DNA of 64,000 bases. Origin: a virus. The stretch is from the IMG/VR virus record IMGVR_UViG_3300023174_000097, positions 39,707-103,706 of that record, one strand, 5' to 3'. Under the pieces are notes generated by a model. That model made no database searches and had not been told where the DNA came from. It worked only from the letters and a program-made list of their open reading frames with translations. Below, one piece after another: positions 1 to 64,000 of this stretch. Positions within the stretch are counted from its first letter, which is position 1, and the number at the start of each line of letters is the position of its first letter. The position numbers and the translations under genes were made by a program.

Positions 1-1
1 T

Positions 2-448
2 TTGGAAGAAGATTATCTTCTGATTGAAATTGTTGAAAAAAATGTTGAAAACGAAATGAAAAATTTTGATATAGAAATGTTTATGTGTGAACAAAATCCG
101 GTGACAGGCGAAGAAAGCTATACTCCATTACACTTTGATCAGAAATTTGAAGATTATAAAAATGGTATTTTATTAGATCCGAAAATTGTAGACATAGAAA
201 CTGATGGTATTTTAAACGAACAAAAAAGTAATGATCAATTTAGAGCTGAAAACTTTTTTGAAATATTAATTGATAATGAAATTGAAAAAAATCTTATTTG
301 CAAATTAATTAGTAAGATGAAAGATCGTACTCTTTATGACCCGCTTTATGATTGTTCCGAATACCAAGAACAACAGCGTGTTAATCAACAGACAGCTTCA
401 GATTTGTATTCTCCATCTTATAACGAAGATGATGTTAAAAATTGCTAA
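2..448 (+). CDS. Partial hypothetical protein (5' end outside window), probably virion/baseplate
   Basis: Open frame from the window edge, acidic, collinear with the structural cluster. Confidence 0.6.
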   Translation: MEEDYLLIEIVEKNVENEMKNFDIEMFMCEQNPVTGEESYTPLHFDQKFEDYKNGILLDPKIVDIETDGILNEQKSNDQFRAENFFEILIDNEIEKNLICKLISKMKDRTLYDPLYDCSEYQEQQRVNQQTASDLYSPSYNEDDVKNC

Positions 449-460
449 CGAGGTATAAAA

Positions 461-3400
461 GTGGCCGCTACAACACAAGAAGAAATATTATCAGGTATAC
501 TTCCAAGAGTATCAATTGAAAAAATTACATTAACAACCTCCTCTTCTAATTTAGAAGTGGGAGTTGAATTAAATATAAAAGAAGTATTAGATAATAATTT
601 CTTTGGTAGTTGGTTTGATGATATAAATATTAAAAAATATATTTTAATAGATGTGGTACAATCAACTGATTCACGAATCACAGAGGCTCTATCATTTTCT
701 AATGATATGATACGACTTTGCAACAAATCACGTTCACAAAATAGTGTTATAAATGCAAATGACATAAAAGCTAAAGCTTTATCATATATAACTGGACTAC
801 CAAGTTTAAGCGATATAACAAATTTATTACAAACAAGTATAACAAGGAATGCGATTTCTATAAACGAACCCGCTCAAAGAGGAAAAAATATTTCTAACTA
901 TCCTGGATATGTAAATAGCGACGGCGAAAAAGTATATGAAATACCGTATAAAACAAATTTTACAATTAATAATATCCAGCCAGAACATTTAGCATATTTT
1001 GCTGTTTGCTCAATAGATATCCAGACTTTATGTTCTGATCTTAATATTGATTATGATATTGCTGAAGCACTTGAAGAAAATGGAAAAGTTGTTTCTGAAA
1101 TAGTGATAGAAAATTCTAAAATTGCTGGACATAGTTATGTTTTTGTTGATGAGAATGGCGTAGCCTGGTCGGGTCCAGTTCATCAAAATGAGTCCGAACA
1201 ATGGAAAAGCGGAGATGATGAAACTCCAGATTCAATTATACTCTCCAGAGTTTTAGTTTCTAATACAAAAATACAAGATTTTAGACATTTTGCTGAAATA
1301 CAAAGATTGATGTTGGATTTTAATCAACAAAAGAGAGATGATAATGGTAAAATAGTAACAAATGCATTTAATCTCAACAATACATTAAACAAAGTAACAA
1401 AAATACAAGGTATAGATTATAAGCCAGATGGAAATATACCGCAATTTACTCAAATTTTTTCTTCTTATGATTCAATCGGAAATATAAAATTTCTATTTGG
1501 GATTGAATTTATAAATGTATTAAAAAGTTATTCTAAATTTTCAAAATTATATAATTCTAATAATGAAACTTTTAAAAATGAAAGTATATCTAATACAAAA
1601 ATATTGGATTTAAAATTATATAGAAGAAGAGTTAAGAGCAACATATCCCTTAATAATTCTCTTGCTGATTATGTTCCGGAAAAATTTAATGACAATGAAT
1701 CCGACGAAATTATATTACAGACAAAAGATGAGTCTTGGAGAAATTTTTTAAGCATAAACAACGAAAAATCAAGCATAAGAGAAACACAGCTTTTTGTTGA
1801 TACTGATAATGATTATATGAGATACTTTACAGGTGTTGATAAAAGTTTCAAAGATTTGACGGATGGAATTTATCAATACTATGTTGAACTTGAAATAGAA
1901 GATGGAATTATACAATTAATTAAAGATCAAATACGAGATTTAAATATAGCCAAAAATGAGCTTATTAAATATTATAATCTTGTTAGTATGCCAACTATGA
2001 GAAAATTCTTGATAGAAACACAAAATCCACATATTGATTCTCCAAGAGAAACTTCCAACAATTCAACTATAACTGATTATGGATATGATCTTGTTTTAAA
2101 TAAACTATCACCACAATTGGTTGATAAAATATTGCTACAATATACTGATGCTAATGCAGCTGTTACAAGACTAACACAAGAATATGGTAGTGATGTAGTT
2201 ACAAATTTAACAACAAAATATGGTGGCGCTACTTCTATTGCTGCTCCATGGAATTCTTCTGCTGCAATTTTTTCTGCAGCGTTAGATATTTTCAGTGAAG
2301 GCATACAGACAAGTCAAGATAGAACAAATATAATTACATTTTTAACTACAAATTTGATGCCTAACTCAACTAATCCAAGTATAATATCAAAAATAATTGA
2401 AATGATTGACTATTTTATATCTTCTTTGTCAAATACTTTTGATATAAATATGGAAAATTTAAATAGCTCTTCTCCTACTTCTTCTTCAAGCACGAAAACA
2501 AATAGAAGCTTTAAAATAGTTAAATTTTTTAATGAAATTTTTGATTCTAATTCACTAAAAAGCTTTAATATCGATTACATGTCAACTTCTGTAAATGATT
2601 CTGAAAATGATGATGGATTAAGAATGTTAACTAAAAATAAGATGGCAGAAAGAGTTTCAAATGAAATGTTGAAATTTTTCACCGGAGAGGATTTGAATTT
2701 AAATTTTTCCGGAGAAAATGAAAATATTTCACAAAATATGAAATATTCGTTTTTAACTCCAACAAGATTAGATTTTGAAAATAGAACTATTATGCTTTCT
2801 GTATTACAAAATGAAAGCAACAATTTACAAAATAGAACAATAGAAGATTTTTATAATTCAACAAATAAATATGAAAAAGCTATTTCAATATATTCTGATA
2901 TGTTAAATTTTAAATTAGATACAAATGGAAAAAATAGATTAAGACTATCTTCAACTGAGCAACAAAGAACAAATTTGTCACCGTCTGAAAGAGCTGCTTC
3001 TCGAAGAAGAGAAGAAATATTAACTTCAAGAAAAATAAATGATTTATTTTCCGATTATGCAAATTTAACTATTGAAAGATTTAGTACAATACAATCTACT
3101 AATATATTGGGTGATTCAAATATAAAATCTTTAAATAACTTAATGAGTTCTTTGTCTTCCGGAGCAATAAGAAGCAACCAGACGAACAATAATTCTTATA
3201 ATACTAAATCTTCTAATAGTATTTCTAATATTGTTTCTAATTCTCAAATTGATTTTGTTAAAGAACTTGCAAATAAAAATCCAAATGACATTACAATGTC
3301 GCCGCGAGGTCGGATTGTAGGTCTTAATAATTCATCAATAGGATTTTATCCTCAATTTTATAAAATACCTAATCAAATTAGAGCATTAATTTTTAAACCA

Positions 3401-4165
3401 CAACAATTATCAAATAATGTAAAAAATAATTTAGATTACAACGGTGATTATAAAACTTATATAAGAAATAAAACGATAAATTATTTTAATTTTGAAATGA
3501 TAGGAGAGATACAATATTTAAGTGGATTTGAAAATGTTGTTGAAACAAATATTTTAAATTTAAACAAACCAACATGGAAAACTTTAACTAAAGAATATAT
3601 TGATAATATAACTTCGGAAAGAGAAATATTGTGTAGAATTAAATCATTTAGAAATATAAAATTAAATATTAATGGTTCTTCGGATTTAGAAAAAAGATTC
3701 TATGATAAATATTTTATTATAAAAACAACCTCTAATCAGCAGGCAATATCAGTAACAGGATTTGTAATCAACAATCCATTTATTGGAAATATATTAGAAG
3801 ACATTAGAAGAGGACTACCCGGAGTAAGAATCAGAGAGTCCAATAATATATCATCATTATTAAATAATATTCCATCAAGTATAGAAATAATAAGAACCGA
3901 TAATTCTGGAAATAGAAATATATTAGAAGTTAAAGATATTAGAGATGTGTTAGCAAGGGACATAAATAAAAGTGCTAATAATAAAACTGGCAATTTAAAA
4001 ACTCCCGCTATTGCTTCTTATGCAGCACAAGCACTTTCTATTAGCTCTCAACAAGCGCACATAAATAATAATTTTAAAAGTAGCAATCATGTATCGGGTA
4101 GAAATATTTCTCGCGGAATGGCAAGTGTTCGTCCGAATATGCGTGATAGGACATCAGGAATTTAA
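461..4165 (+). CDS. Large hypothetical virion (baseplate-region) protein, 1234 aa
   Basis: Long Asn/Ile/Ser-rich ORF, GTG start after GAGGT SD; function from context only. Confidence 0.6.
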   Translation: MAATTQEEILSGILPRVSIEKITLTTSSSNLEVGVELNIKEVLDNNFFGSWFDDINIKKYILIDVVQSTDSRITEALSFSNDMIRLCNKSRSQNSVINANDIKAKALSYITGLPSLSDITNLLQTSITRNAISINEPAQRGKNISNYPGYVNSDGEKVYEIPYKTNFTINNIQPEHLAYFAVCSIDIQTLCSDLNIDYDIAEALEENGKVVSEIVIENSKIAGHSYVFVDENGVAWSGPVHQNESEQWKSGDDETPDSIILSRVLVSNTKIQDFRHFAEIQRLMLDFNQQKRDDNGKIVTNAFNLNNTLNKVTKIQGIDYKPDGNIPQFTQIFSSYDSIGNIKFLFGIEFINVLKSYSKFSKLYNSNNETFKNESISNTKILDLKLYRRRVKSNISLNNSLADYVPEKFNDNESDEIILQTKDESWRNFLSINNEKSSIRETQLFVDTDNDYMRYFTGVDKSFKDLTDGIYQYYVELEIEDGIIQLIKDQIRDLNIAKNELIKYYNLVSMPTMRKFLIETQNPHIDSPRETSNNSTITDYGYDLVLNKLSPQLVDKILLQYTDANAAVTRLTQEYGSDVVTNLTTKYGGATSIAAPWNSSAAIFSAALDIFSEGIQTSQDRTNIITFLTTNLMPNSTNPSIISKIIEMIDYFISSLSNTFDINMENLNSSSPTSSSSTKTNRSFKIVKFFNEIFDSNSLKSFNIDYMSTSVNDSENDDGLRMLTKNKMAERVSNEMLKFFTGEDLNLNFSGENENISQNMKYSFLTPTRLDFENRTIMLSVLQNESNNLQNRTIEDFYNSTNKYEKAISIYSDMLNFKLDTNGKNRLRLSSTEQQRTNLSPSERAASRRREEILTSRKINDLFSDYANLTIERFSTIQSTNILGDSNIKSLNNLMSSLSSGAIRSNQTNNNSYNTKSSNSISNIVSNSQIDFVKELANKNPNDITMSPRGRIVGLNNSSIGFYPQFYKIPNQIRALIFKPQQLSNNVKNNLDYNGDYKTYIRNKTINYFNFEMIGEIQYLSGFENVVETNILNLNKPTWKTLTKEYIDNITSEREILCRIKSFRNIKLNINGSSDLEKRFYDKYFIIKTTSNQQAISVTGFVINNPFIGNILEDIRRGLPGVRIRESNNISSLLNNIPSSIEIIRTDNSGNRNILEVKDIRDVLARDINKSANNKTGNLKTPAIASYAAQALSISSQQAHINNNFKSSNHVSGRNISRGMASVRPNMRDRTSGI

Positions 4166-4193
4166 AAGATAATACAATTATTTGGAGATATAT

Positions 4194-7169
4194 ATGGCGT
4201 TTAATCGTGAACAAGCAATAGCGGCAGCAAAAGAAACAGCAAAACAATCCGCAAGAAATAAAATATTAGATATAAAAAGTAAAGGCGCAACGGATGCTGC
4301 AAGAGGTGTTTATGACCCGCCAGCAGAACAACAGGGTTTTAGTTATGATATAATGAACTACCAGAGTGGTTGGCTTTCTACTGGAAATTCTTTACCACAA
4401 GGTGTTGAGTGGATAAGAACTCCAAATACATTAGGATTTCGTTCAACTTGCAGAGATTTACAAAATATTTTATCAAATATTGAAGATCATAACGTAGAAG
4501 ATGATACGGGTTCTACAGCTGGTTCAGCCTCAGAACGCGATAAAGGTAAAAAAACAAAACCACAGCAAGATCGCACGCCCAGAATAAGTGATATTTTAAT
4601 TCCAAGACACGATCAAAAAACTGATACAACAGTTAATACTTCGCGACCGATAGATCCATCAGAAGATGCTATAAATGCTTTAGATTCTGAAACACACGAT
4701 AATATAGCATCAAATATTTTACAGTTTGAAGATTCGCCGTTTCTTAATATTGGCAGAACAGCAACAATAATTAACAGAATAGATTATGCTGTACCTATAG
4801 CAAATTTATCAAGAGATTATGGAATAGAAAAAAGCTTAGTTTCAGATCATATAAAAAACTTCAATGGTTCTTTTTACGTTGTTGACAATAGATCAAATTT
4901 AAAATTTCATAAAAATTTAGCATTTTATGATAATTTGAGACAAAGAAAAAAATATATTACCTTAATAAGAAACGCTACAAATTCAACAAATTATGCAACG
5001 TTAAATAGCGCTTCTTTAGAAAATTATGTTTTTAAATTTGATTCGGATTTAAAAGTAAAAAAGCCAGAAGATCTCTCAAGATTCAAAAGAAGTTTTATAA
5101 AAGGTATTTCTTTTACCGGCTCAATATTGGGACAAAATAAAGATACATTTCAATTTGAAAAATTAGTAGATTCAAATATACAATTAATTGATAATACATT
5201 TTCTATGCAAATGCCTTTTGAAAATTCAGAATTATTAAATACATTAAATTTAAATGGCGCATCTATTATTGATATAAAAGAAAATTATAATTTTTATATT
5301 AAAGAATATGAAAAAGTTGCTTCACAAGCCGATAATCAATCTAAAGAAAATGTATTTCCAAATTTATATGTTTTAAATTCTATTTTAGATGAGAAAACAG
5401 AACAAAAAGAGTTTTTAATTTCTTTGGCAAATTTAGATAATATGATTAATTCTGGTGATAGATTTATGCTAAATAACTCAGAAAAAGTTATTTTCGGAAT
5501 AAAAGATAATATTGGTGAATATTTTGATTTATTTGGTTTAAATTATAAAGATTTATTAACAAACAATAGAAGCCTACATGATTCATACAAAATAAAACTT
5601 AATAATATTATATTTTTGTCTGATACAACAAATAAATTAAATGAAATAAATAAGAAAAAATATATGTTTCCTATGTCTGTAGATTTATCTATTCCGACTG
5701 ATAAAACAACTACAATAACTAAAATGTTGATAGATTCAGATTTGATGGACAGCTTTGTGATCCGATTGTTTAATATGTATAATACAAGTAGATTTAGTTC
5801 AAATCAATCTGTAATGTGCGAAACTCTTTTTACACAAGAAGTAAATCCAGGAAATCAACAAACACAAGTTCAACAAACATTTAGTTCTAAAATCAAAAAT
5901 ATTAATAGTGTTAATCTTCTTCAAACTCTCGTAGATATAAGTCAAGAACCAATTAATTTAAATGATTCAAGATATACTATAATAGGCGATACGACAAGAT
6001 ACTTAAGAACAAACAGAAATTCTATGAGTTTTGTAAATGGATTAAGAAATATTATTTTTAACTCTAAATTAAATACATTTGTAAGAAACAACTATAGAAA
6101 TTATGAAGATATTTTAAATGGAAAAAAATGTTATAATGAAACTGTAGCATTTAGAGTTTCTAAATATGAAAAAGGAAACAATTCTGCAATACAAAATTAT
6201 TGGATTCCTAATAATCCTGATTTAGATTTAATAAACATTGTTGATACACAAATTAAATATAATAAAGAATATAAATATAAAATATTTGCTTATCAATTTG
6301 TATTAGGAAATAGAATAATACAAGATAACAATACTACATCAACATCAGATGGAGAATTTAGAATTGATGTTGAAAATCTTCCGATAGCCGATTTAATAGA
6401 AGTTGAAATATTATCAACAACTAAAAGAGTTTCAGATACTCCTCCTTTATCTCCGGAAATATTATTTGTTCCTTATTTTGGAGTAGATAATAAAATTGGT
6501 CTATTTTTAAATGGTAGAACAGGAGAAGAAAAATTAGAGCCAATAAATATATTGCAAACAGATCAAAATATAACATCCCTATATAAGAGAGATTTAAATA
6601 ATTCAGTTTTATATAAATCTGATGATGTAGCAAAAAGATTTGAAATAATGAAGCTTGAAAACAAACCAAATTCTTATGAAGATTTTTCTAAAGGTTTCAT
6701 AAAAGTAGTTGATACAGATGTAAATAAAGAAACCATACAAAATGCAAGTGCTGCAGCTTTTATTGATACTGTAGAACCAAATAAAAAATACTATTACTGC
6801 TTTAGAGCTGTTGACATTCATGATAAGCTGTCTAATCCAACACAAATATTTGAAGTTGAAATGGTGAATGAAAAAGGTATGATCTTTCCAATAATTAAAA
6901 ATTATGAATTTGAAAAACCTGCTTATTCAAATGTAAAAGAAATTCGTAGATTTATAAAAATAAAACCAGCATCTCAGCATACGTTTTTAGATAGAGAAAC
7001 ATCTCAAATACAAAATGACACAACTGCACAACAATCATTAAGAAAAGTAAATCTTGGTTTATCGGATGTGTCAGTTCCTTGGGGAAAAACATTTAAAATG
7101 GTTTTAACTTCAAAACAAACCGGTAAAAAATGCGAATTTAAGTTTAAATTTAAATACAAAACAGAATAA
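4194..7169 (+). CDS. Large hypothetical virion protein; the C-terminal part may contain FN3/Ig-like beta domains
   Basis: ATG at 4194 follows GGAG, preferred over TTG 4182. Motifs DTQIKYNKEYKYKIFAY and DTVEPNKKYYYCFRAVD resemble FN3 strands. Confidence 0.6.
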   Translation: MAFNREQAIAAAKETAKQSARNKILDIKSKGATDAARGVYDPPAEQQGFSYDIMNYQSGWLSTGNSLPQGVEWIRTPNTLGFRSTCRDLQNILSNIEDHNVEDDTGSTAGSASERDKGKKTKPQQDRTPRISDILIPRHDQKTDTTVNTSRPIDPSEDAINALDSETHDNIASNILQFEDSPFLNIGRTATIINRIDYAVPIANLSRDYGIEKSLVSDHIKNFNGSFYVVDNRSNLKFHKNLAFYDNLRQRKKYITLIRNATNSTNYATLNSASLENYVFKFDSDLKVKKPEDLSRFKRSFIKGISFTGSILGQNKDTFQFEKLVDSNIQLIDNTFSMQMPFENSELLNTLNLNGASIIDIKENYNFYIKEYEKVASQADNQSKENVFPNLYVLNSILDEKTEQKEFLISLANLDNMINSGDRFMLNNSEKVIFGIKDNIGEYFDLFGLNYKDLLTNNRSLHDSYKIKLNNIIFLSDTTNKLNEINKKKYMFPMSVDLSIPTDKTTTITKMLIDSDLMDSFVIRLFNMYNTSRFSSNQSVMCETLFTQEVNPGNQQTQVQQTFSSKIKNINSVNLLQTLVDISQEPINLNDSRYTIIGDTTRYLRTNRNSMSFVNGLRNIIFNSKLNTFVRNNYRNYEDILNGKKCYNETVAFRVSKYEKGNNSAIQNYWIPNNPDLDLINIVDTQIKYNKEYKYKIFAYQFVLGNRIIQDNNTTSTSDGEFRIDVENLPIADLIEVEILSTTKRVSDTPPLSPEILFVPYFGVDNKIGLFLNGRTGEEKLEPINILQTDQNITSLYKRDLNNSVLYKSDDVAKRFEIMKLENKPNSYEDFSKGFIKVVDTDVNKETIQNASAAAFIDTVEPNKKYYYCFRAVDIHDKLSNPTQIFEVEMVNEKGMIFPIIKNYEFEKPAYSNVKEIRRFIKIKPASQHTFLDRETSQIQNDTTAQQSLRKVNLGLSDVSVPWGKTFKMVLTSKQTGKKCEFKFKFKYKTE

Positions 7170-7181
7170 TATTGATAAAAC

Positions 7182-7191
7182 ACTATTTATA
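7182..7191 (+). promoter_or_regulatory. Late promoter motif ACTATTTATA (representative copy)
   Basis: Recurs in intergenic DNA before structural genes: 10468, 11940, 14774, 15901, 17134, 30066, 33380, 36492, 37138, 40507, 41913, 43294, 46108. Confidence 0.75.
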
Positions 7192-7208
7192 GCGTAGGAG
7201 AACACATA

Positions 7209-8141
7209 ATGGCATTTCTTGATAATTCAGGCGATATAATATTAGATGCTGTATTAACCGATACAGGAAGATACAGATTAGCAAAAGGCGATGGAAGTTT
7301 TAGAGTTGCTAAATTTGCTCTTGGCGATGATGAAATAAATTATCGTCTTTATGATAAAAACAATACAAGTGGTTCTGCTTATTATGATTTAAGCATTCTA
7401 CAAACACCAATTTTAGAAGCATTTACAGATAATGCAGCCGGCCTTAAATCAAAATTGATAACAATGTCAAGAAATAATTTATTATATCTTCCAGTTATAA
7501 AATTAAACGAAACAAGAAACGAAACATCAAGATATGTTGACGGTTCATTCTTGGTTGCTGTTGATGAAGATACTGAAAGTGCCATGATTTCTTCTAATGC
7601 AAATAGTAGTACTGTAATTGGAGTTCTAAAAGGCGTTACAACAACTGAATCATCAAATTTTATACAAGTAGATCAAGGTTTGGATACAAACTATGAAATG
7701 GCTCCAACAACTCTTGATGCTGATTTAGTAGAAACTCAATATATTATAGAAATAGATAATCGTCTTGGAAATATTATTGCCACAAATTCCAATGGTAATA
7801 CAGTAGCAAGAGCTTCTTATATAGATGACGATAATATAGCAAGCTATTTCTTTTCTCTCGGTAGTGATGGTACTTTTGTGAAAGAAATTGATAACACAAC
7901 CAGCACAGATAACAACAATCAAGTAATAAAAGGTCCAAGAGGAACAAGATTAGAATTTTCTATAAGATCTTCTATAGATTTACAAACAACAACTTTCTTG
8001 TTTGATCAGTTAGGTTCTACAACAACTATAACAGAAGCAAGAGCTACACCGACTGTTCAATTTATTGATACAAATGTTAGAGTAATTGGTGCTACAACAG
8101 GTTATAGAATTGATATCCCTGTAAGATTTATAAAAGTGTGA
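7209..8141 (+). CDS. Conserved baseplate/tail-associated structural protein
   Basis: N-terminus MAFLDNSGDIILDAVLTDTGR...KFALGDDEINY; late motif at 7182 and AGGAG SD. Confidence 0.6.
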   Translation: MAFLDNSGDIILDAVLTDTGRYRLAKGDGSFRVAKFALGDDEINYRLYDKNNTSGSAYYDLSILQTPILEAFTDNAAGLKSKLITMSRNNLLYLPVIKLNETRNETSRYVDGSFLVAVDEDTESAMISSNANSSTVIGVLKGVTTTESSNFIQVDQGLDTNYEMAPTTLDADLVETQYIIEIDNRLGNIIATNSNGNTVARASYIDDDNIASYFFSLGSDGTFVKEIDNTTSTDNNNQVIKGPRGTRLEFSIRSSIDLQTTTFLFDQLGSTTTITEARATPTVQFIDTNVRVIGATTGYRIDIPVRFIKV

Positions 8142-8159
8142 TAAGTTTAGGAGAATAAG

Positions 8160-9191
8160 ATGGCTACAATATATAAAACATTTTTAAATAACGACGTTGT
8201 TTCAACGAGAACATTATTACACGAATCAATTCCAATTACAGGAACAATTGTATCTGGTACTTATGTTACTTCCGGTGTAGAAAAAAATATAAAAAATTAT
8301 GCTCACGGCATGTTTCAATCTGTATATGATTATCCTGTTTTAAGTTCGTCTGCAAACCACATATTTGATATAACTGTAGGTTTAAGCAACAACTCGGGAC
8401 TTTCAAGTTCAAATAATCAACAAAACAGTAAAAAAATAAACATTTATAATCAAATGGCTCAAGTTCTTGTTGGTAACGATGTTACTGGAAGTATACTTGA
8501 ATTTGATAGGGATGGAAACATATTAGCAGGTGGAGATAAGCTAAGAGAAGTATTTTTTGTTAATTTCTCAAGACTTCTTGTAAAGGACGAAATAAAGAAA
8601 GACACATTTAGATTTACACTTGGCACAGGTTCTTTTAGTGATCCGTTTGCTGGAACATTAAAAGTTGTTGGTGATTATGGTGCTCAAAACGAATATCGCG
8701 TAAATTCTCCATCCGGAGAATATGGTATATTATATACTGGTTCTGCTGCTGTTGAAGGAACAGGGGTTGGATTAATATTCTATCAAGCAGGTATTGCTGT
8801 TTTGACTGCTTCCTTATTTGATGGTGCGACAATGACTGGCTCAACTGGAAATGTTTCAAATCTTTTCCAAACAAGTTCTATGCAAGTTGCTGCAGATTCA
8901 TTAAGAAGAAGAATTTATAATATTGACTTTAATAATACAACAGAACTAAATTCAACAATTTATTTTTGTAGATTAAATCACAACGAATTTAACTATAGTT
9001 CAAATCCAACTTATTTAAGTTCAAGTAAGATAATTGTTAAAAACAATGCAATAGACAATCCGGTAAGTTATATAACTTCTGTTGGTTTATACTCGGCAGA
9101 TAACGAACTTCTTGCTGTTGCTAAATTAAGCGAACCTCTCAAAAAAGATCCAACAAATGAAATGATTTTGAGAGTTAGACTTGATTACTAA
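8160..9191 (+). CDS. Baseplate/fibre-attachment protein (tail-collar-fibre-like C-terminus)
   Basis: C-terminal YITSVGLYSADNELLAVAKLSEP motif; paralog of 9253..10212. Confidence 0.6.
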   Translation: MATIYKTFLNNDVVSTRTLLHESIPITGTIVSGTYVTSGVEKNIKNYAHGMFQSVYDYPVLSSSANHIFDITVGLSNNSGLSSSNNQQNSKKINIYNQMAQVLVGNDVTGSILEFDRDGNILAGGDKLREVFFVNFSRLLVKDEIKKDTFRFTLGTGSFSDPFAGTLKVVGDYGAQNEYRVNSPSGEYGILYTGSAAVEGTGVGLIFYQAGIAVLTASLFDGATMTGSTGNVSNLFQTSSMQVAADSLRRRIYNIDFNNTTELNSTIYFCRLNHNEFNYSSNPTYLSSSKIIVKNNAIDNPVSYITSVGLYSADNELLAVAKLSEPLKKDPTNEMILRVRLDY

Positions 9192-9217
9192 TCACTATTA
9201 TTAAAATTAAAACAAAG

Positions 9218-9246
9218 AAACTGCCTATTTATTTTAGGCAGTTTTT
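9218..9246 (+). terminator. Terminator-like hairpin overlapping a late-promoter motif
   Basis: aaactgccta-tttattt-taggcagttt followed by Ts; CTATTTAT spans the stem and loop. Confidence 0.6.
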
Positions 9247-9252
9247 ATTATT

Positions 9253-10212
9253 ATGGCAAAACCAAAACAATTTATTACAAAAGATGGAAATCTAAATAAC
9301 TTTAAAACAGTTTCTACAAACGATTTTAGTCAATTTCAATACGGCGATGTTATAACTGGAAGCGAATATCCTTATGTCGCAAATGTTTCAAGATTTCACG
9401 TTTATGATGCTCAAAATAGAAATTATATAAAAGCATTAAAAAACACATTAGATTATTATATTTATTCAAGTCCTCATTTTGCTTATAGTTCTTCACTTGG
9501 CAATAAAGAACAACAAGAATTAAGTTTGGTAACAATACCATCTATTTTCTATGGCTCCTCAATTAGAAAAGGAAGTATAAGCTGTAAATGGTATGTAACA
9601 GGAACTGTTGTTGCTGAATTACAAGATGTAAGACAAAATGGCGAATTAATACAAATTGGACCAAGTGGAAGTAATGGTTCTGGTAGTGTTGCTGGTGTTG
9701 TTTTATATAAAGAGGGTTTTATATTATTAACAGGTTCTTGGAGTTTGCACCCAACATATACAGATAAATTTGGAATAGGCACAACAGAAGATTTGTCTCC
9801 ATCTTGGAAATATTTTATGCATACAGGTTCTGATGAAACAAATAGAGTTATTTCATCAAGTTTCTTATTAGATTTTGAAGGAACAAATTATATACCAACA
9901 GTAACAATGCTTGCTCACGCACAACAAGGTGAATTAAATCATTCTAATAATCCAACTTATATTGAGTATGGACAACAACAGAGATTGACAACTGGAAGTT
10001 ATGGATATATAGAAAATAATGATGCTATTATAAAAAATATGGTTAGTTCTTCTTTTGTTGATGAAGAACCAGATTTTAAAAAAACAACTTATATTTCAAA
10101 AATTGCTATATATGATGAACAAAAGAATTTGATAGGTGTTGCCAAGTTGGCGAATCCGGTAAGAAAAAGAGAATTAGATTCTTATACATTTAAGTTAAAA
10201 ATGGACCTATAG
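9253..10212 (+). CDS. Baseplate/fibre-attachment protein, paralog of 8160..9191
   Basis: NHSNNPTY...YISKIAIYDEQKNLIGVAKLANP aligns with NYSSNPTY...YITSVGLYSADNELLAVAKLSEP. Confidence 0.6.
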   Translation: MAKPKQFITKDGNLNNFKTVSTNDFSQFQYGDVITGSEYPYVANVSRFHVYDAQNRNYIKALKNTLDYYIYSSPHFAYSSSLGNKEQQELSLVTIPSIFYGSSIRKGSISCKWYVTGTVVAELQDVRQNGELIQIGPSGSNGSGSVAGVVLYKEGFILLTGSWSLHPTYTDKFGIGTTEDLSPSWKYFMHTGSDETNRVISSSFLLDFEGTNYIPTVTMLAHAQQGELNHSNNPTYIEYGQQQRLTTGSYGYIENNDAIIKNMVSSSFVDEEPDFKKTTYISKIAIYDEQKNLIGVAKLANPVRKRELDSYTFKLKMDL

Positions 10213-10213
10213 A

Positions 10214-10468
10214 ATGTTAAAAAAATTTGAAAGCAGTGACATATTTGTAAATCGTATAAAAGCATATCCACGAGTAAAAGTATTTACTTATTCCGGAAGC
10301 ATGTATTATGGCAATGATTCAGTATCGCAAGATGGTGTCAGACTATTTGATTTTTTAATGGTACCTGTATCTGGTGCTGCTCCAAGTCCAATTCCATCAA
10401 CTGTTATAACAACTGAAGACGGACAATATTTATTAACAGAAGACGGAAACTTTCTAATATTAGAATAA
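10214..10468 (+). CDS. Small tail adaptor-like protein with a C-terminal TEDG repeat
   Basis: Ends ITTEDGQYLLTEDGNFLILE after a Pro-rich linker. Confidence 0.55.
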   Translation: MLKKFESSDIFVNRIKAYPRVKVFTYSGSMYYGNDSVSQDGVRLFDFLMVPVSGAAPSPIPSTVITTEDGQYLLTEDGNFLILE

Positions 10469-10499
10469 CTAATTATATATAATTTGAGGATCAACATAG

Positions 10500-11933
10500 A
10501 TGTCAGTAAAAATTTCAGAATTAACAGCTTCTTCTGCAGTAACTTCAAACGACTTTGTTCCTATAGTTGATTATGAAACTGCCACAACAAAAAGAGCACC
10601 CGCTAATCAAATTCTTGATTATATTACTGGTTCTACTTTTAATAGTTTAACTGTTACATCTCTAACTTCTTCAAACGTTACAGCATCAAGAATTGATGTA
10701 GATCAAATTTATGCTAATGATGTTATTGGTGGAAATATTTCTGGTGATGCAGCTGGATTAACAAACATCCCAGCATCAGGAATAGAAGGTTCAATACAAT
10801 ATAATGTAAGTGGAGTACTCACTGGCGACAGTTATTTAACTTACGATTCTGAAAATTTAAAATTAATAAGTCAAAACGCAGATTTTATTTCTGTTACTGT
10901 TGATGATATATCCGGAACAACAGCGCAATTTACAACAATAACATCTTCAAATCTTATTGTCTCTGGTGGTAATGCAATATTTTATGAAATGGCGGAAATA
11001 GGTGATAATGCTTATGTTCTGTACAATTCTTCAATAGATAAATTGGTAGCGTTTCCTGGTTTATATGTAACTGGCGCTATTACTGCTTCAACTGCACTTT
11101 CTGCTTCAAATATAGGCGCAACAACAGCACAATTTACTAATCTCACTTCTTCTGCTGTTTCCAGTTCAAAATTGGAATTAAATACTGGAACTCGTACTAG
11201 TTTAAACTATGGCGCATATATTTCTGGTGTACCATATAACGGTCCACTTGTTCGGCTTGATGCAGCAGGCAATACTTCTCATATAGGTGGAAATGCCAAT
11301 TTAAATAATGGTGGATTGCAAGTTGTATTTAGTTCTGGATATACCGGAACCGGCATAACATTTGCTGGTGATTTTGAAAACTCTAATCAAAGCGCCGGAA
11401 ATAATTTAAAATTTGATACAAGTTATGCAAATCCAGTTGGCAATTCAGGATTTAATGGTTTTGCGGCAGGAACAACAGACGGACTAAATGTCGGTGGTTA
11501 TTGTGAAGCTGCTAATGGTAATGTTAGTATAGGACAAGTTGGCAAATCAATTACATCAAAAGTTTCTGGAACTAATATCGGCGTTATTGGTGTTGCTCGT
11601 AATACAGATGGAGGTTCTACAGAAATCGGAGGCTATTTTGGATTAAACAATTCAACTCCTGTTTTCTCGTCTTCAGCACTTACTGCTGATAATGGAACAA
11701 GTACAGCACCAATATTTATTGCGCGTGATAATGGTAGTGAAGTATTTACAATTTCGGATGGTGGAAATACAATAATATCAGGCAACTTAACTGTTACCGG
11801 TTCGGATTCAAGTATAGCATTTTCTGCAAGTAATTCATCTCATTGGACCGGTTCACCTCCATCAACATTGCAAGAAGCATTAAATAGAATAGCGGCGGCA
11901 ATATATAGTGGAATAACAGGCTCTATTGCTTAA
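10500..11933 (+). CDS. Tail fibre/spike protein
   Basis: N-terminal VKISEL motif, GSIQYN..G.LTG fibre motif, Ser/Thr/Gly-rich beta repeats. Confidence 0.65.
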   Translation: MSVKISELTASSAVTSNDFVPIVDYETATTKRAPANQILDYITGSTFNSLTVTSLTSSNVTASRIDVDQIYANDVIGGNISGDAAGLTNIPASGIEGSIQYNVSGVLTGDSYLTYDSENLKLISQNADFISVTVDDISGTTAQFTTITSSNLIVSGGNAIFYEMAEIGDNAYVLYNSSIDKLVAFPGLYVTGAITASTALSASNIGATTAQFTNLTSSAVSSSKLELNTGTRTSLNYGAYISGVPYNGPLVRLDAAGNTSHIGGNANLNNGGLQVVFSSGYTGTGITFAGDFENSNQSAGNNLKFDTSYANPVGNSGFNGFAAGTTDGLNVGGYCEAANGNVSIGQVGKSITSKVSGTNIGVIGVARNTDGGSTEIGGYFGLNNSTPVFSSSALTADNGTSTAPIFIARDNGSEVFTISDGGNTIISGNLTVTGSDSSIAFSASNSSHWTGSPPSTLQEALNRIAAAIYSGITGSIA

Positions 11934-11965
11934 ATTAATCTATTTATAACAAAGGATAAATAAAA

Positions 11966-12370
11966 ATGTCAACAGATTTTATGAGTTTACATAGACCAGG
12001 TATAGGAAATGCTGCTTCCTATCAAGTATCTGGTATTCCATGGGTTTCAAGTTCGCTTGCTGTTCCTGCAAGCGGCTCAACAACATTAGAAATAAGTTTT
12101 CCACAAGTAACAAAAAGCATTATCGTTAAAAATGCAAGTACAGGTTCTGTTCAAATGCGTGTTGGATTCAGCGATAATGGCGTGAAAACTTCAAATAATT
12201 TCTTTATTTTATCTGGCGGTGAAAGTTTCGCAGCCGATCTAAAAGTAACAAGAATTTATTTAATGAGTAACAATGGCACTGCTTTGACTGCAAGTGTTAT
12301 TGCAGGTTTAACAAACATTCCAGCAACCGAATTAACAAATAATTGGTCTGGTTCAGCAGGAGTAGGTTGA
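11966..12370 (+). CDS. Small virion structural protein
   Basis: Own late motif (11940) and AGGA SD; beta-rich, S/T/G-rich. Confidence 0.55.
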   Translation: MSTDFMSLHRPGIGNAASYQVSGIPWVSSSLAVPASGSTTLEISFPQVTKSIIVKNASTGSVQMRVGFSDNGVKTSNNFFILSGGESFAADLKVTRIYLMSNNGTALTASVIAGLTNIPATELTNNWSGSAGVG

Positions 12371-12371
12371 A

Positions 12372-14228
12372 ATGAGTTTTAATGACGGCTTTAATATCAG
12401 ATCAGTTCCATGGCCATCAAACACACCAGTAAGTGGTAATACGCTCGTTTATAATGGCTCACAATGGATTGCAGGAACCGTAAGTGGTTCTGGTGGTAGT
12501 GGAACAGGAGATATTACAGCTGTCAATGCTGGAACTAATTTAACTGGTGGTGGAGATACTGGAGATGTAACCGTTTCTCTTTCTTCATCTGTTGTTGGAC
12601 TAAATAATCTACAAACAACAACTTTAACTGCTTCTCACGTTACGGGAACAGATTTAAAAATAGACTATATTGATTTTAACAACAATCTTGTTGAACCAAC
12701 ATTTCAAACCGGTAGATTGCACTATGATCCAGCAACAAGCGATCTAATTTATGATACAAATGTATCTGGTGTTACAATAAATATCGGACAACAAACCGTT
12801 GTTAGAGCAAAAAATACAAGTGGTTCTCCAATAAGCAAGGGTAAATTTGTAAGAATAACGGGTGGTTCAGGTTCATTTCCAGTTATAGCATTAGCAAGTT
12901 GGACTGATGAAGGAAATTCTGCTAATACAATTGGCGCTGTAATGCAAGATGTATTACAGAATGGATTTACATACGTTCTTTTAAATGGCACTCTTGAAGG
13001 CGTAAATACCAACAATGGTGTTTATAACGCTGGCGATTTATTATATCTCTCTTCAAGTGGTGACTTTACAAAAGTTCAACCATTACCGCCAAAACATGCA
13101 GTAAGATTAGGTCAAATTGTTCGTGCTCAAACTAATAATGGTGTTATATTCGTTAAAGTTGATAATGGATATGAGCTTGGTGAATTACATGATGTATACA
13201 CAGGTTCTGTGGCAAATGGTGATTTATTAGTTTATAACACATCGCTAACTGCTTGGAATAATTCAAAAACTTTAAGTGGAAATTATACTGTAAGTGGTAG
13301 TTTTGTAACAAATAATATTGGCAACAATATTCATCTTGTTGTAAGTGGTGGTTTGTTTTCAACTCTCCAACAAGCAGTAGACATTTCGGTAGATGGTGAT
13401 GTTATATTGGTTGGTCCGAATACAGTTGGATGGGGCGATGTTAGTTTGCCTCAATTAAAAAAACTTTCAATTGTAGGTTTAGGTGCAAAAAGAACTCCAC
13501 TTGTTGTGAAAGTTGGAAAAATTAATTTCGGTCCAACAAGCGGTGCTACAGCTACTGTAAATGAAATTCATTTAGAAAATCTTTATATATCATCTCTCGT
13601 AACATCTTCAGCATGTGTGAATATTTCTGGTACTGCTCCATGTCGTGTAAGATTTGAAGGTTGTTATATTAATAATGCTGCAAATTCTGGAAATGGCATA
13701 TTTATGAGTTCATCAAATACCAGTTCGGTTGTTTATTTAAATGATTGTATGGTATATGGCGCAAGTGATGTTTCTGGTGCTGGTTTGTGGACAGAAGCAG
13801 GAACTGTGTATATCAATAATTGCGATTTTGATGGATATAAACATTCCTTATATTTAACAGGTGCATCTGTTCTTGTTCCTTATACAGAAATTGGATTATC
13901 TAAATTCACAACAAGAAACGCGTTTGATGTTGTTAAAATTGATGGTGGTCTTTTTTCTGGAAATAGTAATTATTTTGAAAATCTCACTTTAAATGCTAAT
14001 GGAATAAGAGCCAATAATTATACTTCTGTAATAATAACAAATAGTATTTTTAATATAGCAACCGGAAGTGGTTATGTTGTAACCACTGATAATGCTTGTT
14101 CACTTATCACCGGTAGTAATACTTACACATCTTTTAACAGTATACTTGGTACAATATCAAGAAATAATAAAGTAAAGTCAACTGTTGGCAGATACAGCAT
14201 TACTAGTTCCTTAACGCCAACTTTATAA
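12372..14228 (+). CDS. Tail fibre/spike with a probable pectin-lyase-like beta-helix C-terminus
   Basis: GDITAVNAGTNLTGGG and ELGELHDV...GDLLVYN fibre motifs; FSTLQQAVD...GDVILV beta-helix entry followed by repeats such as FEGC, LNDC, INNC. Confidence 0.65.
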   Translation: MSFNDGFNIRSVPWPSNTPVSGNTLVYNGSQWIAGTVSGSGGSGTGDITAVNAGTNLTGGGDTGDVTVSLSSSVVGLNNLQTTTLTASHVTGTDLKIDYIDFNNNLVEPTFQTGRLHYDPATSDLIYDTNVSGVTINIGQQTVVRAKNTSGSPISKGKFVRITGGSGSFPVIALASWTDEGNSANTIGAVMQDVLQNGFTYVLLNGTLEGVNTNNGVYNAGDLLYLSSSGDFTKVQPLPPKHAVRLGQIVRAQTNNGVIFVKVDNGYELGELHDVYTGSVANGDLLVYNTSLTAWNNSKTLSGNYTVSGSFVTNNIGNNIHLVVSGGLFSTLQQAVDISVDGDVILVGPNTVGWGDVSLPQLKKLSIVGLGAKRTPLVVKVGKINFGPTSGATATVNEIHLENLYISSLVTSSACVNISGTAPCRVRFEGCYINNAANSGNGIFMSSSNTSSVVYLNDCMVYGASDVSGAGLWTEAGTVYINNCDFDGYKHSLYLTGASVLVPYTEIGLSKFTTRNAFDVVKIDGGLFSGNSNYFENLTLNANGIRANNYTSVIITNSIFNIATGSGYVVTTDNACSLITGSNTYTSFNSILGTISRNNKVKSTVGRYSITSSLTPTL

Positions 14229-14246
14229 TTCTGTTATAACATTTAA

Positions 14247-14768
14247 ATGATCCTAGGACTTGACATATCAACTTCATGCACCGGTATAACTATATTAGAT
14301 TATACTGATCGTGTTGTTTTAAATGATTGCTGGAAATTTAAAGAAGATGATGTCTTTGATAAATTAGAACGTGCAAAAAAAGAAATAAGAGAACTAAAAA
14401 AGAAACATCCAATAACAGAAGTGTTTGTTGAAGAAAGCCTTCAAGCATTTCGTCCTGGTTTTTCATCTGCAAAAACAATTCTTTCACTTGCTAAATTTAA
14501 CGGTATTCTTTGCTGGATGATTTGGGAAGAATTAGGAATAAAAGTTAAATATATCGGCTCAACAACTGCAAGAAAGAATTGTGGAATAAAGATAATAAAA
14601 GGAACTCCAGCCAAGCAACAAGTGATGGAATGGATGCTGCAAAATCAATCATGGTTTAAAGTAGAAAAGAAAAAAAATAGTGACAAGATAAAAGATCATT
14701 ATTATGATATGGCAGATAGTTTTGTCATCGCCAGAGCAGGATTTCTCTCCATAACGAACAACAAATAA
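14247..14768 (+). CDS. ruvC: RuvC-like Holliday junction resolvase
   Basis: MILGLDISTSCTG (catalytic Asp strand), VFVEE, C-terminal DMADS. Confidence 0.8.
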   Translation: MILGLDISTSCTGITILDYTDRVVLNDCWKFKEDDVFDKLERAKKEIRELKKKHPITEVFVEESLQAFRPGFSSAKTILSLAKFNGILCWMIWEELGIKVKYIGSTTARKNCGIKIIKGTPAKQQVMEWMLQNQSWFKVEKKKNSDKIKDHYYDMADSFVIARAGFLSITNNK

Positions 14769-14840
14769 TTGAAACTAATTATAGTAGTTCTGAGATTTTT
14801 CAGGACAGGATTTCTTTATTTCTTTTTGGAGGATTTATAA

Positions 14841-15842
14841 ATGTTTTTTTATTGCGAAAAGACACCAATTGTTTTGTCAACGAGTGTCGCAACACTATCT
14901 TTTAGTAATATTGCTGTTAATTCAAGTAGTTCGGTAACTTTTACAGTTAACTCAACTGGCGATACAACAGAAACTATTACATTAACCGACGATTCAAATC
15001 AATTTGATTTTTCACCAAGCTCATTCAGCCTATTTGGTGGAGAAAGTCAAGTTGTTACAGCAAACTTTAGACCAACTGCTTCTGCAAGAAAAACTGCAAA
15101 AGTAACAATTACAGCTTCAGGTGGAAGTGTTAGTAGCGTTGCTCTAACCGGTTCAGCAACAACCTATAATACTTTATTGAATACCGATGCATTAGCACCA
15201 TATGTTTATGCAGATCGTGAAAAAGGTTTAACACCACCTTCTGGCGTTGGTTCATTCCCAACAGGAAGTACCGGATGGATGTTTAAAAACATAACATCAA
15301 CTGGTGTTAGCTCATCATTTAATTATTATTTCTATGATGCCGGTATAACAAATAGTGCATCAGTTTCACAATTAGATAATGCATATGCTGTAGTCACAAT
15401 GAACGCCAATACAGCAGCTTCTTCAAGTTGGCGTCCATTTCTTACAATTTATACTAATCGTACGAGACCAGTTACACAAGCAGAAATCAATTCAGGTACA
15501 TACTGGTTTGATAGCCGCTTAAGTTATTCAATATATACCGGTTCAGTTTCTGCTAATACAAAATATTTGATGTATTTCGGAAATGATCCAGGTGTATATC
15601 CATCTTTACCAAGATTGAAGATGGGTCTTATGACTAATCCATTAGTAACAATAACTTCTTCACTGACACCAAACGAAGCAGTTTATAGTCTTAGTGTTGC
15701 CACTGCTGCAGGCTCACCTTCATCAGCGGGCGCACCAGCTTATTCTACTAATTTGAATAAGCAAATAATTGTCACAGAAGCTGTTGGATTCCAATCAACA
15801 AAAGGAACTGGCAGCTGGTATGAAACAATGTTACGCTCTTGA
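14841..15842 (+). CDS. Virion decoration protein with an N-terminal ASH/choice-of-anchor-D-like Ig domain
   Basis: LSFSNIAVNSSSSVTFTV...FSPSSFSL...VTANFRPT...VALTG; homologous to the repeats in 40555..41853. Confidence 0.6.
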   Translation: MFFYCEKTPIVLSTSVATLSFSNIAVNSSSSVTFTVNSTGDTTETITLTDDSNQFDFSPSSFSLFGGESQVVTANFRPTASARKTAKVTITASGGSVSSVALTGSATTYNTLLNTDALAPYVYADREKGLTPPSGVGSFPTGSTGWMFKNITSTGVSSSFNYYFYDAGITNSASVSQLDNAYAVVTMNANTAASSSWRPFLTIYTNRTRPVTQAEINSGTYWFDSRLSYSIYTGSVSANTKYLMYFGNDPGVYPSLPRLKMGLMTNPLVTITSSLTPNEAVYSLSVATAAGSPSSAGAPAYSTNLNKQIIVTEAVGFQSTKGTGSWYETMLRS

Positions 15843-15863
15843 TACTATAAAATAGTAATTTAG

Positions 15864-15896
15864 TATCCCCCTTGAAATATAGGGGGATATTTTTTT
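15864..15896 (+). terminator. Intrinsic terminator
   Basis: tatccccct-tgaaatat-agggggata followed by a T-run. Confidence 0.8.
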
Positions 15897-15918
15897 AAAC
15901 ACTATTTATAGAAGAATT

Positions 15919-16167
15919 ATGCCTCTTTATTATCGTGAACCTTTAATAAAACTATTATTTAGAGAATCATTTGAATATCCAAGTTGGACAGGTACATATG
16001 ATACAGGTAGTATCATTTATCCAACATTTACCGGTTCAGTTGTTTTTGCAGAAAGTTATGAATATCCAAGTTGGATTGGAACATATGATACAGGAAGTAT
16101 AATTTCTCCAACATTTACAGGTTCAGTTTTGTTTTCAGAAACATACGACTCTGGTTCATGGCCATAA
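15919..16167 (+). CDS. Small virion protein made of ~29-aa tandem repeats
   Basis: F.ES[FY]EYPSW.GTYDTGSII.PTFTGSV twice plus a partial third copy; late motif at 15901. Confidence 0.65.
   Translation: MPLYYREPLIKLLFRESFEYPSWTGTYDTGSIIYPTFTGSVVFAESYEYPSWIGTYDTGSIISPTFTGSVLFSETYDSGSWP
15973..16160 (+). repeat. 87-bp coding tandem repeat
   Basis: gaatatccaagttgg...ggttcagtt starts at 15973 and again at 16060. Confidence 0.85.
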
Positions 16168-16187
16168 TTAATAAAGGATTTTAACAT

Positions 16188-16976
16188 ATGTCTCAAAGTG
16201 ATTGGAATTTTATTTTAGCTGATGCAAATACTTTTATTGGTGGCACTTCCGGCAGTGCAAAACAGCATACTGATTTTTCAAATCCATTAACTAGTTCAGG
16301 TGATTGGTGTAGATATTTTCAACCAGATAATGGCGTTCAATCATATCGTCAGCTTGCAATGATTCCTGTTGGTAATTCTGAATTAACAAGCTCATCTGGA
16401 TATGAATATGGATATGGATATTCTATGAGAGTGTGGACGAGAGCAGAGTGGAACGCTTGTGGAACTCTTTTAACATTTAAAAATTACAGCGATTTATCAA
16501 TCACATATCCTCCAGATCCTTTTTATAATATTAAAAATTCTTTGGGCTATGGATTATGTATCTATAATAGCACAGAATTAACTTTATTCTGTAATTCCAG
16601 TAATGCCATTCAAGTCAACGAAAGTCTTGATCCTGCGTATAATCAATATGGATATAGTAAAAATATTAGCATATCAACAGCAAATAATATCTGGAAAGGT
16701 ATTAGAATGGACGTTACTCCAATATCAGGAGCTTATGATAAAATAACAGTATATACTGCAGAAAGAACAACTCCGGATGTATGGACAGAAAGACATACAG
16801 TTAATATTCCACGAACAAAAACCGGTGCATATATTCCTTGGGCAAATAATCCAAATGGCGACGGTGCTGCTGCAAGCGGAAAAGGATATATGGGAATAAG
16901 AGTGTGGGCTAGATATGATACCGCTCCTGTATCAATCGATCAATTTGAAGTATATAAACAAAGAATAATCCCTTGA
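16188..16976 (+). CDS. Hypothetical virion protein, possibly a lectin-like beta sandwich
   Basis: AGGA SD; aromatic and beta-rich; late cluster. Confidence 0.5.
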   Translation: MSQSDWNFILADANTFIGGTSGSAKQHTDFSNPLTSSGDWCRYFQPDNGVQSYRQLAMIPVGNSELTSSSGYEYGYGYSMRVWTRAEWNACGTLLTFKNYSDLSITYPPDPFYNIKNSLGYGLCIYNSTELTLFCNSSNAIQVNESLDPAYNQYGYSKNISISTANNIWKGIRMDVTPISGAYDKITVYTAERTTPDVWTERHTVNIPRTKTGAYIPWANNPNGDGAAASGKGYMGIRVWARYDTAPVSIDQFEVYKQRIIP

Positions 16977-16978
16977 CC

Positions 16979-17007
16979 TTGACAAGACGCGAACGAGCTG
17001 ATAGCGT
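16979..17007 (+). promoter_or_regulatory. Sigma70-type promoter for the primase region
   Basis: TTGACA 16979-16984, 17-nt spacer, TAGCGT 17002-17007; ATG at 17017 has no SD. Confidence 0.6.
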
Positions 17008-17016
17008 CGTGCTTGA

Positions 17017-17163
17017 ATGTCCGACTCCCACAAAGAACAGATCCTCATAGAAATTCTAAGCACTCCCCTCCGTTCTGGCGGGGAGTTACTTTTTTATTGT
17101 CCTAAATGCAAACATCATAAACCAAAATGCGATACTATTTATCATTATGCAACAAATTATTAA
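17017..17163 (+). pseudogene. Truncated duplicate of the primase N-terminus (48 aa; not in ORF track)
   Basis: MSDSHKEQILIEILSTPLRSGGELLFYCPKCKHHKPKCDTIYHYATNY*; 23/32 aa identical to KEQILIDIFGVPLHSGEELLFQCKKCSHHKPK of the primase. Confidence 0.85.
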
Positions 17164-17953
17164 TACTGGAATATATTGCATAAGAAACATTATAAACAAT
17201 AAAATATACATTGGTTCTTCGTGTAATATTAAAAAAAGATTTAGATATCATAAATGGCAATTAAATAACAATAAACATCATTCATTTTTACTACAAAATG
17301 CGTGGAATAAATATGGAGAAAATAGTTTTGTATTTGAAGTTCTACAAGAAGTAGAAACACATTTACTGATAACCGAAGAACAAAAATGGCTAGATGAAAA
17401 GAAAACATATCAACCAGAAAATGGGTACAACATATCAAACATAGCAGGAAATCCTTTAAATTTATTTACAGAAGAAACAAGAAAAAAGATTTCACTCAAA
17501 AATAAAGGAAAAATAGTTTCTGAAGAAACCCGTAAAAAAATGAGTGCTTCTCGTCTAGGAAAATCTCTTTCGGAAGAGCATAAGAAAAAATTAAGTGAAA
17601 TAAAGAAGGGGAAAACGTTTTCGGAAGAACACAAAAAAAATTTAAGTAATTCACAAAGAGGATTAACTAGACAATTTTCGGAACAACACAAAAAGAAACT
17701 AAGTGAAGCAAAAAAAGGAAAATGTATTTCTAATGAACACAAACAAAAGATCAGTTTGACTAGCCGTGGAAGGAATAGTAAACTTACAGCAGAACAAATT
17801 TTAGAATTAATTTCTTTATATGAGACAGGAAATCATTCTACAAGAGAATTAGCAAAAATTTTTAATATTTCTAAAAGCAACGTCCATTCAATTGTTGCTA
17901 GAAAGACGTGGAAATACCTTGACGATAAACCAGAAGGAACAGATATTAATTGA
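17147..17953 (+). mobile_element. Free-standing GIY-YIG homing endonuclease with NUMOD3 repeats and a C-terminal HTH
   Basis: GIYCIRNIINNKIYIG, KRF..H, repeated SEE[TH][RK]KK[LMI]S units, STRELAKIFNISKSNV. Confidence 0.92.
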
Positions 17954-18860
17954 TATTTTTGGAGTTCCTCTACACTCAGGAGAGGAATTACTTTTTCAAT
18001 GTAAGAAGTGCTCACATCACAAGCCTAAACTGAGCTGTAATGTCCGTAAAAACGTTTTTAAATGTTGGGTATGCAACTTTACGGGAACTAACTTAACAAG
18101 GCTGGTAAAGCGTTATGGTTCGTATAAACAGAAACAAGAGTGGAGTAGGTATGATGACAAAATTGATTTGTCTTCCACTTCTTTTGCAGATACTTTATTT
18201 GGAGAACAAGAAGCAAATGAGACGCTACTTAATCTCCCTAAAGAATTTATTTCCTTAACAGGAAAGCACAATTCTCTTTCAAATGTCGCTCTTCGTTATT
18301 TATATGAGCGAGGAATAACAAAAGAAGATATTTTAAAGTGGAAGATTGGTTATTGTCCGGATGGCGAATATGGTGGACGAGTTATTGTTCCCAGCTTCAA
18401 CCTTGAAGGAAAAATAAATTATTTTATTGGTCGTTCTTATCGTGATGATTGGATGAAATATAAAAATCCGCCACTGCACAAAAATTCTATTATCTTTAAT
18501 GAATTATATGTTGATTGGGATAGTGATTTGGTCTTGACAGAAGGCGTATTTGATGCTATTGTCGCGGGTAATGCTATACCCCTTCTCGGTTCAACTTTAC
18601 CCGAAACAAGCCGTTTATTTCAGGAAGTTGCGAAACATGACACGCCGATTTACATTGCGCTTGATCCGGATGCGGAGAAAAAAGCGAAATACTTGATTAG
18701 AGATATGTTGCAATATGGAATTGAACTCTATAAAATAGATGTTCGTGGTTTCCAAGATGTTGGCAGCATGACTAAGCAAGAATTTGTAGAAAGAAAAAAT
18801 TCTGCATTACCGATGAATGCAGAAAGTTTATTTAAGTATCAATTACAAGGAATCATATGA
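17919..18860 (+). CDS. DNA primase (T4 gp61/DnaG-like: Zn ribbon + TOPRIM)
   Basis: CKKC...CWVC Zn ribbon, YLYERGI, KYKN, TEGVFDA, LDPDA. Start uncertain (TTG 17919 after GGA, or TTG 17892). Confidence 0.88.
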   Translation: MTINQKEQILIDIFGVPLHSGEELLFQCKKCSHHKPKLSCNVRKNVFKCWVCNFTGTNLTRLVKRYGSYKQKQEWSRYDDKIDLSSTSFADTLFGEQEANETLLNLPKEFISLTGKHNSLSNVALRYLYERGITKEDILKWKIGYCPDGEYGGRVIVPSFNLEGKINYFIGRSYRDDWMKYKNPPLHKNSIIFNELYVDWDSDLVLTEGVFDAIVAGNAIPLLGSTLPETSRLFQEVAKHDTPIYIALDPDAEKKAKYLIRDMLQYGIELYKIDVRGFQDVGSMTKQEFVERKNSALPMNAESLFKYQLQGII

Positions 18861-21800
18861 TTAAACTCGCACATCTGGCTGACACACATATCAGAAACCT
18901 AAAATATCACGAAGAATATCGTGAAGTTTTTAAAAAAATCTTTTCAATTCTACGAGAAGAAAAGCCCGATTATATTATCCATTGTGGTGATATTGCTCAT
19001 ACAAAAAATCAAATTTCACCAGAATTTGTTGAGATGTGTTCTTGGTTCTTAAAAGAACTTGCGGACATTTCACCAACATATGTTATTCTTGGCAATCATG
19101 ATACAAATTTAAAGAACGATACTCGTCAAGATAGTATTTCTCCTATCGTTGCCGCACTTAATCATCCAAATCTAACGCTTTGGAAATATTCAGGTGAACG
19201 AGTTATTAGCGATAAACTTGCTTTTAACGTTCTTTCACTAATTGACGAAGATAAATGGGTCAAACCATCAGACCCAAATCGCATCAATATTGCTCTTTAT
19301 CACGGAGCAATTGCTGGTGTATCAACCGATATTGGTTATACACTAGAACATTCAGATCATGAGCTTTCAATTTTTGAAGGCCATGATTATGCTTTTTTAG
19401 GCGACATACATAAGACAAATCAAATTGTTGATACAGAAGGACGTGTTCGTTATCCGGGTTCAACAATTTCCCAAAACCATGGGGAAACTGACGATAAAGG
19501 TTTCCTAATTTGGGAAATTCAAGATAAGAATAATTTTGATGTTCGTCATATTGTAATTCCACATCCTCGTCCATTTATTACAATTAAGCTTGATGAAAGT
19601 GGCAAGTTTGACGAAACAATTAACATCAAACCAGATGCTCGCATTCGTGTTATTTGTGAACACAACATTTCTGTAAGCGATATTCGCAAATCAATTGATG
19701 TTATTAAGGTAAAATATATTCCAGAAAGCGTTACCTTTTTAAATAAGGCAACTGATCGTATTGATATCAGTGATACAATTAAAAAGATTGATACAGATGA
19801 TTTGCGTAATCTGCAAACACAAGAAAAACTACTTCGTGAATATTTAAAAGACTTCAGCCCGTCAGAAGAAGTTTTACAAAAAGTATTTGAAATAAATAAA
19901 AAATATAATACAATTGCAGAAGAAAATGAAGAAGTTTCTCGTAATATTCGTTGGTCCTTGAAATCACTTAAATGGGATAATCTATTCAATTATGGAACTG
20001 CTAATAAAATAGATTTTGAAAAACTTCAAGGTGTTGTAGGAGTTTTTGGTAAAAACTTCTCAGGTAAATCCAGCATTATTGATAGTTTGATTTGGGGAAT
20101 TCAAAATTCAACAAGTAAAAATGTTCGTAAGAATGTAAATATCATTAATCAAAATCAGCAAAATGCAAAAGCAGAAGTTCAAATTTCTGTTGATGATAAG
20201 CTTTACATAGTTGAAAGAACTGCTGAAAAGTATTTAAAGAAACTTGCCGGCGAAGAAACACTTGAAGCAAAAACAGATGTATCTTTTAGTGTGTGCGATG
20301 CAAGCGAACAAGAAGATTGTATTACCTATGAAAAAGGCAATCTAAATGGTCTTGACCGCAATGAAACAGACAAGAATATTCGCAAACTATTTGGAACATT
20401 AGAAGATTTTCTTTTTACTTCTATGGCTTCACAAATGGGTTCGCTTGATTTTATCAACGAAGGTTCAACTCGTCGTAAAGAAATTCTTGGAAAGTTTCTT
20501 GATCTTGAACTCTTTGCAAAGAAATATAAACTATCAAACAATGACGCCACAGAACTCAAGGCAGCTTTAAAGCGTCTTGAAAGCAAAGATTACGATAAAG
20601 AAATCGCTGAAACCCTTATCAAAGGCTCAGAGGCAAAGAAAAAAGCAGAACTGCAGTCTATTGAGTGTGAAGAAGTAAAAGAAGAAATAAAACAATTTGC
20701 AGACAATATTAACAACATTAATGTTGAAATTGCTTCATTTCCAAAAATAGAAGTTATTGATGTAGATGGAGTAAAACTTTCTCTTAAAAAAATAGAAGAT
20801 GATATTCTTGGTTGGCAAACAACAATTGGTACAAATTATAAATTTATTGAAGAAAAAGAAAAAGCATTAGAAAATGCAAGAAAAGTAATTGATGAAATCA
20901 AAATAGATGAATTAAACAATAAAAAACAAACCTTATCAGATAAAAATAAACAACTTGAAAAGGTTTTAAGAGAAATCACGGACGTAGAGAAGGATATTCT
21001 ACGTGATCAAAAAGATATTAAAATCCTTGATGAAGTGCCATGTGGCGATGGTTTCCCATCTTGCAAGTTCTTGACTGATGCTTTTAGCAAAAAAGCAGAC
21101 TTGGAAGATAAAAATGAACTTGTAAAAATCTCAAACAAGAAAAAACAAGCGATTGAAGAAGAAATCAAAGAATTAAAGCCAGACGAGATAGAAAAATCAA
21201 TCTCAACGCGTAATGTTATTCTTGAAAAGATTAGAAACATGGAAAATCTTATCTCTAATAAGAAACTTGAAGCAGAACAGTTAAATGGAAAAATTATTCT
21301 ATCTCAAAATCTAATTGAAAAACTAGAAAAGAAGATAGAAGATTATTATAAGAATGAAGAAACTGCTCTAAAATTAAAAGAACTAGATGATAAAAAGCAA
21401 GAATTTACTTCGCAAAAGAATAAGCTTTCAAAGAAACTTGTTGAGTGTGAAGCAAGTATATTAAAATTACATCGTGAATATGGTTCATTAGAACAGAAAT
21501 ATAAAGATTTAGAGGAATCAAAAAGCGAACTATTAAAATTACGAGATGAATATGCGGCTATTGCTATGTTTGAAAAAGCCATGCACAGCAACGGAATTAG
21601 TTACGATATTATTCGTAAGAAACTCCCAGTAATAAACGAAGAAATTGCAAAAATTCTTTCAAATATTGTTGGATTTGAAATTTTCTTTGAAGATGATGGA
21701 AAGAAATTAGATATCTTAATCAAACATCCAAAATATGATCCACGTCCACTTGAACTTTGTTCCGGTGCAGAAAAGAGTCTAGCGGCTATGGCAATCCGTT

Positions 21801-22030
21801 TAGCGTTAACTAAATTAACTACTTTACCTGTGAGTGACGTATTTATATTAGATGAACCAGCAACTGCTCTTGATGAAGAAAATATGGAAGGCTTTATGCG
21901 TATAATTGATATGTTGAAATCACAATTTAAAACAATTATACTTATTTCTCACTTGCCAGAATTGAAAGATGTTGCTGATCTACAAATAACTATTGATAAT
22001 GTTGATGGTTATGCGCATGTGGAGGCTTAA
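18857..22030 (+). CDS. Fused Mre11/SbcD nuclease and Rad50/SbcC ATPase (T4 gp47-gp46-like)
   Basis: HLADTH, GD, GNHD, LGDIH phosphoesterase motifs; Walker A GKNFSGKS, coiled coil, signature CSGAE, Walker B FILDEP, ISH. Confidence 0.92.
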   Translation: MIKLAHLADTHIRNLKYHEEYREVFKKIFSILREEKPDYIIHCGDIAHTKNQISPEFVEMCSWFLKELADISPTYVILGNHDTNLKNDTRQDSISPIVAALNHPNLTLWKYSGERVISDKLAFNVLSLIDEDKWVKPSDPNRINIALYHGAIAGVSTDIGYTLEHSDHELSIFEGHDYAFLGDIHKTNQIVDTEGRVRYPGSTISQNHGETDDKGFLIWEIQDKNNFDVRHIVIPHPRPFITIKLDESGKFDETINIKPDARIRVICEHNISVSDIRKSIDVIKVKYIPESVTFLNKATDRIDISDTIKKIDTDDLRNLQTQEKLLREYLKDFSPSEEVLQKVFEINKKYNTIAEENEEVSRNIRWSLKSLKWDNLFNYGTANKIDFEKLQGVVGVFGKNFSGKSSIIDSLIWGIQNSTSKNVRKNVNIINQNQQNAKAEVQISVDDKLYIVERTAEKYLKKLAGEETLEAKTDVSFSVCDASEQEDCITYEKGNLNGLDRNETDKNIRKLFGTLEDFLFTSMASQMGSLDFINEGSTRRKEILGKFLDLELFAKKYKLSNNDATELKAALKRLESKDYDKEIAETLIKGSEAKKKAELQSIECEEVKEEIKQFADNINNINVEIASFPKIEVIDVDGVKLSLKKIEDDILGWQTTIGTNYKFIEEKEKALENARKVIDEIKIDELNNKKQTLSDKNKQLEKVLREITDVEKDILRDQKDIKILDEVPCGDGFPSCKFLTDAFSKKADLEDKNELVKISNKKKQAIEEEIKELKPDEIEKSISTRNVILEKIRNMENLISNKKLEAEQLNGKIILSQNLIEKLEKKIEDYYKNEETALKLKELDDKKQEFTSQKNKLSKKLVECEASILKLHREYGSLEQKYKDLEESKSELLKLRDEYAAIAMFEKAMHSNGISYDIIRKKLPVINEEIAKILSNIVGFEIFFEDDGKKLDILIKHPKYDPRPLELCSGAEKSLAAMAIRLALTKLTTLPVSDVFILDEPATALDEENMEGFMRIIDMLKSQFKTIILISHLPELKDVADLQITIDNVDGYAHVEA

Positions 22031-22258
22031 ATGGATATGGCAAAGTATAAACAAGAAATATTAGATAAATTAGTAGGTAAAGCAGTAAGTAGAAAACTAC
22101 TTGTTTGGTTGGTTGCAACAGCGGGTGTTCCACTGCATTTCATAACTGGTGAAGAATGGATACAAATAAGTATGATATATATCGGGTCTCAAGCGGCTAT
22201 GGACTTTGTATTGCAGTATGCAAAAGTCAAACAGAGCGGTTCAACTCCACAAACATAG
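22031..22258 (+). CDS. Putative holin
   Basis: 75 aa, SRK motif followed by two hydrophobic segments; precedes spanin-like genes. Confidence 0.55.
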   Translation: MDMAKYKQEILDKLVGKAVSRKLLVWLVATAGVPLHFITGEEWIQISMIYIGSQAAMDFVLQYAKVKQSGSTPQT

Positions 22259-22285
22259 TGTTAAAAACACTCTTATAAAATGGTT

Positions 22286-22324
22286 CTACACCGGTATAAT
22301 TTTACTCGGTGTAGTTTCCGTTTT
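22286..22324 (+). terminator. Hairpin, possible terminator
   Basis: ctacaccg...cggtgtag stem followed by tttccgtttt. Confidence 0.45.
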
Positions 22325-22357
22325 AGTAGAAATACTATCATCGGAGAAAAGATATAA

Positions 22358-22732
22358 ATGAAATTTTTAAATTCACTATTAGAAACATTAAAGAAATTTT
22401 GGTATTTTTTTGTTATACTTGCTTTAACTGTTCTTGTTTTGGTTGTAGGATTTGTTGAAAATTCTAAAATGACAGGTTTAACTAATTCTATTAAAGATAT
22501 AATTGGAAACTACAAAAAACAAGTTAAAACAATAGATAAATTAGGCGATAAAAAAGCAGTAAGCGATAAAGAAACTGTACAAACTTATATTGATAGAGAA
22601 AAAGAACTACAAGCCGAAAGAGAAGCAGCATTAGCAAAAGTAAATGCAAAAAAGATTAAAGTAGTGGAAGAATTAAAAGATAAACCAACAGATGAATTAG
22701 CGAAAAAAATGAAAGATGAGTTTAAACTATGA
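22358..22732 (+). CDS. Putative inner-membrane spanin-like protein
   Basis: One N-terminal TM (WYFFVILALTVLVLVVGFV) followed by a charged coiled coil. Confidence 0.5.
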   Translation: MKFLNSLLETLKKFWYFFVILALTVLVLVVGFVENSKMTGLTNSIKDIIGNYKKQVKTIDKLGDKKAVSDKETVQTYIDREKELQAEREAALAKVNAKKIKVVEELKDKPTDELAKKMKDEFKL

Positions 22733-23157
22733 GAACATTATGCTTAACGATATTTTTCTTATTTTCTTGTACCTCATATGCCCAAGTTGCGGTAGAAAAA
22801 GGTCAGCCAGCTCCAGAAGCAGGTATCTTTCTCACAAAGGAACAAGCGGCAAAAGTAATTGCAGAAAAACAAGCCGCAGAACAAATTTGCAAAATAAACC
22901 AAGACTCAGCACTAGAGCGATTAAAAGCAAAATGTGAATATGAAAAAGGTTTATTAAATAATGAACTCTCTTATGAAAAAAGTAAGTTTACTGAGATAAG
23001 TAAACTTAGAGATGTTCAAGACGAGAAGCTATACGATAGAATTAGCGATAGTGGTGACAATCTTTACTGGTTTGCTGGTGGAATCGTTGCTGGTGCCGCA
23101 ACAGCCGCAGCTGTTTCCATAAGTATAGTTTTAGTTATTAATCAGGTAAATCCATGA
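22729..23157 (+). CDS. Exported coiled-coil protein with a C-terminal TM, spanin-like
   Basis: Signal peptide with possible lipobox LFSC, coiled coil, C-terminal hydrophobic helix; ATGA overlap with the upstream gene. Confidence 0.5.
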   Translation: MRTLCLTIFFLFSCTSYAQVAVEKGQPAPEAGIFLTKEQAAKVIAEKQAAEQICKINQDSALERLKAKCEYEKGLLNNELSYEKSKFTEISKLRDVQDEKLYDRISDSGDNLYWFAGGIVAGAATAAAVSISIVLVINQVNP

Positions 23158-23552
23158 CAGATTGGGATAAAATAGCAGCAATAGAAAAAGCCGTAAAAGA
23201 AAAATACGGAGATAATGCAATTCATAATCCAAAAGCAAATTGGAATGAAGAAAAAGAAAAAGAATATATAGAACAAGTAAAAGAGTATGCTGAAATTGTT
23301 AAAAACAAAACAGAAACCCAAGAAACAATAGAAGAAAACGGGTTTTTAATAAAGAAAAAACTATTTACTACGAAAACCAGCAGGGTTTGTCCTGTGAAAG
23401 ATTGTAAACGTTATTCTTTTAGTTTAAAAGATGATGTTTATATGAACAAATTTGATTGTTGTTATGAATGTTTTATAAAATTTGTTGAAGGGCGAGAAGA
23501 ACTTTGGCAAGAAAGAAAGAAGGTGATGTTAAATGGTAGTTTCAAAACTTGA
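23154..23552 (+). CDS. Conserved hypothetical protein with a probable Zn finger
   Basis: CPVKDC...CCYEC. Confidence 0.6.
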   Translation: MTDWDKIAAIEKAVKEKYGDNAIHNPKANWNEEKEKEYIEQVKEYAEIVKNKTETQETIEENGFLIKKKLFTTKTSRVCPVKDCKRYSFSLKDDVYMNKFDCCYECFIKFVEGREELWQERKKVMLNGSFKT

Positions 23553-23727
23553 AGAAGTATTAAAAGTATTAGAAAGCTGTAAGGCTGATGCAGCAAAAGT
23601 TGAAAAAGGTAATCGTTCAGCAGCAACTCGTCTACGTAAAGACGCAGCTGCTGTTGCGAAATTACTCAAAGAACTTCGCGTAGCTGCTCTTGATACAGTA
23701 AAAGAAGCCAAAACAAAAGAAGGCTGA
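23533..23727 (+). CDS. Histone H1-like Hc1-family nucleoid protein
   Basis: DAAKVEKGNRSAATRLRK matches the Hc1 D..K..KGNKAA.TR.R signature; small, basic, helical. Confidence 0.65.
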   Translation: MVVSKLEEVLKVLESCKADAAKVEKGNRSAATRLRKDAAAVAKLLKELRVAALDTVKEAKTKEG

Positions 23728-23751
23728 TAAAACCACAAGGAGACGGTATAA

Positions 23752-24282
23752 ATGGCTGAATTAATGGATGTAATAAAGGGAATTTCGCAAGTAATGGCGA
23801 ATACATATGACGGTGCCCGTGATGAAAAGGGTGAACCAATCAAAGCAGGCTTGCGTCGTGAAAGTGTTCCCGCATTCACAAGCTGTGATTGCCGTCTCCT
23901 TGATGGATTTAGAGCAAGAGTAACACATCATGCATCAAAAGATGGTTCGTTCCCTTGCTTAATTGTTTCATATCAAAGTGAAATTAAACTAGAAGAAGCA
24001 CATAAACCAGGTCTTGCCGATGATGTTGAAGAACATATTGCGGAAGCCCTCAAATATCTTAAAAAAGAATTTAAGAAAGTTACTGGCAAAGAATTAACTG
24101 TTGAAAAATATCAAGATGTAAAAATGAATGTTGAAGAAATATCAAAAATTCGTACACAAGTTACAGCACAATGTCATTACAAAATAAAAAATGTTGATAT
24201 GCCAAAATTAGAAGACAAAAAAGACGTTGAACGTGCCGAACAACTACAAAAATGGTTAGCTTTAGGTGGGCTTAAGAAATGA
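23752..24282 (+). CDS. Conserved hypothetical protein upstream of terminase
   Basis: AAGGAG SD; intact ORF. Confidence 0.6.
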   Translation: MAELMDVIKGISQVMANTYDGARDEKGEPIKAGLRRESVPAFTSCDCRLLDGFRARVTHHASKDGSFPCLIVSYQSEIKLEEAHKPGLADDVEEHIAEALKYLKKEFKKVTGKELTVEKYQDVKMNVEEISKIRTQVTAQCHYKIKNVDMPKLEDKKDVERAEQLQKWLALGGLKK

Positions 24283-24632
24283 AAATAACTAAATCTCGTT
24301 TATTGCAAATAATCAAAGAAGAAGTTGAACTTCATGAAAAGAAAATAGAAGAAAATACTTTTGAATTAGATGAAGAAACAGTTAGTCTAATGAAGCAATT
24401 AGGTAAGAAAACCGATAATAATAAACAAGATCTAAACGCAGTTGATGATGGTGATGCATTTGATAATCAAGATGTAAATGGCGATGGACAACTTGATAAA
24501 AAAGAAATGGAACGAGCATTAAATGATGCTATTAAAGTGACAGTCGGAAGAAAAAAAGCTCCGGTAGCAAAAGAAGACAGACTGTTTACTAAAGAAAAAC
24601 CACATCATATTGTTGAACCAAACATAAAATGA
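24279..24632 (+). CDS. Putative internal head protein with an EF-hand loop
   Basis: N-terminal MKITKSRLLQIIKEE tag; DVNGDGQLDKKE loop. Confidence 0.55.
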   Translation: MKITKSRLLQIIKEEVELHEKKIEENTFELDEETVSLMKQLGKKTDNNKQDLNAVDDGDAFDNQDVNGDGQLDKKEMERALNDAIKVTVGRKKAPVAKEDRLFTKEKPHHIVEPNIK

Positions 24633-24635
24633 TAT

Positions 24636-26234
24636 ATGAGTTATGGTCTTACAAAAGAACAAGTCAAAGATGAAATAAAGAAGTGTGGGAGAGATCCTTC
24701 ATACTTCATCATGAACTATTGTAAGATAGCTCATCCAGAAAAAGGCTTAATTCCATTTTCTCTTTATGGCTATCAACAACAGACCATAAAAGATTTTGAA
24801 GATTATAGATTTAATATAGTTCTTAAAGCCCGCCAGCTTGGTTTGTCAACCGCTGTTGCGGGTTATATTGCTTGGATGCTTCTTTTCCGTCGTCAAAAGA
24901 GTGTTCTTGTTGTTGCAACCAAACTTGATGTTGCGGCTAACTTGGTTAAAAAAGTTAAAAAGATGATTAAGAACGTACCAGATTGGCTTCGTATTGCCGA
25001 AATCGGTATAGACAATAGAAACAGCTTTGAATTAAATAACGGTTCATGGATCAAGGCATCTTCAACAAGTGAAAGTGCCGGTCGTTCAGAAGCTCTTAGT
25101 TTACTTGTAATTGACGAAGCTGCATTCGTCGACGGCATGGAAGAACTTTGGAAGAGTATCTTCCCTACACTATCAGCTGGCGGCAGATGTGTTGCTATTT
25201 CAACACCAAATGGTGTTGGCAATTGGTTCCATGAAACATTTATAAATGCAGAAAACAATTCAAACGACTTTCATGCCATAAAATTAAATTGGGATGCACA
25301 CCCAGATCGTGATCGTGATTGGTTTGAAGCTGCAACTCGCAATATGAATAGGCGAGATATAGCGCAAGAATATGAATGCTCATTTAACGCATCCGGTGAA
25401 GGCGTAATAAGTTCTCAAGATCTTGAAGAAATAAGAGCAAATGTATTGGAACCAAAATATAGAACGGGATTTGATCGTAATTATTGGATTTGGGAAGAAG
25501 CAAAACCAGAATTTACATATTTAATGGTTGCTGACGTTGCCCGTGGCGATGGAAAAGACTTTTCAGGATTTCATGTTATAAAATTAGAAACAATGGAACA
25601 AGTTGCAGAATATCAAGGTAAACTTGCACCAGATATATATGCCGATATGCTTTTACAAACTGGAAAAGAATATAATAAAGCATTGTTAGTTGTAGAAAAT
25701 AATAATATTGGCTATAATGTTCTTGAAAAATTAATAGAAAGAAAATATCCAAATCTTTATTATTCAATTAAATCAACACACGAATTCATAGAACAAGTTC
25801 AAGCCGAAAGTATGACCAACAGTGTACCCGGATTTACAACAACTCTAAAAACAAGACCTCTTATTGTTGCAAAACTTGAAGAATTTATTAGAAATAAAAT
25901 AATTAAGATATATTCAAATCGTTTAGCAGAAGAATTATCAACATTTATCTGGAATAATGGCAGACCAGAAGCCATGAGAGGACGAAACGACGATTTAACT
26001 ATGTCCATGGCTATTGCTTGTTGGGTTAGAGATACTGCATTAACAATTTCTCAGCGAGATAGCGAGTATACAAAAGCAATGTTTGGTGCTATAACTATGG
26101 CGAACACAAGAGTACAAACAAAAATACCAGGTCAAATTGGATATAACTCAAATTATTCTTTAGAAAATAAAAAAGTAAATATAAAAGAATTACAAGAATA
26201 TTACAAAATGTACGACTGGCTTTATAAGGGATAA
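24636..26234 (+). CDS. terL: Terminase large subunit (T4 gp17-like)
   Basis: Walker A KARQLGLST, Walker B LLVIDEAAF, ISTPNG, nuclease ADVARGDGKDFS, ENN, DDL. Confidence 0.95.
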   Translation: MSYGLTKEQVKDEIKKCGRDPSYFIMNYCKIAHPEKGLIPFSLYGYQQQTIKDFEDYRFNIVLKARQLGLSTAVAGYIAWMLLFRRQKSVLVVATKLDVAANLVKKVKKMIKNVPDWLRIAEIGIDNRNSFELNNGSWIKASSTSESAGRSEALSLLVIDEAAFVDGMEELWKSIFPTLSAGGRCVAISTPNGVGNWFHETFINAENNSNDFHAIKLNWDAHPDRDRDWFEAATRNMNRRDIAQEYECSFNASGEGVISSQDLEEIRANVLEPKYRTGFDRNYWIWEEAKPEFTYLMVADVARGDGKDFSGFHVIKLETMEQVAEYQGKLAPDIYADMLLQTGKEYNKALLVVENNNIGYNVLEKLIERKYPNLYYSIKSTHEFIEQVQAESMTNSVPGFTTTLKTRPLIVAKLEEFIRNKIIKIYSNRLAEELSTFIWNNGRPEAMRGRNDDLTMSMAIACWVRDTALTISQRDSEYTKAMFGAITMANTRVQTKIPGQIGYNSNYSLENKKVNIKELQEYYKMYDWLYKG

Positions 26235-26239
26235 AATAA

Positions 26240-28348
26240 ATGGCTGACACAAGCAAACCAATCAACAAAAATGATTACCGAAATATGATGCCTTCTAGAA
26301 AAGGTCAAATTAACCAAGATAGAAGTCCCTACAATGCTGACAATTCTCTATTCAAGAGATTAACAAAGCTTTTTTCTGGTCCAATAGTTAATCGTCGCCA
26401 ACAAAATTATAAAAGCGAACGTCGCCGCAGACTTGATAAATATAAATTTCAATCTGCGCAAGGTCAGCAGTTCAAAAAATCTTCATATAATCCATTTGAT
26501 TACGTACATTCACAAAGCATGGCTAACCAAAACCGTGCCGAAAGATATGTTGATTTCGAACAGATGGAATACACCCCAGAAATTGCATCAGCATTAGACA
26601 TTTATGCCGATGAAATGACGACAAGCAATGAATTACAAAAAGTACTTTCAATTGATTGTCCGAATGAAGAAATTAAAAACGTTCTTCATGGTCTTTATTA
26701 TGATATTTTAAATATTGAATTCAATCTTTTTGGTTGGTGCCGAACAATGTGTAAGTTCGGTGACTTCTTTTTATACCTTGATATTGACGACAAAGATGGT
26801 GTAAAAAACGCAATCGGTCTTCCTCCATACGAAGTTGAACGTATTGAAGGCGAAGATGAAAAGAATCCAAATTACGTACAATTCCAATGGAATAGCGGTG
26901 GAATGACATTTGAAAACTGGCAGATGGGTCACTTCCGTATTCTTGGAAATGATAAATATGCTCCATATGGAACTTCAATATTGGAAGCTGCCCGTCGTAT
27001 TTGGCGTCAATTAACTCTATTAGAAGACGCCATGATGGCTTATCGTATTGTTCGTTCAGCTGAACGTCGCGTATTTTATATTGATGTTGGTAACGTTGCT
27101 CCAAATGATATAGAGCAGTTCATGCAAAAAGCCATGACAAGCTTAAAGCGTAACCAAGTCGTTGATGAAAAGACCGGTCGCGTAGATTTGAGATACAATC
27201 CTCTTTCAATTGAAGAAGATTACTTTATTCCAGTTCGCGGTCAGCAATCAACAAAGATTGAAAGTCTTGCTGGAGGTCAATACACTGGAGACATTGACGA
27301 CGTCAAATATCTCCGAGACAAATTATTCTCTGCTATTAAAATTCCACAATCATATCTTGCACGTGGTGAAGGCGGCGATGAAGATAAAACAACTCTTGCA
27401 CAAAAAGATATTCGCTTCTCAAGAACAATTCAACGTCTTCAGCGTTCTGTTATTAGTGAATTAGAAAAGATTGGCATTATTCATCTTTTCGTTCTTGGAT
27501 ATAGAAATGAAGATTTAATTAAATTTAAATTAAAATTAAACAATCCAAGCAAAATTGCCGAACTACAAGAACTTGAAACTTGGAAAACAAAATTTGAAGT
27601 TGCAAGTGGAGCAACAGAAGGTTATTTCAGCAAACGTTGGGTTGCTAAAAAGATCTTTGGTCTATCTGATGAAGAATTCCTACGTAATCAACGTGAAATG
27701 TTCTTTGACTTTAAGTTTAAAGCAGCCGTTGAAAAAGCAGGTACAGAACAACAAGCAGCGGCTGGAGATCAAGATGCAGGATTAGCAGCAGGTGCCGGTG
27801 GAGGTATGGAATCAGGTGGTGGTGCACCTCCCGCTGATGCTGGAGCAGGTATTGATCTTGGAGCACTCGGAGCAGAACCAGAAGGTGCTACCGGTGCAAC
27901 TCCCACACCTGGTGAAGAAAAACCAGCCGGCGAACAACAAGGTCCAAAAGATGATACACTATTGGCTGCTCCTGGAAAACGTGATGATAGATTAACATCA
28001 ACTCCAGCGTCACGTGGAAAAACATATCTTCCAGTAAAATATCGTGGTGGAGATAAGCGACCATCGGGTGCGAGAACAAGAAATTACCAATCTAAGTTCA
28101 GCAAAGAATTAGGTGGTGGTTCTATGCGAAATGTTTGGGGAAGTGGAGCGCAAGATTTGTTTGGTTTAAGTAATGGTATTTACGAACAATATGAAGATAG
28201 TTATAATGAAGAAATAATTAATGAAGGAATGTCTAATAACGACATAAATATTACAGAAGAAAAGATTATGGCGAATAATGATAGTCTTAAAAAATTATTA
28301 AATTCATTAGAAAAAAAGGCGGCAAGGAAAGAAACCGATGAAGAATAA
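26240..28348 (+). CDS. Portal protein (T4 gp20-like) with a long low-complexity C-terminal tail
   Basis: PEIASALDIYADE, LLEDAMMAYRIVRSAERRVFYIDVGN, EDYFIPVR. Confidence 0.95.
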   Translation: MADTSKPINKNDYRNMMPSRKGQINQDRSPYNADNSLFKRLTKLFSGPIVNRRQQNYKSERRRRLDKYKFQSAQGQQFKKSSYNPFDYVHSQSMANQNRAERYVDFEQMEYTPEIASALDIYADEMTTSNELQKVLSIDCPNEEIKNVLHGLYYDILNIEFNLFGWCRTMCKFGDFFLYLDIDDKDGVKNAIGLPPYEVERIEGEDEKNPNYVQFQWNSGGMTFENWQMGHFRILGNDKYAPYGTSILEAARRIWRQLTLLEDAMMAYRIVRSAERRVFYIDVGNVAPNDIEQFMQKAMTSLKRNQVVDEKTGRVDLRYNPLSIEEDYFIPVRGQQSTKIESLAGGQYTGDIDDVKYLRDKLFSAIKIPQSYLARGEGGDEDKTTLAQKDIRFSRTIQRLQRSVISELEKIGIIHLFVLGYRNEDLIKFKLKLNNPSKIAELQELETWKTKFEVASGATEGYFSKRWVAKKIFGLSDEEFLRNQREMFFDFKFKAAVEKAGTEQQAAAGDQDAGLAAGAGGGMESGGGAPPADAGAGIDLGALGAEPEGATGATPTPGEEKPAGEQQGPKDDTLLAAPGKRDDRLTSTPASRGKTYLPVKYRGGDKRPSGARTRNYQSKFSKELGGGSMRNVWGSGAQDLFGLSNGIYEQYEDSYNEEIINEGMSNNDINITEEKIMANNDSLKKLLNSLEKKAARKETDEE

Positions 28349-29183
28349 ACATAACAAAAAAAGAAACACTGCTTTCCTTTACGAAGTTATTGTTCGTGAA
28401 ATAACAAACTCAATTTTAGAAAAAAATACAAATAAAAAAGATTTTTTATTAAAAGTTTGTAAAGCTTTTTTTTCTAAAAATTCAATCTTAAAAGAAGAAT
28501 TAGAATTATATAAAGTAATTAACGAAACAAAAAACTTAGAAGCTTCTGTTGCTGAAAAAATACTAAAAGAAGCAAAATATCAATATGAAATGCTTGATAA
28601 AAATAAAATATTTAATCAACAAACTAAATTAATAAATATTTTAAATAAATTTTCTGATGGTAGAGTTTTTTCTACTTTTGTACCGGATTATAAAAATCTT
28701 GCCTCAATATCACAAATATTTAATAATACTGTACCAATAAAAGAAAAAGTTTTATTAGAAAATACAATTATTCACAAAATGTCTTCTTCTGAAGAGCAGG
28801 TAGAAAAAGAAAAACTACAAAATCTTGACGCATTAACTTATAAACTTTTCGTAAAGAAGTTTAACGAACAGTATGGCAATGAACTTCTCTCAGAACAAAA
28901 AGAACTTATAACAAAATATGTAATGAGTTTTTCTGATAATGGTATTGAATTTAAGCTTTATTTAAATGATGAAATACAAAGATTAAAAGAAAACTTAAAG
29001 ACTTCTCTTAACTTAAAACAAATAAATGAAGACAAATTCTTAAAAGATAAAACTAATCTTGTTTTACAAAAAGTAGAAAATTATAGGAATACCTCTATTG
29101 ATGCTTCAATGATAAAAGAAGTTTTGAAGATACAAAGCCTTGTAAAAGAAATTAATTTTGAGGATAAACAAACAAATGGCTGA
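28338..29183 (+). CDS. Conserved head-cluster protein
   Basis: KHNKKRNTAFLYE N-terminus; overlaps the portal stop. Confidence 0.6.
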   Translation: MKNKHNKKRNTAFLYEVIVREITNSILEKNTNKKDFLLKVCKAFFSKNSILKEELELYKVINETKNLEASVAEKILKEAKYQYEMLDKNKIFNQQTKLINILNKFSDGRVFSTFVPDYKNLASISQIFNNTVPIKEKVLLENTIIHKMSSSEEQVEKEKLQNLDALTYKLFVKKFNEQYGNELLSEQKELITKYVMSFSDNGIEFKLYLNDEIQRLKENLKTSLNLKQINEDKFLKDKTNLVLQKVENYRNTSIDASMIKEVLKIQSLVKEINFEDKQTNG

Positions 29184-29751
29184 TAATATTAACGTTACAG
29201 TAACAGATACAGATCCACAGCCAGATCAAGGTTTAGATCAGGGCGAAGAAGAACAAAAAAAGCCGCCCATAAATTTTAGTGTAAGTTTAAAAGCAAGAAG
29301 AACTCTTGATGGTAATATTATTATTTCAGATCACCCAGATGTTGATATTGTTGTAATGCCCGAAAAAATGAGAGTTATTGCTTTCTCAAAAGACAATTTT
29401 GACGATCATATTTATCAAACACAAGATAGATTGATGAAATACCTTATTAAAAAAGGTGTTGTTGTATTTGATAGCGTTGTTGGTGGAAATGTTTATGGTT
29501 CTATGGAAGCAAAAATAATAAAGCCAATTCAAGAAATACCTATTGATAATCTTATGTTGATGCTGGTTTCCAAATGGATAGATCAAGAGAAGCCATCCTT
29601 TGTATATCAGAAAGCAATTGATGATATTTATACAGACAGAATGACAGAGCCAGAAGATAAAGACAGTACAGAACTCGGCAGAGTCAAAGCAGCAAAAGAA
29701 AAAGGCTCTGTACCAATTCATCAAGTTCGTCGTTATGCATATGGTCTATAA
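29176..29751 (+). CDS. Hypothetical head-cluster protein
   Basis: ATG 29176 follows GAGGA. Confidence 0.6.
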   Translation: MADNINVTVTDTDPQPDQGLDQGEEEQKKPPINFSVSLKARRTLDGNIIISDHPDVDIVVMPEKMRVIAFSKDNFDDHIYQTQDRLMKYLIKKGVVVFDSVVGGNVYGSMEAKIIKPIQEIPIDNLMLMLVSKWIDQEKPSFVYQKAIDDIYTDRMTEPEDKDSTELGRVKAAKEKGSVPIHQVRRYAYGL

Positions 29752-30059
29752 TGGATAAGATCGTTGTATTCATTTTAAGTTGTGCTGGCTTAACGCAAAT
29801 ACTGTGTTATGCCAGCATACTTAATTGGATAAGACCAAAGAATGGATTACTTGGTGAATTATTCCGCTGCAGTATGTGTACCGGATTTCATGTTGGATAT
29901 ATAAATTTTATGATTTTCTGGTATGCTGGCGTTCATCTGTTTCCACATTTTTATATTGGAACGTTTATTTATGGCTTAGTATCATCGTTTTGCAGTTATA
30001 TTTTAGATAAAAGTTTTAGCGATGAAGGAATAGTTATAAATTTGAAGAACAAAGGCTAA
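29751..30059 (+). CDS. Small membrane protein with CxxC (DUF1360-like)
   Basis: About 3 TM segments; GELFRCSMCTGFHVG. Confidence 0.55.
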   Translation: MDKIVVFILSCAGLTQILCYASILNWIRPKNGLLGELFRCSMCTGFHVGYINFMIFWYAGVHLFPHFYIGTFIYGLVSSFCSYILDKSFSDEGIVINLKNKG

Positions 30060-30090
30060 TTAGAGAATATTTATAGGGTACGAGGTTTAT

Positions 30091-30216
30091 ATGAATTTAG
30101 TAAATCAAAATGTTAGAAAGTGGTTTCTTCCACAAACCAATACAAGAAACTGTTGTAAAGGAAGCCATACCATGCGGGTTGCGCCCGCATTATTCAATTT
30201 AGTTGAGGAATTATAA
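30091..30216 (+). CDS. 41-aa Cys-Cys peptide (not in ORF track)
   Basis: MNLVNQNVRKWFLPQTNTRNCCKGSHTMRVAPALFNLVEEL*; late motif at 30066, GAGG SD, stop abuts the next ATG. Confidence 0.55.
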   Translation: MNLVNQNVRKWFLPQTNTRNCCKGSHTMRVAPALFNLVEEL

Positions 30217-30768
30217 ATGAAAGTTTCAAAAGAACAATTACAAAAGATTATAAAAGAAGAAATAAGTCACATGCAACAAGAGGGCGAAGTTGATGAAGCC
30301 CTTGGAACATTTTTGAAGTCTCTTGGTGGCGGTGTAAAAGATGTAGCCAAATCAGCAGTTTCCGGAGTCAGTGGTGCTATAAGTGCAGCACAAGAAGCAA
30401 GCAAAAAAGCTGATCAAGAAGCTGAAAAAGCAAAACAAGAAGCAAAACTTGCTGCTGAAAAGGTTAAAACCGAATCTGATGTTGAAGCAGTCATCAACAC
30501 CGCTCTCAAACAAGTAACAGGCGCAGTTGAATCTTTAAATAGCTTAATGTTAAAGATGAAAGAATTAAACATGTCTGTTAAAGAAGCAGGTCTTGATCTT
30601 CCCATGGTACTACAGCAATTAAAAACAGCTCGTTCAGCATTATTTCATGGTGGCAAAAAATCACAACCACTTGCAAAAGGTCAAGGCCCAAAAGACTTTC
30701 AAGCTGGAGATAATCGCCCACAAGCACCAATACGCGGCGCTCGCATAAGAGAAGACGAACAAGAGTGA
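30217..30768 (+). CDS. Putative internal head/core protein
   Basis: MKVSKEQLQKIIKEE tag; [VIL]xE sites. Confidence 0.55.
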   Translation: MKVSKEQLQKIIKEEISHMQQEGEVDEALGTFLKSLGGGVKDVAKSAVSGVSGAISAAQEASKKADQEAEKAKQEAKLAAEKVKTESDVEAVINTALKQVTGAVESLNSLMLKMKELNMSVKEAGLDLPMVLQQLKTARSALFHGGKKSQPLAKGQGPKDFQAGDNRPQAPIRGARIREDEQE

Positions 30769-30773
30769 TATAA

Positions 30774-31769
30774 ATGTCCCTTACCAAACAGCAATTAAAG
30801 CAAATTATTGAAGAGGAGTTTATCAATCTCGTTAACGAAGAAGAGATTGATGAAAAACTATTTGATAAATTAAAAAGCTTTGGTAAGGGGTTGCTTGGAA
30901 AGACAAAAAATTCTCTTTTTGGTCTCCCACAACCTCGTGCAGCCGGTGGTGTTGGAAAATGGTATGCAACATATAAAGAACCTCAACAACCACAAGAACC
31001 AGAACAGCCAGAAAAACAAAAAGCAACAACAGCATTAGATCTGGTTCGTCCAGGATTTGAACATACACCAGATTCTGATATATATGATACAGAATTTAGT
31101 AAAACCGGTCACAGATATAAAGATCAGTCAAGATTGCCAACACGACCTGATTCAAAACAACTAAATCCATATAAAAAACCAGTTGACCCTGTTCCTGCTA
31201 CACGTCAGTTATCATCACCGGATATACAGCAACCTAAAATGCTTAAAAGTCCGGATGAAATAACAACTTCGGCAGAGCATGGTGAAACAGTTACTCCAAG
31301 TGATACAAAGAATGTGGTTGAATTATTAAACAAATATAGAGCAGATTTGAAACCTCTAAATATACCAGAAAGAGAAGTAGATTTAGTTGTTGGATATTTA
31401 ATAGCCAATAATCGTATTCTTGTTAATCCAACAAGAGTTCCAAAAGCACCAGAATCACAAGATGCTGAAGTTTTTCAAGAAATAATTTCACCTTCTTATC
31501 AGCAAGGAGAAATCTCTTTTGATACTTTAGATAATTATATACGGAATTTACGTGATTTTTTTATAAAAGAAAAAAATATTCAAATTCCATTAATTCATAT
31601 TCATGCAATTATGAAATCAATTTACGATGATGGACGCCTTGCAATAAGTCATCAAAAATTAAGAAAAATGGGACAAAAATTTCCAGATATAAAACTAAAA
31701 GAATCCAAATCTTATAAATCGTTTTACAATAATTGGAAAAGGTATACACAAACAGGAGTTAAAATATGA
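30774..31769 (+). CDS. Putative internal head protein
   Basis: MSLTKQQLKQIIEEE tag; Pro/Gln-rich linker. Confidence 0.55.
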   Translation: MSLTKQQLKQIIEEEFINLVNEEEIDEKLFDKLKSFGKGLLGKTKNSLFGLPQPRAAGGVGKWYATYKEPQQPQEPEQPEKQKATTALDLVRPGFEHTPDSDIYDTEFSKTGHRYKDQSRLPTRPDSKQLNPYKKPVDPVPATRQLSSPDIQQPKMLKSPDEITTSAEHGETVTPSDTKNVVELLNKYRADLKPLNIPEREVDLVVGYLIANNRILVNPTRVPKAPESQDAEVFQEIISPSYQQGEISFDTLDNYIRNLRDFFIKEKNIQIPLIHIHAIMKSIYDDGRLAISHQKLRKMGQKFPDIKLKESKSYKSFYNNWKRYTQTGVKI

Positions 31770-32368
31770 ACAAATTTTTATTAAGAGAATATTTTGAACT
31801 CTGTGAAGGCGGTGTCTGTCAAGATTTATTGACAGAATCGGAAAAAGTATTTGTTAAAGGTGGCGGCATGATGCTCACAGGTGTTATGCAAAGAGCAGAT
31901 GCAAAAAATGGCAATGGTCGTGTCTATCCCGAAAACATCCTTCGTCGCGAAGTAGAAAACTATAAGAAACTCGTTACAGAAAACCGTGCTCTTGGAGAAC
32001 TAGATCACCCAGACGAGTCTGTAATCAATTTAAAGAACGCATCTCATATTGTTACAGATATTTGGTGGAATGGAAAAGATGTTATGGGCAAAGTTAAAGT
32101 ATTAACAACTCCATCTGGCCAAATACTTAAATCACTTGTTGAAAGTGGTGTTAAACTTGGCATTTCAAGTCGTGGTCTTGGAAGTGTAAAAGAAAAATCT
32201 GGCCTAACTTATGTGGAAGATGATTTTCAACTTATTTGTTTTGATTTCGTAAGCGAACCATCAACAGTAGGTGCTTTTATGGGCTTAAGTGAAAGTAAAA
32301 AAGCTCCTAATATATTCAACAAATCAGACAAAATAAATCGTCTGTTAAACGATATTATAGGTGATTGA
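31766..32368 (+). CDS. Prohead core protease (T4 gp21-like)
   Basis: NGNGRVYP, ALGELDHP, SHI, GISSRGLGS, DFVSEPS. Confidence 0.95.
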   Translation: MNKFLLREYFELCEGGVCQDLLTESEKVFVKGGGMMLTGVMQRADAKNGNGRVYPENILRREVENYKKLVTENRALGELDHPDESVINLKNASHIVTDIWWNGKDVMGKVKVLTTPSGQILKSLVESGVKLGISSRGLGSVKEKSGLTYVEDDFQLICFDFVSEPSTVGAFMGLSESKKAPNIFNKSDKINRLLNDIIGD

Positions 32369-32805
32369 TGAAAAAGAGCGAATTAAAAGAAATTATTAAA
32401 CCAATTGTTCAAGAATGTGTCAAGGAAAGTGTTGAAGAAATACTCCTTGAAAGTGGTTTATTGTCTGCAGTTATAAAAGAAGTTATGAAAGGTGCATTAC
32501 CAATGCTTACAGAAGCAAAACAAACAGTGCCCGTTCAGCAACAACCAAAACAACAAAATAATGAACTTCTTGAACAAATGAAGCGAGATAGAGAAGAAAC
32601 GACAAGCGAGTTTAGAAAACAAAACTCAGAATTCAGTAAATCTTTATCCATGAAAGTTGGAAATGTTGATGTGTTTAAAAATACAACACCAGCACCAGCA
32701 AGTGTACAAGAAAGTGTGGCAAATCCTCTCGGTGGAGTAGCACCAAACGATCCGGGTGTAGATATAAGTAAATTATTTGGTAGAAAGAAATTTAATGTCA
32801 TCTGA
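32365..32805 (+). CDS. Hypothetical head-cluster protein
   Basis: MKKSELKEIIK N-terminus related to the shared tag. Confidence 0.55.
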   Translation: MMKKSELKEIIKPIVQECVKESVEEILLESGLLSAVIKEVMKGALPMLTEAKQTVPVQQQPKQQNNELLEQMKRDREETTSEFRKQNSEFSKSLSMKVGNVDVFKNTTPAPASVQESVANPLGGVAPNDPGVDISKLFGRKKFNVI

Positions 32806-32822
32806 CATTATATGAGGCAAAA

Positions 32823-33026
32823 ATGAAAGTTAGTTTAGATGAAGTCGACGGCAACGTTGAAAAGATGATAAAAAAGTTTTTAAAGAAAACTAAAAAAATG
32901 AGAATTATTGAAGATTGTTTTGATCGCAGATATTACATCAAGCCTTCACAAGTAGAACATACAAAAAATAGATCAAAAACAAGAGCATTAGAAAAAGAAA
33001 AAGCATCTCTTCCAAAAGAGGAGTGA
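32823..33026 (+). CDS. rpsU: Phage-encoded ribosomal protein bS21 (divergent)
   Basis: 67 aa, basic; NVEKMIKKFLKK...II.D...RRYYIKPS matches the bS21 pattern E.AL+RFK+...R..YEKPS. Confidence 0.72.
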   Translation: MKVSLDEVDGNVEKMIKKFLKKTKKMRIIEDCFDRRYYIKPSQVEHTKNRSKTRALEKEKASLPKEE

Positions 33027-33029
33027 TTA

Positions 33030-33332
33030 ATGGCTAAAATAACCATTAAAGAAAATCAGATTTCAAGTTCTGCTGGGATTATTGTTCCCAGCGACTTGTC
33101 TATTTCTGGTTCTTTAATGGTTTCTGATATATTAGTTGATGCAGTTACTGTTAGCACAAACGTTCTTGTTAACGAAGATTTAGAGGTATTAAGCAATATA
33201 AAATGTTTAAACGTTTCTTTTTCTGCTAGTAATTCAGAGTGTTGGTCTGGATTGAATCCTGCAACACTTGGAGAAGCAATAAATCGTATTGCTTTATTTT
33301 TAAAAACTGTTACAAGTAGCTCAATACCTTGA
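33030..33332 (+). CDS. Short fibre-like virion protein
   Basis: C-terminus FSASNS..W.G..P.TL.EA.NRIA is shared with 10500..11933. Confidence 0.55.
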   Translation: MAKITIKENQISSSAGIIVPSDLSISGSLMVSDILVDAVTVSTNVLVNEDLEVLSNIKCLNVSFSASNSECWSGLNPATLGEAINRIALFLKTVTSSSIP

Positions 33333-33446
33333 TTGCCTTTTACTCGTCTGAAACGGCATAGATTTTAATAAAAATTAATACTAATTATTATCACATTATC
33401 AACCTTGTGTTGGTATGTGTTTTCTTTATTTAGGAGATTTTTTATT

Positions 33447-36425
33447 ATGTCAACAAAACAAAAAGGTTTTGCGGTTATCTCTGGTTCTAGCACAGTAGTT
33501 GCTAAAATCATGGAAAACGGCACAGTCGTATTCGGTGATCAAAAACCAGTTAACATGCGTGTTAGTGGTACACTCGTACTTGATCTACAAGGTCAAGCAG
33601 GTGGTACCGGCAAAGTTATCCATGTTGATAGCAATGGTTCAGCATCATTTGCTAAAGTTTCAGCAGCAAATGTTACAACCAGCGATGGTGGTGACGTTCA
33701 AGCAACATTAAACAACTTAAGCAGTAGTTTATCAAGCGAAGCTTCATCACGCGTAAGCAGTGATGCAAGTTTAGTTAGCAAGATCAATAGTGATGTTGCA
33801 AGTTTAATTGATGGTGCTCCAAGTGTTCTTGACACACTCAAAGAACTAGCTAATGCCATTAGTGGTGACGCAAACTTCGTTCAAACCGTATTCAGTCGTG
33901 ATACAAGTTTAGCAACTGCAATTTCAAATGAAGCTTCCGCTCGTGTTGCTGGTGATGCAAGTGTAACCACTGCATTATCAACACAAGTTTCAAGTGAAGC
34001 TTCAAGAGCTACCGCTGCTGAAGGTTCATTAGCTACTGCATTAAGTAATGCAATTTTAAGTGAAGCTTCAAGCCGTGTTGTCGGCGATGCAAGTGTTGCA
34101 ACCGCCTTCTCAACAGCAGTTTCAGCCGAAGCAAGTATTCGCGCTGCAGCAGATGCTTCACTAGCAAGTGATCTAAGTTCAGAAGTAATTGCACGTGCAA
34201 ATGCAGTTAGTTCAGAAGCTTCATTACGTGTTGCTGGCGATGCAAGTGTAACAACAGCACTTACAAGTGCTCTATCAACTGCAGTATCTTCAGAAGCCTC
34301 AAGTCGTGTTGCCGGTGACAATTCACTATCAGCAAGAATTGATGCTATTGACAGTATGCAAACTGTTGATCTTGCTTCAATCGAAACACGTCTTTCAAAC
34401 GAAGAAGTTCGTGCAGATTCAGTTGAATCAGCAATCAGTGCAGATCTAAGTTCTGAAACTGTTCGCGCAGAATCAGCAGAAGCTGTTCTACGCAATGATC
34501 TTAGTGTAGAAGTTGTTGCTCGTGCATTAGGTGATGCAAGCTTAACAACACGTTTATCAGGCGAAGAAGTTCGTGCTGCTTCAGTTGAAGCTGTCCTAAG
34601 TGCAGACCTACGTAGCGAAGCTTCACGCGCCGCTTCAGTAGAAGCTGTACTTGCTGGAAGAATTGATAATGTTCTATCAAACACCGATCCAGCTGCTCTT
34701 GATTCATTAGCAGAAATTGTTAATGCTTTCCAAAGTGCAGATGGTAGTGTTGATGGTGCAATTTCAAGTCTTGCAACTGGCTTAAGTGCAAGTATTTCCT
34801 CAGAAGCTTCACGTGCTGTAGTTGCTGAAGGTAGTCTTGCTACGCTAATCAGTGCAGAACAATCACGCGCTGAAAGTGTTGAAGCAGTATTAACTGCTGC
34901 TGATAGCACAGAAACTGCACGTGCTCAAAGTGCAGAAGCTAGCTTAGATAGTAAAGTATCAACTGAAACTGCCCGCGCACAATCAGCTGAAAACTCACTA
35001 GCAAGTGCCTTCTCAACAGCTGATGTTTCATTATCAACAAAAATTGACAATGAAGCTTCAATCCGTGCTGCTGCCGATGCTTCATTAGCAAGTAAGATTG
35101 CTGCTGATGTATCAACAGAAGCTGCTGCTCGTGCTTCAGCCGACGCATCATTAGCTTCAGACCTTTCTGATGAAGTTGCTGCACGCGAAGCTGCTGTTTC
35201 AACAGAAGCCTCATTACGTGTTGTTGGCGATGCAAGTGTTGCTGCTGACCTAAGTAGTGAAATTGTTGCACGTGCAAGTGCAATTGATAATGAAGCAAGC
35301 ATTCGTGCTGCTGCTGATGACAGTCTAGAAGCCGCACTTTCAACAGAAATTGTTGATCGCGCTGCTGCTGTCTCAACAGAAGCTTCATTACGCGTTGTCG
35401 GTGACGAAAGCGTTGCAGTTGCTCTAAGTAGTGAAATTGTTGCACGTGCAAGTGCAATTAGCAGCGAATCATCAAGTCGCGTTGCTGGTGATAATTCATT
35501 AGCAAGTGCAATTGCTACAGAAAAAGGCAGAATTGACGCAATACTCAGTGGTTCCACTGCTGATCTAGATCAATTTGCTGAAGTTGTTGCTTATGTTAGT
35601 AGTTTAGATACAACACAAGCTGGTGTAATTATCAGTAGTGTTGCTTCTCTAAACGCAAGTGCATCAACAGAAGCTAGTACACGTTCCGCAGCTGATACAA
35701 GCTTAACAAGCCGCCTATCAACTGAAGAAGTTGCACGTGCTTCAGCAGATACTTCATTAGCAAGTGCTCTTTCAAGTGAAACTTCAAGAGCAACTGCAGC
35801 CGAAGGCTCACTAGCAACTGCTGTTTCAGCAGAAGCAAGTAGCCGCACTTCAGCAGATGGTAGCCTAACAAGCCGTCTATCAACTGAAGAAGGTCGTGCT
35901 GTTGCAGCTGAAGGTTCATTAGCAACTGCTGTTTCAGCAGAAGCTAGCGCACGTTCAAGTGCTGATGCAAGTCTAGCAAGTGCTCTTTCAAGTGAAGCAA
36001 GTGTTCGTCTCGCTGGCGATAACTCACTTGATGCACGTGTTGATACATTAGAAAGTGTCCTAATCATAGGTGCTGCTAATGAAATTGACATTAATGGTGG
36101 TGTAGGCGCTGTTGGTCTAAGTGGTACAATTACAATCGGTCTTCCAGACAACGTTACCGTTGCTGGCAACCTAACTGTAAATGGTAATGCTACACTCGGC
36201 GACAGTTCAGCTGATCAAGTAACAGTAAACGGTAAGTTCCAAGCTCCTAAGTTTACTGCTGCAACAATCCCAGCTGCATACCTAAGTGGCAATCAATCAG
36301 CACACAATGGACACATGTTCTACCTTGATGCTGCAAATGATGCAGTAGCTGCATTCCCACAAGGCCAGAAATGGTACTTCTGTGAAGGTGGCGAATGGTT
36401 CGCAAGTCCATTCTACGGCGTCTGA
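33447..36425 (+). CDS. Long Ala/Ser-rich coiled-coil fibre (~990 aa)
   Basis: ATG 33447 after AGGAG; many S[ST]EAS.R...D.SL repeats; three LD[TSQ][LF].E[LIV] hinge motifs. Confidence 0.8.
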   Translation: MSTKQKGFAVISGSSTVVAKIMENGTVVFGDQKPVNMRVSGTLVLDLQGQAGGTGKVIHVDSNGSASFAKVSAANVTTSDGGDVQATLNNLSSSLSSEASSRVSSDASLVSKINSDVASLIDGAPSVLDTLKELANAISGDANFVQTVFSRDTSLATAISNEASARVAGDASVTTALSTQVSSEASRATAAEGSLATALSNAILSEASSRVVGDASVATAFSTAVSAEASIRAAADASLASDLSSEVIARANAVSSEASLRVAGDASVTTALTSALSTAVSSEASSRVAGDNSLSARIDAIDSMQTVDLASIETRLSNEEVRADSVESAISADLSSETVRAESAEAVLRNDLSVEVVARALGDASLTTRLSGEEVRAASVEAVLSADLRSEASRAASVEAVLAGRIDNVLSNTDPAALDSLAEIVNAFQSADGSVDGAISSLATGLSASISSEASRAVVAEGSLATLISAEQSRAESVEAVLTAADSTETARAQSAEASLDSKVSTETARAQSAENSLASAFSTADVSLSTKIDNEASIRAAADASLASKIAADVSTEAAARASADASLASDLSDEVAAREAAVSTEASLRVVGDASVAADLSSEIVARASAIDNEASIRAAADDSLEAALSTEIVDRAAAVSTEASLRVVGDESVAVALSSEIVARASAISSESSSRVAGDNSLASAIATEKGRIDAILSGSTADLDQFAEVVAYVSSLDTTQAGVIISSVASLNASASTEASTRSAADTSLTSRLSTEEVARASADTSLASALSSETSRATAAEGSLATAVSAEASSRTSADGSLTSRLSTEEGRAVAAEGSLATAVSAEASARSSADASLASALSSEASVRLAGDNSLDARVDTLESVLIIGAANEIDINGGVGAVGLSGTITIGLPDNVTVAGNLTVNGNATLGDSSADQVTVNGKFQAPKFTAATIPAAYLSGNQSAHNGHMFYLDAANDAVAAFPQGQKWYFCEGGEWFASPFYGV
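33700..36050 (+). repeat. Degenerate coding repeat array of 18-aa and 11-aa units
   Basis: For example SSEASSRVAGDNSL, STEASLRVVGDASV, SSEIVARASAI. Confidence 0.8.
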
Positions 36426-36451
36426 TATAATAGTTTTTAATTAAATTATTG

Positions 36452-36480
36452 ACCGGCATCCTTCGGGGTGCCGGTTTTTT
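36452..36480 (+). terminator. Intrinsic terminator with a cUUCGg loop
   Basis: accggcatcc-ttcg-gggtgccggt followed by a T-run. Confidence 0.9.
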
Positions 36481-36549
36481 ATTGTTAAATGCTATTTATT
36501 TGGTTAAAACGATGTTTTAAGTGATATTTAGTGAAGAAGCGAGTAAAAA

Positions 36550-37101
36550 ATGATCAAAGGCTTAAGCGTAGTCAATGGAACAACGCACATCCACAAATTA
36601 TTGAATAATGGTGTTGCAAGTTTCAGTGGCTCTGTTCAGATAACTGGAACATTATTACCTGAAGGTGATGCTGTAAGAACAATAGGTTCTTCAGAAAATA
36701 GATGGGCAGACGTATACGCACAACAAACAACAGTTGGTGCTATATTTGAAACAGGTTTTACTACTAAAGGTATAGGAGAATATCCTACTGGAACAGTTGT
36801 TGTGTGGGAATCTGGTAAAATCACACCTTGTACAGTCAAAGAAGATAATAGGGTTGTTGGCGCTATATTAAATGGTAAAGATCAACCAATAATATTAGGT
36901 GCTGAATATGTTTTAGTTACCGGTAAAATCAAAGAAGGTGATTGGATAGTTACAAGCGATAAAATTGGTCATGGTTGTGCTGCTGAAACCAAGAGTAAAT
37001 TGGGCTTTAAAAGAGATTTATTTGGTAAAGTAATAGGTCAAGCTCTTGAAGATTCAGACGGAGACAGCAATTTAATTAAATGTTTTATTAAGAAGCTATA
37101 G
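36550..37101 (+). CDS. Fibre-associated protein with a peptidase G2/IMC-like chaperone domain
   Basis: YPTGTVVV...VVGAI...LG...VTGKIKEGDWIVTS...G...VIGQALE; N-terminus resembles that of the long fibre. Confidence 0.55.
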   Translation: MIKGLSVVNGTTHIHKLLNNGVASFSGSVQITGTLLPEGDAVRTIGSSENRWADVYAQQTTVGAIFETGFTTKGIGEYPTGTVVVWESGKITPCTVKEDNRVVGAILNGKDQPIILGAEYVLVTGKIKEGDWIVTSDKIGHGCAAETKSKLGFKRDLFGKVIGQALEDSDGDSNLIKCFIKKL

Positions 37102-37178
37102 TTTTCAGCATATTTGTGGTATCTTGTAGAGAATATAACTATTTATTTGAGTAAAAGTGTATTTTAGGAGTATTTTTA

Positions 37179-38498
37179 ATGAGTGGTTCAAAATTATTAG
37201 AACAAGCAATAGTAGATGCACAAGCATTACGAGATTCAGCGTATAAAAGCGCACAAGCTGCACTCGTTGAAAAATTCGCTCCACAGATAAAAGAAGCAGT
37301 AGAAAAACTTCTAGAACAAGGTCCAGAAGAAAATCCTGCTGGTATGACTGGTTCACCAGAAGATACTTTAGCCGCTGATATTCCAGCAGGCACTGATTTT
37401 GGCGGCGCTCCACCTGATGCAAGTGATAAAAGCTTTGTGGCAGGTGCTGCAAAAGATATACCACTTGCCGCAACAGATGGTGAAAAGCTCTGCGCTTGTC
37501 CAGATAACGATAAAGAAATTACATTAAATATAGATCTTGGCGCTTTATCTGATGAATTAAAAATTGGCAAAGAAGATGAAGAAGAAGAACCTGGAATGCA
37601 ACCACAATCTACTGGTATGATGAACCAGCCTTCTGCTGCTGGTGGTGCCGGTGGTCCTGCTCCGGTAATGGAATCACTAGAAATAGATGAAGATTTATTG
37701 CAAGAAGAAGGTGAGCCAGATTCTAATATACACGATGAATCAATGCAACAAGTTGATGAAGAATTAACAGAAGTTAATCTTGATGAAATTTTATCAGAAT
37801 CAGAAGAAATTGAAGATGACGAAGAATCAGAAGATGAAGAAGAAACCGAAGAAGACGAAGAATCGGAAGAAGACGATGAAGATGAAGAAGATTTAGACGA
37901 AGCAAAGAAAAAGAAACCAAAATCAGATCTTGGTTCCCTATCAGTTAAAAAAGGGATTGATAAAAACGAAAAAGTCACACAGGCTGATATTTTAGCTGCC
38001 CGTGGTGTTAAATTAAAAAAACAAACAAACGAATCAAAAGAAGTTCAACAAACAAAAGAACTTATTAAAGCATCATCTGCTCTCCTTAAAGAAGTTGAGA
38101 ACAAAGATGCTAAAATCAACAAACTCTTGGAAGAGAATAAAAAGTTCTCATCCACAGTAGAAGAAATGTCATTAGCATTTAAGAAACTTGAAGAAGTTAA
38201 TACATTAAATGCGCGTCTCTTCTACGAAAATCAGGTCTTGAAAAGCGCCTCCTTGAATGAGCGACAAAAAACACATATTGTCGAAGCTATTTCAAAGGCT
38301 GATTCCGTCAGTGAAGCAAAAACAGTATATGAAACATTAATCAATTCAGTGGGTGGTCCTGCAAAAGAAGAACGTTCACCAAAATCACTGAGTGAAGCGA
38401 TTAATAAAAAGTCATCATTTAGATTGCCTCACAAACAAACAGAACAGCCAAACGATTCAAATAAAGATCGTTGGTTAAAATTAGCCGGTATCAAATGA
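37179..38498 (+). CDS. Prohead scaffold/core protein (T4 gp22-like position)
   Basis: Directly upstream of MCP; very acidic centre, coiled-coil C-terminus, many LxE sites, ends RWLKLAGIK. Confidence 0.8.
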   Translation: MSGSKLLEQAIVDAQALRDSAYKSAQAALVEKFAPQIKEAVEKLLEQGPEENPAGMTGSPEDTLAADIPAGTDFGGAPPDASDKSFVAGAAKDIPLAATDGEKLCACPDNDKEITLNIDLGALSDELKIGKEDEEEEPGMQPQSTGMMNQPSAAGGAGGPAPVMESLEIDEDLLQEEGEPDSNIHDESMQQVDEELTEVNLDEILSESEEIEDDEESEDEEETEEDEESEEDDEDEEDLDEAKKKKPKSDLGSLSVKKGIDKNEKVTQADILAARGVKLKKQTNESKEVQQTKELIKASSALLKEVENKDAKINKLLEENKKFSSTVEEMSLAFKKLEEVNTLNARLFYENQVLKSASLNERQKTHIVEAISKADSVSEAKTVYETLINSVGGPAKEERSPKSLSEAINKKSSFRLPHKQTEQPNDSNKDRWLKLAGIK

Positions 38499-38526
38499 TA
38501 CCAAATATATTTTAAGGAGTTAGAAC

Positions 38527-40218
38527 ATGTCAGTTATCAAAAAATTAACAGAAGGCGTTATTAAGCGTGACCTTGAAAAAGAAGGCGGCGCTCTAATGTC
38601 AAAATGGTCAGATACAGGTCTATTAGAAGGCATTGGCGAAGATCGCGCCAAAGCAACAATGGCTCGCCTATTAGAAAATCAAGCTCAAGAATTACTTCGT
38701 GAAGCAAATACAATGGGAGGAGGTGATGTCGAAGGTTTCGCTGCAGTTGCATTCCCAATTGTACGCCGCGTTTTCGGTAGCTTAATTGCTAACGAACTCG
38801 TCAGCGTACAACCAATGAGTCTCCCAAGCGGTCTAATCTTCTTCCTTGACTTCACATTTGAACGTACACGTGGTGCCAACCTTTCAGGTAGCTCACTATT
38901 CGGTGGTGGTGTTCTTGGTTCACAATTGACCGGTGGTGTCAGTCTCTCAGGTCCAAATGCTGAAAATTCACTTCGTGCATTAAACCAAGGTTACTCACTC
39001 CCAACAGGTAGTGGCAACGTTACAGCAAGTGCAGCAGTTGTTTCAGGCATTTTCGGTGCTGGTGGTACTCTTGACAAACTCTGCAAATTTGATGCAGATT
39101 TCGTCAGTGGCTCAACCACTGTTGCAGTATTTACAGTTCCAGTAAGTCAGCTAACCACTCTTGATAAGAGTAGTCTCATTGCAATCAATGCTACACTACC
39201 AAGTGGCTCACTAGTTCGTCGCTTAACAGCTAAAACTGATGGAACCGGTCTTGTTGATTCAACAGGTGATACATACACACACGTTCGCCTCGTTGTAGCA
39301 AGTCTTGATGGTTCAGTTAGTGCTGCTAACCTAGCAACAAATGCTGGTAGCCGCGCTGCAAGTTGGCCAATTGCCGATGTTCTCGGTAATGTTGCTAACT
39401 CACTCGGTGCAGTTGTTGCTTCACAAGTAACATTTGAAGGTGAACCAAACATTCCAGAAATTGACATCAAAGTTGACAGTGTTGCCGTAACAGCCAAGAG
39501 CCGCAAGCTCAAAGCTAAGTGGACACCAGAACTCGGTCAAGATCTAAATGCTTACCACAATCTTGATGCAGAAGTTGAATTAACTTCAATTCTCTCAGAA
39601 CAGATTGGTCTTGAAATTGATCAAGAAATGCTCGGTGAACTCGTTAAGGGTGCAACCGCTGCAACTCTATACTGGTCACGTCGTCCAGGTAAATTCGTTG
39701 ACCGTACAACCGGTCTTGCACTTGCAAACGGTTATACCGATGTTAATGGTGCCGACTTTACCGGTAACGTCAGTATGTGGTACGAAACACTCGTTGAAAC
39801 AATCAACGATGTAAGTGCTGCTATCCACCGTAAGACACTTCGTGGTGGTGCAAACTTCGTTGTTTGCGGACCAGAAGTTGCCAATATCCTTGAATTCACC
39901 ACTGGATTCCGTGCAAACGTTGTCCATGATGACGCCAAGGGTACAATCGGTGCAGTCAAAGCTGGCTCACTAAGTAAGAAATGGGATGTATTTGTTGATC
40001 CATACTTCCCACGTAATCTTGTTCTCGTTGGTCGTAAGGGCAGTAGCTTCTTAGAAAGTGGCTTCGTTTATGCTCCATACGTTCCACTCCAGGTTACACC
40101 AACCATCTTTGGTACTGAAGACTTCGTACCACGTAAGGGTGTTATGACCCGTTACGCCAAGAAGATGGTACGTCCAGACATGTACGGCTTAGTGGTGGTC
40201 CAGGATCTTGTAGGTTGA
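38527..40218 (+). CDS. Major capsid protein (T4 gp23-like)
   Basis: KWSDTGLLEG, LLENQ, VSVQPMSLPSGLIFFL, RKLKAKWTPELGQDLNAYH, YAPYVPL, PRKGVMTRY. Confidence 0.97.
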   Translation: MSVIKKLTEGVIKRDLEKEGGALMSKWSDTGLLEGIGEDRAKATMARLLENQAQELLREANTMGGGDVEGFAAVAFPIVRRVFGSLIANELVSVQPMSLPSGLIFFLDFTFERTRGANLSGSSLFGGGVLGSQLTGGVSLSGPNAENSLRALNQGYSLPTGSGNVTASAAVVSGIFGAGGTLDKLCKFDADFVSGSTTVAVFTVPVSQLTTLDKSSLIAINATLPSGSLVRRLTAKTDGTGLVDSTGDTYTHVRLVVASLDGSVSAANLATNAGSRAASWPIADVLGNVANSLGAVVASQVTFEGEPNIPEIDIKVDSVAVTAKSRKLKAKWTPELGQDLNAYHNLDAEVELTSILSEQIGLEIDQEMLGELVKGATAATLYWSRRPGKFVDRTTGLALANGYTDVNGADFTGNVSMWYETLVETINDVSAAIHRKTLRGGANFVVCGPEVANILEFTTGFRANVVHDDAKGTIGAVKAGSLSKKWDVFVDPYFPRNLVLVGRKGSSFLESGFVYAPYVPLQVTPTIFGTEDFVPRKGVMTRYAKKMVRPDMYGLVVVQDLVG

Positions 40219-40238
40219 TCTTAAAATAAAACCTATAT

Positions 40239-40270
40239 AAAGAAGCCCCTGTGAAGGGGCTTCTTTATTT
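40239..40270 (+). terminator. Intrinsic terminator after MCP
   Basis: aaagaagcccct-gtga-aggggcttcttt followed by attt. Confidence 0.9.
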
Positions 40271-40288
40271 GTTAGAATATTTACTTAT

Positions 40289-40459
40289 ATGCAAGCAATC
40301 TATCAAATACGAAACAAAATAAATAATAAAATTTATATTGGAAGTACAAACAATATTAATAAACACTGGAATAATCATAAAAGTAAATTAAATAATAAGA
40401 TACACGAAAATTCATATTTACAAGCAATTATAGAATATAAATCTTGGAAACATATTTGA
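40289..40459 (+). pseudogene. Internally deleted GIY-YIG homing endonuclease remnant (56 aa; not in ORF track)
   Basis: MQAIYQIRNKINNKIYIGSTNNINKHWNNHKSKLNNKIHENSYLQA-IIEYKSWKHI*; both ends match those of 17147..17953. Confidence 0.85.
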
Positions 40460-40461
40460 GC

Positions 40462-40494
40462 AAACCCGCCTGAAATATGGCGGATTTTCTTTTT
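40462..40494 (+). terminator. Intrinsic terminator
   Basis: ccgcc-tgaaatat-ggcgg followed by attttcttttt. Confidence 0.7.
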
Positions 40495-40554
40495 CAAAAT
40501 ATTAAAACTATTTATAACTGTTATTAAGTTCAACTTTGAACAGGAGATATTATA

Positions 40555-41853
40555 ATGTTTTTTTATAGTGAACCAAGTGGAATTGTTATTGTACCAATAA
40601 CACTTTTAGCCAATACTTCAAGTCTTTATTTAACTGATGCTTGCGTTGGAACAAGTAGTCAGATAACTTTTACAGTAAGTTCTAGTGGTAATACTACTGA
40701 GACTGTTTATTTGAACGATGATTCAAATCAATTTAGTTTCTCTCCATCAAGTTTTGGTATGACAGGAAGCGTTACTTCTCAAGTTGTAACAGTTACATTT
40801 ACACCTACTAAACCTTGGGGTTTGAAGAGTGGAAATTTAACATTAAGTTCAAGCGGTGGAAATTTGTTAACTCTTGCCATGAGTGGTAATGCAGTTGCGG
40901 TTCCTCTGATATTGACTTCAAGTGTTAGTTCAATAACATTTACAAATACAATTGTTAATGCCACTTCTTCACAAACCTTTACTGTTTCAGCGGGTGGATT
41001 TTCAAGCGTTGAAGAAACAGTTACAGTTAGTGATAATTCAAGTCAATTTGACTTCTCGCCATCTTCATTTAGTTTAACCGGTAGTGGGCAATCACAAACT
41101 GTTACTGCCAAATTTATACCAACAAGCACAGGAGTAAAAACTGCTAATCTAACTCTCAGTTCTTCTGGCGGAAATACAAAAATTGTTACTTTGAATGGCA
41201 CATCTTTAGAACAATATTTTAATAATGTATCTTTATTATTAAAAGGTGACGGAACAAATGGTAGTACAAACATTATTGATAGTAGTAATAATAATTTTTC
41301 CGTAACAGCATCTGGAAATGCTGCAATAAGTACAGCACAAAGTAAATATGGTGGTTCAAGCTTGTATTTTGATGGAATTGGCGATTATTTAGATATTGCT
41401 TCATCAAATAGCTCTGCCTTTGTATTTGGAACAAATAATTTTACAGTTGAATTTTGGATAAAGTCAAGTTCATCAAACGGAAATCTACTAAATCCAGCTT
41501 CTTTGTCTGGTGGTGGATTTTGGGGTGTTATAATACAAAATTCAAATTTAAGATGGAATAATTCGTATAATTCAACAAATTTGTGGGCAATAGGATGTAG
41601 TAGTATTTTAGATAATAATTGGCATCATGTTGCTATAAGTAGAAATTCTGGTACTGTTAAAGTTTATTTTGATGGAGTATTACAAAATACTTTCATTGAT
41701 ACAACAAATTATACTTATTTTAATGGCTCTAGTGATGGTCTTAGAATTGGCAAAGGAAATTTAGCAGATTTTAATGGTTATATTGATGATTTACGAATAA
41801 CAAAAGGTGTTGGTAGATATACAACAAACTTTACACCACCAACTGCATTATAA
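40555..41853 (+). CDS. Capsid decoration-like protein: 2 ASH/Ig domains plus a ConA/LamG domain
   Basis: Two ~100-aa Ig repeats (DDSNQF.FSPSSF); NNVSLLLKGDG, SLYFDG.GDY, FTVEFW, WHHVA, GYIDDLRITKG. Confidence 0.75.
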   Translation: MFFYSEPSGIVIVPITLLANTSSLYLTDACVGTSSQITFTVSSSGNTTETVYLNDDSNQFSFSPSSFGMTGSVTSQVVTVTFTPTKPWGLKSGNLTLSSSGGNLLTLAMSGNAVAVPLILTSSVSSITFTNTIVNATSSQTFTVSAGGFSSVEETVTVSDNSSQFDFSPSSFSLTGSGQSQTVTAKFIPTSTGVKTANLTLSSSGGNTKIVTLNGTSLEQYFNNVSLLLKGDGTNGSTNIIDSSNNNFSVTASGNAAISTAQSKYGGSSLYFDGIGDYLDIASSNSSAFVFGTNNFTVEFWIKSSSSNGNLLNPASLSGGGFWGVIIQNSNLRWNNSYNSTNLWAIGCSSILDNNWHHVAISRNSGTVKVYFDGVLQNTFIDTTNYTYFNGSSDGLRIGKGNLADFNGYIDDLRITKGVGRYTTNFTPPTAL

Positions 41854-41858
41854 ACAAT

Positions 41859-41889
41859 AAACCCGCCAGAAATGGCGGGTTTTTCTTTT
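41859..41889 (+). terminator. Intrinsic terminator
   Basis: aaacccgcca-gaaa-tggcgggttt followed by Ts. Confidence 0.9.
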
Positions 41890-41952
41890 ATATCTAATTG
41901 ATCTAATTTAATACTATTTATAAAGTAACCATATTAATGGAGAATTTTATAA

Positions 41953-43269
41953 ATGGCCGTACCTGTTCTCACGCCGAAACAACAAACAAGTGCAATCATA
42001 TTGCCTCCAACCGGGGCATTTGTTAATGTAACTGGTAATTTACCTATTGGCGTATATGCTAATAGCGTCGACTTTGTAAGCGGCGCCGTAGATCAAGTTG
42101 CTTACACTTATAAAATGATAGGTGGCGATGTTCTTGATATAGAAATTACAGAAGGTCAAGTTTATGCGGCATATGAAGATGCTGTTTTAACATATGGTTA
42201 TTTAGTCAATCTTCATCAAGCGAAGAATTCACTTGGTAACATGTTGGGTGCTCCAACCGGCACGTTCAATAGTGATGGTGAAATAAAGAGTGGAAGCGCT
42301 CTTTACAATCTTGTTAGTTCTTCTGGTCCATTAAATCTCACTTATCCAATGTATGATATAACTGCTATTACAGACATAGCAGACGCATTCTCTCATCAAG
42401 CCGGTGTAGGTGGAAAAGTTGATATTTATTCTGCTTCTTTTCAAGGAATAGATATGAGACAAGATTACGATTTACAAGAAATAGTAAATAATCTCGCTAA
42501 TGATGTTAGTTCTTCTCTTTATGGAAAAATAACCGCAGGCTCAAGAATAACAGTTCGCAAGGTTTATTATAAGTCAGCACGTGCGATGTGGAGATTCTAT
42601 GGCTACTACGGTGGTTTAAATGCAGTAGGTAATCTTTCAACATACGGTCAGTATGCTGACGACAGTACATTTGAAGTCATTCCAGCGTGGCACAATAAAC
42701 TTCAAGCTATGGCTTATGAAGATAATATCTATACGCGTATATCACATTATTCATATGAAATCAAGAATAATAAATTAAGACTATATCCAATGCCTGACGC
42801 AACAGATATTCACACCTATTGGTTTGAATTTAGTGTAGGTGAAGGTAACGGAGCAAATGTTGGAATAGGAATTATTTCAGGTTCATCTTATACCGAAGCA
42901 TCTGGTAAGGATCCAAGAATCGGAGGAGTCAACAACATTAACACTCTTCCTTTCTCAAACATTCCATTTGAAAATATTAATGCTATTGGTAAGCATTGGA
43001 TTCGCCGTTACGCTCTAGCTGTCGCAAAAGGTATGCTTGCAGAAGTTCGTTCAAAGTTTCAAACAATACCAATCCCAGGTGAAAGTGTTACTTTAAATGG
43101 TGCTGATTTAAGAGCACAAAGTAAAGAAGAAAAAGATGGTCTTAAAGATGAACTGTTGAAGATACTTGAAGAAACAGATTATAACACACTAGCAGAAAAG
43201 AGAACTGCTCTCTCAGATAATGCAAACAAAATACTTGCTGCAGTTCCAAACGTAATATTCGTAGGTTAG
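41953..43269 (+). CDS. Neck/head-tail adaptor (T4 gp13-like)
   Basis: GGDVLDIEIT, WIRRYALAVAKGMLAEVRSKF..IP.PG..VTLNG. Confidence 0.85.
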   Translation: MAVPVLTPKQQTSAIILPPTGAFVNVTGNLPIGVYANSVDFVSGAVDQVAYTYKMIGGDVLDIEITEGQVYAAYEDAVLTYGYLVNLHQAKNSLGNMLGAPTGTFNSDGEIKSGSALYNLVSSSGPLNLTYPMYDITAITDIADAFSHQAGVGGKVDIYSASFQGIDMRQDYDLQEIVNNLANDVSSSLYGKITAGSRITVRKVYYKSARAMWRFYGYYGGLNAVGNLSTYGQYADDSTFEVIPAWHNKLQAMAYEDNIYTRISHYSYEIKNNKLRLYPMPDATDIHTYWFEFSVGEGNGANVGIGIISGSSYTEASGKDPRIGGVNNINTLPFSNIPFENINAIGKHWIRRYALAVAKGMLAEVRSKFQTIPIPGESVTLNGADLRAQSKEEKDGLKDELLKILEETDYNTLAEKRTALSDNANKILAAVPNVIFVG

Positions 43270-43319
43270 ATTTGTCGTTTATTTATATGATGTCTATTTA
43301 TTAATAGAGGCAAAATAAA

Positions 43320-44162
43320 ATGGTAATATGTGAAATTTGTAAAAATTGTTTCAAATCAATAATGGGTCATTTAAGAAAACATAATATTAAAGCAAAAGAA
43401 TATAAAATTTTGTATCCTAATGCTCTTTTTATGGACGATGAACAAAAAAAAATAATATCAAATAAAACTAAAAACGCCATCAATCAACCCAAAACAAAAG
43501 AAAAATATTTGGAATCAAGAAAAAAAATTGATTATTCTAAATTTAATTTTAAATATGACCGTGAAAATAAAGATATAAAGAAAAAAATGTATTCACAAGA
43601 AAGAAATAAAAAGATCTCAGAAGCAAGAAAAAAATATTGGGAAGATAAAAAAGGAAAAACAGTAGAACAACTATATGGAGAAGAAACCGGAAAGGCGATA
43701 AGAGAGATAAAAAGTCGTCAAAACTCCGGAGTGAACAATCCAGCATATGGAAAAATATACAATAATGCAGGTAGAGTTAGGGGATATTATAAAGGATATT
43801 TTTTTAGAAGTTTGTGGGAATGTTCTTTTTTAAAATTTTTAGAAGAAAATGGCACACATTTAAAAGATGTTGATTATGAAAAAATAAATATATCTTATAC
43901 AAAAGATGGAGGCGGAAGAACTTATACGCCTGATTATTATTTACCAAAAGAAAAAAAACTAATTGAAATAAAATCTAAATGGAATCTCCAAAGAGATGCC
44001 GAAGATATAAGTCTGAAAAGAAAAGCCGCAGAAAAATGGTGCAAAGAAAATGATAGTACTTATCAAATATTAACTGAAGATGATTTTCCTATTTTAAAAT
44101 TAAATCAAATAAAAAATGATAAAAATATTATTTTATTAAAAAATGGCAATATAAATGGGTAA
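43320..44162 (+). CDS. TnsA-like PD-(D/E)XK endonuclease with an N-terminal Zn finger; probable homing endonuclease
   Basis: CEIC...HLRKH finger; FRSLWE, YTPDY, LIEIKS; very AT/Lys-rich; own late motif. Confidence 0.75.
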   Translation: MVICEICKNCFKSIMGHLRKHNIKAKEYKILYPNALFMDDEQKKIISNKTKNAINQPKTKEKYLESRKKIDYSKFNFKYDRENKDIKKKMYSQERNKKISEARKKYWEDKKGKTVEQLYGEETGKAIREIKSRQNSGVNNPAYGKIYNNAGRVRGYYKGYFFRSLWECSFLKFLEENGTHLKDVDYEKINISYTKDGGGRTYTPDYYLPKEKKLIEIKSKWNLQRDAEDISLKRKAAEKWCKENDSTYQILTEDDFPILKLNQIKNDKNIILLKNGNING

Positions 44163-44958
44163 AAAGAAAGTAGATCAAAAAAAATGGACTCAACCAGAAC
44201 AACCTCCTCCTCCAATGTTTTTGGGGAAGAAAGAGAGAGATCTAACCAAGCAAGTAAATGATGAACTTATTGAAAGAGTAATAGGACAAACTATTATTTA
44301 TTTTCCTCTTAATGTAAAAAATAGTGATTTTCATGCATTATACGGAGAAGCAATAAATAAGCAGTTTTTGAGACCAATATTAATAAAAGCTTTAGTTAAA
44401 ATTGATGAAGATCAAACGTCAACTGAAGTGTATGGACTTGACAAGACATCAAAATTAACAATTAATTTTCACAAAAGAAGATTAACAGAAGATCAAGATT
44501 TATATGTTAGAGAAGGTGATATAGTTTTTTATGGAACAACGTTCTATGAAATAGTAAAATTATCACAGCCAAGAGCACTATTCGGTCAAGTTGAGCATCG
44601 TGTAGAAATAACAGCAATATGTGTTCGTGTTAGAGAAGGTTTTTTCAATGAGCCGGTCGCGTTACTACAAATAAGAGAAAAATATCGTACAACACAACAA
44701 AGTATTATTGATATAATAAACAGTACGCCAGTAGAAGGTGCTTGTGGCGGTAAAATAAAATTAGTGTCGGGTAGAAGGACAAGTTCTCAGCGTTCTCAAT
44801 TTTTAGATTATGTAAATAATCCACAAGATTATGAAGGATGTATTATCTATTTGACGGAAATTGATCCAGACGAAACATATGGAGAATTTGATCAAGCAGA
44901 CAAATTTTATTTTAATGAAGATGGAATATGGTACGTCAGTCAGTTCTTTGTTATATAG
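44155..44958 (+). CDS. Neck/head-closure protein (T4 gp14-like) with a C-terminal extension
   Basis: ELIERVIGQTIIYF, LYGE, VREGDIV; the extra ~70 aa match the fibre C-terminus. Confidence 0.8.
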   Translation: MGKKKVDQKKWTQPEQPPPPMFLGKKERDLTKQVNDELIERVIGQTIIYFPLNVKNSDFHALYGEAINKQFLRPILIKALVKIDEDQTSTEVYGLDKTSKLTINFHKRRLTEDQDLYVREGDIVFYGTTFYEIVKLSQPRALFGQVEHRVEITAICVRVREGFFNEPVALLQIREKYRTTQQSIIDIINSTPVEGACGGKIKLVSGRRTSSQRSQFLDYVNNPQDYEGCIIYLTEIDPDETYGEFDQADKFYFNEDGIWYVSQFFVI

Positions 44959-44966
44959 GTAATTTT

Positions 44967-45206
44967 ATGAATTCTATTACATATGAAAAATTTATACATT
45001 TATCCGGTAAAAGAACAAGTACTCAAAGAAGCATGTTTTTGGACATGGTCAATAATCCACATAACTATAAAGGTTATATTGTATATTTAAAAGAACTAGA
45101 TGAAGACGAAATATATTCACCTTTTGATCACGCTAAAACATTCTATATGAATGAAGGTGGTCATTGGCAGTCTGCAGATTTCCACAATCAAGTGTTTGAA
45201 GAATAG
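44967..45206 (+). CDS. Stand-alone copy of the gp14 C-terminal extension domain
   Basis: SGKRTSTQRSMFLDMVNNP...FYMNEGGHW versus SGRRTSSQRSQFLDYVNNP...FYFNEDGIW; ATG 44967. Confidence 0.75.
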   Translation: MNSITYEKFIHLSGKRTSTQRSMFLDMVNNPHNYKGYIVYLKELDEDEIYSPFDHAKTFYMNEGGHWQSADFHNQVFEE

Positions 45207-45217
45207 GAATTATAAAT

Positions 45218-46075
45218 ATGCCAAATGATAAAACAGAATTTGAAAGAACGGGGCTTGAAAAAAATCAAGTCTCTATAGAGCCTTCAACTATAGAAACAAT
45301 AGACTTAGCAATATATAATTGGCTTGATAAAACCATGAATATATCTTCAAACACTAACCGTGGATGGAAAAAAACCCCAGTTGTTTGGGTTGCTGCTGAA
45401 AGAGCGCATCAAATAAAATTTGATAGAACACTTAGAGATGTAAATGGTAATTTTATTTTACCGGTAATAACACTTCAAAGAGATAATATAACAAAAAATT
45501 TAACAAAAAAAGGCACATTTTATGCAAATGTACCACCAGATGACTTTCGTGGTGGCGTTGTAACTGTCACAAAACTTGTTTCACAAGAAAAATCAAATAA
45601 TTATGCAAAAAATAATAATAATAGAAAATTTTTGCAATATAATGTTAAAGAAAAAAATGAAAAAGTAATTTATGAAGTTACAAAAATACCATTACCAACT
45701 TATATTGATGTAAAATACACAATAACAGTTAATGCTGAATATCAACAACAGATGAATCAAATAATACAACCATTTATGACTTATACTGCTGGTATTAATC
45801 ATTTTATGGTTTCTCAAGAAGAGCATAAATACGAATGTTTTTTTGAAAAAGATTCTTCTTTTAAAAATGGTGGTAATACGGGAAAACTTGAAGAACAAAA
45901 TCGTTTATTTACAACTGAATTTTCGGTTAATGTACTTGGATATTTACTTGGTGCTGGGGCAAATTCTGAAAAACCAAAAATAATTACTTCTGAAACAATA
46001 GTAGAAATAAAAATACCAAAAGAAAAAGAAATGTTTGGCGAGACAACAGAAGCAGACAAAAAGAAATATTATTAA
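45218..46075 (+). CDS. Tail terminator/sheath stabiliser (T4 gp15-like)
   Basis: PVVWVAAER, LPVITL.R, P.YIDVKY.I, QMNQIIQ; lies before the sheath. Confidence 0.75.
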   Translation: MPNDKTEFERTGLEKNQVSIEPSTIETIDLAIYNWLDKTMNISSNTNRGWKKTPVVWVAAERAHQIKFDRTLRDVNGNFILPVITLQRDNITKNLTKKGTFYANVPPDDFRGGVVTVTKLVSQEKSNNYAKNNNNRKFLQYNVKEKNEKVIYEVTKIPLPTYIDVKYTITVNAEYQQQMNQIIQPFMTYTAGINHFMVSQEEHKYECFFEKDSSFKNGGNTGKLEEQNRLFTTEFSVNVLGYLLGAGANSEKPKIITSETIVEIKIPKEKEMFGETTEADKKKYY

Positions 46076-46150
46076 TTACTTACTTGTTTCTTTTGAAAAT
46101 AAATCTTACTATTTACCTAAGAAATACATGCTGTATAGGAGTATTTTATA

Positions 46151-48985
46151 ATGAGTGGTGCAAATAAGTATCGTTTCGTTTCCCCCGGAATTCAAATTAA
46201 AGAAATTGATCGTTCACAGGTCAATAATACAAATGACGCTGTAGGACCAGTTATAATTGGTCGTGCAAGAAGAGGACCAGGTATGGTTCCTGTCAAAGTG
46301 CGTTCATATGAAGAATTTGTATCAGTATTCGGCGAACCTGTTCGTGGTTCAACAGATGGTGATATTTGGCGTGAAGGAAACTTAACCGGTCCTGCGTATG
46401 CATCATGGGCTGCTAAAGCTTATTTGGCTAATTCAAGTCCATTAACCTTCGTTCGTTTGATGGGTTCTAAACACCCAGAAGCTGGTTTAAGTGGATATCC
46501 AGGTTGGAAAACAACAAATACAATAACAACTTCAACAGCCAGTAATGGTGGCGCTTATGGTCTTTTCGTTGTTCCATCAAGTTCAGTTGCACAAGTTACC
46601 GGTGCATTAGCTGCAATATTTTATATTGACAGTAGTGCCAGTTTAGCTCTTGCTGGCCAGAATCCATCCGGAACTATGGTTACTGCATCTGCCGCTCTTG
46701 TTAAGTCTGTTGGAAATAGTTTTGAATTTAGAATGAAAGTACTTGATGCGTCATCAAACACGATACTTGATACATCATTTAATTTTGATAAAACATCAGA
46801 CAAATATATTCGTAAAATATTCAATACCAATCCAACTCTTGTAAACAATAGTATAACATCTATTGATAATAGAGAAAAATATTGGCTTGGCGAAACATTT
46901 ACAGATTTCTTAAATGATAATGTTACCGGTTCAGCACAGGGTAAAGCATATGCATTTATCGCAGGCTTAAAGAATACCGATGTTGATTTATCAGATTTTG
47001 AATTAGAAGCGCAGCCAGCAAAGACAGGTTGGATTTTCTCTCAAGATCTCAGCACAGTTACTGGCTCATACAATCCACAGAATATGTCTAAACTCTTTAG
47101 ACTTGTCGCTCTTGGTGGTGAAGGTGCCGGTGATTGGAATCAGCGTTCAATAAAAGTTGCAATAAAAGATGTTAAATACTCACCAACCACATTTGAAAAA
47201 TATGGTTCATTTACAGTTGAAGTACGTTCAACTTCCGATAACGACGCACAGCCAAGTGTTCTTGAAGTATTTACAAACTGCAATCTAAATCCAAATTCGG
47301 AAAATTATGTTGCCAAGAGAATTGGCGATAAATATCTTGAATGGACAGACAACACCGCTACCGGTGAAAAGAGACACAGAGTATTTGGAAACTACGATAA
47401 TATCTCTAAATACGTTCGCGTAGAAATGAATTCATTAGTTGAAGAAGGTGGTATTGATGCAGAATGCTTACCATTCGGATTTTTGGGACCGGTAAAATAC
47501 AAAACTGTTACTTTTAGTTCTGGTTCAGCAACAACTGGTGCACCAATATTAAAAGCAATCGGAGAAATACCACTTGCTCCAGCTGGAACATCAAACACAA
47601 TTGATGTAACCGGTATAAGTGATATAACTGCATCAATTAAATTCCCAGAAGTAAAACTAAGAGTATCAAGCTCACAAGCCGGCGTATTAAACGATAGAGA
47701 TACTTATTATGGTGTTGTTACCAATGTTGGTACAAGAGCACAATTTAATGAAGAATATGTTGACCTTGTAAGAGTTAAACCATATAATCTTGATACTTTC
47801 GTTCCAACCGGCTCACTAACAGAATATTCAACAATATTCACATTAGATGATGTCAAAGAAGTTTCAAGTGCAATAGGTACATTCTTTTGGGAGAGTGGAA
47901 GTCGTGTTGCAGGCCAGTCAATAACAGCTGCCAGTTCTTCTTATAAGAGCTTATTAGATAAAGGTGTTGATAAATTCGTTGTACCAATGTTTGGTGGTTT
48001 TGATGGTCTAAACGTTAAAGAAAAAGAACCATTTGCTAACCGTGTTCTTGGTTCAAATAAAGATCCAAGAGCCAACAGCGCACTATACAGTGTTCAAAAA
48101 GCAATTGACATGGTTTCAGATCCAGAAGTTGTTGAAATGAATCTATTAACTGTTCCAGGTATAACAAATACAGCTGTAACGGACAAGGTTCTTGATATAG
48201 CTAAACAAAGAAACGATACACTCGCAATAATTGACATTGAAGGTGGCTATATACCAACTACTGAAGAAGCAACTCCAGAACGCAGTAGAATGGGTAATGT
48301 AAACACAGCAGTAGCAACTATCAAATCAAGAAACTTAAACAATAGTTTTGGTTGTGCTTACTATCCATGGGTTTCAATTAGTGCCGATAACAATATTCCA
48401 CTATGGGTCCCACCATCAGTTGTAGCTCTTGGTACAATGGCTTCTTCACAAGAAGCAACCGCTGTATGGTTTGCGCCAGCAGGATTTAATCGTGGTGGAT
48501 TGAGTAATGGTTCATCAGGCTTAACTGTTCTTGATGTTCGTGAAAGATTATCACTTAAACAGCGCGATGCTTTATATGAAGTAAACATTAACCCAATTGC
48601 TTCATTCCCAAGTGAAGGTATCGTAATCTTCGGACAGAAGACTCTACAAGCAACTTCAAGTGCTCTTGACCGTATAAACGTTCGTCGTCTTGCGATCTAT
48701 CTCAAGGATAAGATTTCTAAGATTTCAAGAGGCATCCTATTTGATCCAAACTTACAAGTTACTTGGGATCGCTTTGTTTCACAAGTTAATCCATTAATGG
48801 CTGATACAAAGGCAAGATTTGGTTTAAGTGAATATAAAGTTGTACTTGATAGTACAACAACTACACCAGATTTGATTGATCGCAATATTATGTACGCTAA
48901 AGTTTATATTAAGCCAGCACGTGCAATTGAATTTATCGCAATTGACTTTATCATAACAAATACCGGTGCAAGTTTTGACGAATGA
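46151..48985 (+). CDS. Tail sheath protein (T4 gp18-like)
   Basis: FVSPGIQIKEID, YYPW, WFAPAGFNRG, INPI, GQKTLQ, LDRINVRRL, IKPARAIEFI. Confidence 0.97.
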   Translation: MSGANKYRFVSPGIQIKEIDRSQVNNTNDAVGPVIIGRARRGPGMVPVKVRSYEEFVSVFGEPVRGSTDGDIWREGNLTGPAYASWAAKAYLANSSPLTFVRLMGSKHPEAGLSGYPGWKTTNTITTSTASNGGAYGLFVVPSSSVAQVTGALAAIFYIDSSASLALAGQNPSGTMVTASAALVKSVGNSFEFRMKVLDASSNTILDTSFNFDKTSDKYIRKIFNTNPTLVNNSITSIDNREKYWLGETFTDFLNDNVTGSAQGKAYAFIAGLKNTDVDLSDFELEAQPAKTGWIFSQDLSTVTGSYNPQNMSKLFRLVALGGEGAGDWNQRSIKVAIKDVKYSPTTFEKYGSFTVEVRSTSDNDAQPSVLEVFTNCNLNPNSENYVAKRIGDKYLEWTDNTATGEKRHRVFGNYDNISKYVRVEMNSLVEEGGIDAECLPFGFLGPVKYKTVTFSSGSATTGAPILKAIGEIPLAPAGTSNTIDVTGISDITASIKFPEVKLRVSSSQAGVLNDRDTYYGVVTNVGTRAQFNEEYVDLVRVKPYNLDTFVPTGSLTEYSTIFTLDDVKEVSSAIGTFFWESGSRVAGQSITAASSSYKSLLDKGVDKFVVPMFGGFDGLNVKEKEPFANRVLGSNKDPRANSALYSVQKAIDMVSDPEVVEMNLLTVPGITNTAVTDKVLDIAKQRNDTLAIIDIEGGYIPTTEEATPERSRMGNVNTAVATIKSRNLNNSFGCAYYPWVSISADNNIPLWVPPSVVALGTMASSQEATAVWFAPAGFNRGGLSNGSSGLTVLDVRERLSLKQRDALYEVNINPIASFPSEGIVIFGQKTLQATSSALDRINVRRLAIYLKDKISKISRGILFDPNLQVTWDRFVSQVNPLMADTKARFGLSEYKVVLDSTTTTPDLIDRNIMYAKVYIKPARAIEFIAIDFIITNTGASFDE

Positions 48986-49024
48986 TATATATACTAATAT
49001 AAATCATTAAAGAGGATTATAAAA

Positions 49025-49663
49025 ATGGCAAATTTAATTTGGACAGATGCTTCATTAGAACCAAAACGTAAATTTAGATATCTGATTGATATTGCAGGTG
49101 ATGCTAATTCAAGTGCAGAAGAACGAGATGCGATGAAGAGTGTAAGATTTCTCGCTCAAACTTGTGATCGTCCAGGTATAAAAGTTGGAGCAAGTGAACA
49201 TAAATATTTTGATAAAACTTATTGGCATCCAGGACGTGTTACTTGGGAACCAAATCCTCTTAGTATAAAATTAGTTGACATACAAGCTAAAGGAGCAAGT
49301 GGAGTTGATACTAACGGTCTATTATTGAATGCATTTGCTCGTTCTGGTTTAAGTGTATTTAGTTCTTTACCAGATGGTAATTTTACAACAATCGGTAAAT
49401 CAAGAGCAGTTGGTGCACTTGGCCAAGTTACAGTTAGAGTATTAAGTTCATTGACCCAAACTGATGGGTTTATTGAAGGCGAACCAAGTCTTGTAAATGG
49501 TGGTATCGCAGAAGAATGGATTCTTGAAAATGCATGGCTAGAGTCAGTTAAACCAGATGCATTAGACTATGGTTCAGAAGAAATATTAACTGTTACTATG
49601 ACAATAAGATACGATTTCTGCAGATTTAGTAGTCCAGCTGGCGCGTTGTTTCCAGCGGGATGA
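49025..49663 (+). CDS. Tail tube protein (T4 gp19-like)
   Basis: EPKRKFRY, PGRVTW, EEW.L.NAW, LDY, IRYD. Confidence 0.88.
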   Translation: MANLIWTDASLEPKRKFRYLIDIAGDANSSAEERDAMKSVRFLAQTCDRPGIKVGASEHKYFDKTYWHPGRVTWEPNPLSIKLVDIQAKGASGVDTNGLLLNAFARSGLSVFSSLPDGNFTTIGKSRAVGALGQVTVRVLSSLTQTDGFIEGEPSLVNGGIAEEWILENAWLESVKPDALDYGSEEILTVTMTIRYDFCRFSSPAGALFPAG

Positions 49664-49676
49664 TTAGAGGTGATAA

Positions 49677-50546
49677 ATGAATGATAGAGACAATGAACGC
49701 AGACTGCAATTAGCAGCTGAAGATCCAGTCTCTACAAATCAAGTTGCAAGCGGCGGGCTAAAGTCAAAATTAGACTTAGCCTTTGCCGCTCCAACTCTTT
49801 TTGTAGAGCTTCCATCAAAAGGAAAATTCTATAAACCAGGAAGTCCTTTACATGGAAAAGAAACTTTAGAAATAAAGTTTATGACAGCCAAAGAAGAAGA
49901 TATTCTTACCTCAAAGGCTCTTATCAAGAAAGGTGTTGTTCTTGATAGATTGTTAGAGAGTGTTGTTGTAGATAAGTCTATTAATGTAGGCGATCTACTT
50001 GTTGGAGATAGAAATGCACTTTTAATAGATGCAAGAATATCTGGTTTTGGAAGTAAATATGTTACAAGTGTTGGGTGTCCTGTATGCAACACAGTTGCAA
50101 AGCACACATTTTTATTAGATGAAAATAAAAAAATGCTTGATGGTACAATACCAGAAGATTTATCAAGCAAAGTTAAGCATATAGAAGATAAATTATTTGC
50201 TGTAACTCTTCCACAAACAGGTGTTACAGTTAATATTCGCTTGATGACAGGTAATGATGAAAAATCTGTAGTACAAATTTCTGAAGCAAATAAAAATAAT
50301 GCTGTAGATAATAGTAATACCCAACAACTAAAATTGTTGATTGAAAGCGCAGAAGGTGAAAAAGATAAAAAAGTCATAAGTCAATTCGTTGATGTTATGC
50401 CAGTAAGGGATTCAAGATTCCTTAAAGAAGTTTATAAAGCTATAACCCCAAATGTTGATTTAACTCAGCACTTTGAATGTAAAGCCTGTGACTACAGCGC
50501 AGACATGGAGGTTCCATTTAATTTGGAATTTTTTTGGTTTAAGTGA
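49677..50546 (+). CDS. Tail/baseplate-hub assembly chaperone (T4 gp26-like)
   Basis: VELPSKG.FY, MTAKEEDIL, LLVGDRNALL..AR, CPVC, CKAC, ends FFW. Confidence 0.8.
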   Translation: MNDRDNERRLQLAAEDPVSTNQVASGGLKSKLDLAFAAPTLFVELPSKGKFYKPGSPLHGKETLEIKFMTAKEEDILTSKALIKKGVVLDRLLESVVVDKSINVGDLLVGDRNALLIDARISGFGSKYVTSVGCPVCNTVAKHTFLLDENKKMLDGTIPEDLSSKVKHIEDKLFAVTLPQTGVTVNIRLMTGNDEKSVVQISEANKNNAVDNSNTQQLKLLIESAEGEKDKKVISQFVDVMPVRDSRFLKEVYKAITPNVDLTQHFECKACDYSADMEVPFNLEFFWFK

Positions 50547-50721
50547 TGAATACATAGAAAGTGTATACGAGATGTTCTTTGCTCTCAAATATCATGGAGG
50601 GTGGAGTTTCACAGAAGCTTACAACTTACCAATACCAATACGTGACTGGTTTGTCAAGAGACTTGTTAAACAGAAAAAAGAAGAAGCGGAACAAATAGAG
50701 AAGGCTTCTAAAGGCAGATAA
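50530..50721 (+). CDS. Frameshift extension of the tail chaperone (G/GT-type, gp51-like)
   Basis: The +1 frame reads FFGLSDEY...FALKYHGGWSFTEAYNLPIPIRDWF from a T7 run; no SD-led start. Confidence 0.65.
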   Translation, partial: FFGLSDEYIESVYEMFFALKYHGGWSFTEAYNLPIPIRDWFVKRLVKQKKEEAEQIEKASKGR

Positions 50722-50730
50722 AGAAAATAT

Positions 50731-50770
50731 TATACCTTGTTACTAAATAATAATGTAGCAAGGTATAATT
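50731..50770 (+). terminator. Hairpin before the tape measure gene
   Basis: tataccttgttac-taaataataat-gtagcaaggtata. Confidence 0.55.
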
Positions 50771-50791
50771 TTATTTAGGAATATTTTATAA

Positions 50792-53548
50792 ATGGCAGAT
50801 CCAACCAATCCCAGCAAGCCTCCTGATAGTGCGAATGCAAATCCGGATATCAGTGTTCTTACTGAAAAACTTCGCTTAGACAATGAAAAAAAAATAAATG
50901 ACGTACTTGAAGAACAAAAAAAGAAATTAAAAGATATTGTTACTGAGGCAGAAAAAATAACGAATGCCTCAGAAGCAGTTGAGCAAGTTGAAAAAGAAAC
51001 TGCAAAGACTCTTAAAGATAAAGCAAAAAGCTATACAGATATTGATGAAAAAATTAATAATATTAAAGAAAATTACGATCAAATAGTTGATGCAGAACAA
51101 CTTTTACAAGAAGCCGAAGACGAAAGAGCGCAAAAACTACAAGAAAATTATAAATTAAATCAAAAAAATTATTTACTGTTATTAGAACAAATTAAAGTAG
51201 AAACAGATGAAGGTAGAAAAAAATTATTAGAAAAACAAAGAGAAGTTTTATTAGCACAAATAAAATCACAAGCAAATTCTTTAGAACAAAATGAAAAAGA
51301 AAAAAAATTAAAACAAGACATATTAAATATTGGAAAACAAATATTACAGCAATCCCTTCAATATGGTGAACAATTAGAAAAACATATTATTCAAATAAGT
51401 CAGTTAAATGGCGGATACGATAAATATACAAATTCACTAAGAGAAGCAAACAACTTAATGTATGCTTCTTCTGTTGGAACCGGTTTAAGAATAGAAGAAC
51501 TCAATGAAGCACTGGTAGGTCTTTCAAAGAACTTTATAGGCTTAACAACTCAAACTGCTGGCTCAATAAAAGATATGGGAACAGCCGTGGCTCAATTAGG
51601 CAAACTTGGTGTTGATGCTGCAACTGCTTCAAAGAGTTTTGATAGTTTAGTTACAGCCATGGGCAAAACTCCACAACAAGCAGTTAAAATACAAGACAGT
51701 TTTGTTCAAATGGCTGCAAAAAATCGTTTAGCACTCGGTTCTGTTACTCAAGCTTTTGCTGAAAATTCTAATAGATTTGTTGGTTATGGCGAACAAATGA
51801 CTAAGGTTCTTGATGGTTTAGCAGAACAATCATTAAAAACTGGAATTGCTATTGGAAAATTAGTTGGAATAGCTCAAGGATTTGATACCTTTGAAGATGC
51901 AAGTAGAAAAGTTGGTAATCTAAATGCATTATTAGGTGGTGATTATTTCAATAGTATTGAACTTTTAACTGCAAGTGATGAAGATAGAATTAGATTATTA
52001 AAAGAAGGTGTTGCTGCAAGTGGAATGCAATGGGAAAGCATGAATCGTTTTCAGAAAATGGCAATTGCAAATGCAGCTGGCATTACTGATATGAATGAAG
52101 CAGCAAAATTGTTTGGCGAAACATCATTACAGAATACAAGACAACAAGCAGAAGGAGCAGAAGTTCAGAAAACTCTTGCAGAACAAGCAGAAAGTGCAAC
52201 TCTTGCTATGGATAAATTAAAAAGTTCATTTAATGGCCTTATATTAATATTAGAACCAATTGTTACTGTTTTAATGAAGTTTGTTGGTGTGATTTCTGAT
52301 ATTGTTCAGGGAATAAATAATAAACTTAGTAAAGTAATGGGACCAACTTGGGGCGCTATTACAACAAGTTTTCTTCTATATGGTTTGTATACAATTATAA
52401 GATTAAAAGCAGGATTTGGTGGTTTAATAAAAACAATTGGTACTGGAATAGTTAATGCTGTAACAAGAGCATCGGCTGCTATAAAAGGTATGCCAACACC
52501 TGCTGCTGGTCCTGTTGCTTCTGCTGGTCCTACAAGTGCAGTTGGTGGTGGTATGTTTTCTAATGCTGGAAATATGATAAAAGCTGCAGCGGGGATGCTT
52601 ATATTCGCTGCAGCAATGTTTGTAATGGCTAAAGCATTGCAAGAATTCACTATTGCAGCACAAAATGATAAAACCGGTGGAGGTCTTGGTTATGCTGCAG
52701 CTGCACTTATTGGCCTTTCAGTTGCAGCATTAATTTTGAGCAACTCTGCGAGCGAAGTTATAAAAGGCTCTGTTGTTGTGTTGATTATGGCTGCATCTCT
52801 TTTATTACTTGGAATAGCAGTACAATCATTCTCAAAAATTAACTGGTCAGTATTAGGAATTATTGCTGCCGTCTTAATTGGTCTATCAGTCGCATTAGTG
52901 CTTTTAGGACTTGCTGTTAGTGGCCCCCAAGGTCTTCTTTTGCTTGCTGGTATAGGTGTAATGCTCGCAATGAGTGTTGCTTTATTAGCTCTTGGAGCAG
53001 CACTAACTGTGGTATCTCTTGCTATATCAATAGGTGCATTGTCTATCAGTAAACTTGTAGATTCTTTTAAACAACTTTTTGAAATAAAAGATTTAAAAGA
53101 TAATTTTTCTTCTATAGAATCATTTTTATCTCAATTATCTGATATAGATTACGATCCAATCAACAATCTTGCAAATGCAGTTGGTTTATTGGCAGAAAAT
53201 TTACAAAAACTTGCTTCTGTATCAACAAATTTGAATATTAAAGGAAATGTTCAAACAACAACCACTCAAAATATTCAAACACTTGCAAATCAAGCAGGAG
53301 AATCAGCAGTAGCTGTAGGAGAAACTGCTTCTAAAAGAATGCAACAATCATTAATTCCAGCACAACAAACAACTGCATTTGTTCCAGTTGTAGTGCAAAT
53401 TAATGGAAAAAATATTATTGATATATTAAGAAGAGATATTGAAATTGTTTCCGGAGAAGAAACAAGAAGAATGTTGGAATCAGTTGGTATAGTGCAAAGT
53501 TCTGATTACATACAAGCTTCACCTGTTATAATAGAGGAAATTGAATAA
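50792..53548 (+). CDS. Tape measure protein
   Basis: Follows tube and chaperone; helical coiled coil, Ala/Gly-rich repeats, long hydrophobic region. Confidence 0.85.
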   Translation: MADPTNPSKPPDSANANPDISVLTEKLRLDNEKKINDVLEEQKKKLKDIVTEAEKITNASEAVEQVEKETAKTLKDKAKSYTDIDEKINNIKENYDQIVDAEQLLQEAEDERAQKLQENYKLNQKNYLLLLEQIKVETDEGRKKLLEKQREVLLAQIKSQANSLEQNEKEKKLKQDILNIGKQILQQSLQYGEQLEKHIIQISQLNGGYDKYTNSLREANNLMYASSVGTGLRIEELNEALVGLSKNFIGLTTQTAGSIKDMGTAVAQLGKLGVDAATASKSFDSLVTAMGKTPQQAVKIQDSFVQMAAKNRLALGSVTQAFAENSNRFVGYGEQMTKVLDGLAEQSLKTGIAIGKLVGIAQGFDTFEDASRKVGNLNALLGGDYFNSIELLTASDEDRIRLLKEGVAASGMQWESMNRFQKMAIANAAGITDMNEAAKLFGETSLQNTRQQAEGAEVQKTLAEQAESATLAMDKLKSSFNGLILILEPIVTVLMKFVGVISDIVQGINNKLSKVMGPTWGAITTSFLLYGLYTIIRLKAGFGGLIKTIGTGIVNAVTRASAAIKGMPTPAAGPVASAGPTSAVGGGMFSNAGNMIKAAAGMLIFAAAMFVMAKALQEFTIAAQNDKTGGGLGYAAAALIGLSVAALILSNSASEVIKGSVVVLIMAASLLLLGIAVQSFSKINWSVLGIIAAVLIGLSVALVLLGLAVSGPQGLLLLAGIGVMLAMSVALLALGAALTVVSLAISIGALSISKLVDSFKQLFEIKDLKDNFSSIESFLSQLSDIDYDPINNLANAVGLLAENLQKLASVSTNLNIKGNVQTTTTQNIQTLANQAGESAVAVGETASKRMQQSLIPAQQTTAFVPVVVQINGKNIIDILRRDIEIVSGEETRRMLESVGIVQSSDYIQASPVIIEEIE

Positions 53549-53550
53549 TT

Positions 53551-54282
53551 ATGGTTAATATTCCCAATTCAAACACAAAAGCACAAATTGTTATAAGAAC
53601 TTTAGCTCATAAATTTGGAAATTTTGATCAAGTATCTTTTTTCCCTTATGATTTTGATTTTGACAATCAATATAAACCAGATTGGGGTTCATATGAAGCG
53701 TTCGGAAGAATGGATCCGATCATGACTTACAAAAGAACAACAAGAGATATAAGTTTATCTTTTAATGTTGTTGCTGAAAGTGAAGAAACTGCTGCAACTA
53801 ATTTTAATAATTTACAATTTCTTATAAATTGGTTATATCCAGCATATGATAACAAAGAAGAAGAAGAGAATGCAGAAAAAATTAGACAATTACAAGAAAA
53901 ATCTGAATCTTTAAAGAAAATTTTACAAAATACCGGTGCAGAAAATTCAGTACGTGCTGGTGATATACCTAAAGAAATAGCTAAAGCAGAGCAACAAATA
54001 ACAAATTTTCAAGAATTATATTCAATACAACAAAGTTTTGGAATGCAAACTATTCATAAATCTCCACTTTTTAGAATAACATTTATGAATTTGTTGAATG
54101 AAGAAGATTATGTTATAGCCATAACTAACTTTAAACATAAAATGAAATTTGATTCTGCTGATACAAGTTTTTCTTCAAAAGACGGAAAAGTTATACCTGG
54201 TGAATTTAATATTAACATGAGTTTTAAAGTATTACATACTTATACTCCAGGTACAGTTGTATCTCCTTTTGCATATCCTTGA
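53551..54282 (+). CDS. Baseplate tail-tube initiator (gp48/gp54-like)
   Basis: W.....GRMDPIMTYKRTTRDISLSF, WLYP.Y. Confidence 0.65.
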   Translation: MVNIPNSNTKAQIVIRTLAHKFGNFDQVSFFPYDFDFDNQYKPDWGSYEAFGRMDPIMTYKRTTRDISLSFNVVAESEETAATNFNNLQFLINWLYPAYDNKEEEENAEKIRQLQEKSESLKKILQNTGAENSVRAGDIPKEIAKAEQQITNFQELYSIQQSFGMQTIHKSPLFRITFMNLLNEEDYVIAITNFKHKMKFDSADTSFSSKDGKVIPGEFNINMSFKVLHTYTPGTVVSPFAYP

Positions 54283-54294
54283 TGGAAATAATAT

Positions 54295-54636
54295 ATGAGT
54301 ATAAAAAGATATAAAAATAGAAAAAAAATTTTCAATAACAGTGAATTAATACAAAAAATATTAGATATTAAAAATATTCAAGGAATAAGACATTATATGT
54401 CTCCTAAAATTAAAATGCCCACTTACTTGGATAAAATAAATATCAAAACTGTTGGAGCTATTTGGAAAAGAGGAGATCGTTTGTCTAAATATGCAGAAAA
54501 ATATTATAACAATTCACAATTATGGTGGGTTATTGCATTATATAATAATAAACCAACCGATGCTCATTTTACTATAGGTGATGTTTTTTATATACCAACT
54601 GATTTAAATAACTTATTTCAATACGTGGAAATATAA
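54295..54636 (+). CDS. LysM-like baseplate wedge protein (gp53-like)
   Basis: GDRLSKYAEKYYNNSQLWWVIALYN...IP. Confidence 0.8.
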   Translation: MSIKRYKNRKKIFNNSELIQKILDIKNIQGIRHYMSPKIKMPTYLDKINIKTVGAIWKRGDRLSKYAEKYYNNSQLWWVIALYNNKPTDAHFTIGDVFYIPTDLNNLFQYVEI

Positions 54637-54639
54637 TAT

Positions 54640-57315
54640 ATGGCTGACGATAAAGAACAAAAAATAAATAATGCAAGAAGAATTGTTGATCAATCTGTTT
54701 TAATACAGAACATTGATACCATAACAGCATTAGCTTCTCCTGTTGTAAATATTAATAGTGGTCCATTTGTTAATGGTATATCTTTAGAAGAAGAAGGTTC
54801 TTTAGAGAATTCGGGCACTACAATAAATAAACTTTATAATTTTAAAGATTTTATTGAAGCATACAATCAATTAAGTCCAGCTTCTTTGTCAACGTTAATT
54901 CCTTATATAGAAATTTGGAAAATTTATGAAGATGATAAGGAATTTTTTATTCCTTTTAATAACTTTTATCCAAAATCGGCAATTGATTCAATAACAGCAG
55001 CTGGTTCGGATAGAGGATACCAAGCTAATTTGGTTAGTTTAGAATTTATTTCTCAAGGAAAAGATACTGCAACAACATTTATATATCAAGTAAAAATGAA
55101 TATAGTTTTTGATTCAATTCAAACATTATTTAATGAAAAGTCAAGATATTTAGAACTTTTTAATCCTCCAAAAGAGAAAAAATCTCAAAGACTTGAGAGA
55201 GATCCAAAATATTATCAAATAAAATTAAAATTTGGTTGGAATTACAACAAAGATCTACCACCAGATTTGAAGCCACAACAATTACAAGCTTTTGCAGATG
55301 TTTCTGGAAGTGAATTATTTTTAAGTTATGTTATACATAAATTAACTATCAATGAAGATGGTTCTGTTGGATTGCAAGTAGAATATATCGGTTCTCTTGA
55401 GGCTGTGGCAAGAAATTCAACAAAACTAACAGTTTTATCTGGTCAAGAAATGATAGATTTAAAAGATACTTCTGAGCAAATTAGAATAATTGAAGAAAAA
55501 TTAAAAGAACAAGATCCTGATTTAGCTATAGAAGTAAAATCCGAAGAAGATCAAAAAATTGAAGTTAAAATAACAAAAGGTACACAAGGTGATGTAAGCG
55601 ATGCGTATAGGGGAGATAAAGAAACATTAGAAAAGCTTTATGCAAAAAAAAATTCTTTAGAATCAGATAATAAAAAACAGTTAACTGATTCTATTTTAAA
55701 TAAAATTATTCAACAATATGGTGGTAGTTTGCCAAGAATAGTTATGGATAGTATTACTTATGCAAGACAATTTAGAATAATGGAATCTTATTCTTCTTTA
55801 AATGAATTAAATAAATTAGATGCTATTAAAAAATCACGTGATTTACTTTCAATTAATTCTAACAATGATTCAAAAGTACTTTATTTAGATTGGGCACCAC
55901 TTAGATCAAAAGACGAAATAAACGATTTTAACATTGATGAATATTTAAAACAACTTGATAACCCTGATTCTTGGTATTTATCATTTTATAAATCAGCCTT
56001 TAAAACCAGTTTTGAATTAGCTGCGGCAGGATTAGAACCCTTCAGTGAAAACGCTTCAGAAGTTGCAAACATAGTTGGTGATATGTCACAAGTACCTGGT
56101 TTTGATTCTTCCACGATCGGTGGAATGCCATTGCCACCGGCAATATATTCAATTCCATTTTTTAATTTTGGTTCACTTTTAAAAGCACTACAAATTGATA
56201 ATTCAACTAATCAAAAAGAAAGTGAATTTTTAATACTTTGTTCTGATTGTAATATTGCTAATTTTGGAAATGGAAATTTTATGGATTCTAATGAATTAGC
56301 AAAAAATCCAAAATATAAAATTTATGTTGAGAATGGACTATCTTTAAATGGAAATTATGCAATTTTAGATAATACAATTAAACAAATAAATATTACAGAA
56401 ATACCAATATCTATTGCAACTTTTAGATATTGGGTAAATAAAAATATTACTTCTCAAAATCTTACACAAATGAATTTAATAAATTTTTTAAATTTAGCAA
56501 TAACAGATTTATTAAATTTAGCAGTAAAGTCTACAAATCAAGATTACGTTCCAACTCAAAATATACAATTTAAATTTTTCTTTGACAAGGTTGAATTTAA
56601 TGATGATGATGTTTTTTTAAATTTAGTTAGACAAAATCAAGGAAAAATATTATCTAAATCTTTATATGGTGATATAAAAGACTTTATTACTAATAAACAA
56701 ATAGGCTCTTCTAATCCGATTAAAAAAAATATTATAGTATTTTATACCGCTCCACAACATAATTTAAGAAAAAGTGATCTTGTTAAAGACTTAAAAGATG
56801 GTATACCTCATTTTTTCTACGGACAAAATAGAGGGATAATAAATAAAATTACCTTTAGAGAAGAAAATATGCCATTTGTGAGAGAGGCTAACATACAAAC
56901 TCAAGTTGATAGAAAGCCATGGAAAGCAGGTGTCTTTTTAAGAGGTAAATATAATGTTACAATAGAAATGCTTGGTACTGTCAATTTTAGAATTGGTAGT
57001 ATGATTTATATATCACCATCATTTCCAGGGGTTATAAACTATGGAGATCCTATAGAATATGGTATTGGTGGATATTTTGTCATAATATCTATAAAAACAT
57101 CTATTGAATCAGGTAAATATATTACAACTTTAGAAGCAAATTGGGTTTCAACTGGAACTGGAGAATATTCAAACTTAAATCATCTTCCATTTAAGGTTAT
57201 AAAACTTAGAAAAGCATTAACTCAATTACAATCCGATAAAGAAAATGAAGAAAAAAGTAAGCAACAAGAAAAAAGAGAAACAAGAGATAAATTTGTAAAT
57301 GCTGGTCCTAAATAA
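54640..57315 (+). CDS. Baseplate hub protein (gp27/gpD-like)
   Basis: KLKFGW; C-terminal YNVTIEMLG..NFRIG...GGYF.I..I......GKYITTLEA. Confidence 0.6.
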   Translation: MADDKEQKINNARRIVDQSVLIQNIDTITALASPVVNINSGPFVNGISLEEEGSLENSGTTINKLYNFKDFIEAYNQLSPASLSTLIPYIEIWKIYEDDKEFFIPFNNFYPKSAIDSITAAGSDRGYQANLVSLEFISQGKDTATTFIYQVKMNIVFDSIQTLFNEKSRYLELFNPPKEKKSQRLERDPKYYQIKLKFGWNYNKDLPPDLKPQQLQAFADVSGSELFLSYVIHKLTINEDGSVGLQVEYIGSLEAVARNSTKLTVLSGQEMIDLKDTSEQIRIIEEKLKEQDPDLAIEVKSEEDQKIEVKITKGTQGDVSDAYRGDKETLEKLYAKKNSLESDNKKQLTDSILNKIIQQYGGSLPRIVMDSITYARQFRIMESYSSLNELNKLDAIKKSRDLLSINSNNDSKVLYLDWAPLRSKDEINDFNIDEYLKQLDNPDSWYLSFYKSAFKTSFELAAAGLEPFSENASEVANIVGDMSQVPGFDSSTIGGMPLPPAIYSIPFFNFGSLLKALQIDNSTNQKESEFLILCSDCNIANFGNGNFMDSNELAKNPKYKIYVENGLSLNGNYAILDNTIKQINITEIPISIATFRYWVNKNITSQNLTQMNLINFLNLAITDLLNLAVKSTNQDYVPTQNIQFKFFFDKVEFNDDDVFLNLVRQNQGKILSKSLYGDIKDFITNKQIGSSNPIKKNIIVFYTAPQHNLRKSDLVKDLKDGIPHFFYGQNRGIINKITFREENMPFVREANIQTQVDRKPWKAGVFLRGKYNVTIEMLGTVNFRIGSMIYISPSFPGVINYGDPIEYGIGGYFVIISIKTSIESGKYITTLEANWVSTGTGEYSNLNHLPFKVIKLRKALTQLQSDKENEEKSKQQEKRETRDKFVNAGPK

Positions 57316-57321
57316 AATATA

Positions 57322-58596
57322 ATGAAATATAAAAATATAAACGATAAATATTTAAAAGAAATAAACAGCGTGGCAGAAGAAGCCAATTTATATGGCTCTA
57401 CTTCTAAATATACAATATTTCCTAAAGGTAATAATGCTTTACCGGCAAAAAAACTTTATTATGAAAGATTAAATTATGAAATTGAATTTGAAAATGTCTC
57501 TTCTATAGAAGGGTTTATATCAGATAATTTTAAAAGTTATTTATATTCTAATCAATTGTATGGTAAAATAAATTTAAATAATGATGTTGTTAATGTTGAT
57601 GAAGCAAAATTAAAAAGTTTAGATGCAGATCCAAAATTAATGTTAATTGCTCCTGCAGCAGATGCGTTTAATGCTCTATATGCTCGTCATAGAGGATTAA
57701 TCAATTCAAATGGAATATCTTCACAAAGTAAATTTTATAATATAAAACCTAAAAAAGCATTTATATCTCCAAATTTACAACATTCTCAATATTTAAACGT
57801 TTATTTTAATAAATTTTATAATTTTATTAATAACAATAATTTAAATAATAAAATTGTTGATTTTAAATCATTTATAAAATATTTTGTATTTTATTACAAT
57901 CAAAATGAAAAAGTTATTAACAAAACAGAATTTATAAAAAACTCATTGTGTTCTCCTCGTAGTTCTGGATTGGTTGTTGAAATAAGTTTTGATAGTCATG
58001 GAAATGATTTAAATTCTTATAAAAACTATTTGCGAGATCCTTCATTTAGTATTTTTGATACATTAACAAAACAATATGGATTTGTTATGGACAAATATTC
58101 ACCTTGGAGATTGACTTTTGATATTGCTGGAGCAAATGCTTTGCCGTATTTGCAAACTCATAATATTGAAAATATAAATGGATTTTTTGATAATTTTTAT
58201 TATTTTACTGATTATTTTAATTTTGAAAGTTTAAAAATTTCTTTATTAAATTTATATAATTTTATTGTTAAAGAGCAGCCATATGCAAAAAATGTAATTA
58301 CAAGTTTTAAAAATAATAAAGCTTGTATAAATGAAAAACAAATTTTAAGAGAAGCTATACGATATGAAAATTTATATGATAATATAACAGAACAAGATTT
58401 AATGAAGTTATATTTTTATACTAAAGTTAGAGAAAATAATATTATTTCTTCAGAAAGTCAATTTGAACAAATGTTCAATGAAATTATTAATATAAAAACA
58501 TATCAAAATAATTTTTTTGCTTTTGATTTTATTAATGAAAAATGTAAAACTCTTAAAGATACCGGTGATATAAAATATACGCGCACTTTCTTTTAG
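57322..58596 (+). CDS. Hypothetical baseplate-region protein, possibly a degenerate M15-peptidase fold
   Basis: AADAF, SGLVVEI, KQYGF, PWRL. Confidence 0.45.
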   Translation: MKYKNINDKYLKEINSVAEEANLYGSTSKYTIFPKGNNALPAKKLYYERLNYEIEFENVSSIEGFISDNFKSYLYSNQLYGKINLNNDVVNVDEAKLKSLDADPKLMLIAPAADAFNALYARHRGLINSNGISSQSKFYNIKPKKAFISPNLQHSQYLNVYFNKFYNFINNNNLNNKIVDFKSFIKYFVFYYNQNEKVINKTEFIKNSLCSPRSSGLVVEISFDSHGNDLNSYKNYLRDPSFSIFDTLTKQYGFVMDKYSPWRLTFDIAGANALPYLQTHNIENINGFFDNFYYFTDYFNFESLKISLLNLYNFIVKEQPYAKNVITSFKNNKACINEKQILREAIRYENLYDNITEQDLMKLYFYTKVRENNIISSESQFEQMFNEIINIKTYQNNFFAFDFINEKCKTLKDTGDIKYTRTFF

Positions 58597-58597
58597 A

Positions 58598-58626
58598 TTG
58601 ACAGGCCGCACGGAATAGACTATGAT
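58598..58626 (+). promoter_or_regulatory. Sigma70-type promoter (near-leaderless PolA mRNA)
   Basis: TTGACA-17-TATGAT; ATG 8 nt downstream, no SD. Confidence 0.85.
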
Positions 58627-58634
58627 AGCTGCTT

Positions 58635-59819
58635 ATGACTTTTCTAACGCTTGACGACAAAAACGAATGTATCGGTTACTATCATAACGGAAAACTTTTC
58701 TTCGGTCAAGATCCACCAAAAGAACTTGGACCAACTTGGAAATATATTTCTGTTCTACAAAAAGTAGATAATTTATACGCAAATATTTATGTTGGCGGCA
58801 AAGATTTCAATGAAGTTTGTCCAGAAGATCTTAAAGATGAATGGCTTAGATTAAACAATCAAGCGAAAGCTTTTATCCGTTCTTTTATTGAATCAAAAGT
58901 ATCTTTAAAAGATAATTGCTTTTACGATCTTGTTCCAGAAAAGTTTTTGATTAACTATTGCGATATTAAATGTCGTATTATTGATTATGTTGTGGAAAAT
59001 TATCCAAAGCCAATTGATTATGATTTTAAATCAAATTTAGAAACATTATTGACTACTATTCGTAGTCAAAAACTTTCATTTGATGAAGAGTTTATCAAAA
59101 ACAATCTACACGAACAGAAAATAAAAGAATTTTCACAAAACTATTTGCTAAAAGACAATTATATTAACTATAACCAGTTTCATAGCAAAACAGGTCGCCT
59201 AACAACAGGAGAAAATAGTTTTCCAATTCTTAATATTAGTAAAAATCTTCGTGGCTTGATTAAACCCGATAATAACTTCTTTGTTGATATTGACTACAAT
59301 GCTGCAGAAGTTCGCGTATTCCTCGCTCTAGGTGGTTTTAATCAGCCTATAAACGACATTCATGAGTGGAACCGTAATAAGTTTGGATATGCAGATAGAG
59401 ACACGGCTAAAAACGAGTTTATTTCTTGGTTATATGGTAAAAAGAATGCAAAAGAAAAAGAATTTAAAGAGTTTTACAATACTGACTTGATTAAGAACAA
59501 ATATTGGAATGGTAGTAAAGTTAAAAATTATTACGGCAGAGAGATTGAGTCAGATGACTTTCATAGTATAAATTATATCGTACAAAGCAGTACGGCAGAC
59601 ATGGTGTTGAGGCAGGTATTGAAAGTTAATGAAATACTGAAAAATACTAAATCTAAAATTAAAATGATTATCCATGATAATATTGTGTTAGATATGAATA
59701 AAGAAGATAAGCATTTAGTAAAACAGATAGTAGATACATATAATACTACTGATTTTGGTAAGTTTAGAGCTTCTGTAAAAATTGGTAAATCATTAAATGA
59801 TATGAGGAAGATAATATGA
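58635..59819 (+). CDS. Minimal family A DNA polymerase (no recognisable exonuclease domain)
   Basis: KTGRL, motif A DIDYNAAEVR, motif B RDTAK....WLYG, NYIVQSSTAD, motif C IHDN. Confidence 0.8.
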   Translation: MTFLTLDDKNECIGYYHNGKLFFGQDPPKELGPTWKYISVLQKVDNLYANIYVGGKDFNEVCPEDLKDEWLRLNNQAKAFIRSFIESKVSLKDNCFYDLVPEKFLINYCDIKCRIIDYVVENYPKPIDYDFKSNLETLLTTIRSQKLSFDEEFIKNNLHEQKIKEFSQNYLLKDNYINYNQFHSKTGRLTTGENSFPILNISKNLRGLIKPDNNFFVDIDYNAAEVRVFLALGGFNQPINDIHEWNRNKFGYADRDTAKNEFISWLYGKKNAKEKEFKEFYNTDLIKNKYWNGSKVKNYYGREIESDDFHSINYIVQSSTADMVLRQVLKVNEILKNTKSKIKMIIHDNIVLDMNKEDKHLVKQIVDTYNTTDFGKFRASVKIGKSLNDMRKII

Positions 59820-60637
59820 TTTCTGTTGTTGGTATTGGTGATTTTTGTTGTGAGTTAGTGAATAAATTTTCTTCATATCCGCAATATGAAGTATATAATA
59901 TTAATAATACTATAATTCCTCAATTTAAAAATTCTGAGGATTATGAAAAGAACTATCCAGAAAAATTAAATAAATTAATTGACGACGACAACGAAGAATT
60001 ATCTGTATTTCTTGATGGTTCAGAAGCAATAAGTGGTATTATTCTTAGATTTTTAGAAAATTACAAAAATAGAAAAATCAATATCTATTATATCCGCTCA
60101 GATTTAGAGTTGGTTGGTAATACAGAAAAATTACAAGATAAAATAACATTCAGTATATTACAAGAATACACAAGATCTGGATTATTCAATAAGTTTGTAA
60201 TATTTGATAAATTAAATTTAGAAAAATTTCTTGATGATGTTTCTATTTTAGAGTTTGATGAAAGTTTTAACGATCTTGTATCTTCTACACTTCACTATAT
60301 AAATGTTTATTCAAATATTAAACCAATAGTATCAAATTCAGTAGAATTAAGTGATATTTCCAGAATAGAAACATATGGACTATCAGAAATAGGCAGTACT
60401 GATATTAAATGGTTTTATAATTTAGAAAATATGGAAGAGATAATTTATTATTTTGCTATAAATTCTAATACTCTAAAAAAAGAAAAGAAACTATTGCAGA
60501 CAATTAAAAATCAAGTAAAAGATAAACAAAAAGATAATGTTAAAATAGTTTTTAATGTGTATGAAACAAATTACGAAGAAAATTTTGTATATTGTGTTGG
60601 ACGAACAAAATTCATCCAGCATCCGAGCAGAGCTTGA
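59816..60637 (+). CDS. Degenerate tubulin/FtsZ (PhuZ)-like protein
   Basis: N-terminal SVVGIGDFCC (T1-like), VFLDGSEAISG (T4-loop position), VIFDK. Confidence 0.45.
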   Translation: MISVVGIGDFCCELVNKFSSYPQYEVYNINNTIIPQFKNSEDYEKNYPEKLNKLIDDDNEELSVFLDGSEAISGIILRFLENYKNRKINIYYIRSDLELVGNTEKLQDKITFSILQEYTRSGLFNKFVIFDKLNLEKFLDDVSILEFDESFNDLVSSTLHYINVYSNIKPIVSNSVELSDISRIETYGLSEIGSTDIKWFYNLENMEEIIYYFAINSNTLKKEKKLLQTIKNQVKDKQKDNVKIVFNVYETNYEENFVYCVGRTKFIQHPSRA

Positions 60638-60662
60638 CAAGCGATCTGATCTCTGCTATGAT
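60634..60662 (+). promoter_or_regulatory. Sigma70-type promoter with extended -10
   Basis: TTGACA-17-TATGAT, preceded by TGc. Confidence 0.85.
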
Positions 60663-60721
60663 GCCTCATCACCGTCGTTCACACAGAGTGTTGTGACGAT
60701 GTTATAAAAAAAGGAAACAAA

Positions 60722-61090
60722 ATGTCAAAAGTAACAGTTAATCGTCGTGGACCAACAGGAACAGCCGGTCGTGTAACTCTCGCACATCTTCGTGCTGGAG
60801 AGACTTTCCGTTTTCCCCGTTCTGCCGATGGAACAGTTTATCAGTTGCTATCTGTAAGTGCTCGTTCAATTGATGAAGGTGTACTTGAAGAAGTTGATTC
60901 ATATATGTTTGCTAATGTATCAACCGGACAGGTATTTGCAACAGAAGATAGCCGAACAGTTGTTCCTGTTGATTGTTCGGTAACAGTTCGTGAACGTACA
61001 AATGCCAAGCCACCACGTTCAACTCGTTCTGCTTCAAATAATTCACGTTCAACTAAAGTTATTCGTGCCAAGCGTCGTTCACGTCGCTGA
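60722..61090 (+). CDS. Early small beta protein with an Arg-rich tail, probably nucleic-acid binding
   Basis: AAGGA SD; ends RSTKVIRAKRRSRR. Confidence 0.65.
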   Translation: MSKVTVNRRGPTGTAGRVTLAHLRAGETFRFPRSADGTVYQLLSVSARSIDEGVLEEVDSYMFANVSTGQVFATEDSRTVVPVDCSVTVRERTNAKPPRSTRSASNNSRSTKVIRAKRRSRR

Positions 61091-61113
61091 TAAGTAGAAA
61101 TACTTGATAGTTT

Positions 61114-61144
61114 AGGGCAGAGAAATCTGCCCTTTACTATTTTA
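61114..61144 (+). terminator. Hairpin/terminator
   Basis: agggcaga-gaaa-tctgccct followed by ttactatttt. Confidence 0.65.
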
Positions 61145-61281
61145 TGAGAGCATGATAAGTATAGGTAAGCCGACAATTGTTCTTGATTGTTGAGAATGTC
61201 GGTGGTATGATTGGTATTGCTAGAGCCAACATTAACGGTTAACGCAACAATAAGTTGACGTGCCACAAGGAGTAGATAAAT

Positions 61282-62019
61282 ATGGGTATTGATATTAGCG
61301 CAATGAAGAAAAAACTTGATAAACTCAACAATAAGGGTAAGTCAAGTTCCGATTCAGCCTTCTGGAAACCAGAAGATGGTGTTCATGAAGTTCGTGTTCT
61401 TCCAACACCAGATGGTGATCCGTTCAAGGAATTCTGGTTCCATTATAATGTCGGAAGCCAGAGTGTAATGTGTCCAAAACGCAACTTTGGAGATGATTGT
61501 CCAGTTTGCGAATTTGCAACAAAACTATTCAAGTCAGGTGAACCTGATAGTGTAGCCGCTGCAAAGGATCTTTTCGTCCGTCAGCGTTTCCTTTCACCAA
61601 TTCTTGTTCGTGGGAGTGAAAAGGACGGAGTAAAGGTTTGGTCTTATTCAAAGACTGTTTATGAGGAACTCCTCAAGACTGTTCTTGATCCAGACTTTGG
61701 TGATATTACAGATCCAGAAAACGGATTTGACCTAAAGGTTGACAAGGGCAAGAAAAATGGCGCTCGTTATTCAACAATGTCAGTAAAACCAAAACCAAAG
61801 TCAACTGCCATGTGTAAGGGACTTGGTAGTCAAGAATGTAAGGATTTGCTTGAGAGTGTTCCAGATCTTTCAACAATCTTTACACGAATGAGTACAGCTG
61901 AAGTTCAGACAGCACTTGATAAACATCTTGCTGAACCAGATGAAACAAGTGTTGGAGTTGAGAAGGGTGGTGGCGTTGATAATGCTGTAGACGCTGCAAT
62001 CCGAGAACTTGATCTCTGA
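61282..62019 (+). CDS. Single-stranded DNA-binding protein (T4 gp32-like)
   Basis: FWKP, VRVLP, H...CP.....CPVCE Zn site, GDITDPENGFDL, acidic tail. Confidence 0.88.
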   Translation: MGIDISAMKKKLDKLNNKGKSSSDSAFWKPEDGVHEVRVLPTPDGDPFKEFWFHYNVGSQSVMCPKRNFGDDCPVCEFATKLFKSGEPDSVAAAKDLFVRQRFLSPILVRGSEKDGVKVWSYSKTVYEELLKTVLDPDFGDITDPENGFDLKVDKGKKNGARYSTMSVKPKPKSTAMCKGLGSQECKDLLESVPDLSTIFTRMSTAEVQTALDKHLAEPDETSVGVEKGGGVDNAVDAAIRELDL

Positions 62020-62032
62020 TACACAATAGGTG

Positions 62033-62080
62033 TTGACAAAGACGACCAAAGAGGCTAAAATCTCTTTGGTCGTTTTCTAT
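62033..62080 (+). promoter_or_regulatory. Sigma70 promoter overlapping a terminator-like hairpin
   Basis: TTGACA-17-TAAAAT; the -10 lies in the loop of acgaccaaagag/ctctttggtcgt. Confidence 0.8.
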
Positions 62081-62109
62081 TTTTCCAAATAGATATTTTA
62101 GGAGAAAAC

Positions 62110-63270
62110 ATGAGTATGGCAAAGATAAAAGAAGTCAAAGCAGGTAAAGTAGATGTTGCAGGTCTTAGAAAGGCACTTAATAGTACACTAAAAGGCGCTG
62201 TTTATGATCTGCGTGAAGAAAATCCAACAGATGTAAAAGAATGGATACCAACAGGAGCAACTTGGCTTGATGGCATCATTGCAAAAGGTAGAATGGGAGG
62301 AATCCCAGTAGGAAAAATTATTGAAATTGCTGGTATTCAAGCAACAGGTAAAAGTTATTTAGCGGCACAAATCGCCGGAAATGCACAAAAACAAGGTATT
62401 ATTCCAGTATATTTTGATGCAGAAAGCGCAATCAATAGTGAATTTCTAACAAAAGCCGGTTGTGATCTAGAAAATCTTATTTATATCCAGCCACCTGATC
62501 TTGAAAGTGTGTTTGAAACCATGGAAACACTTATGGGTTCAAGTGAAGATAAATTCTTATTTATTATTGATAGTTTGGCTGCAACACCAACAAAAGTAGA
62601 TACAGAAGGTACATTTAATCCAAATGAGCGTATTGGTGTAAAGGCTGCACTATTGGCAAAAGCATTTCAAAAGATTACAACACCACTTGCACAACACTCT
62701 TCAACACTTATTATGTTGAATCAGCTGAAAGTTAATATCAAAGCAACAAGTGAAGCCCCAATGGGTGGCAAATATCTAACTGATAGTCAGAAATATGGTA
62801 CACCTGGTGGTTCATCGCCAGACTTCTTTACAAGTGTTCGTATTTGGCTCACAAAATCATTTGCTAAAGATAGCATGGTGTATGACGCTAAAGGTTATCA
62901 GATTGGCTCACACGTAAGAGCTAGAATTGAAAAATCCCGTTTTGGAACACAAAATCGTGTTGCAGAATTTAAGATTCTATGGGGTGATCAGGTTGGTGTT
63001 ATGAACGAAGAAAGTATCCTTGAAGCTATCAAAGGAAAAACTGAACACCTAGAGACAGGAACTTGGAACAAATTAACTTATGCTGATGGTACGGTAGAAA
63101 AATGGCAGGGCTTAGAAGAAGGTTTCGTAGAATTAATGAAAACAAATGAAAAGTTCCGTAATCGTGTTATGGAAATCTTTGATTATGAAGTAATTCAGAA
63201 GTTTGATAAGAAATTGGGAGATGCAAAAGATTTCTTGAACGATGGAAAAGGCGAAGAAGTCCAGCACTGA
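62110..63270 (+). CDS. uvsX: RecA/UvsX recombinase
   Basis: IPTG...LD, GGIPVGKIIEIAGIQATGKS, YFDAE, IIDSLAA, LNQL, TPGG. Confidence 0.95.
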   Translation: MSMAKIKEVKAGKVDVAGLRKALNSTLKGAVYDLREENPTDVKEWIPTGATWLDGIIAKGRMGGIPVGKIIEIAGIQATGKSYLAAQIAGNAQKQGIIPVYFDAESAINSEFLTKAGCDLENLIYIQPPDLESVFETMETLMGSSEDKFLFIIDSLAATPTKVDTEGTFNPNERIGVKAALLAKAFQKITTPLAQHSSTLIMLNQLKVNIKATSEAPMGGKYLTDSQKYGTPGGSSPDFFTSVRIWLTKSFAKDSMVYDAKGYQIGSHVRARIEKSRFGTQNRVAEFKILWGDQVGVMNEESILEAIKGKTEHLETGTWNKLTYADGTVEKWQGLEEGFVELMKTNEKFRNRVMEIFDYEVIQKFDKKLGDAKDFLNDGKGEEVQH

Positions 63271-63274
63271 TAAA

Positions 63275-63304
63275 AAACCGGCAGAAATGCGGGTTTCTTC
63301 TTTA
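63275..63304 (+). terminator. Intrinsic terminator
   Basis: aaaccggca-gaaa-tgcgggttt (one mismatch) followed by cttcttt. Confidence 0.6.
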
Positions 63305-63324
63305 TAGGAATCCACGCTCGCTGC

Positions 63325-63353
63325 TTGACACCGCAGCGATCCGCTGCTACAAT
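63325..63353 (+). promoter_or_regulatory. Sigma70-type promoter with extended -10
   Basis: TTGACA-17-TACAAT, preceded by TGc. Confidence 0.85.
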
Positions 63354-63382
63354 CAGAGAAACCAACATAGGAGCCTGATACC

Positions 63383-63878
63383 ATGAAGTATCTTGATTTT
63401 GTAGTACCTCGCTGAATCTATTGCAACGGAATTCCGTGATGATAGTCTTCAGCATCAGATTGTCGCCTTTGCTGTGAAGGGCGGCAAGATTGTTAGTTTC
63501 GGTGTCAATAAGCGTCGTTATTCGCGCAATAAGAGTGTTTTCAAATGTTCTATGCACGCTGAAATTGATTTGTTGAGCAAGATGGGAGATAAGGCAGATG
63601 GTTGCAAAATTTATCTTTATCGTTTTAATAACACTTCGTGCCCGAAGGCTCGTGAAAACAAGAACGGAAAGCCTTGTCCGCTCTGTCAGCACGCTTTGAA
63701 GAACGCTGGAGTTTCCCGAGTTGTATATGTTGATGACGATGGTGAAATGAACATTCTTAAGAACCGTGATATGATGCAACTTATTGGTCAGCCGAGCAAA
63801 ATTACGAATTATTTTCTTGAGCGTTTCGGAGATGCGCACCACGGCAAGTTTATTGTTCAAGAATTTATTGCAGCATGA
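63383..63878 (+). CDS. Zn-dependent CMP/dCMP-type deaminase with a 5' frameshift
   Basis: HAE and PCPLC motifs; the SD-led ATG 63383 is out of frame with the body. Confidence 0.75.
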
Positions 63879-63884
63879 GGATTT

Positions 63885-64000
63885 ATGGAATCTAAGTTTA
63901 ATCAGAAAACAAGCGATGGTCTTTATTCATTCAGTAAGAGTGAAGTATTTGAAGCATTAACTATGTGGTGTGCTAAAAAAGGTATTGATCTAAAAGATAA
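63885..64000 (+). CDS. Partial hypothetical protein (runs off the window)
   Basis: GAGGA SD; MESKFNQKTSDGLYSFSKSEVFEAL... stays open to the edge. Confidence 0.6.
   Translation, partial: MESKFNQKTSDGLYSFSKSEVFEALTMWCAKKGIDLKD

What the first reader, a model, noticed from the sequence alone, without database searches (positions are those of the whole stretch)
44750..45206. One small domain sits at the tip of the long fibre, on the neck protein and as a free protein: candidate fibre-docking system
Seen: the fibre 33447..36425 ends NQSAHNGHMFYLD..AFPQGQKWYFCEGGEWFASPF. The gp14-like neck protein has a C-terminal extension NPQDYEGCIIYLT..EFDQADKFYFNEDGIWYVSQF. The next gene (44967..45206) is only this domain (NPHNYKGYIVYLK..PFDHAKTFYMNEGGHWQSADF). 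The shared pattern is N..xxGxx[FIV]YL...F.[QH]..[KT][WF]Y[FM][NC]E[GD]G.W. Inference: the copies co-oligomerise so that a long whisker/collar fibre is attached to the neck by its C-terminus, with the free copy acting as a plug or adaptor. I do not know of this attachment mode being described.
Basis: partly seen in the sequence, partly recalled or inferred. Interest (0 to 1): 0.8.

Follow-up and report, generated by a model that had tools for sequence, protein, structure and literature searches.

The report
Shared small domain on neck and fibre
An uncultured marine T4-like phage carries the same small, previously undescribed protein domain on its neck protein, as a free mini-protein next to it and at the end of a long fibre; the three copies are real relatives, but whether they join the fibre to the neck is untested.

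Summary
The window has three homologous copies of a 45-62-residue domain ("DOM"). They lie at the C-terminus of the gp14-type neck protein, in a conserved free 79-aa protein directly downstream, and at the C-terminus of a 992-aa helical fibre.

DOM matches nothing in Pfam, PHROGs or PDB sequences. I found it in none of 50,697 GenBank phage records or 185,579 prokaryote genomes. It is common in uncultured relatives of this far-T4 myovirus.

The neck copy takes several forms there: fused to gp14, tandem, split off as a small gene, or at the end of gp14-fused fibres of 615-1260 aa. Every DOM-bearing fibre whose N-terminus was seen also has a conserved N-terminal motif. In fibres, DOM can be C-terminal, internal or right after that motif.

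Fibre copies never occur without a neck copy. A tree test shows this could reflect a single ancestral event, so it is weak evidence for contact.

My best reading (0.4) is a self-associating, foldon-like oligomerisation module, with the free protein a detached second subunit of the neck pair. Docking of the fibre to the neck through DOM (about 0.28) is not excluded. The conserved N-terminal motif and the distal position of DOM on gp14-fused fibres count against attachment by the C-terminus. The complex predictor was closed, so binding was never tested.

The parts
33447..36425 (+). 992-aa fibre lying between the prohead protease (31766-32368) and the scaffold (37179-38498). It is an Ala/Ser-rich helical shaft with an 18-residue repeat.
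   Evidence: ORF. Weak tail-fibre PHROG hits. 20% Ala, 18% Ser, one Pro in residues 126-899, periodicity 4.5/3.6/9 = harmonics of 18. Length varies from 504 to 1104 aa in the complete genes of close relatives.
33447..33656 (+). N-terminal motif (NT) of the fibre, 'MSTKQKGFAVISGSS...'. All DOM-bearing fibres with a visible N-terminus share it.
   Evidence: The NT HMM hits the window fibre at E 3.4e-15. All strong NT hits are DOM proteins. More divergent forms of the same motif were read by eye in L147 and L136 fibres.
36288..36419 (+). DOM copy at the fibre C-terminus. This is the short form of about 45 aa, without the first strand and most of the helix.
   Evidence: Leave-out HMM E 9.8e-12. 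BLASTP to the gp14 C-terminus E 4e-6.
36550..37101 (+). 183-aa ORF that follows the fibre gene. Its start (MIKGLSVVNG) is NT-like. Role unknown.
   Evidence: ORF. The fibre end lies about 710-730 bp before the scaffold gene in many relatives, which leaves room for this gene. A weak NT hit on the 186-aa ORF at that position in L011.
41953..43269 (+). gp13-type neck adaptor.
   Evidence: T4 gp13 chains 9mkb_A6 and 9lu4_D, E 1.5e-4. PHROG head-tail adaptor Ad2.
43320..44162 (+). Endonuclease-like gene inserted between gp13 and gp14. It is not part of the system.
   Evidence: TnsA-like and endonuclease I Pfam hits. Most relatives have gp13 directly followed by gp14.
44155..44649 (+). gp14-type neck (head-closure) core, aa 1-165.
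   Evidence: Foldseek to T4 portal-neck chains (E 3e-5). Core-only homologues of about 164 aa end here.
44650..44742 (+). Linker between the gp14 core and DOM, with two short helices.
   Evidence: AF2 model helices at residues 168-180 and 184-190.
44743..44952 (+). DOM copy fused to gp14 (aa 197-266). Full form: strand, helix, then three strands.
   Evidence: pLDDT about 90. Strands 202-206, 230-236, 250-255 and 258-261; helices 213-226. HMM E 1e-38.
44967..45206 (+). Free 79-aa protein: a 12-aa leader plus the full DOM (about 44982-45191).
   Evidence: 57% identical to the gp14 DOM. 21 conserved clusters. dN/dS about 0.2. AF2 pLDDT 78.6 with the same secondary structure as the gp14 DOM.
45218..46075 (+). 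Protein at the gp15 (tail terminator) position. Named by gene order only.
   Evidence: It lies between gp14 and the sheath 46151-48985. No family or PDB sequence hit.

Best explanation
DOM is a small self-associating module that works like a larger version of the fibritin foldon. On the fibre it would be the C-terminal nucleus that brings the chains of the helical shaft together and into register, while the conserved N-terminal motif (NT) would anchor the fibre to the virion. On the neck, the six gp14-linked DOMs and the free 79-aa DOM proteins would assemble with each other into small DOM oligomers around the gp14 ring, forming a minimal, covalently anchored whisker stub. The free protein would be a detached second subunit of that unit, not a plug for the fibre. 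Shown here: homology of the three copies, gp14 identity by fold, conservation of the free gene, and the range of architectures in relatives. Inferred: self-association, the oligomeric state, and NT as the anchor.
For: (1) Fused, tandem and split forms argue for DOM-DOM contact at the neck. These are gp14-DOM plus free DOM (the window, L004-L006, L092, L093, L100, L154), gp14-DOM-DOM in one chain (P0208, P0257), tandem DOM-DOM at the end of double-core gp14 fibres, and a 478-aa protein between gp14 and gp15. The DOM tree places the window-clade free copy as a recent duplicate of its own gp14 copy, and the tandem pair of the other clade as a separate, older duplication. A pair of neck DOMs therefore arose at least twice.
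(2) DOM caps fibrous proteins. It sits at the extreme C-terminus of most of the 127 profile hits, which range from 255 to 1314 aa. That includes gp14-fused fibres, where it lies distal to the ring.
(3) DOM also occurs internally (P0045, P0089) and directly after NT, ahead of long adhesin-like regions (P0049, P0066 and others). This fits a clamp that can sit anywhere along a trimer. There is a precedent: JS98-type fibritins have two foldon motifs separated by a coiled-coil spacer, and the T4 foldon starts trimerisation (PMC3797505).
(4) NT is conserved at the N-terminus of every DOM fibre whose N-terminus was seen, and strong NT hits never lack DOM. Minimal proteins of 132-156 aa are just NT plus DOM. 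That is the pattern expected of an anchor plus an oligomeriser.
(5) Weak structural hints point the same way. The three best VIA matches of the DOM model are collagen XVIII and XV trimerisation domains or a construct listed beside them (Z 4.1, 3.6, 3.3; 50-56 residues aligned). The DOM HMM's best alignment on T4 fibritin falls exactly on the foldon hairpin.
Against: No oligomer was predicted or measured. The structural matches are below any safe threshold (Z about 4, rmsd about 5 A; Foldseek found nothing at E <= 1e-3). The foldon alignment scores only 4.1 bits. The same hairpin motif also resembles choline-binding repeats (multi-stretch hits), so it may be a generic aromatic hairpin. A trimerising module on a hexameric ring with no fibre between ring and DOM has no obvious purpose. 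The reading does not predict why DOM fibres are found only where the neck has DOM.
Confidence: 0.4

Rival explanations
1. Docking platform. The neck-side DOMs (gp14-fused plus free or tandem copies) would form the site where the NT/DOM fibres are hung. Contact would be through mixed DOM-DOM oligomers, so that the fibre C-terminus sits at the neck, or through NT binding the neck DOMs.
For: Among loci where both regions can be read, a fibre DOM upstream of the scaffold gene always comes with a neck-module DOM (15 of 15). Two further cases have a giant gp14 that runs off the locus end. Twenty loci with core-only gp14 have neither. Five large core-only records of 71-131 kb have no DOM at all. The complete record G001 has exactly one neck and one fibre copy, and the complete record G011 has a tandem neck pair plus three fibre copies. 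The neck copy is kept next to gp15 through at least five different architectures. Fusion and split variants show that DOMs are likely to contact each other. When DOM lies next to NT at the N-terminal end of adhesin-like proteins, it is in the position of a particle-binding module.
Against: The co-occurrence is not phylogenetically independent. The AU test does not reject one clade for all DOM-bearing gp14 cores (p 0.54), and only one independent pair lies on supported branches. Eight loci have a neck DOM but no fibre DOM at the usual place. In relatives the neck DOM lies at the end of 450-1000 aa of fibre sequence fused to gp14, far from the ring. Solved neck fibres attach by N-terminal domains to the gp13-type adaptor, not to gp14 (PMC12929629, PMC10966104). 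Fibre-type and neck-type DOMs are old, separate lineages with no sign of within-genome matching. A trimeric fibre tip and single gp14 DOMs give no simple stoichiometry.
Confidence: 0.28
2. DOM is a small ligand-binding tip module, for example a lectin-like binder of host surface polysaccharide. It would be displayed at the distal ends of fibres and on the neck, with tandem copies adding avidity.
For: DOM is aromatic-rich and mostly terminal on fibrous proteins, and sometimes tandem. The last hairpin resembles choline-binding repeats: two of 23 members hit such families, below threshold, and repeat proteins matched 7-10 times on profile positions 48-63. Other virion proteins nearby carry lectin-type domains, such as Laminin_G_3 at 40555-41853.
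Against: A free 79-aa copy with no anchor is hard to explain. DOM placed right after NT and ahead of long adhesin-like regions is at the wrong end for a receptor-binding tip. It is strongly conserved across phages whose fibres differ widely, whereas receptor-binding tips usually vary. No lectin fold was found.
Confidence: 0.12

Closest known systems
T4 fibritin (gpwac) and its C-terminal foldon, including JS98-type fibritins with two foldon motifs
   Same: A long segmented helical fibre with a conserved N-terminal end and a small C-terminal beta-hairpin domain. The hairpin pattern aromatic-Y-x-x-x-x-G-x-W-x-x-S-x-F is shared. Tandem copies exist in JS98-type fibritins. The foldon both starts trimerisation and contacts another fibre (PMC3797505).
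   Different: DOM is 45-62 aa, with an extra strand, a helix and a further strand. Similarity to the foldon is not significant (4.1 bits). The fibre gene lies between the prohead protease and the scaffold, not beside gp13. DOM is also fused to gp14 and encoded as a free protein, and I found no report of that for the foldon.
T4 gp14 neck protein (head closure Hc2), PDB 9mkb and 9lu4-9lu7
   Same: The fold of residues 1-165 (Foldseek E 3e-5) and the position after gp13 and before the sheath.
   Different: In T4 the gp14 C-terminal region binds the gp15 hexamer (PMC12929629). Here the C-terminal 100 aa are a linker plus DOM, which many relatives lack (core-only gp14 of about 164 aa). No significant sequence similarity.
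Neck fibres of Anabaena myophage A-1(L) (gp82-gp81-gp80) and the T4 collar and whiskers
   Same: Accessory fibres carried at the neck of a myovirus and built from several gene products joined end to end.
   Different: Those fibres attach through N-terminal domains to the gp13-type adaptor or the gp5 pentadecamer (PMC10966104, PMC12929629). No domain is shared between neck protein and fibre.
Collagen XV/XVIII (multiplexin) trimerisation domains, PDB 3n3f and 9bnb
   Same: Small alpha/beta units of about 55 residues. They are the best structural matches of the DOM model and cover nearly the whole target.
   Different: Z is only 3.6-4.1 at rmsd about 5 A. These are animal proteins with no sequence relation to DOM. 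At most this is an analogy.

Membership tests
T4 gp14-type neck / head-closure protein | Fold of the core domain | tested here: met
   AF2 model (pLDDT 75.8). The top Foldseek PDB hits are T4 portal-neck chains 9mkb_0, 9lu7_M and 9lu5_M (E 3e-5 to 1e-4, prob 1.0), followed by neck or stopper proteins of many phages.
T4 gp14-type neck / head-closure protein | Gene order gp13 - gp14 - gp15 - sheath | tested here: met
   gp13 by PDB sequence match and sheath by PHROG. The same order is seen in about 150 related loci. The gp15 position is named by order only.
T4 gp14-type neck / head-closure protein | Sequence or profile similarity to T4 gp14 | tested here: inconclusive
   hhalign of alignment A3 against T4 gp14: E 0.1, a co-linear 99-column alignment. 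No Pfam or PHROG hit.
T4 gp14-type neck / head-closure protein | Hexameric ring between the gp13 dodecamer and gp15 | not testable with these tools
   Needs a virion structure.
Fibritin foldon | Sequence similarity to the 27-30-aa foldon | tested here: inconclusive
   The DOM HMM's best alignment on T4 fibritin lies on the foldon hairpin, but scores only 4.1 bits. A DOM profile search of PDB sequences, which include many foldon fusions, found none.
Fibritin foldon | C-terminal position on a segmented helical fibre | tested here: met
   The fibre ends in DOM. The shaft has an 18-residue repeat and almost no Pro. The helical nature is inferred from sequence alone.
Fibritin foldon | Size and architecture: a single beta-hairpin plus an extended N-terminal segment | tested here: not met
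   DOM has four strands and a helix over about 62 aa. I therefore do not file it as a foldon.
Fibritin foldon | Forms trimers on its own | not testable with these tools
Fibritin (gpwac) proper | Conserved 50-aa N-terminal neck-binding domain and a locus next to gene 13 | tested here: not met
   The gene lies between the prohead protease and the scaffold. The N-terminal motif NT is a different, clade-specific sequence. Similarity of NT to the T4 fibritin N-terminus was not tested.
Multiplexin collagen trimerisation domain fold | Structural superposition | tested here: inconclusive
   VIA Z 4.1 (56 of 57 residues, rmsd 5.3 A) and Z 3.6 (50 of 53 residues). Foldseek E 1.3.
Choline-binding / cell-wall-binding repeats | Pfam match above threshold and tandem arrays of the hairpin | tested here: not met
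   One of 23 members hits Choline_bind_4 at E 0.006 and one hits Choline_bind_1 at E 0.22. DOM occurs once or twice per protein, not in arrays.

The most novel reading that the evidence does not exclude
The gp14 ring, through its own DOMs and the free or tandem extra copies, offers incomplete DOM oligomers that are completed by the DOMs of separately encoded fibres. A family of accessory fibres would then be hung on the neck by homotypic domain completion. No solved phage neck shows this attachment mode, which could be used to display payloads on the neck.
Probability: 0.25. Interest if true: 0.8.

Novelty: new variant of a known kind. Interest (0 to 1): 0.55.

Why it matters
DOM is an uncatalogued domain family that marks the neck and accessory fibres of a large group of marine far-T4 myoviruses. 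That group is abundant in metagenomes: more than 4,600 gp14 relatives were found. No close gp14 relative was found among sequenced isolates, and no isolate carries DOM. If DOM self-associates, it would be a second, independent small oligomerisation unit of the foldon kind, which is useful as a protein-engineering tag. It would also explain how these phages build fibres of very different length from the same two end modules. If DOM docks fibres to gp14, it would be a new way of attaching neck fibres. It would also add a function for the gp14 ring beyond closing the head. Either way, the family gives a handle for annotating neck and fibre genes in thousands of uncultured phage contigs.

Tried and rejected
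- Complex prediction. I had planned fibre C-terminus x3 plus the gp14 DOM. No binding test of any kind was run.
- The look-up of encoding contigs. I used the search for related loci instead.

Searches that found nothing:
- Pfam and PHROGs for gp14, the free protein and the DOM alignment.
- PDB sequence searches with gp14 and with the DOM profile.
- ESM Atlas gave no usable hit.
- Foldseek against PDB with the DOM model gave nothing at E <= 1e-3.
- tblastn of DOM against GenBank phages found nothing at E <= 1.
- The scan of prokaryote genomes found no relatives.
- Earlier notes of this scan held nothing on this domain.

Ideas considered and rejected:
- Recoding that joins gp14 to the free copy (stop read-through or frameshift). 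In L004, L005, L006, L092 and L093 the free ORF follows the gp14 stop in frame. In the window, L100, L154 and L020 the frame relation differs. The window gene has its own ATG 8 nt after the stop, preceded by AGG. This is a separate gene.
- Co-occurrence as strong evidence for contact. A FastTree suggested three separate DOM clades. The AU test does not reject one clade (p 0.54), and only one independent pair lies on supported branches.
- A fibre folded back from the baseplate so that its tip reaches the neck. Fibre length varies from 504 to 1104 aa among close relatives with the same neck genes, which does not fit a fixed tail length.
- DOM as a beta-propeller blade that closes a ring with other copies. 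No propeller appeared in the fold searches, and the model has a helix between strands 1 and 2.

Full report
**What the window is.** The window is part of a 103.7-kb IMG/VR viral record estimated at 57% complete. It has about 30-35% G+C and all genes lie on one strand. The major capsid protein is closest to Flavobacterium phage vB_FspM_immuto (48%), Microcystis phage Mel-JY01 (47%) and Rhodothermus phage RM378 (41%). That places the phage among the far-T4 myoviruses.

The gene order around the finding is as follows:

- prohead protease (31766-32368) and small ORFs
- a 992-aa fibre (33447-36425) and a 183-aa ORF
- scaffold and major capsid protein
- an Ig/Laminin_G protein
- gp13 (41953-43269)
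- an endonuclease-like insert (43320-44162)
- gp14-like (44155-44958)
- a 79-aa ORF (44967-45206)
- a protein at the gp15 position, then sheath and tube

The gp14 C-terminus and the free ORF are 57% identical over 61 residues (E 3e-24). The fibre C-terminus matches the gp14 C-terminus at 30% over 46 residues (E 4e-6).

Three hand-picked motifs can mislead, so I ran an independent test. I built an HMM from 116 neck-type sequences, none from the window or from any fibre. It finds the fibre C-terminus at E 9.8e-12 among all 487 six-frame ORFs of the window, and nothing else.

The free ORF is a genuine gene. It is conserved at about 79 aa in 21 protein clusters and is under purifying selection (dN/dS about 0.2 at dS above 1.2).

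The gp14 assignment rests on fold and gene order:

- Fold: the AF2 model's best PDB hits are T4 portal-neck chains at E 3e-5.
- Sequence profiles are inconclusive.

In the model the core is residues 1-165. Two short helices follow, and residues 197-266 form a confident (pLDDT about 90) strand-helix-strand-strand-strand domain. I call this domain DOM. The free protein folds the same way.

**DOM is an uncatalogued family.** It matches nothing in Pfam, PHROGs or PDB sequences. tblastn finds it in none of 50,697 GenBank phage records. A scan of 185,579 prokaryote genomes found no relative.

A profile search of 1.8 billion representative proteins finds 127 clusters at E <= 1e-3. In these hits DOM occurs in three settings:

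- mostly at the extreme C-terminus of proteins of 255 to 1314 aa
- in small proteins of 59-156 aa
- at residues 75-130 of large proteins that continue with Ig-like, cadherin-like and calcium-binding repeats

**The neck copy takes many forms in relatives.** gp14 relatives are very numerous, with 4,643 hits. I examined about 150 related viral contigs and found these architectures:

- core-only gp14 of about 164 aa with no DOM anywhere nearby
- gp14-linker-DOM of about 264 aa, the commonest DOM form
- gp14-DOM followed by a free DOM gene (the window clade)
- gp14-DOM-DOM in one chain (P0208, P0257)
- chains with two gp14 cores, then fibre-like repeats, then one or two DOMs (615-1260 aa)
- giant gp14 proteins of up to about 2480 aa (several cut by the locus end) followed by a 478-aa protein that ends in DOM-DOM, just before gp15

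A tree of DOM sequences shows two separate duplications. The window-clade free copy is a recent duplicate of its own gp14 copy. The tandem pair of the other clade is an older, separate duplication. A pair of DOMs at the neck therefore arose at least twice. It exists both fused and split, which is the classic sign that the two copies touch.

**The fibre copy belongs to a family with two conserved ends.** Every DOM-bearing fibre whose N-terminus I could see starts with the same motif, roughly M-x-x-K-K-G-[IL]-A-V-[IV]-S-G-S...F..D-G. I call this motif NT. Strong NT hits always also carry DOM.

What lies between or after the two modules varies:

- nothing (mini proteins of 132-156 aa)
- a helical shaft of about 350 to about 950 aa in close relatives
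- about 300 aa before DOM and a long tail after it (P0045, P0089)
- DOM directly after NT, followed by long adhesin-like regions

The window's shaft is 20% Ala and 18% Ser. It has one proline in residues 126-899 and an 18-residue repeat. This resembles the segmented coiled coil of fibritin, but the resemblance is inferred from sequence only.

**Does the fibre dock on the neck through DOM?** The best argument for docking is co-occurrence. Among loci where both places can be read:

- 15 have both a neck DOM and a DOM fibre upstream of the scaffold gene
- 8 have only the neck DOM
- 20 have neither
- none clearly has a fibre DOM without a neck DOM; the two apparent cases have a giant gp14 that runs off the locus

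Whole-record searches agree. Two complete records have neck plus fibre copies, and five large core-only records have none.

This pattern may reflect a single ancestral event. A quick tree suggested three DOM clades. The AU test does not reject one clade for all DOM-bearing gp14 cores (p 0.54), and only one independent contrast sits on supported branches. The co-occurrence is therefore compatible with docking but does not demonstrate it.

Several observations argue against attachment by the C-terminus specifically:

- The conserved NT end is the natural candidate for the anchor. Both neck fibres with a solved attachment site (T4 fibritin and A-1(L) gp82) bind by N-terminal domains to the gp13-type adaptor (PMC12929629, PMC10966104).
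- DOM can sit in the middle of a fibre.
- In the gp14-fused fibres DOM is the distal end, hundreds of residues from the ring.
- Fibre-type and neck-type DOMs are old, separate lineages with no within-genome matching.

**What DOM most likely does.** My best reading is a self-associating oligomerisation unit that works like a larger foldon. Its position at the end of helical and beta-repeat fibres fits this. So does its occasional use as an internal or N-proximal clamp, and the tandem, split and fused variants. There is also a precedent: JS98-type fibritins have two foldon motifs, and the T4 foldon both starts trimerisation and contacts the long tail fibre (PMC3797505).

The structural hints are weak but point the same way. 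The three top VIA matches are collagen XVIII and XV trimerisation domains or a construct listed beside them (Z 4.1-3.3). The DOM HMM's best alignment on T4 fibritin falls on the foldon hairpin, at only 4.1 bits. I do not file DOM as a foldon, because its size and architecture differ.

On this reading the gp14 DOMs and the free protein form small oligomers around the ring. The free protein is a detached subunit, not a plug. The purpose of such a stub on a hexameric ring remains unexplained. That gap is why I put this reading at only 0.4 and keep the docking platform at about 0.28. A ligand-binding tip module is a third possibility at 0.12.

**Limits.** No physical or predicted interaction was tested, because the complex predictor was closed. 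The record is incomplete, so more DOM proteins may exist in this phage. The gp15 assignment and the helical nature of the shaft are inferences.

**Verdict.** This is a real and well-delimited new domain family with an unusual distribution: neck protein, free protein and fibres. The fibre-to-neck docking by the C-terminus is untested and, on comparative grounds, less likely than a foldon-like role.

Noticed in passing
L139:7813-9657, L145:1263-3113, L164:5840-8566, L063:5851-12468 (related loci): In one clade the neck protein has two gp14 cores in tandem in a single chain (residues about 1-165 and about 215-375). Fibre-like repeats follow (motifs SASxFYGDGSNLTG and TAEWDGSHTGNA), giving chains of up to about 2480 aa. 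A double-core chain suggests a ring built from three chains or two stacked rings. L020 has two separate gp14-core genes in tandem.
   Followed up: partly
window 43320-44162: A 280-aa endonuclease-like gene (TnsA-like / phage endonuclease I PD-(D/E)XK) sits between gp13 and gp14. In most relatives gp14 starts about 10 nt after gp13, so this looks like a mobile insertion specific to this phage.
   Followed up: partly
window 40289-40459: A 56-aa ORF just after the capsid gene reads like the N-terminal half of a GIY-YIG endonuclease (IYIGST...). It is probably a truncated homing-endonuclease remnant.
   Followed up: no
window 36550-37101: A 183-aa ORF follows the fibre gene. A gene-sized gap of about 720 bp lies at this place in many relatives. 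Its start (MIKGLSVVNG...) resembles the fibres' N-terminal motif, and it has a 'SSENRWADVY' motif seen in tail-fibre proteins. It could be a small second fibre or a fibre assembly factor.
   Followed up: partly
window 40555-41853: A 432-aa protein between the capsid gene and gp13 has Ig-like (ASH/HYDIN-type) repeats and a Laminin_G_3 / ConA-like lectin domain. It may be a capsid or neck decoration with sugar-binding potential.
   Followed up: no
window 44743-44952 and gp14 relatives (alignment A3): The gp14-type DOM has two nearly invariant cysteines: C197 before the first strand and C229 in 'GCIIYL'. The free copy lacks both, and fibre-type DOMs have a different conserved Cys in 'WYFCE'. This may point to disulfides in the virion.
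   Followed up: no
gp14 family as a whole: More than 4,600 gp14 relatives exist in metagenomes. tblastn against 50,697 GenBank phage records finds only two distant hits (Mel-JY01 and an uncultured megaphage). This abundant marine myovirus group therefore has almost no sequenced isolates.
   Followed up: partly
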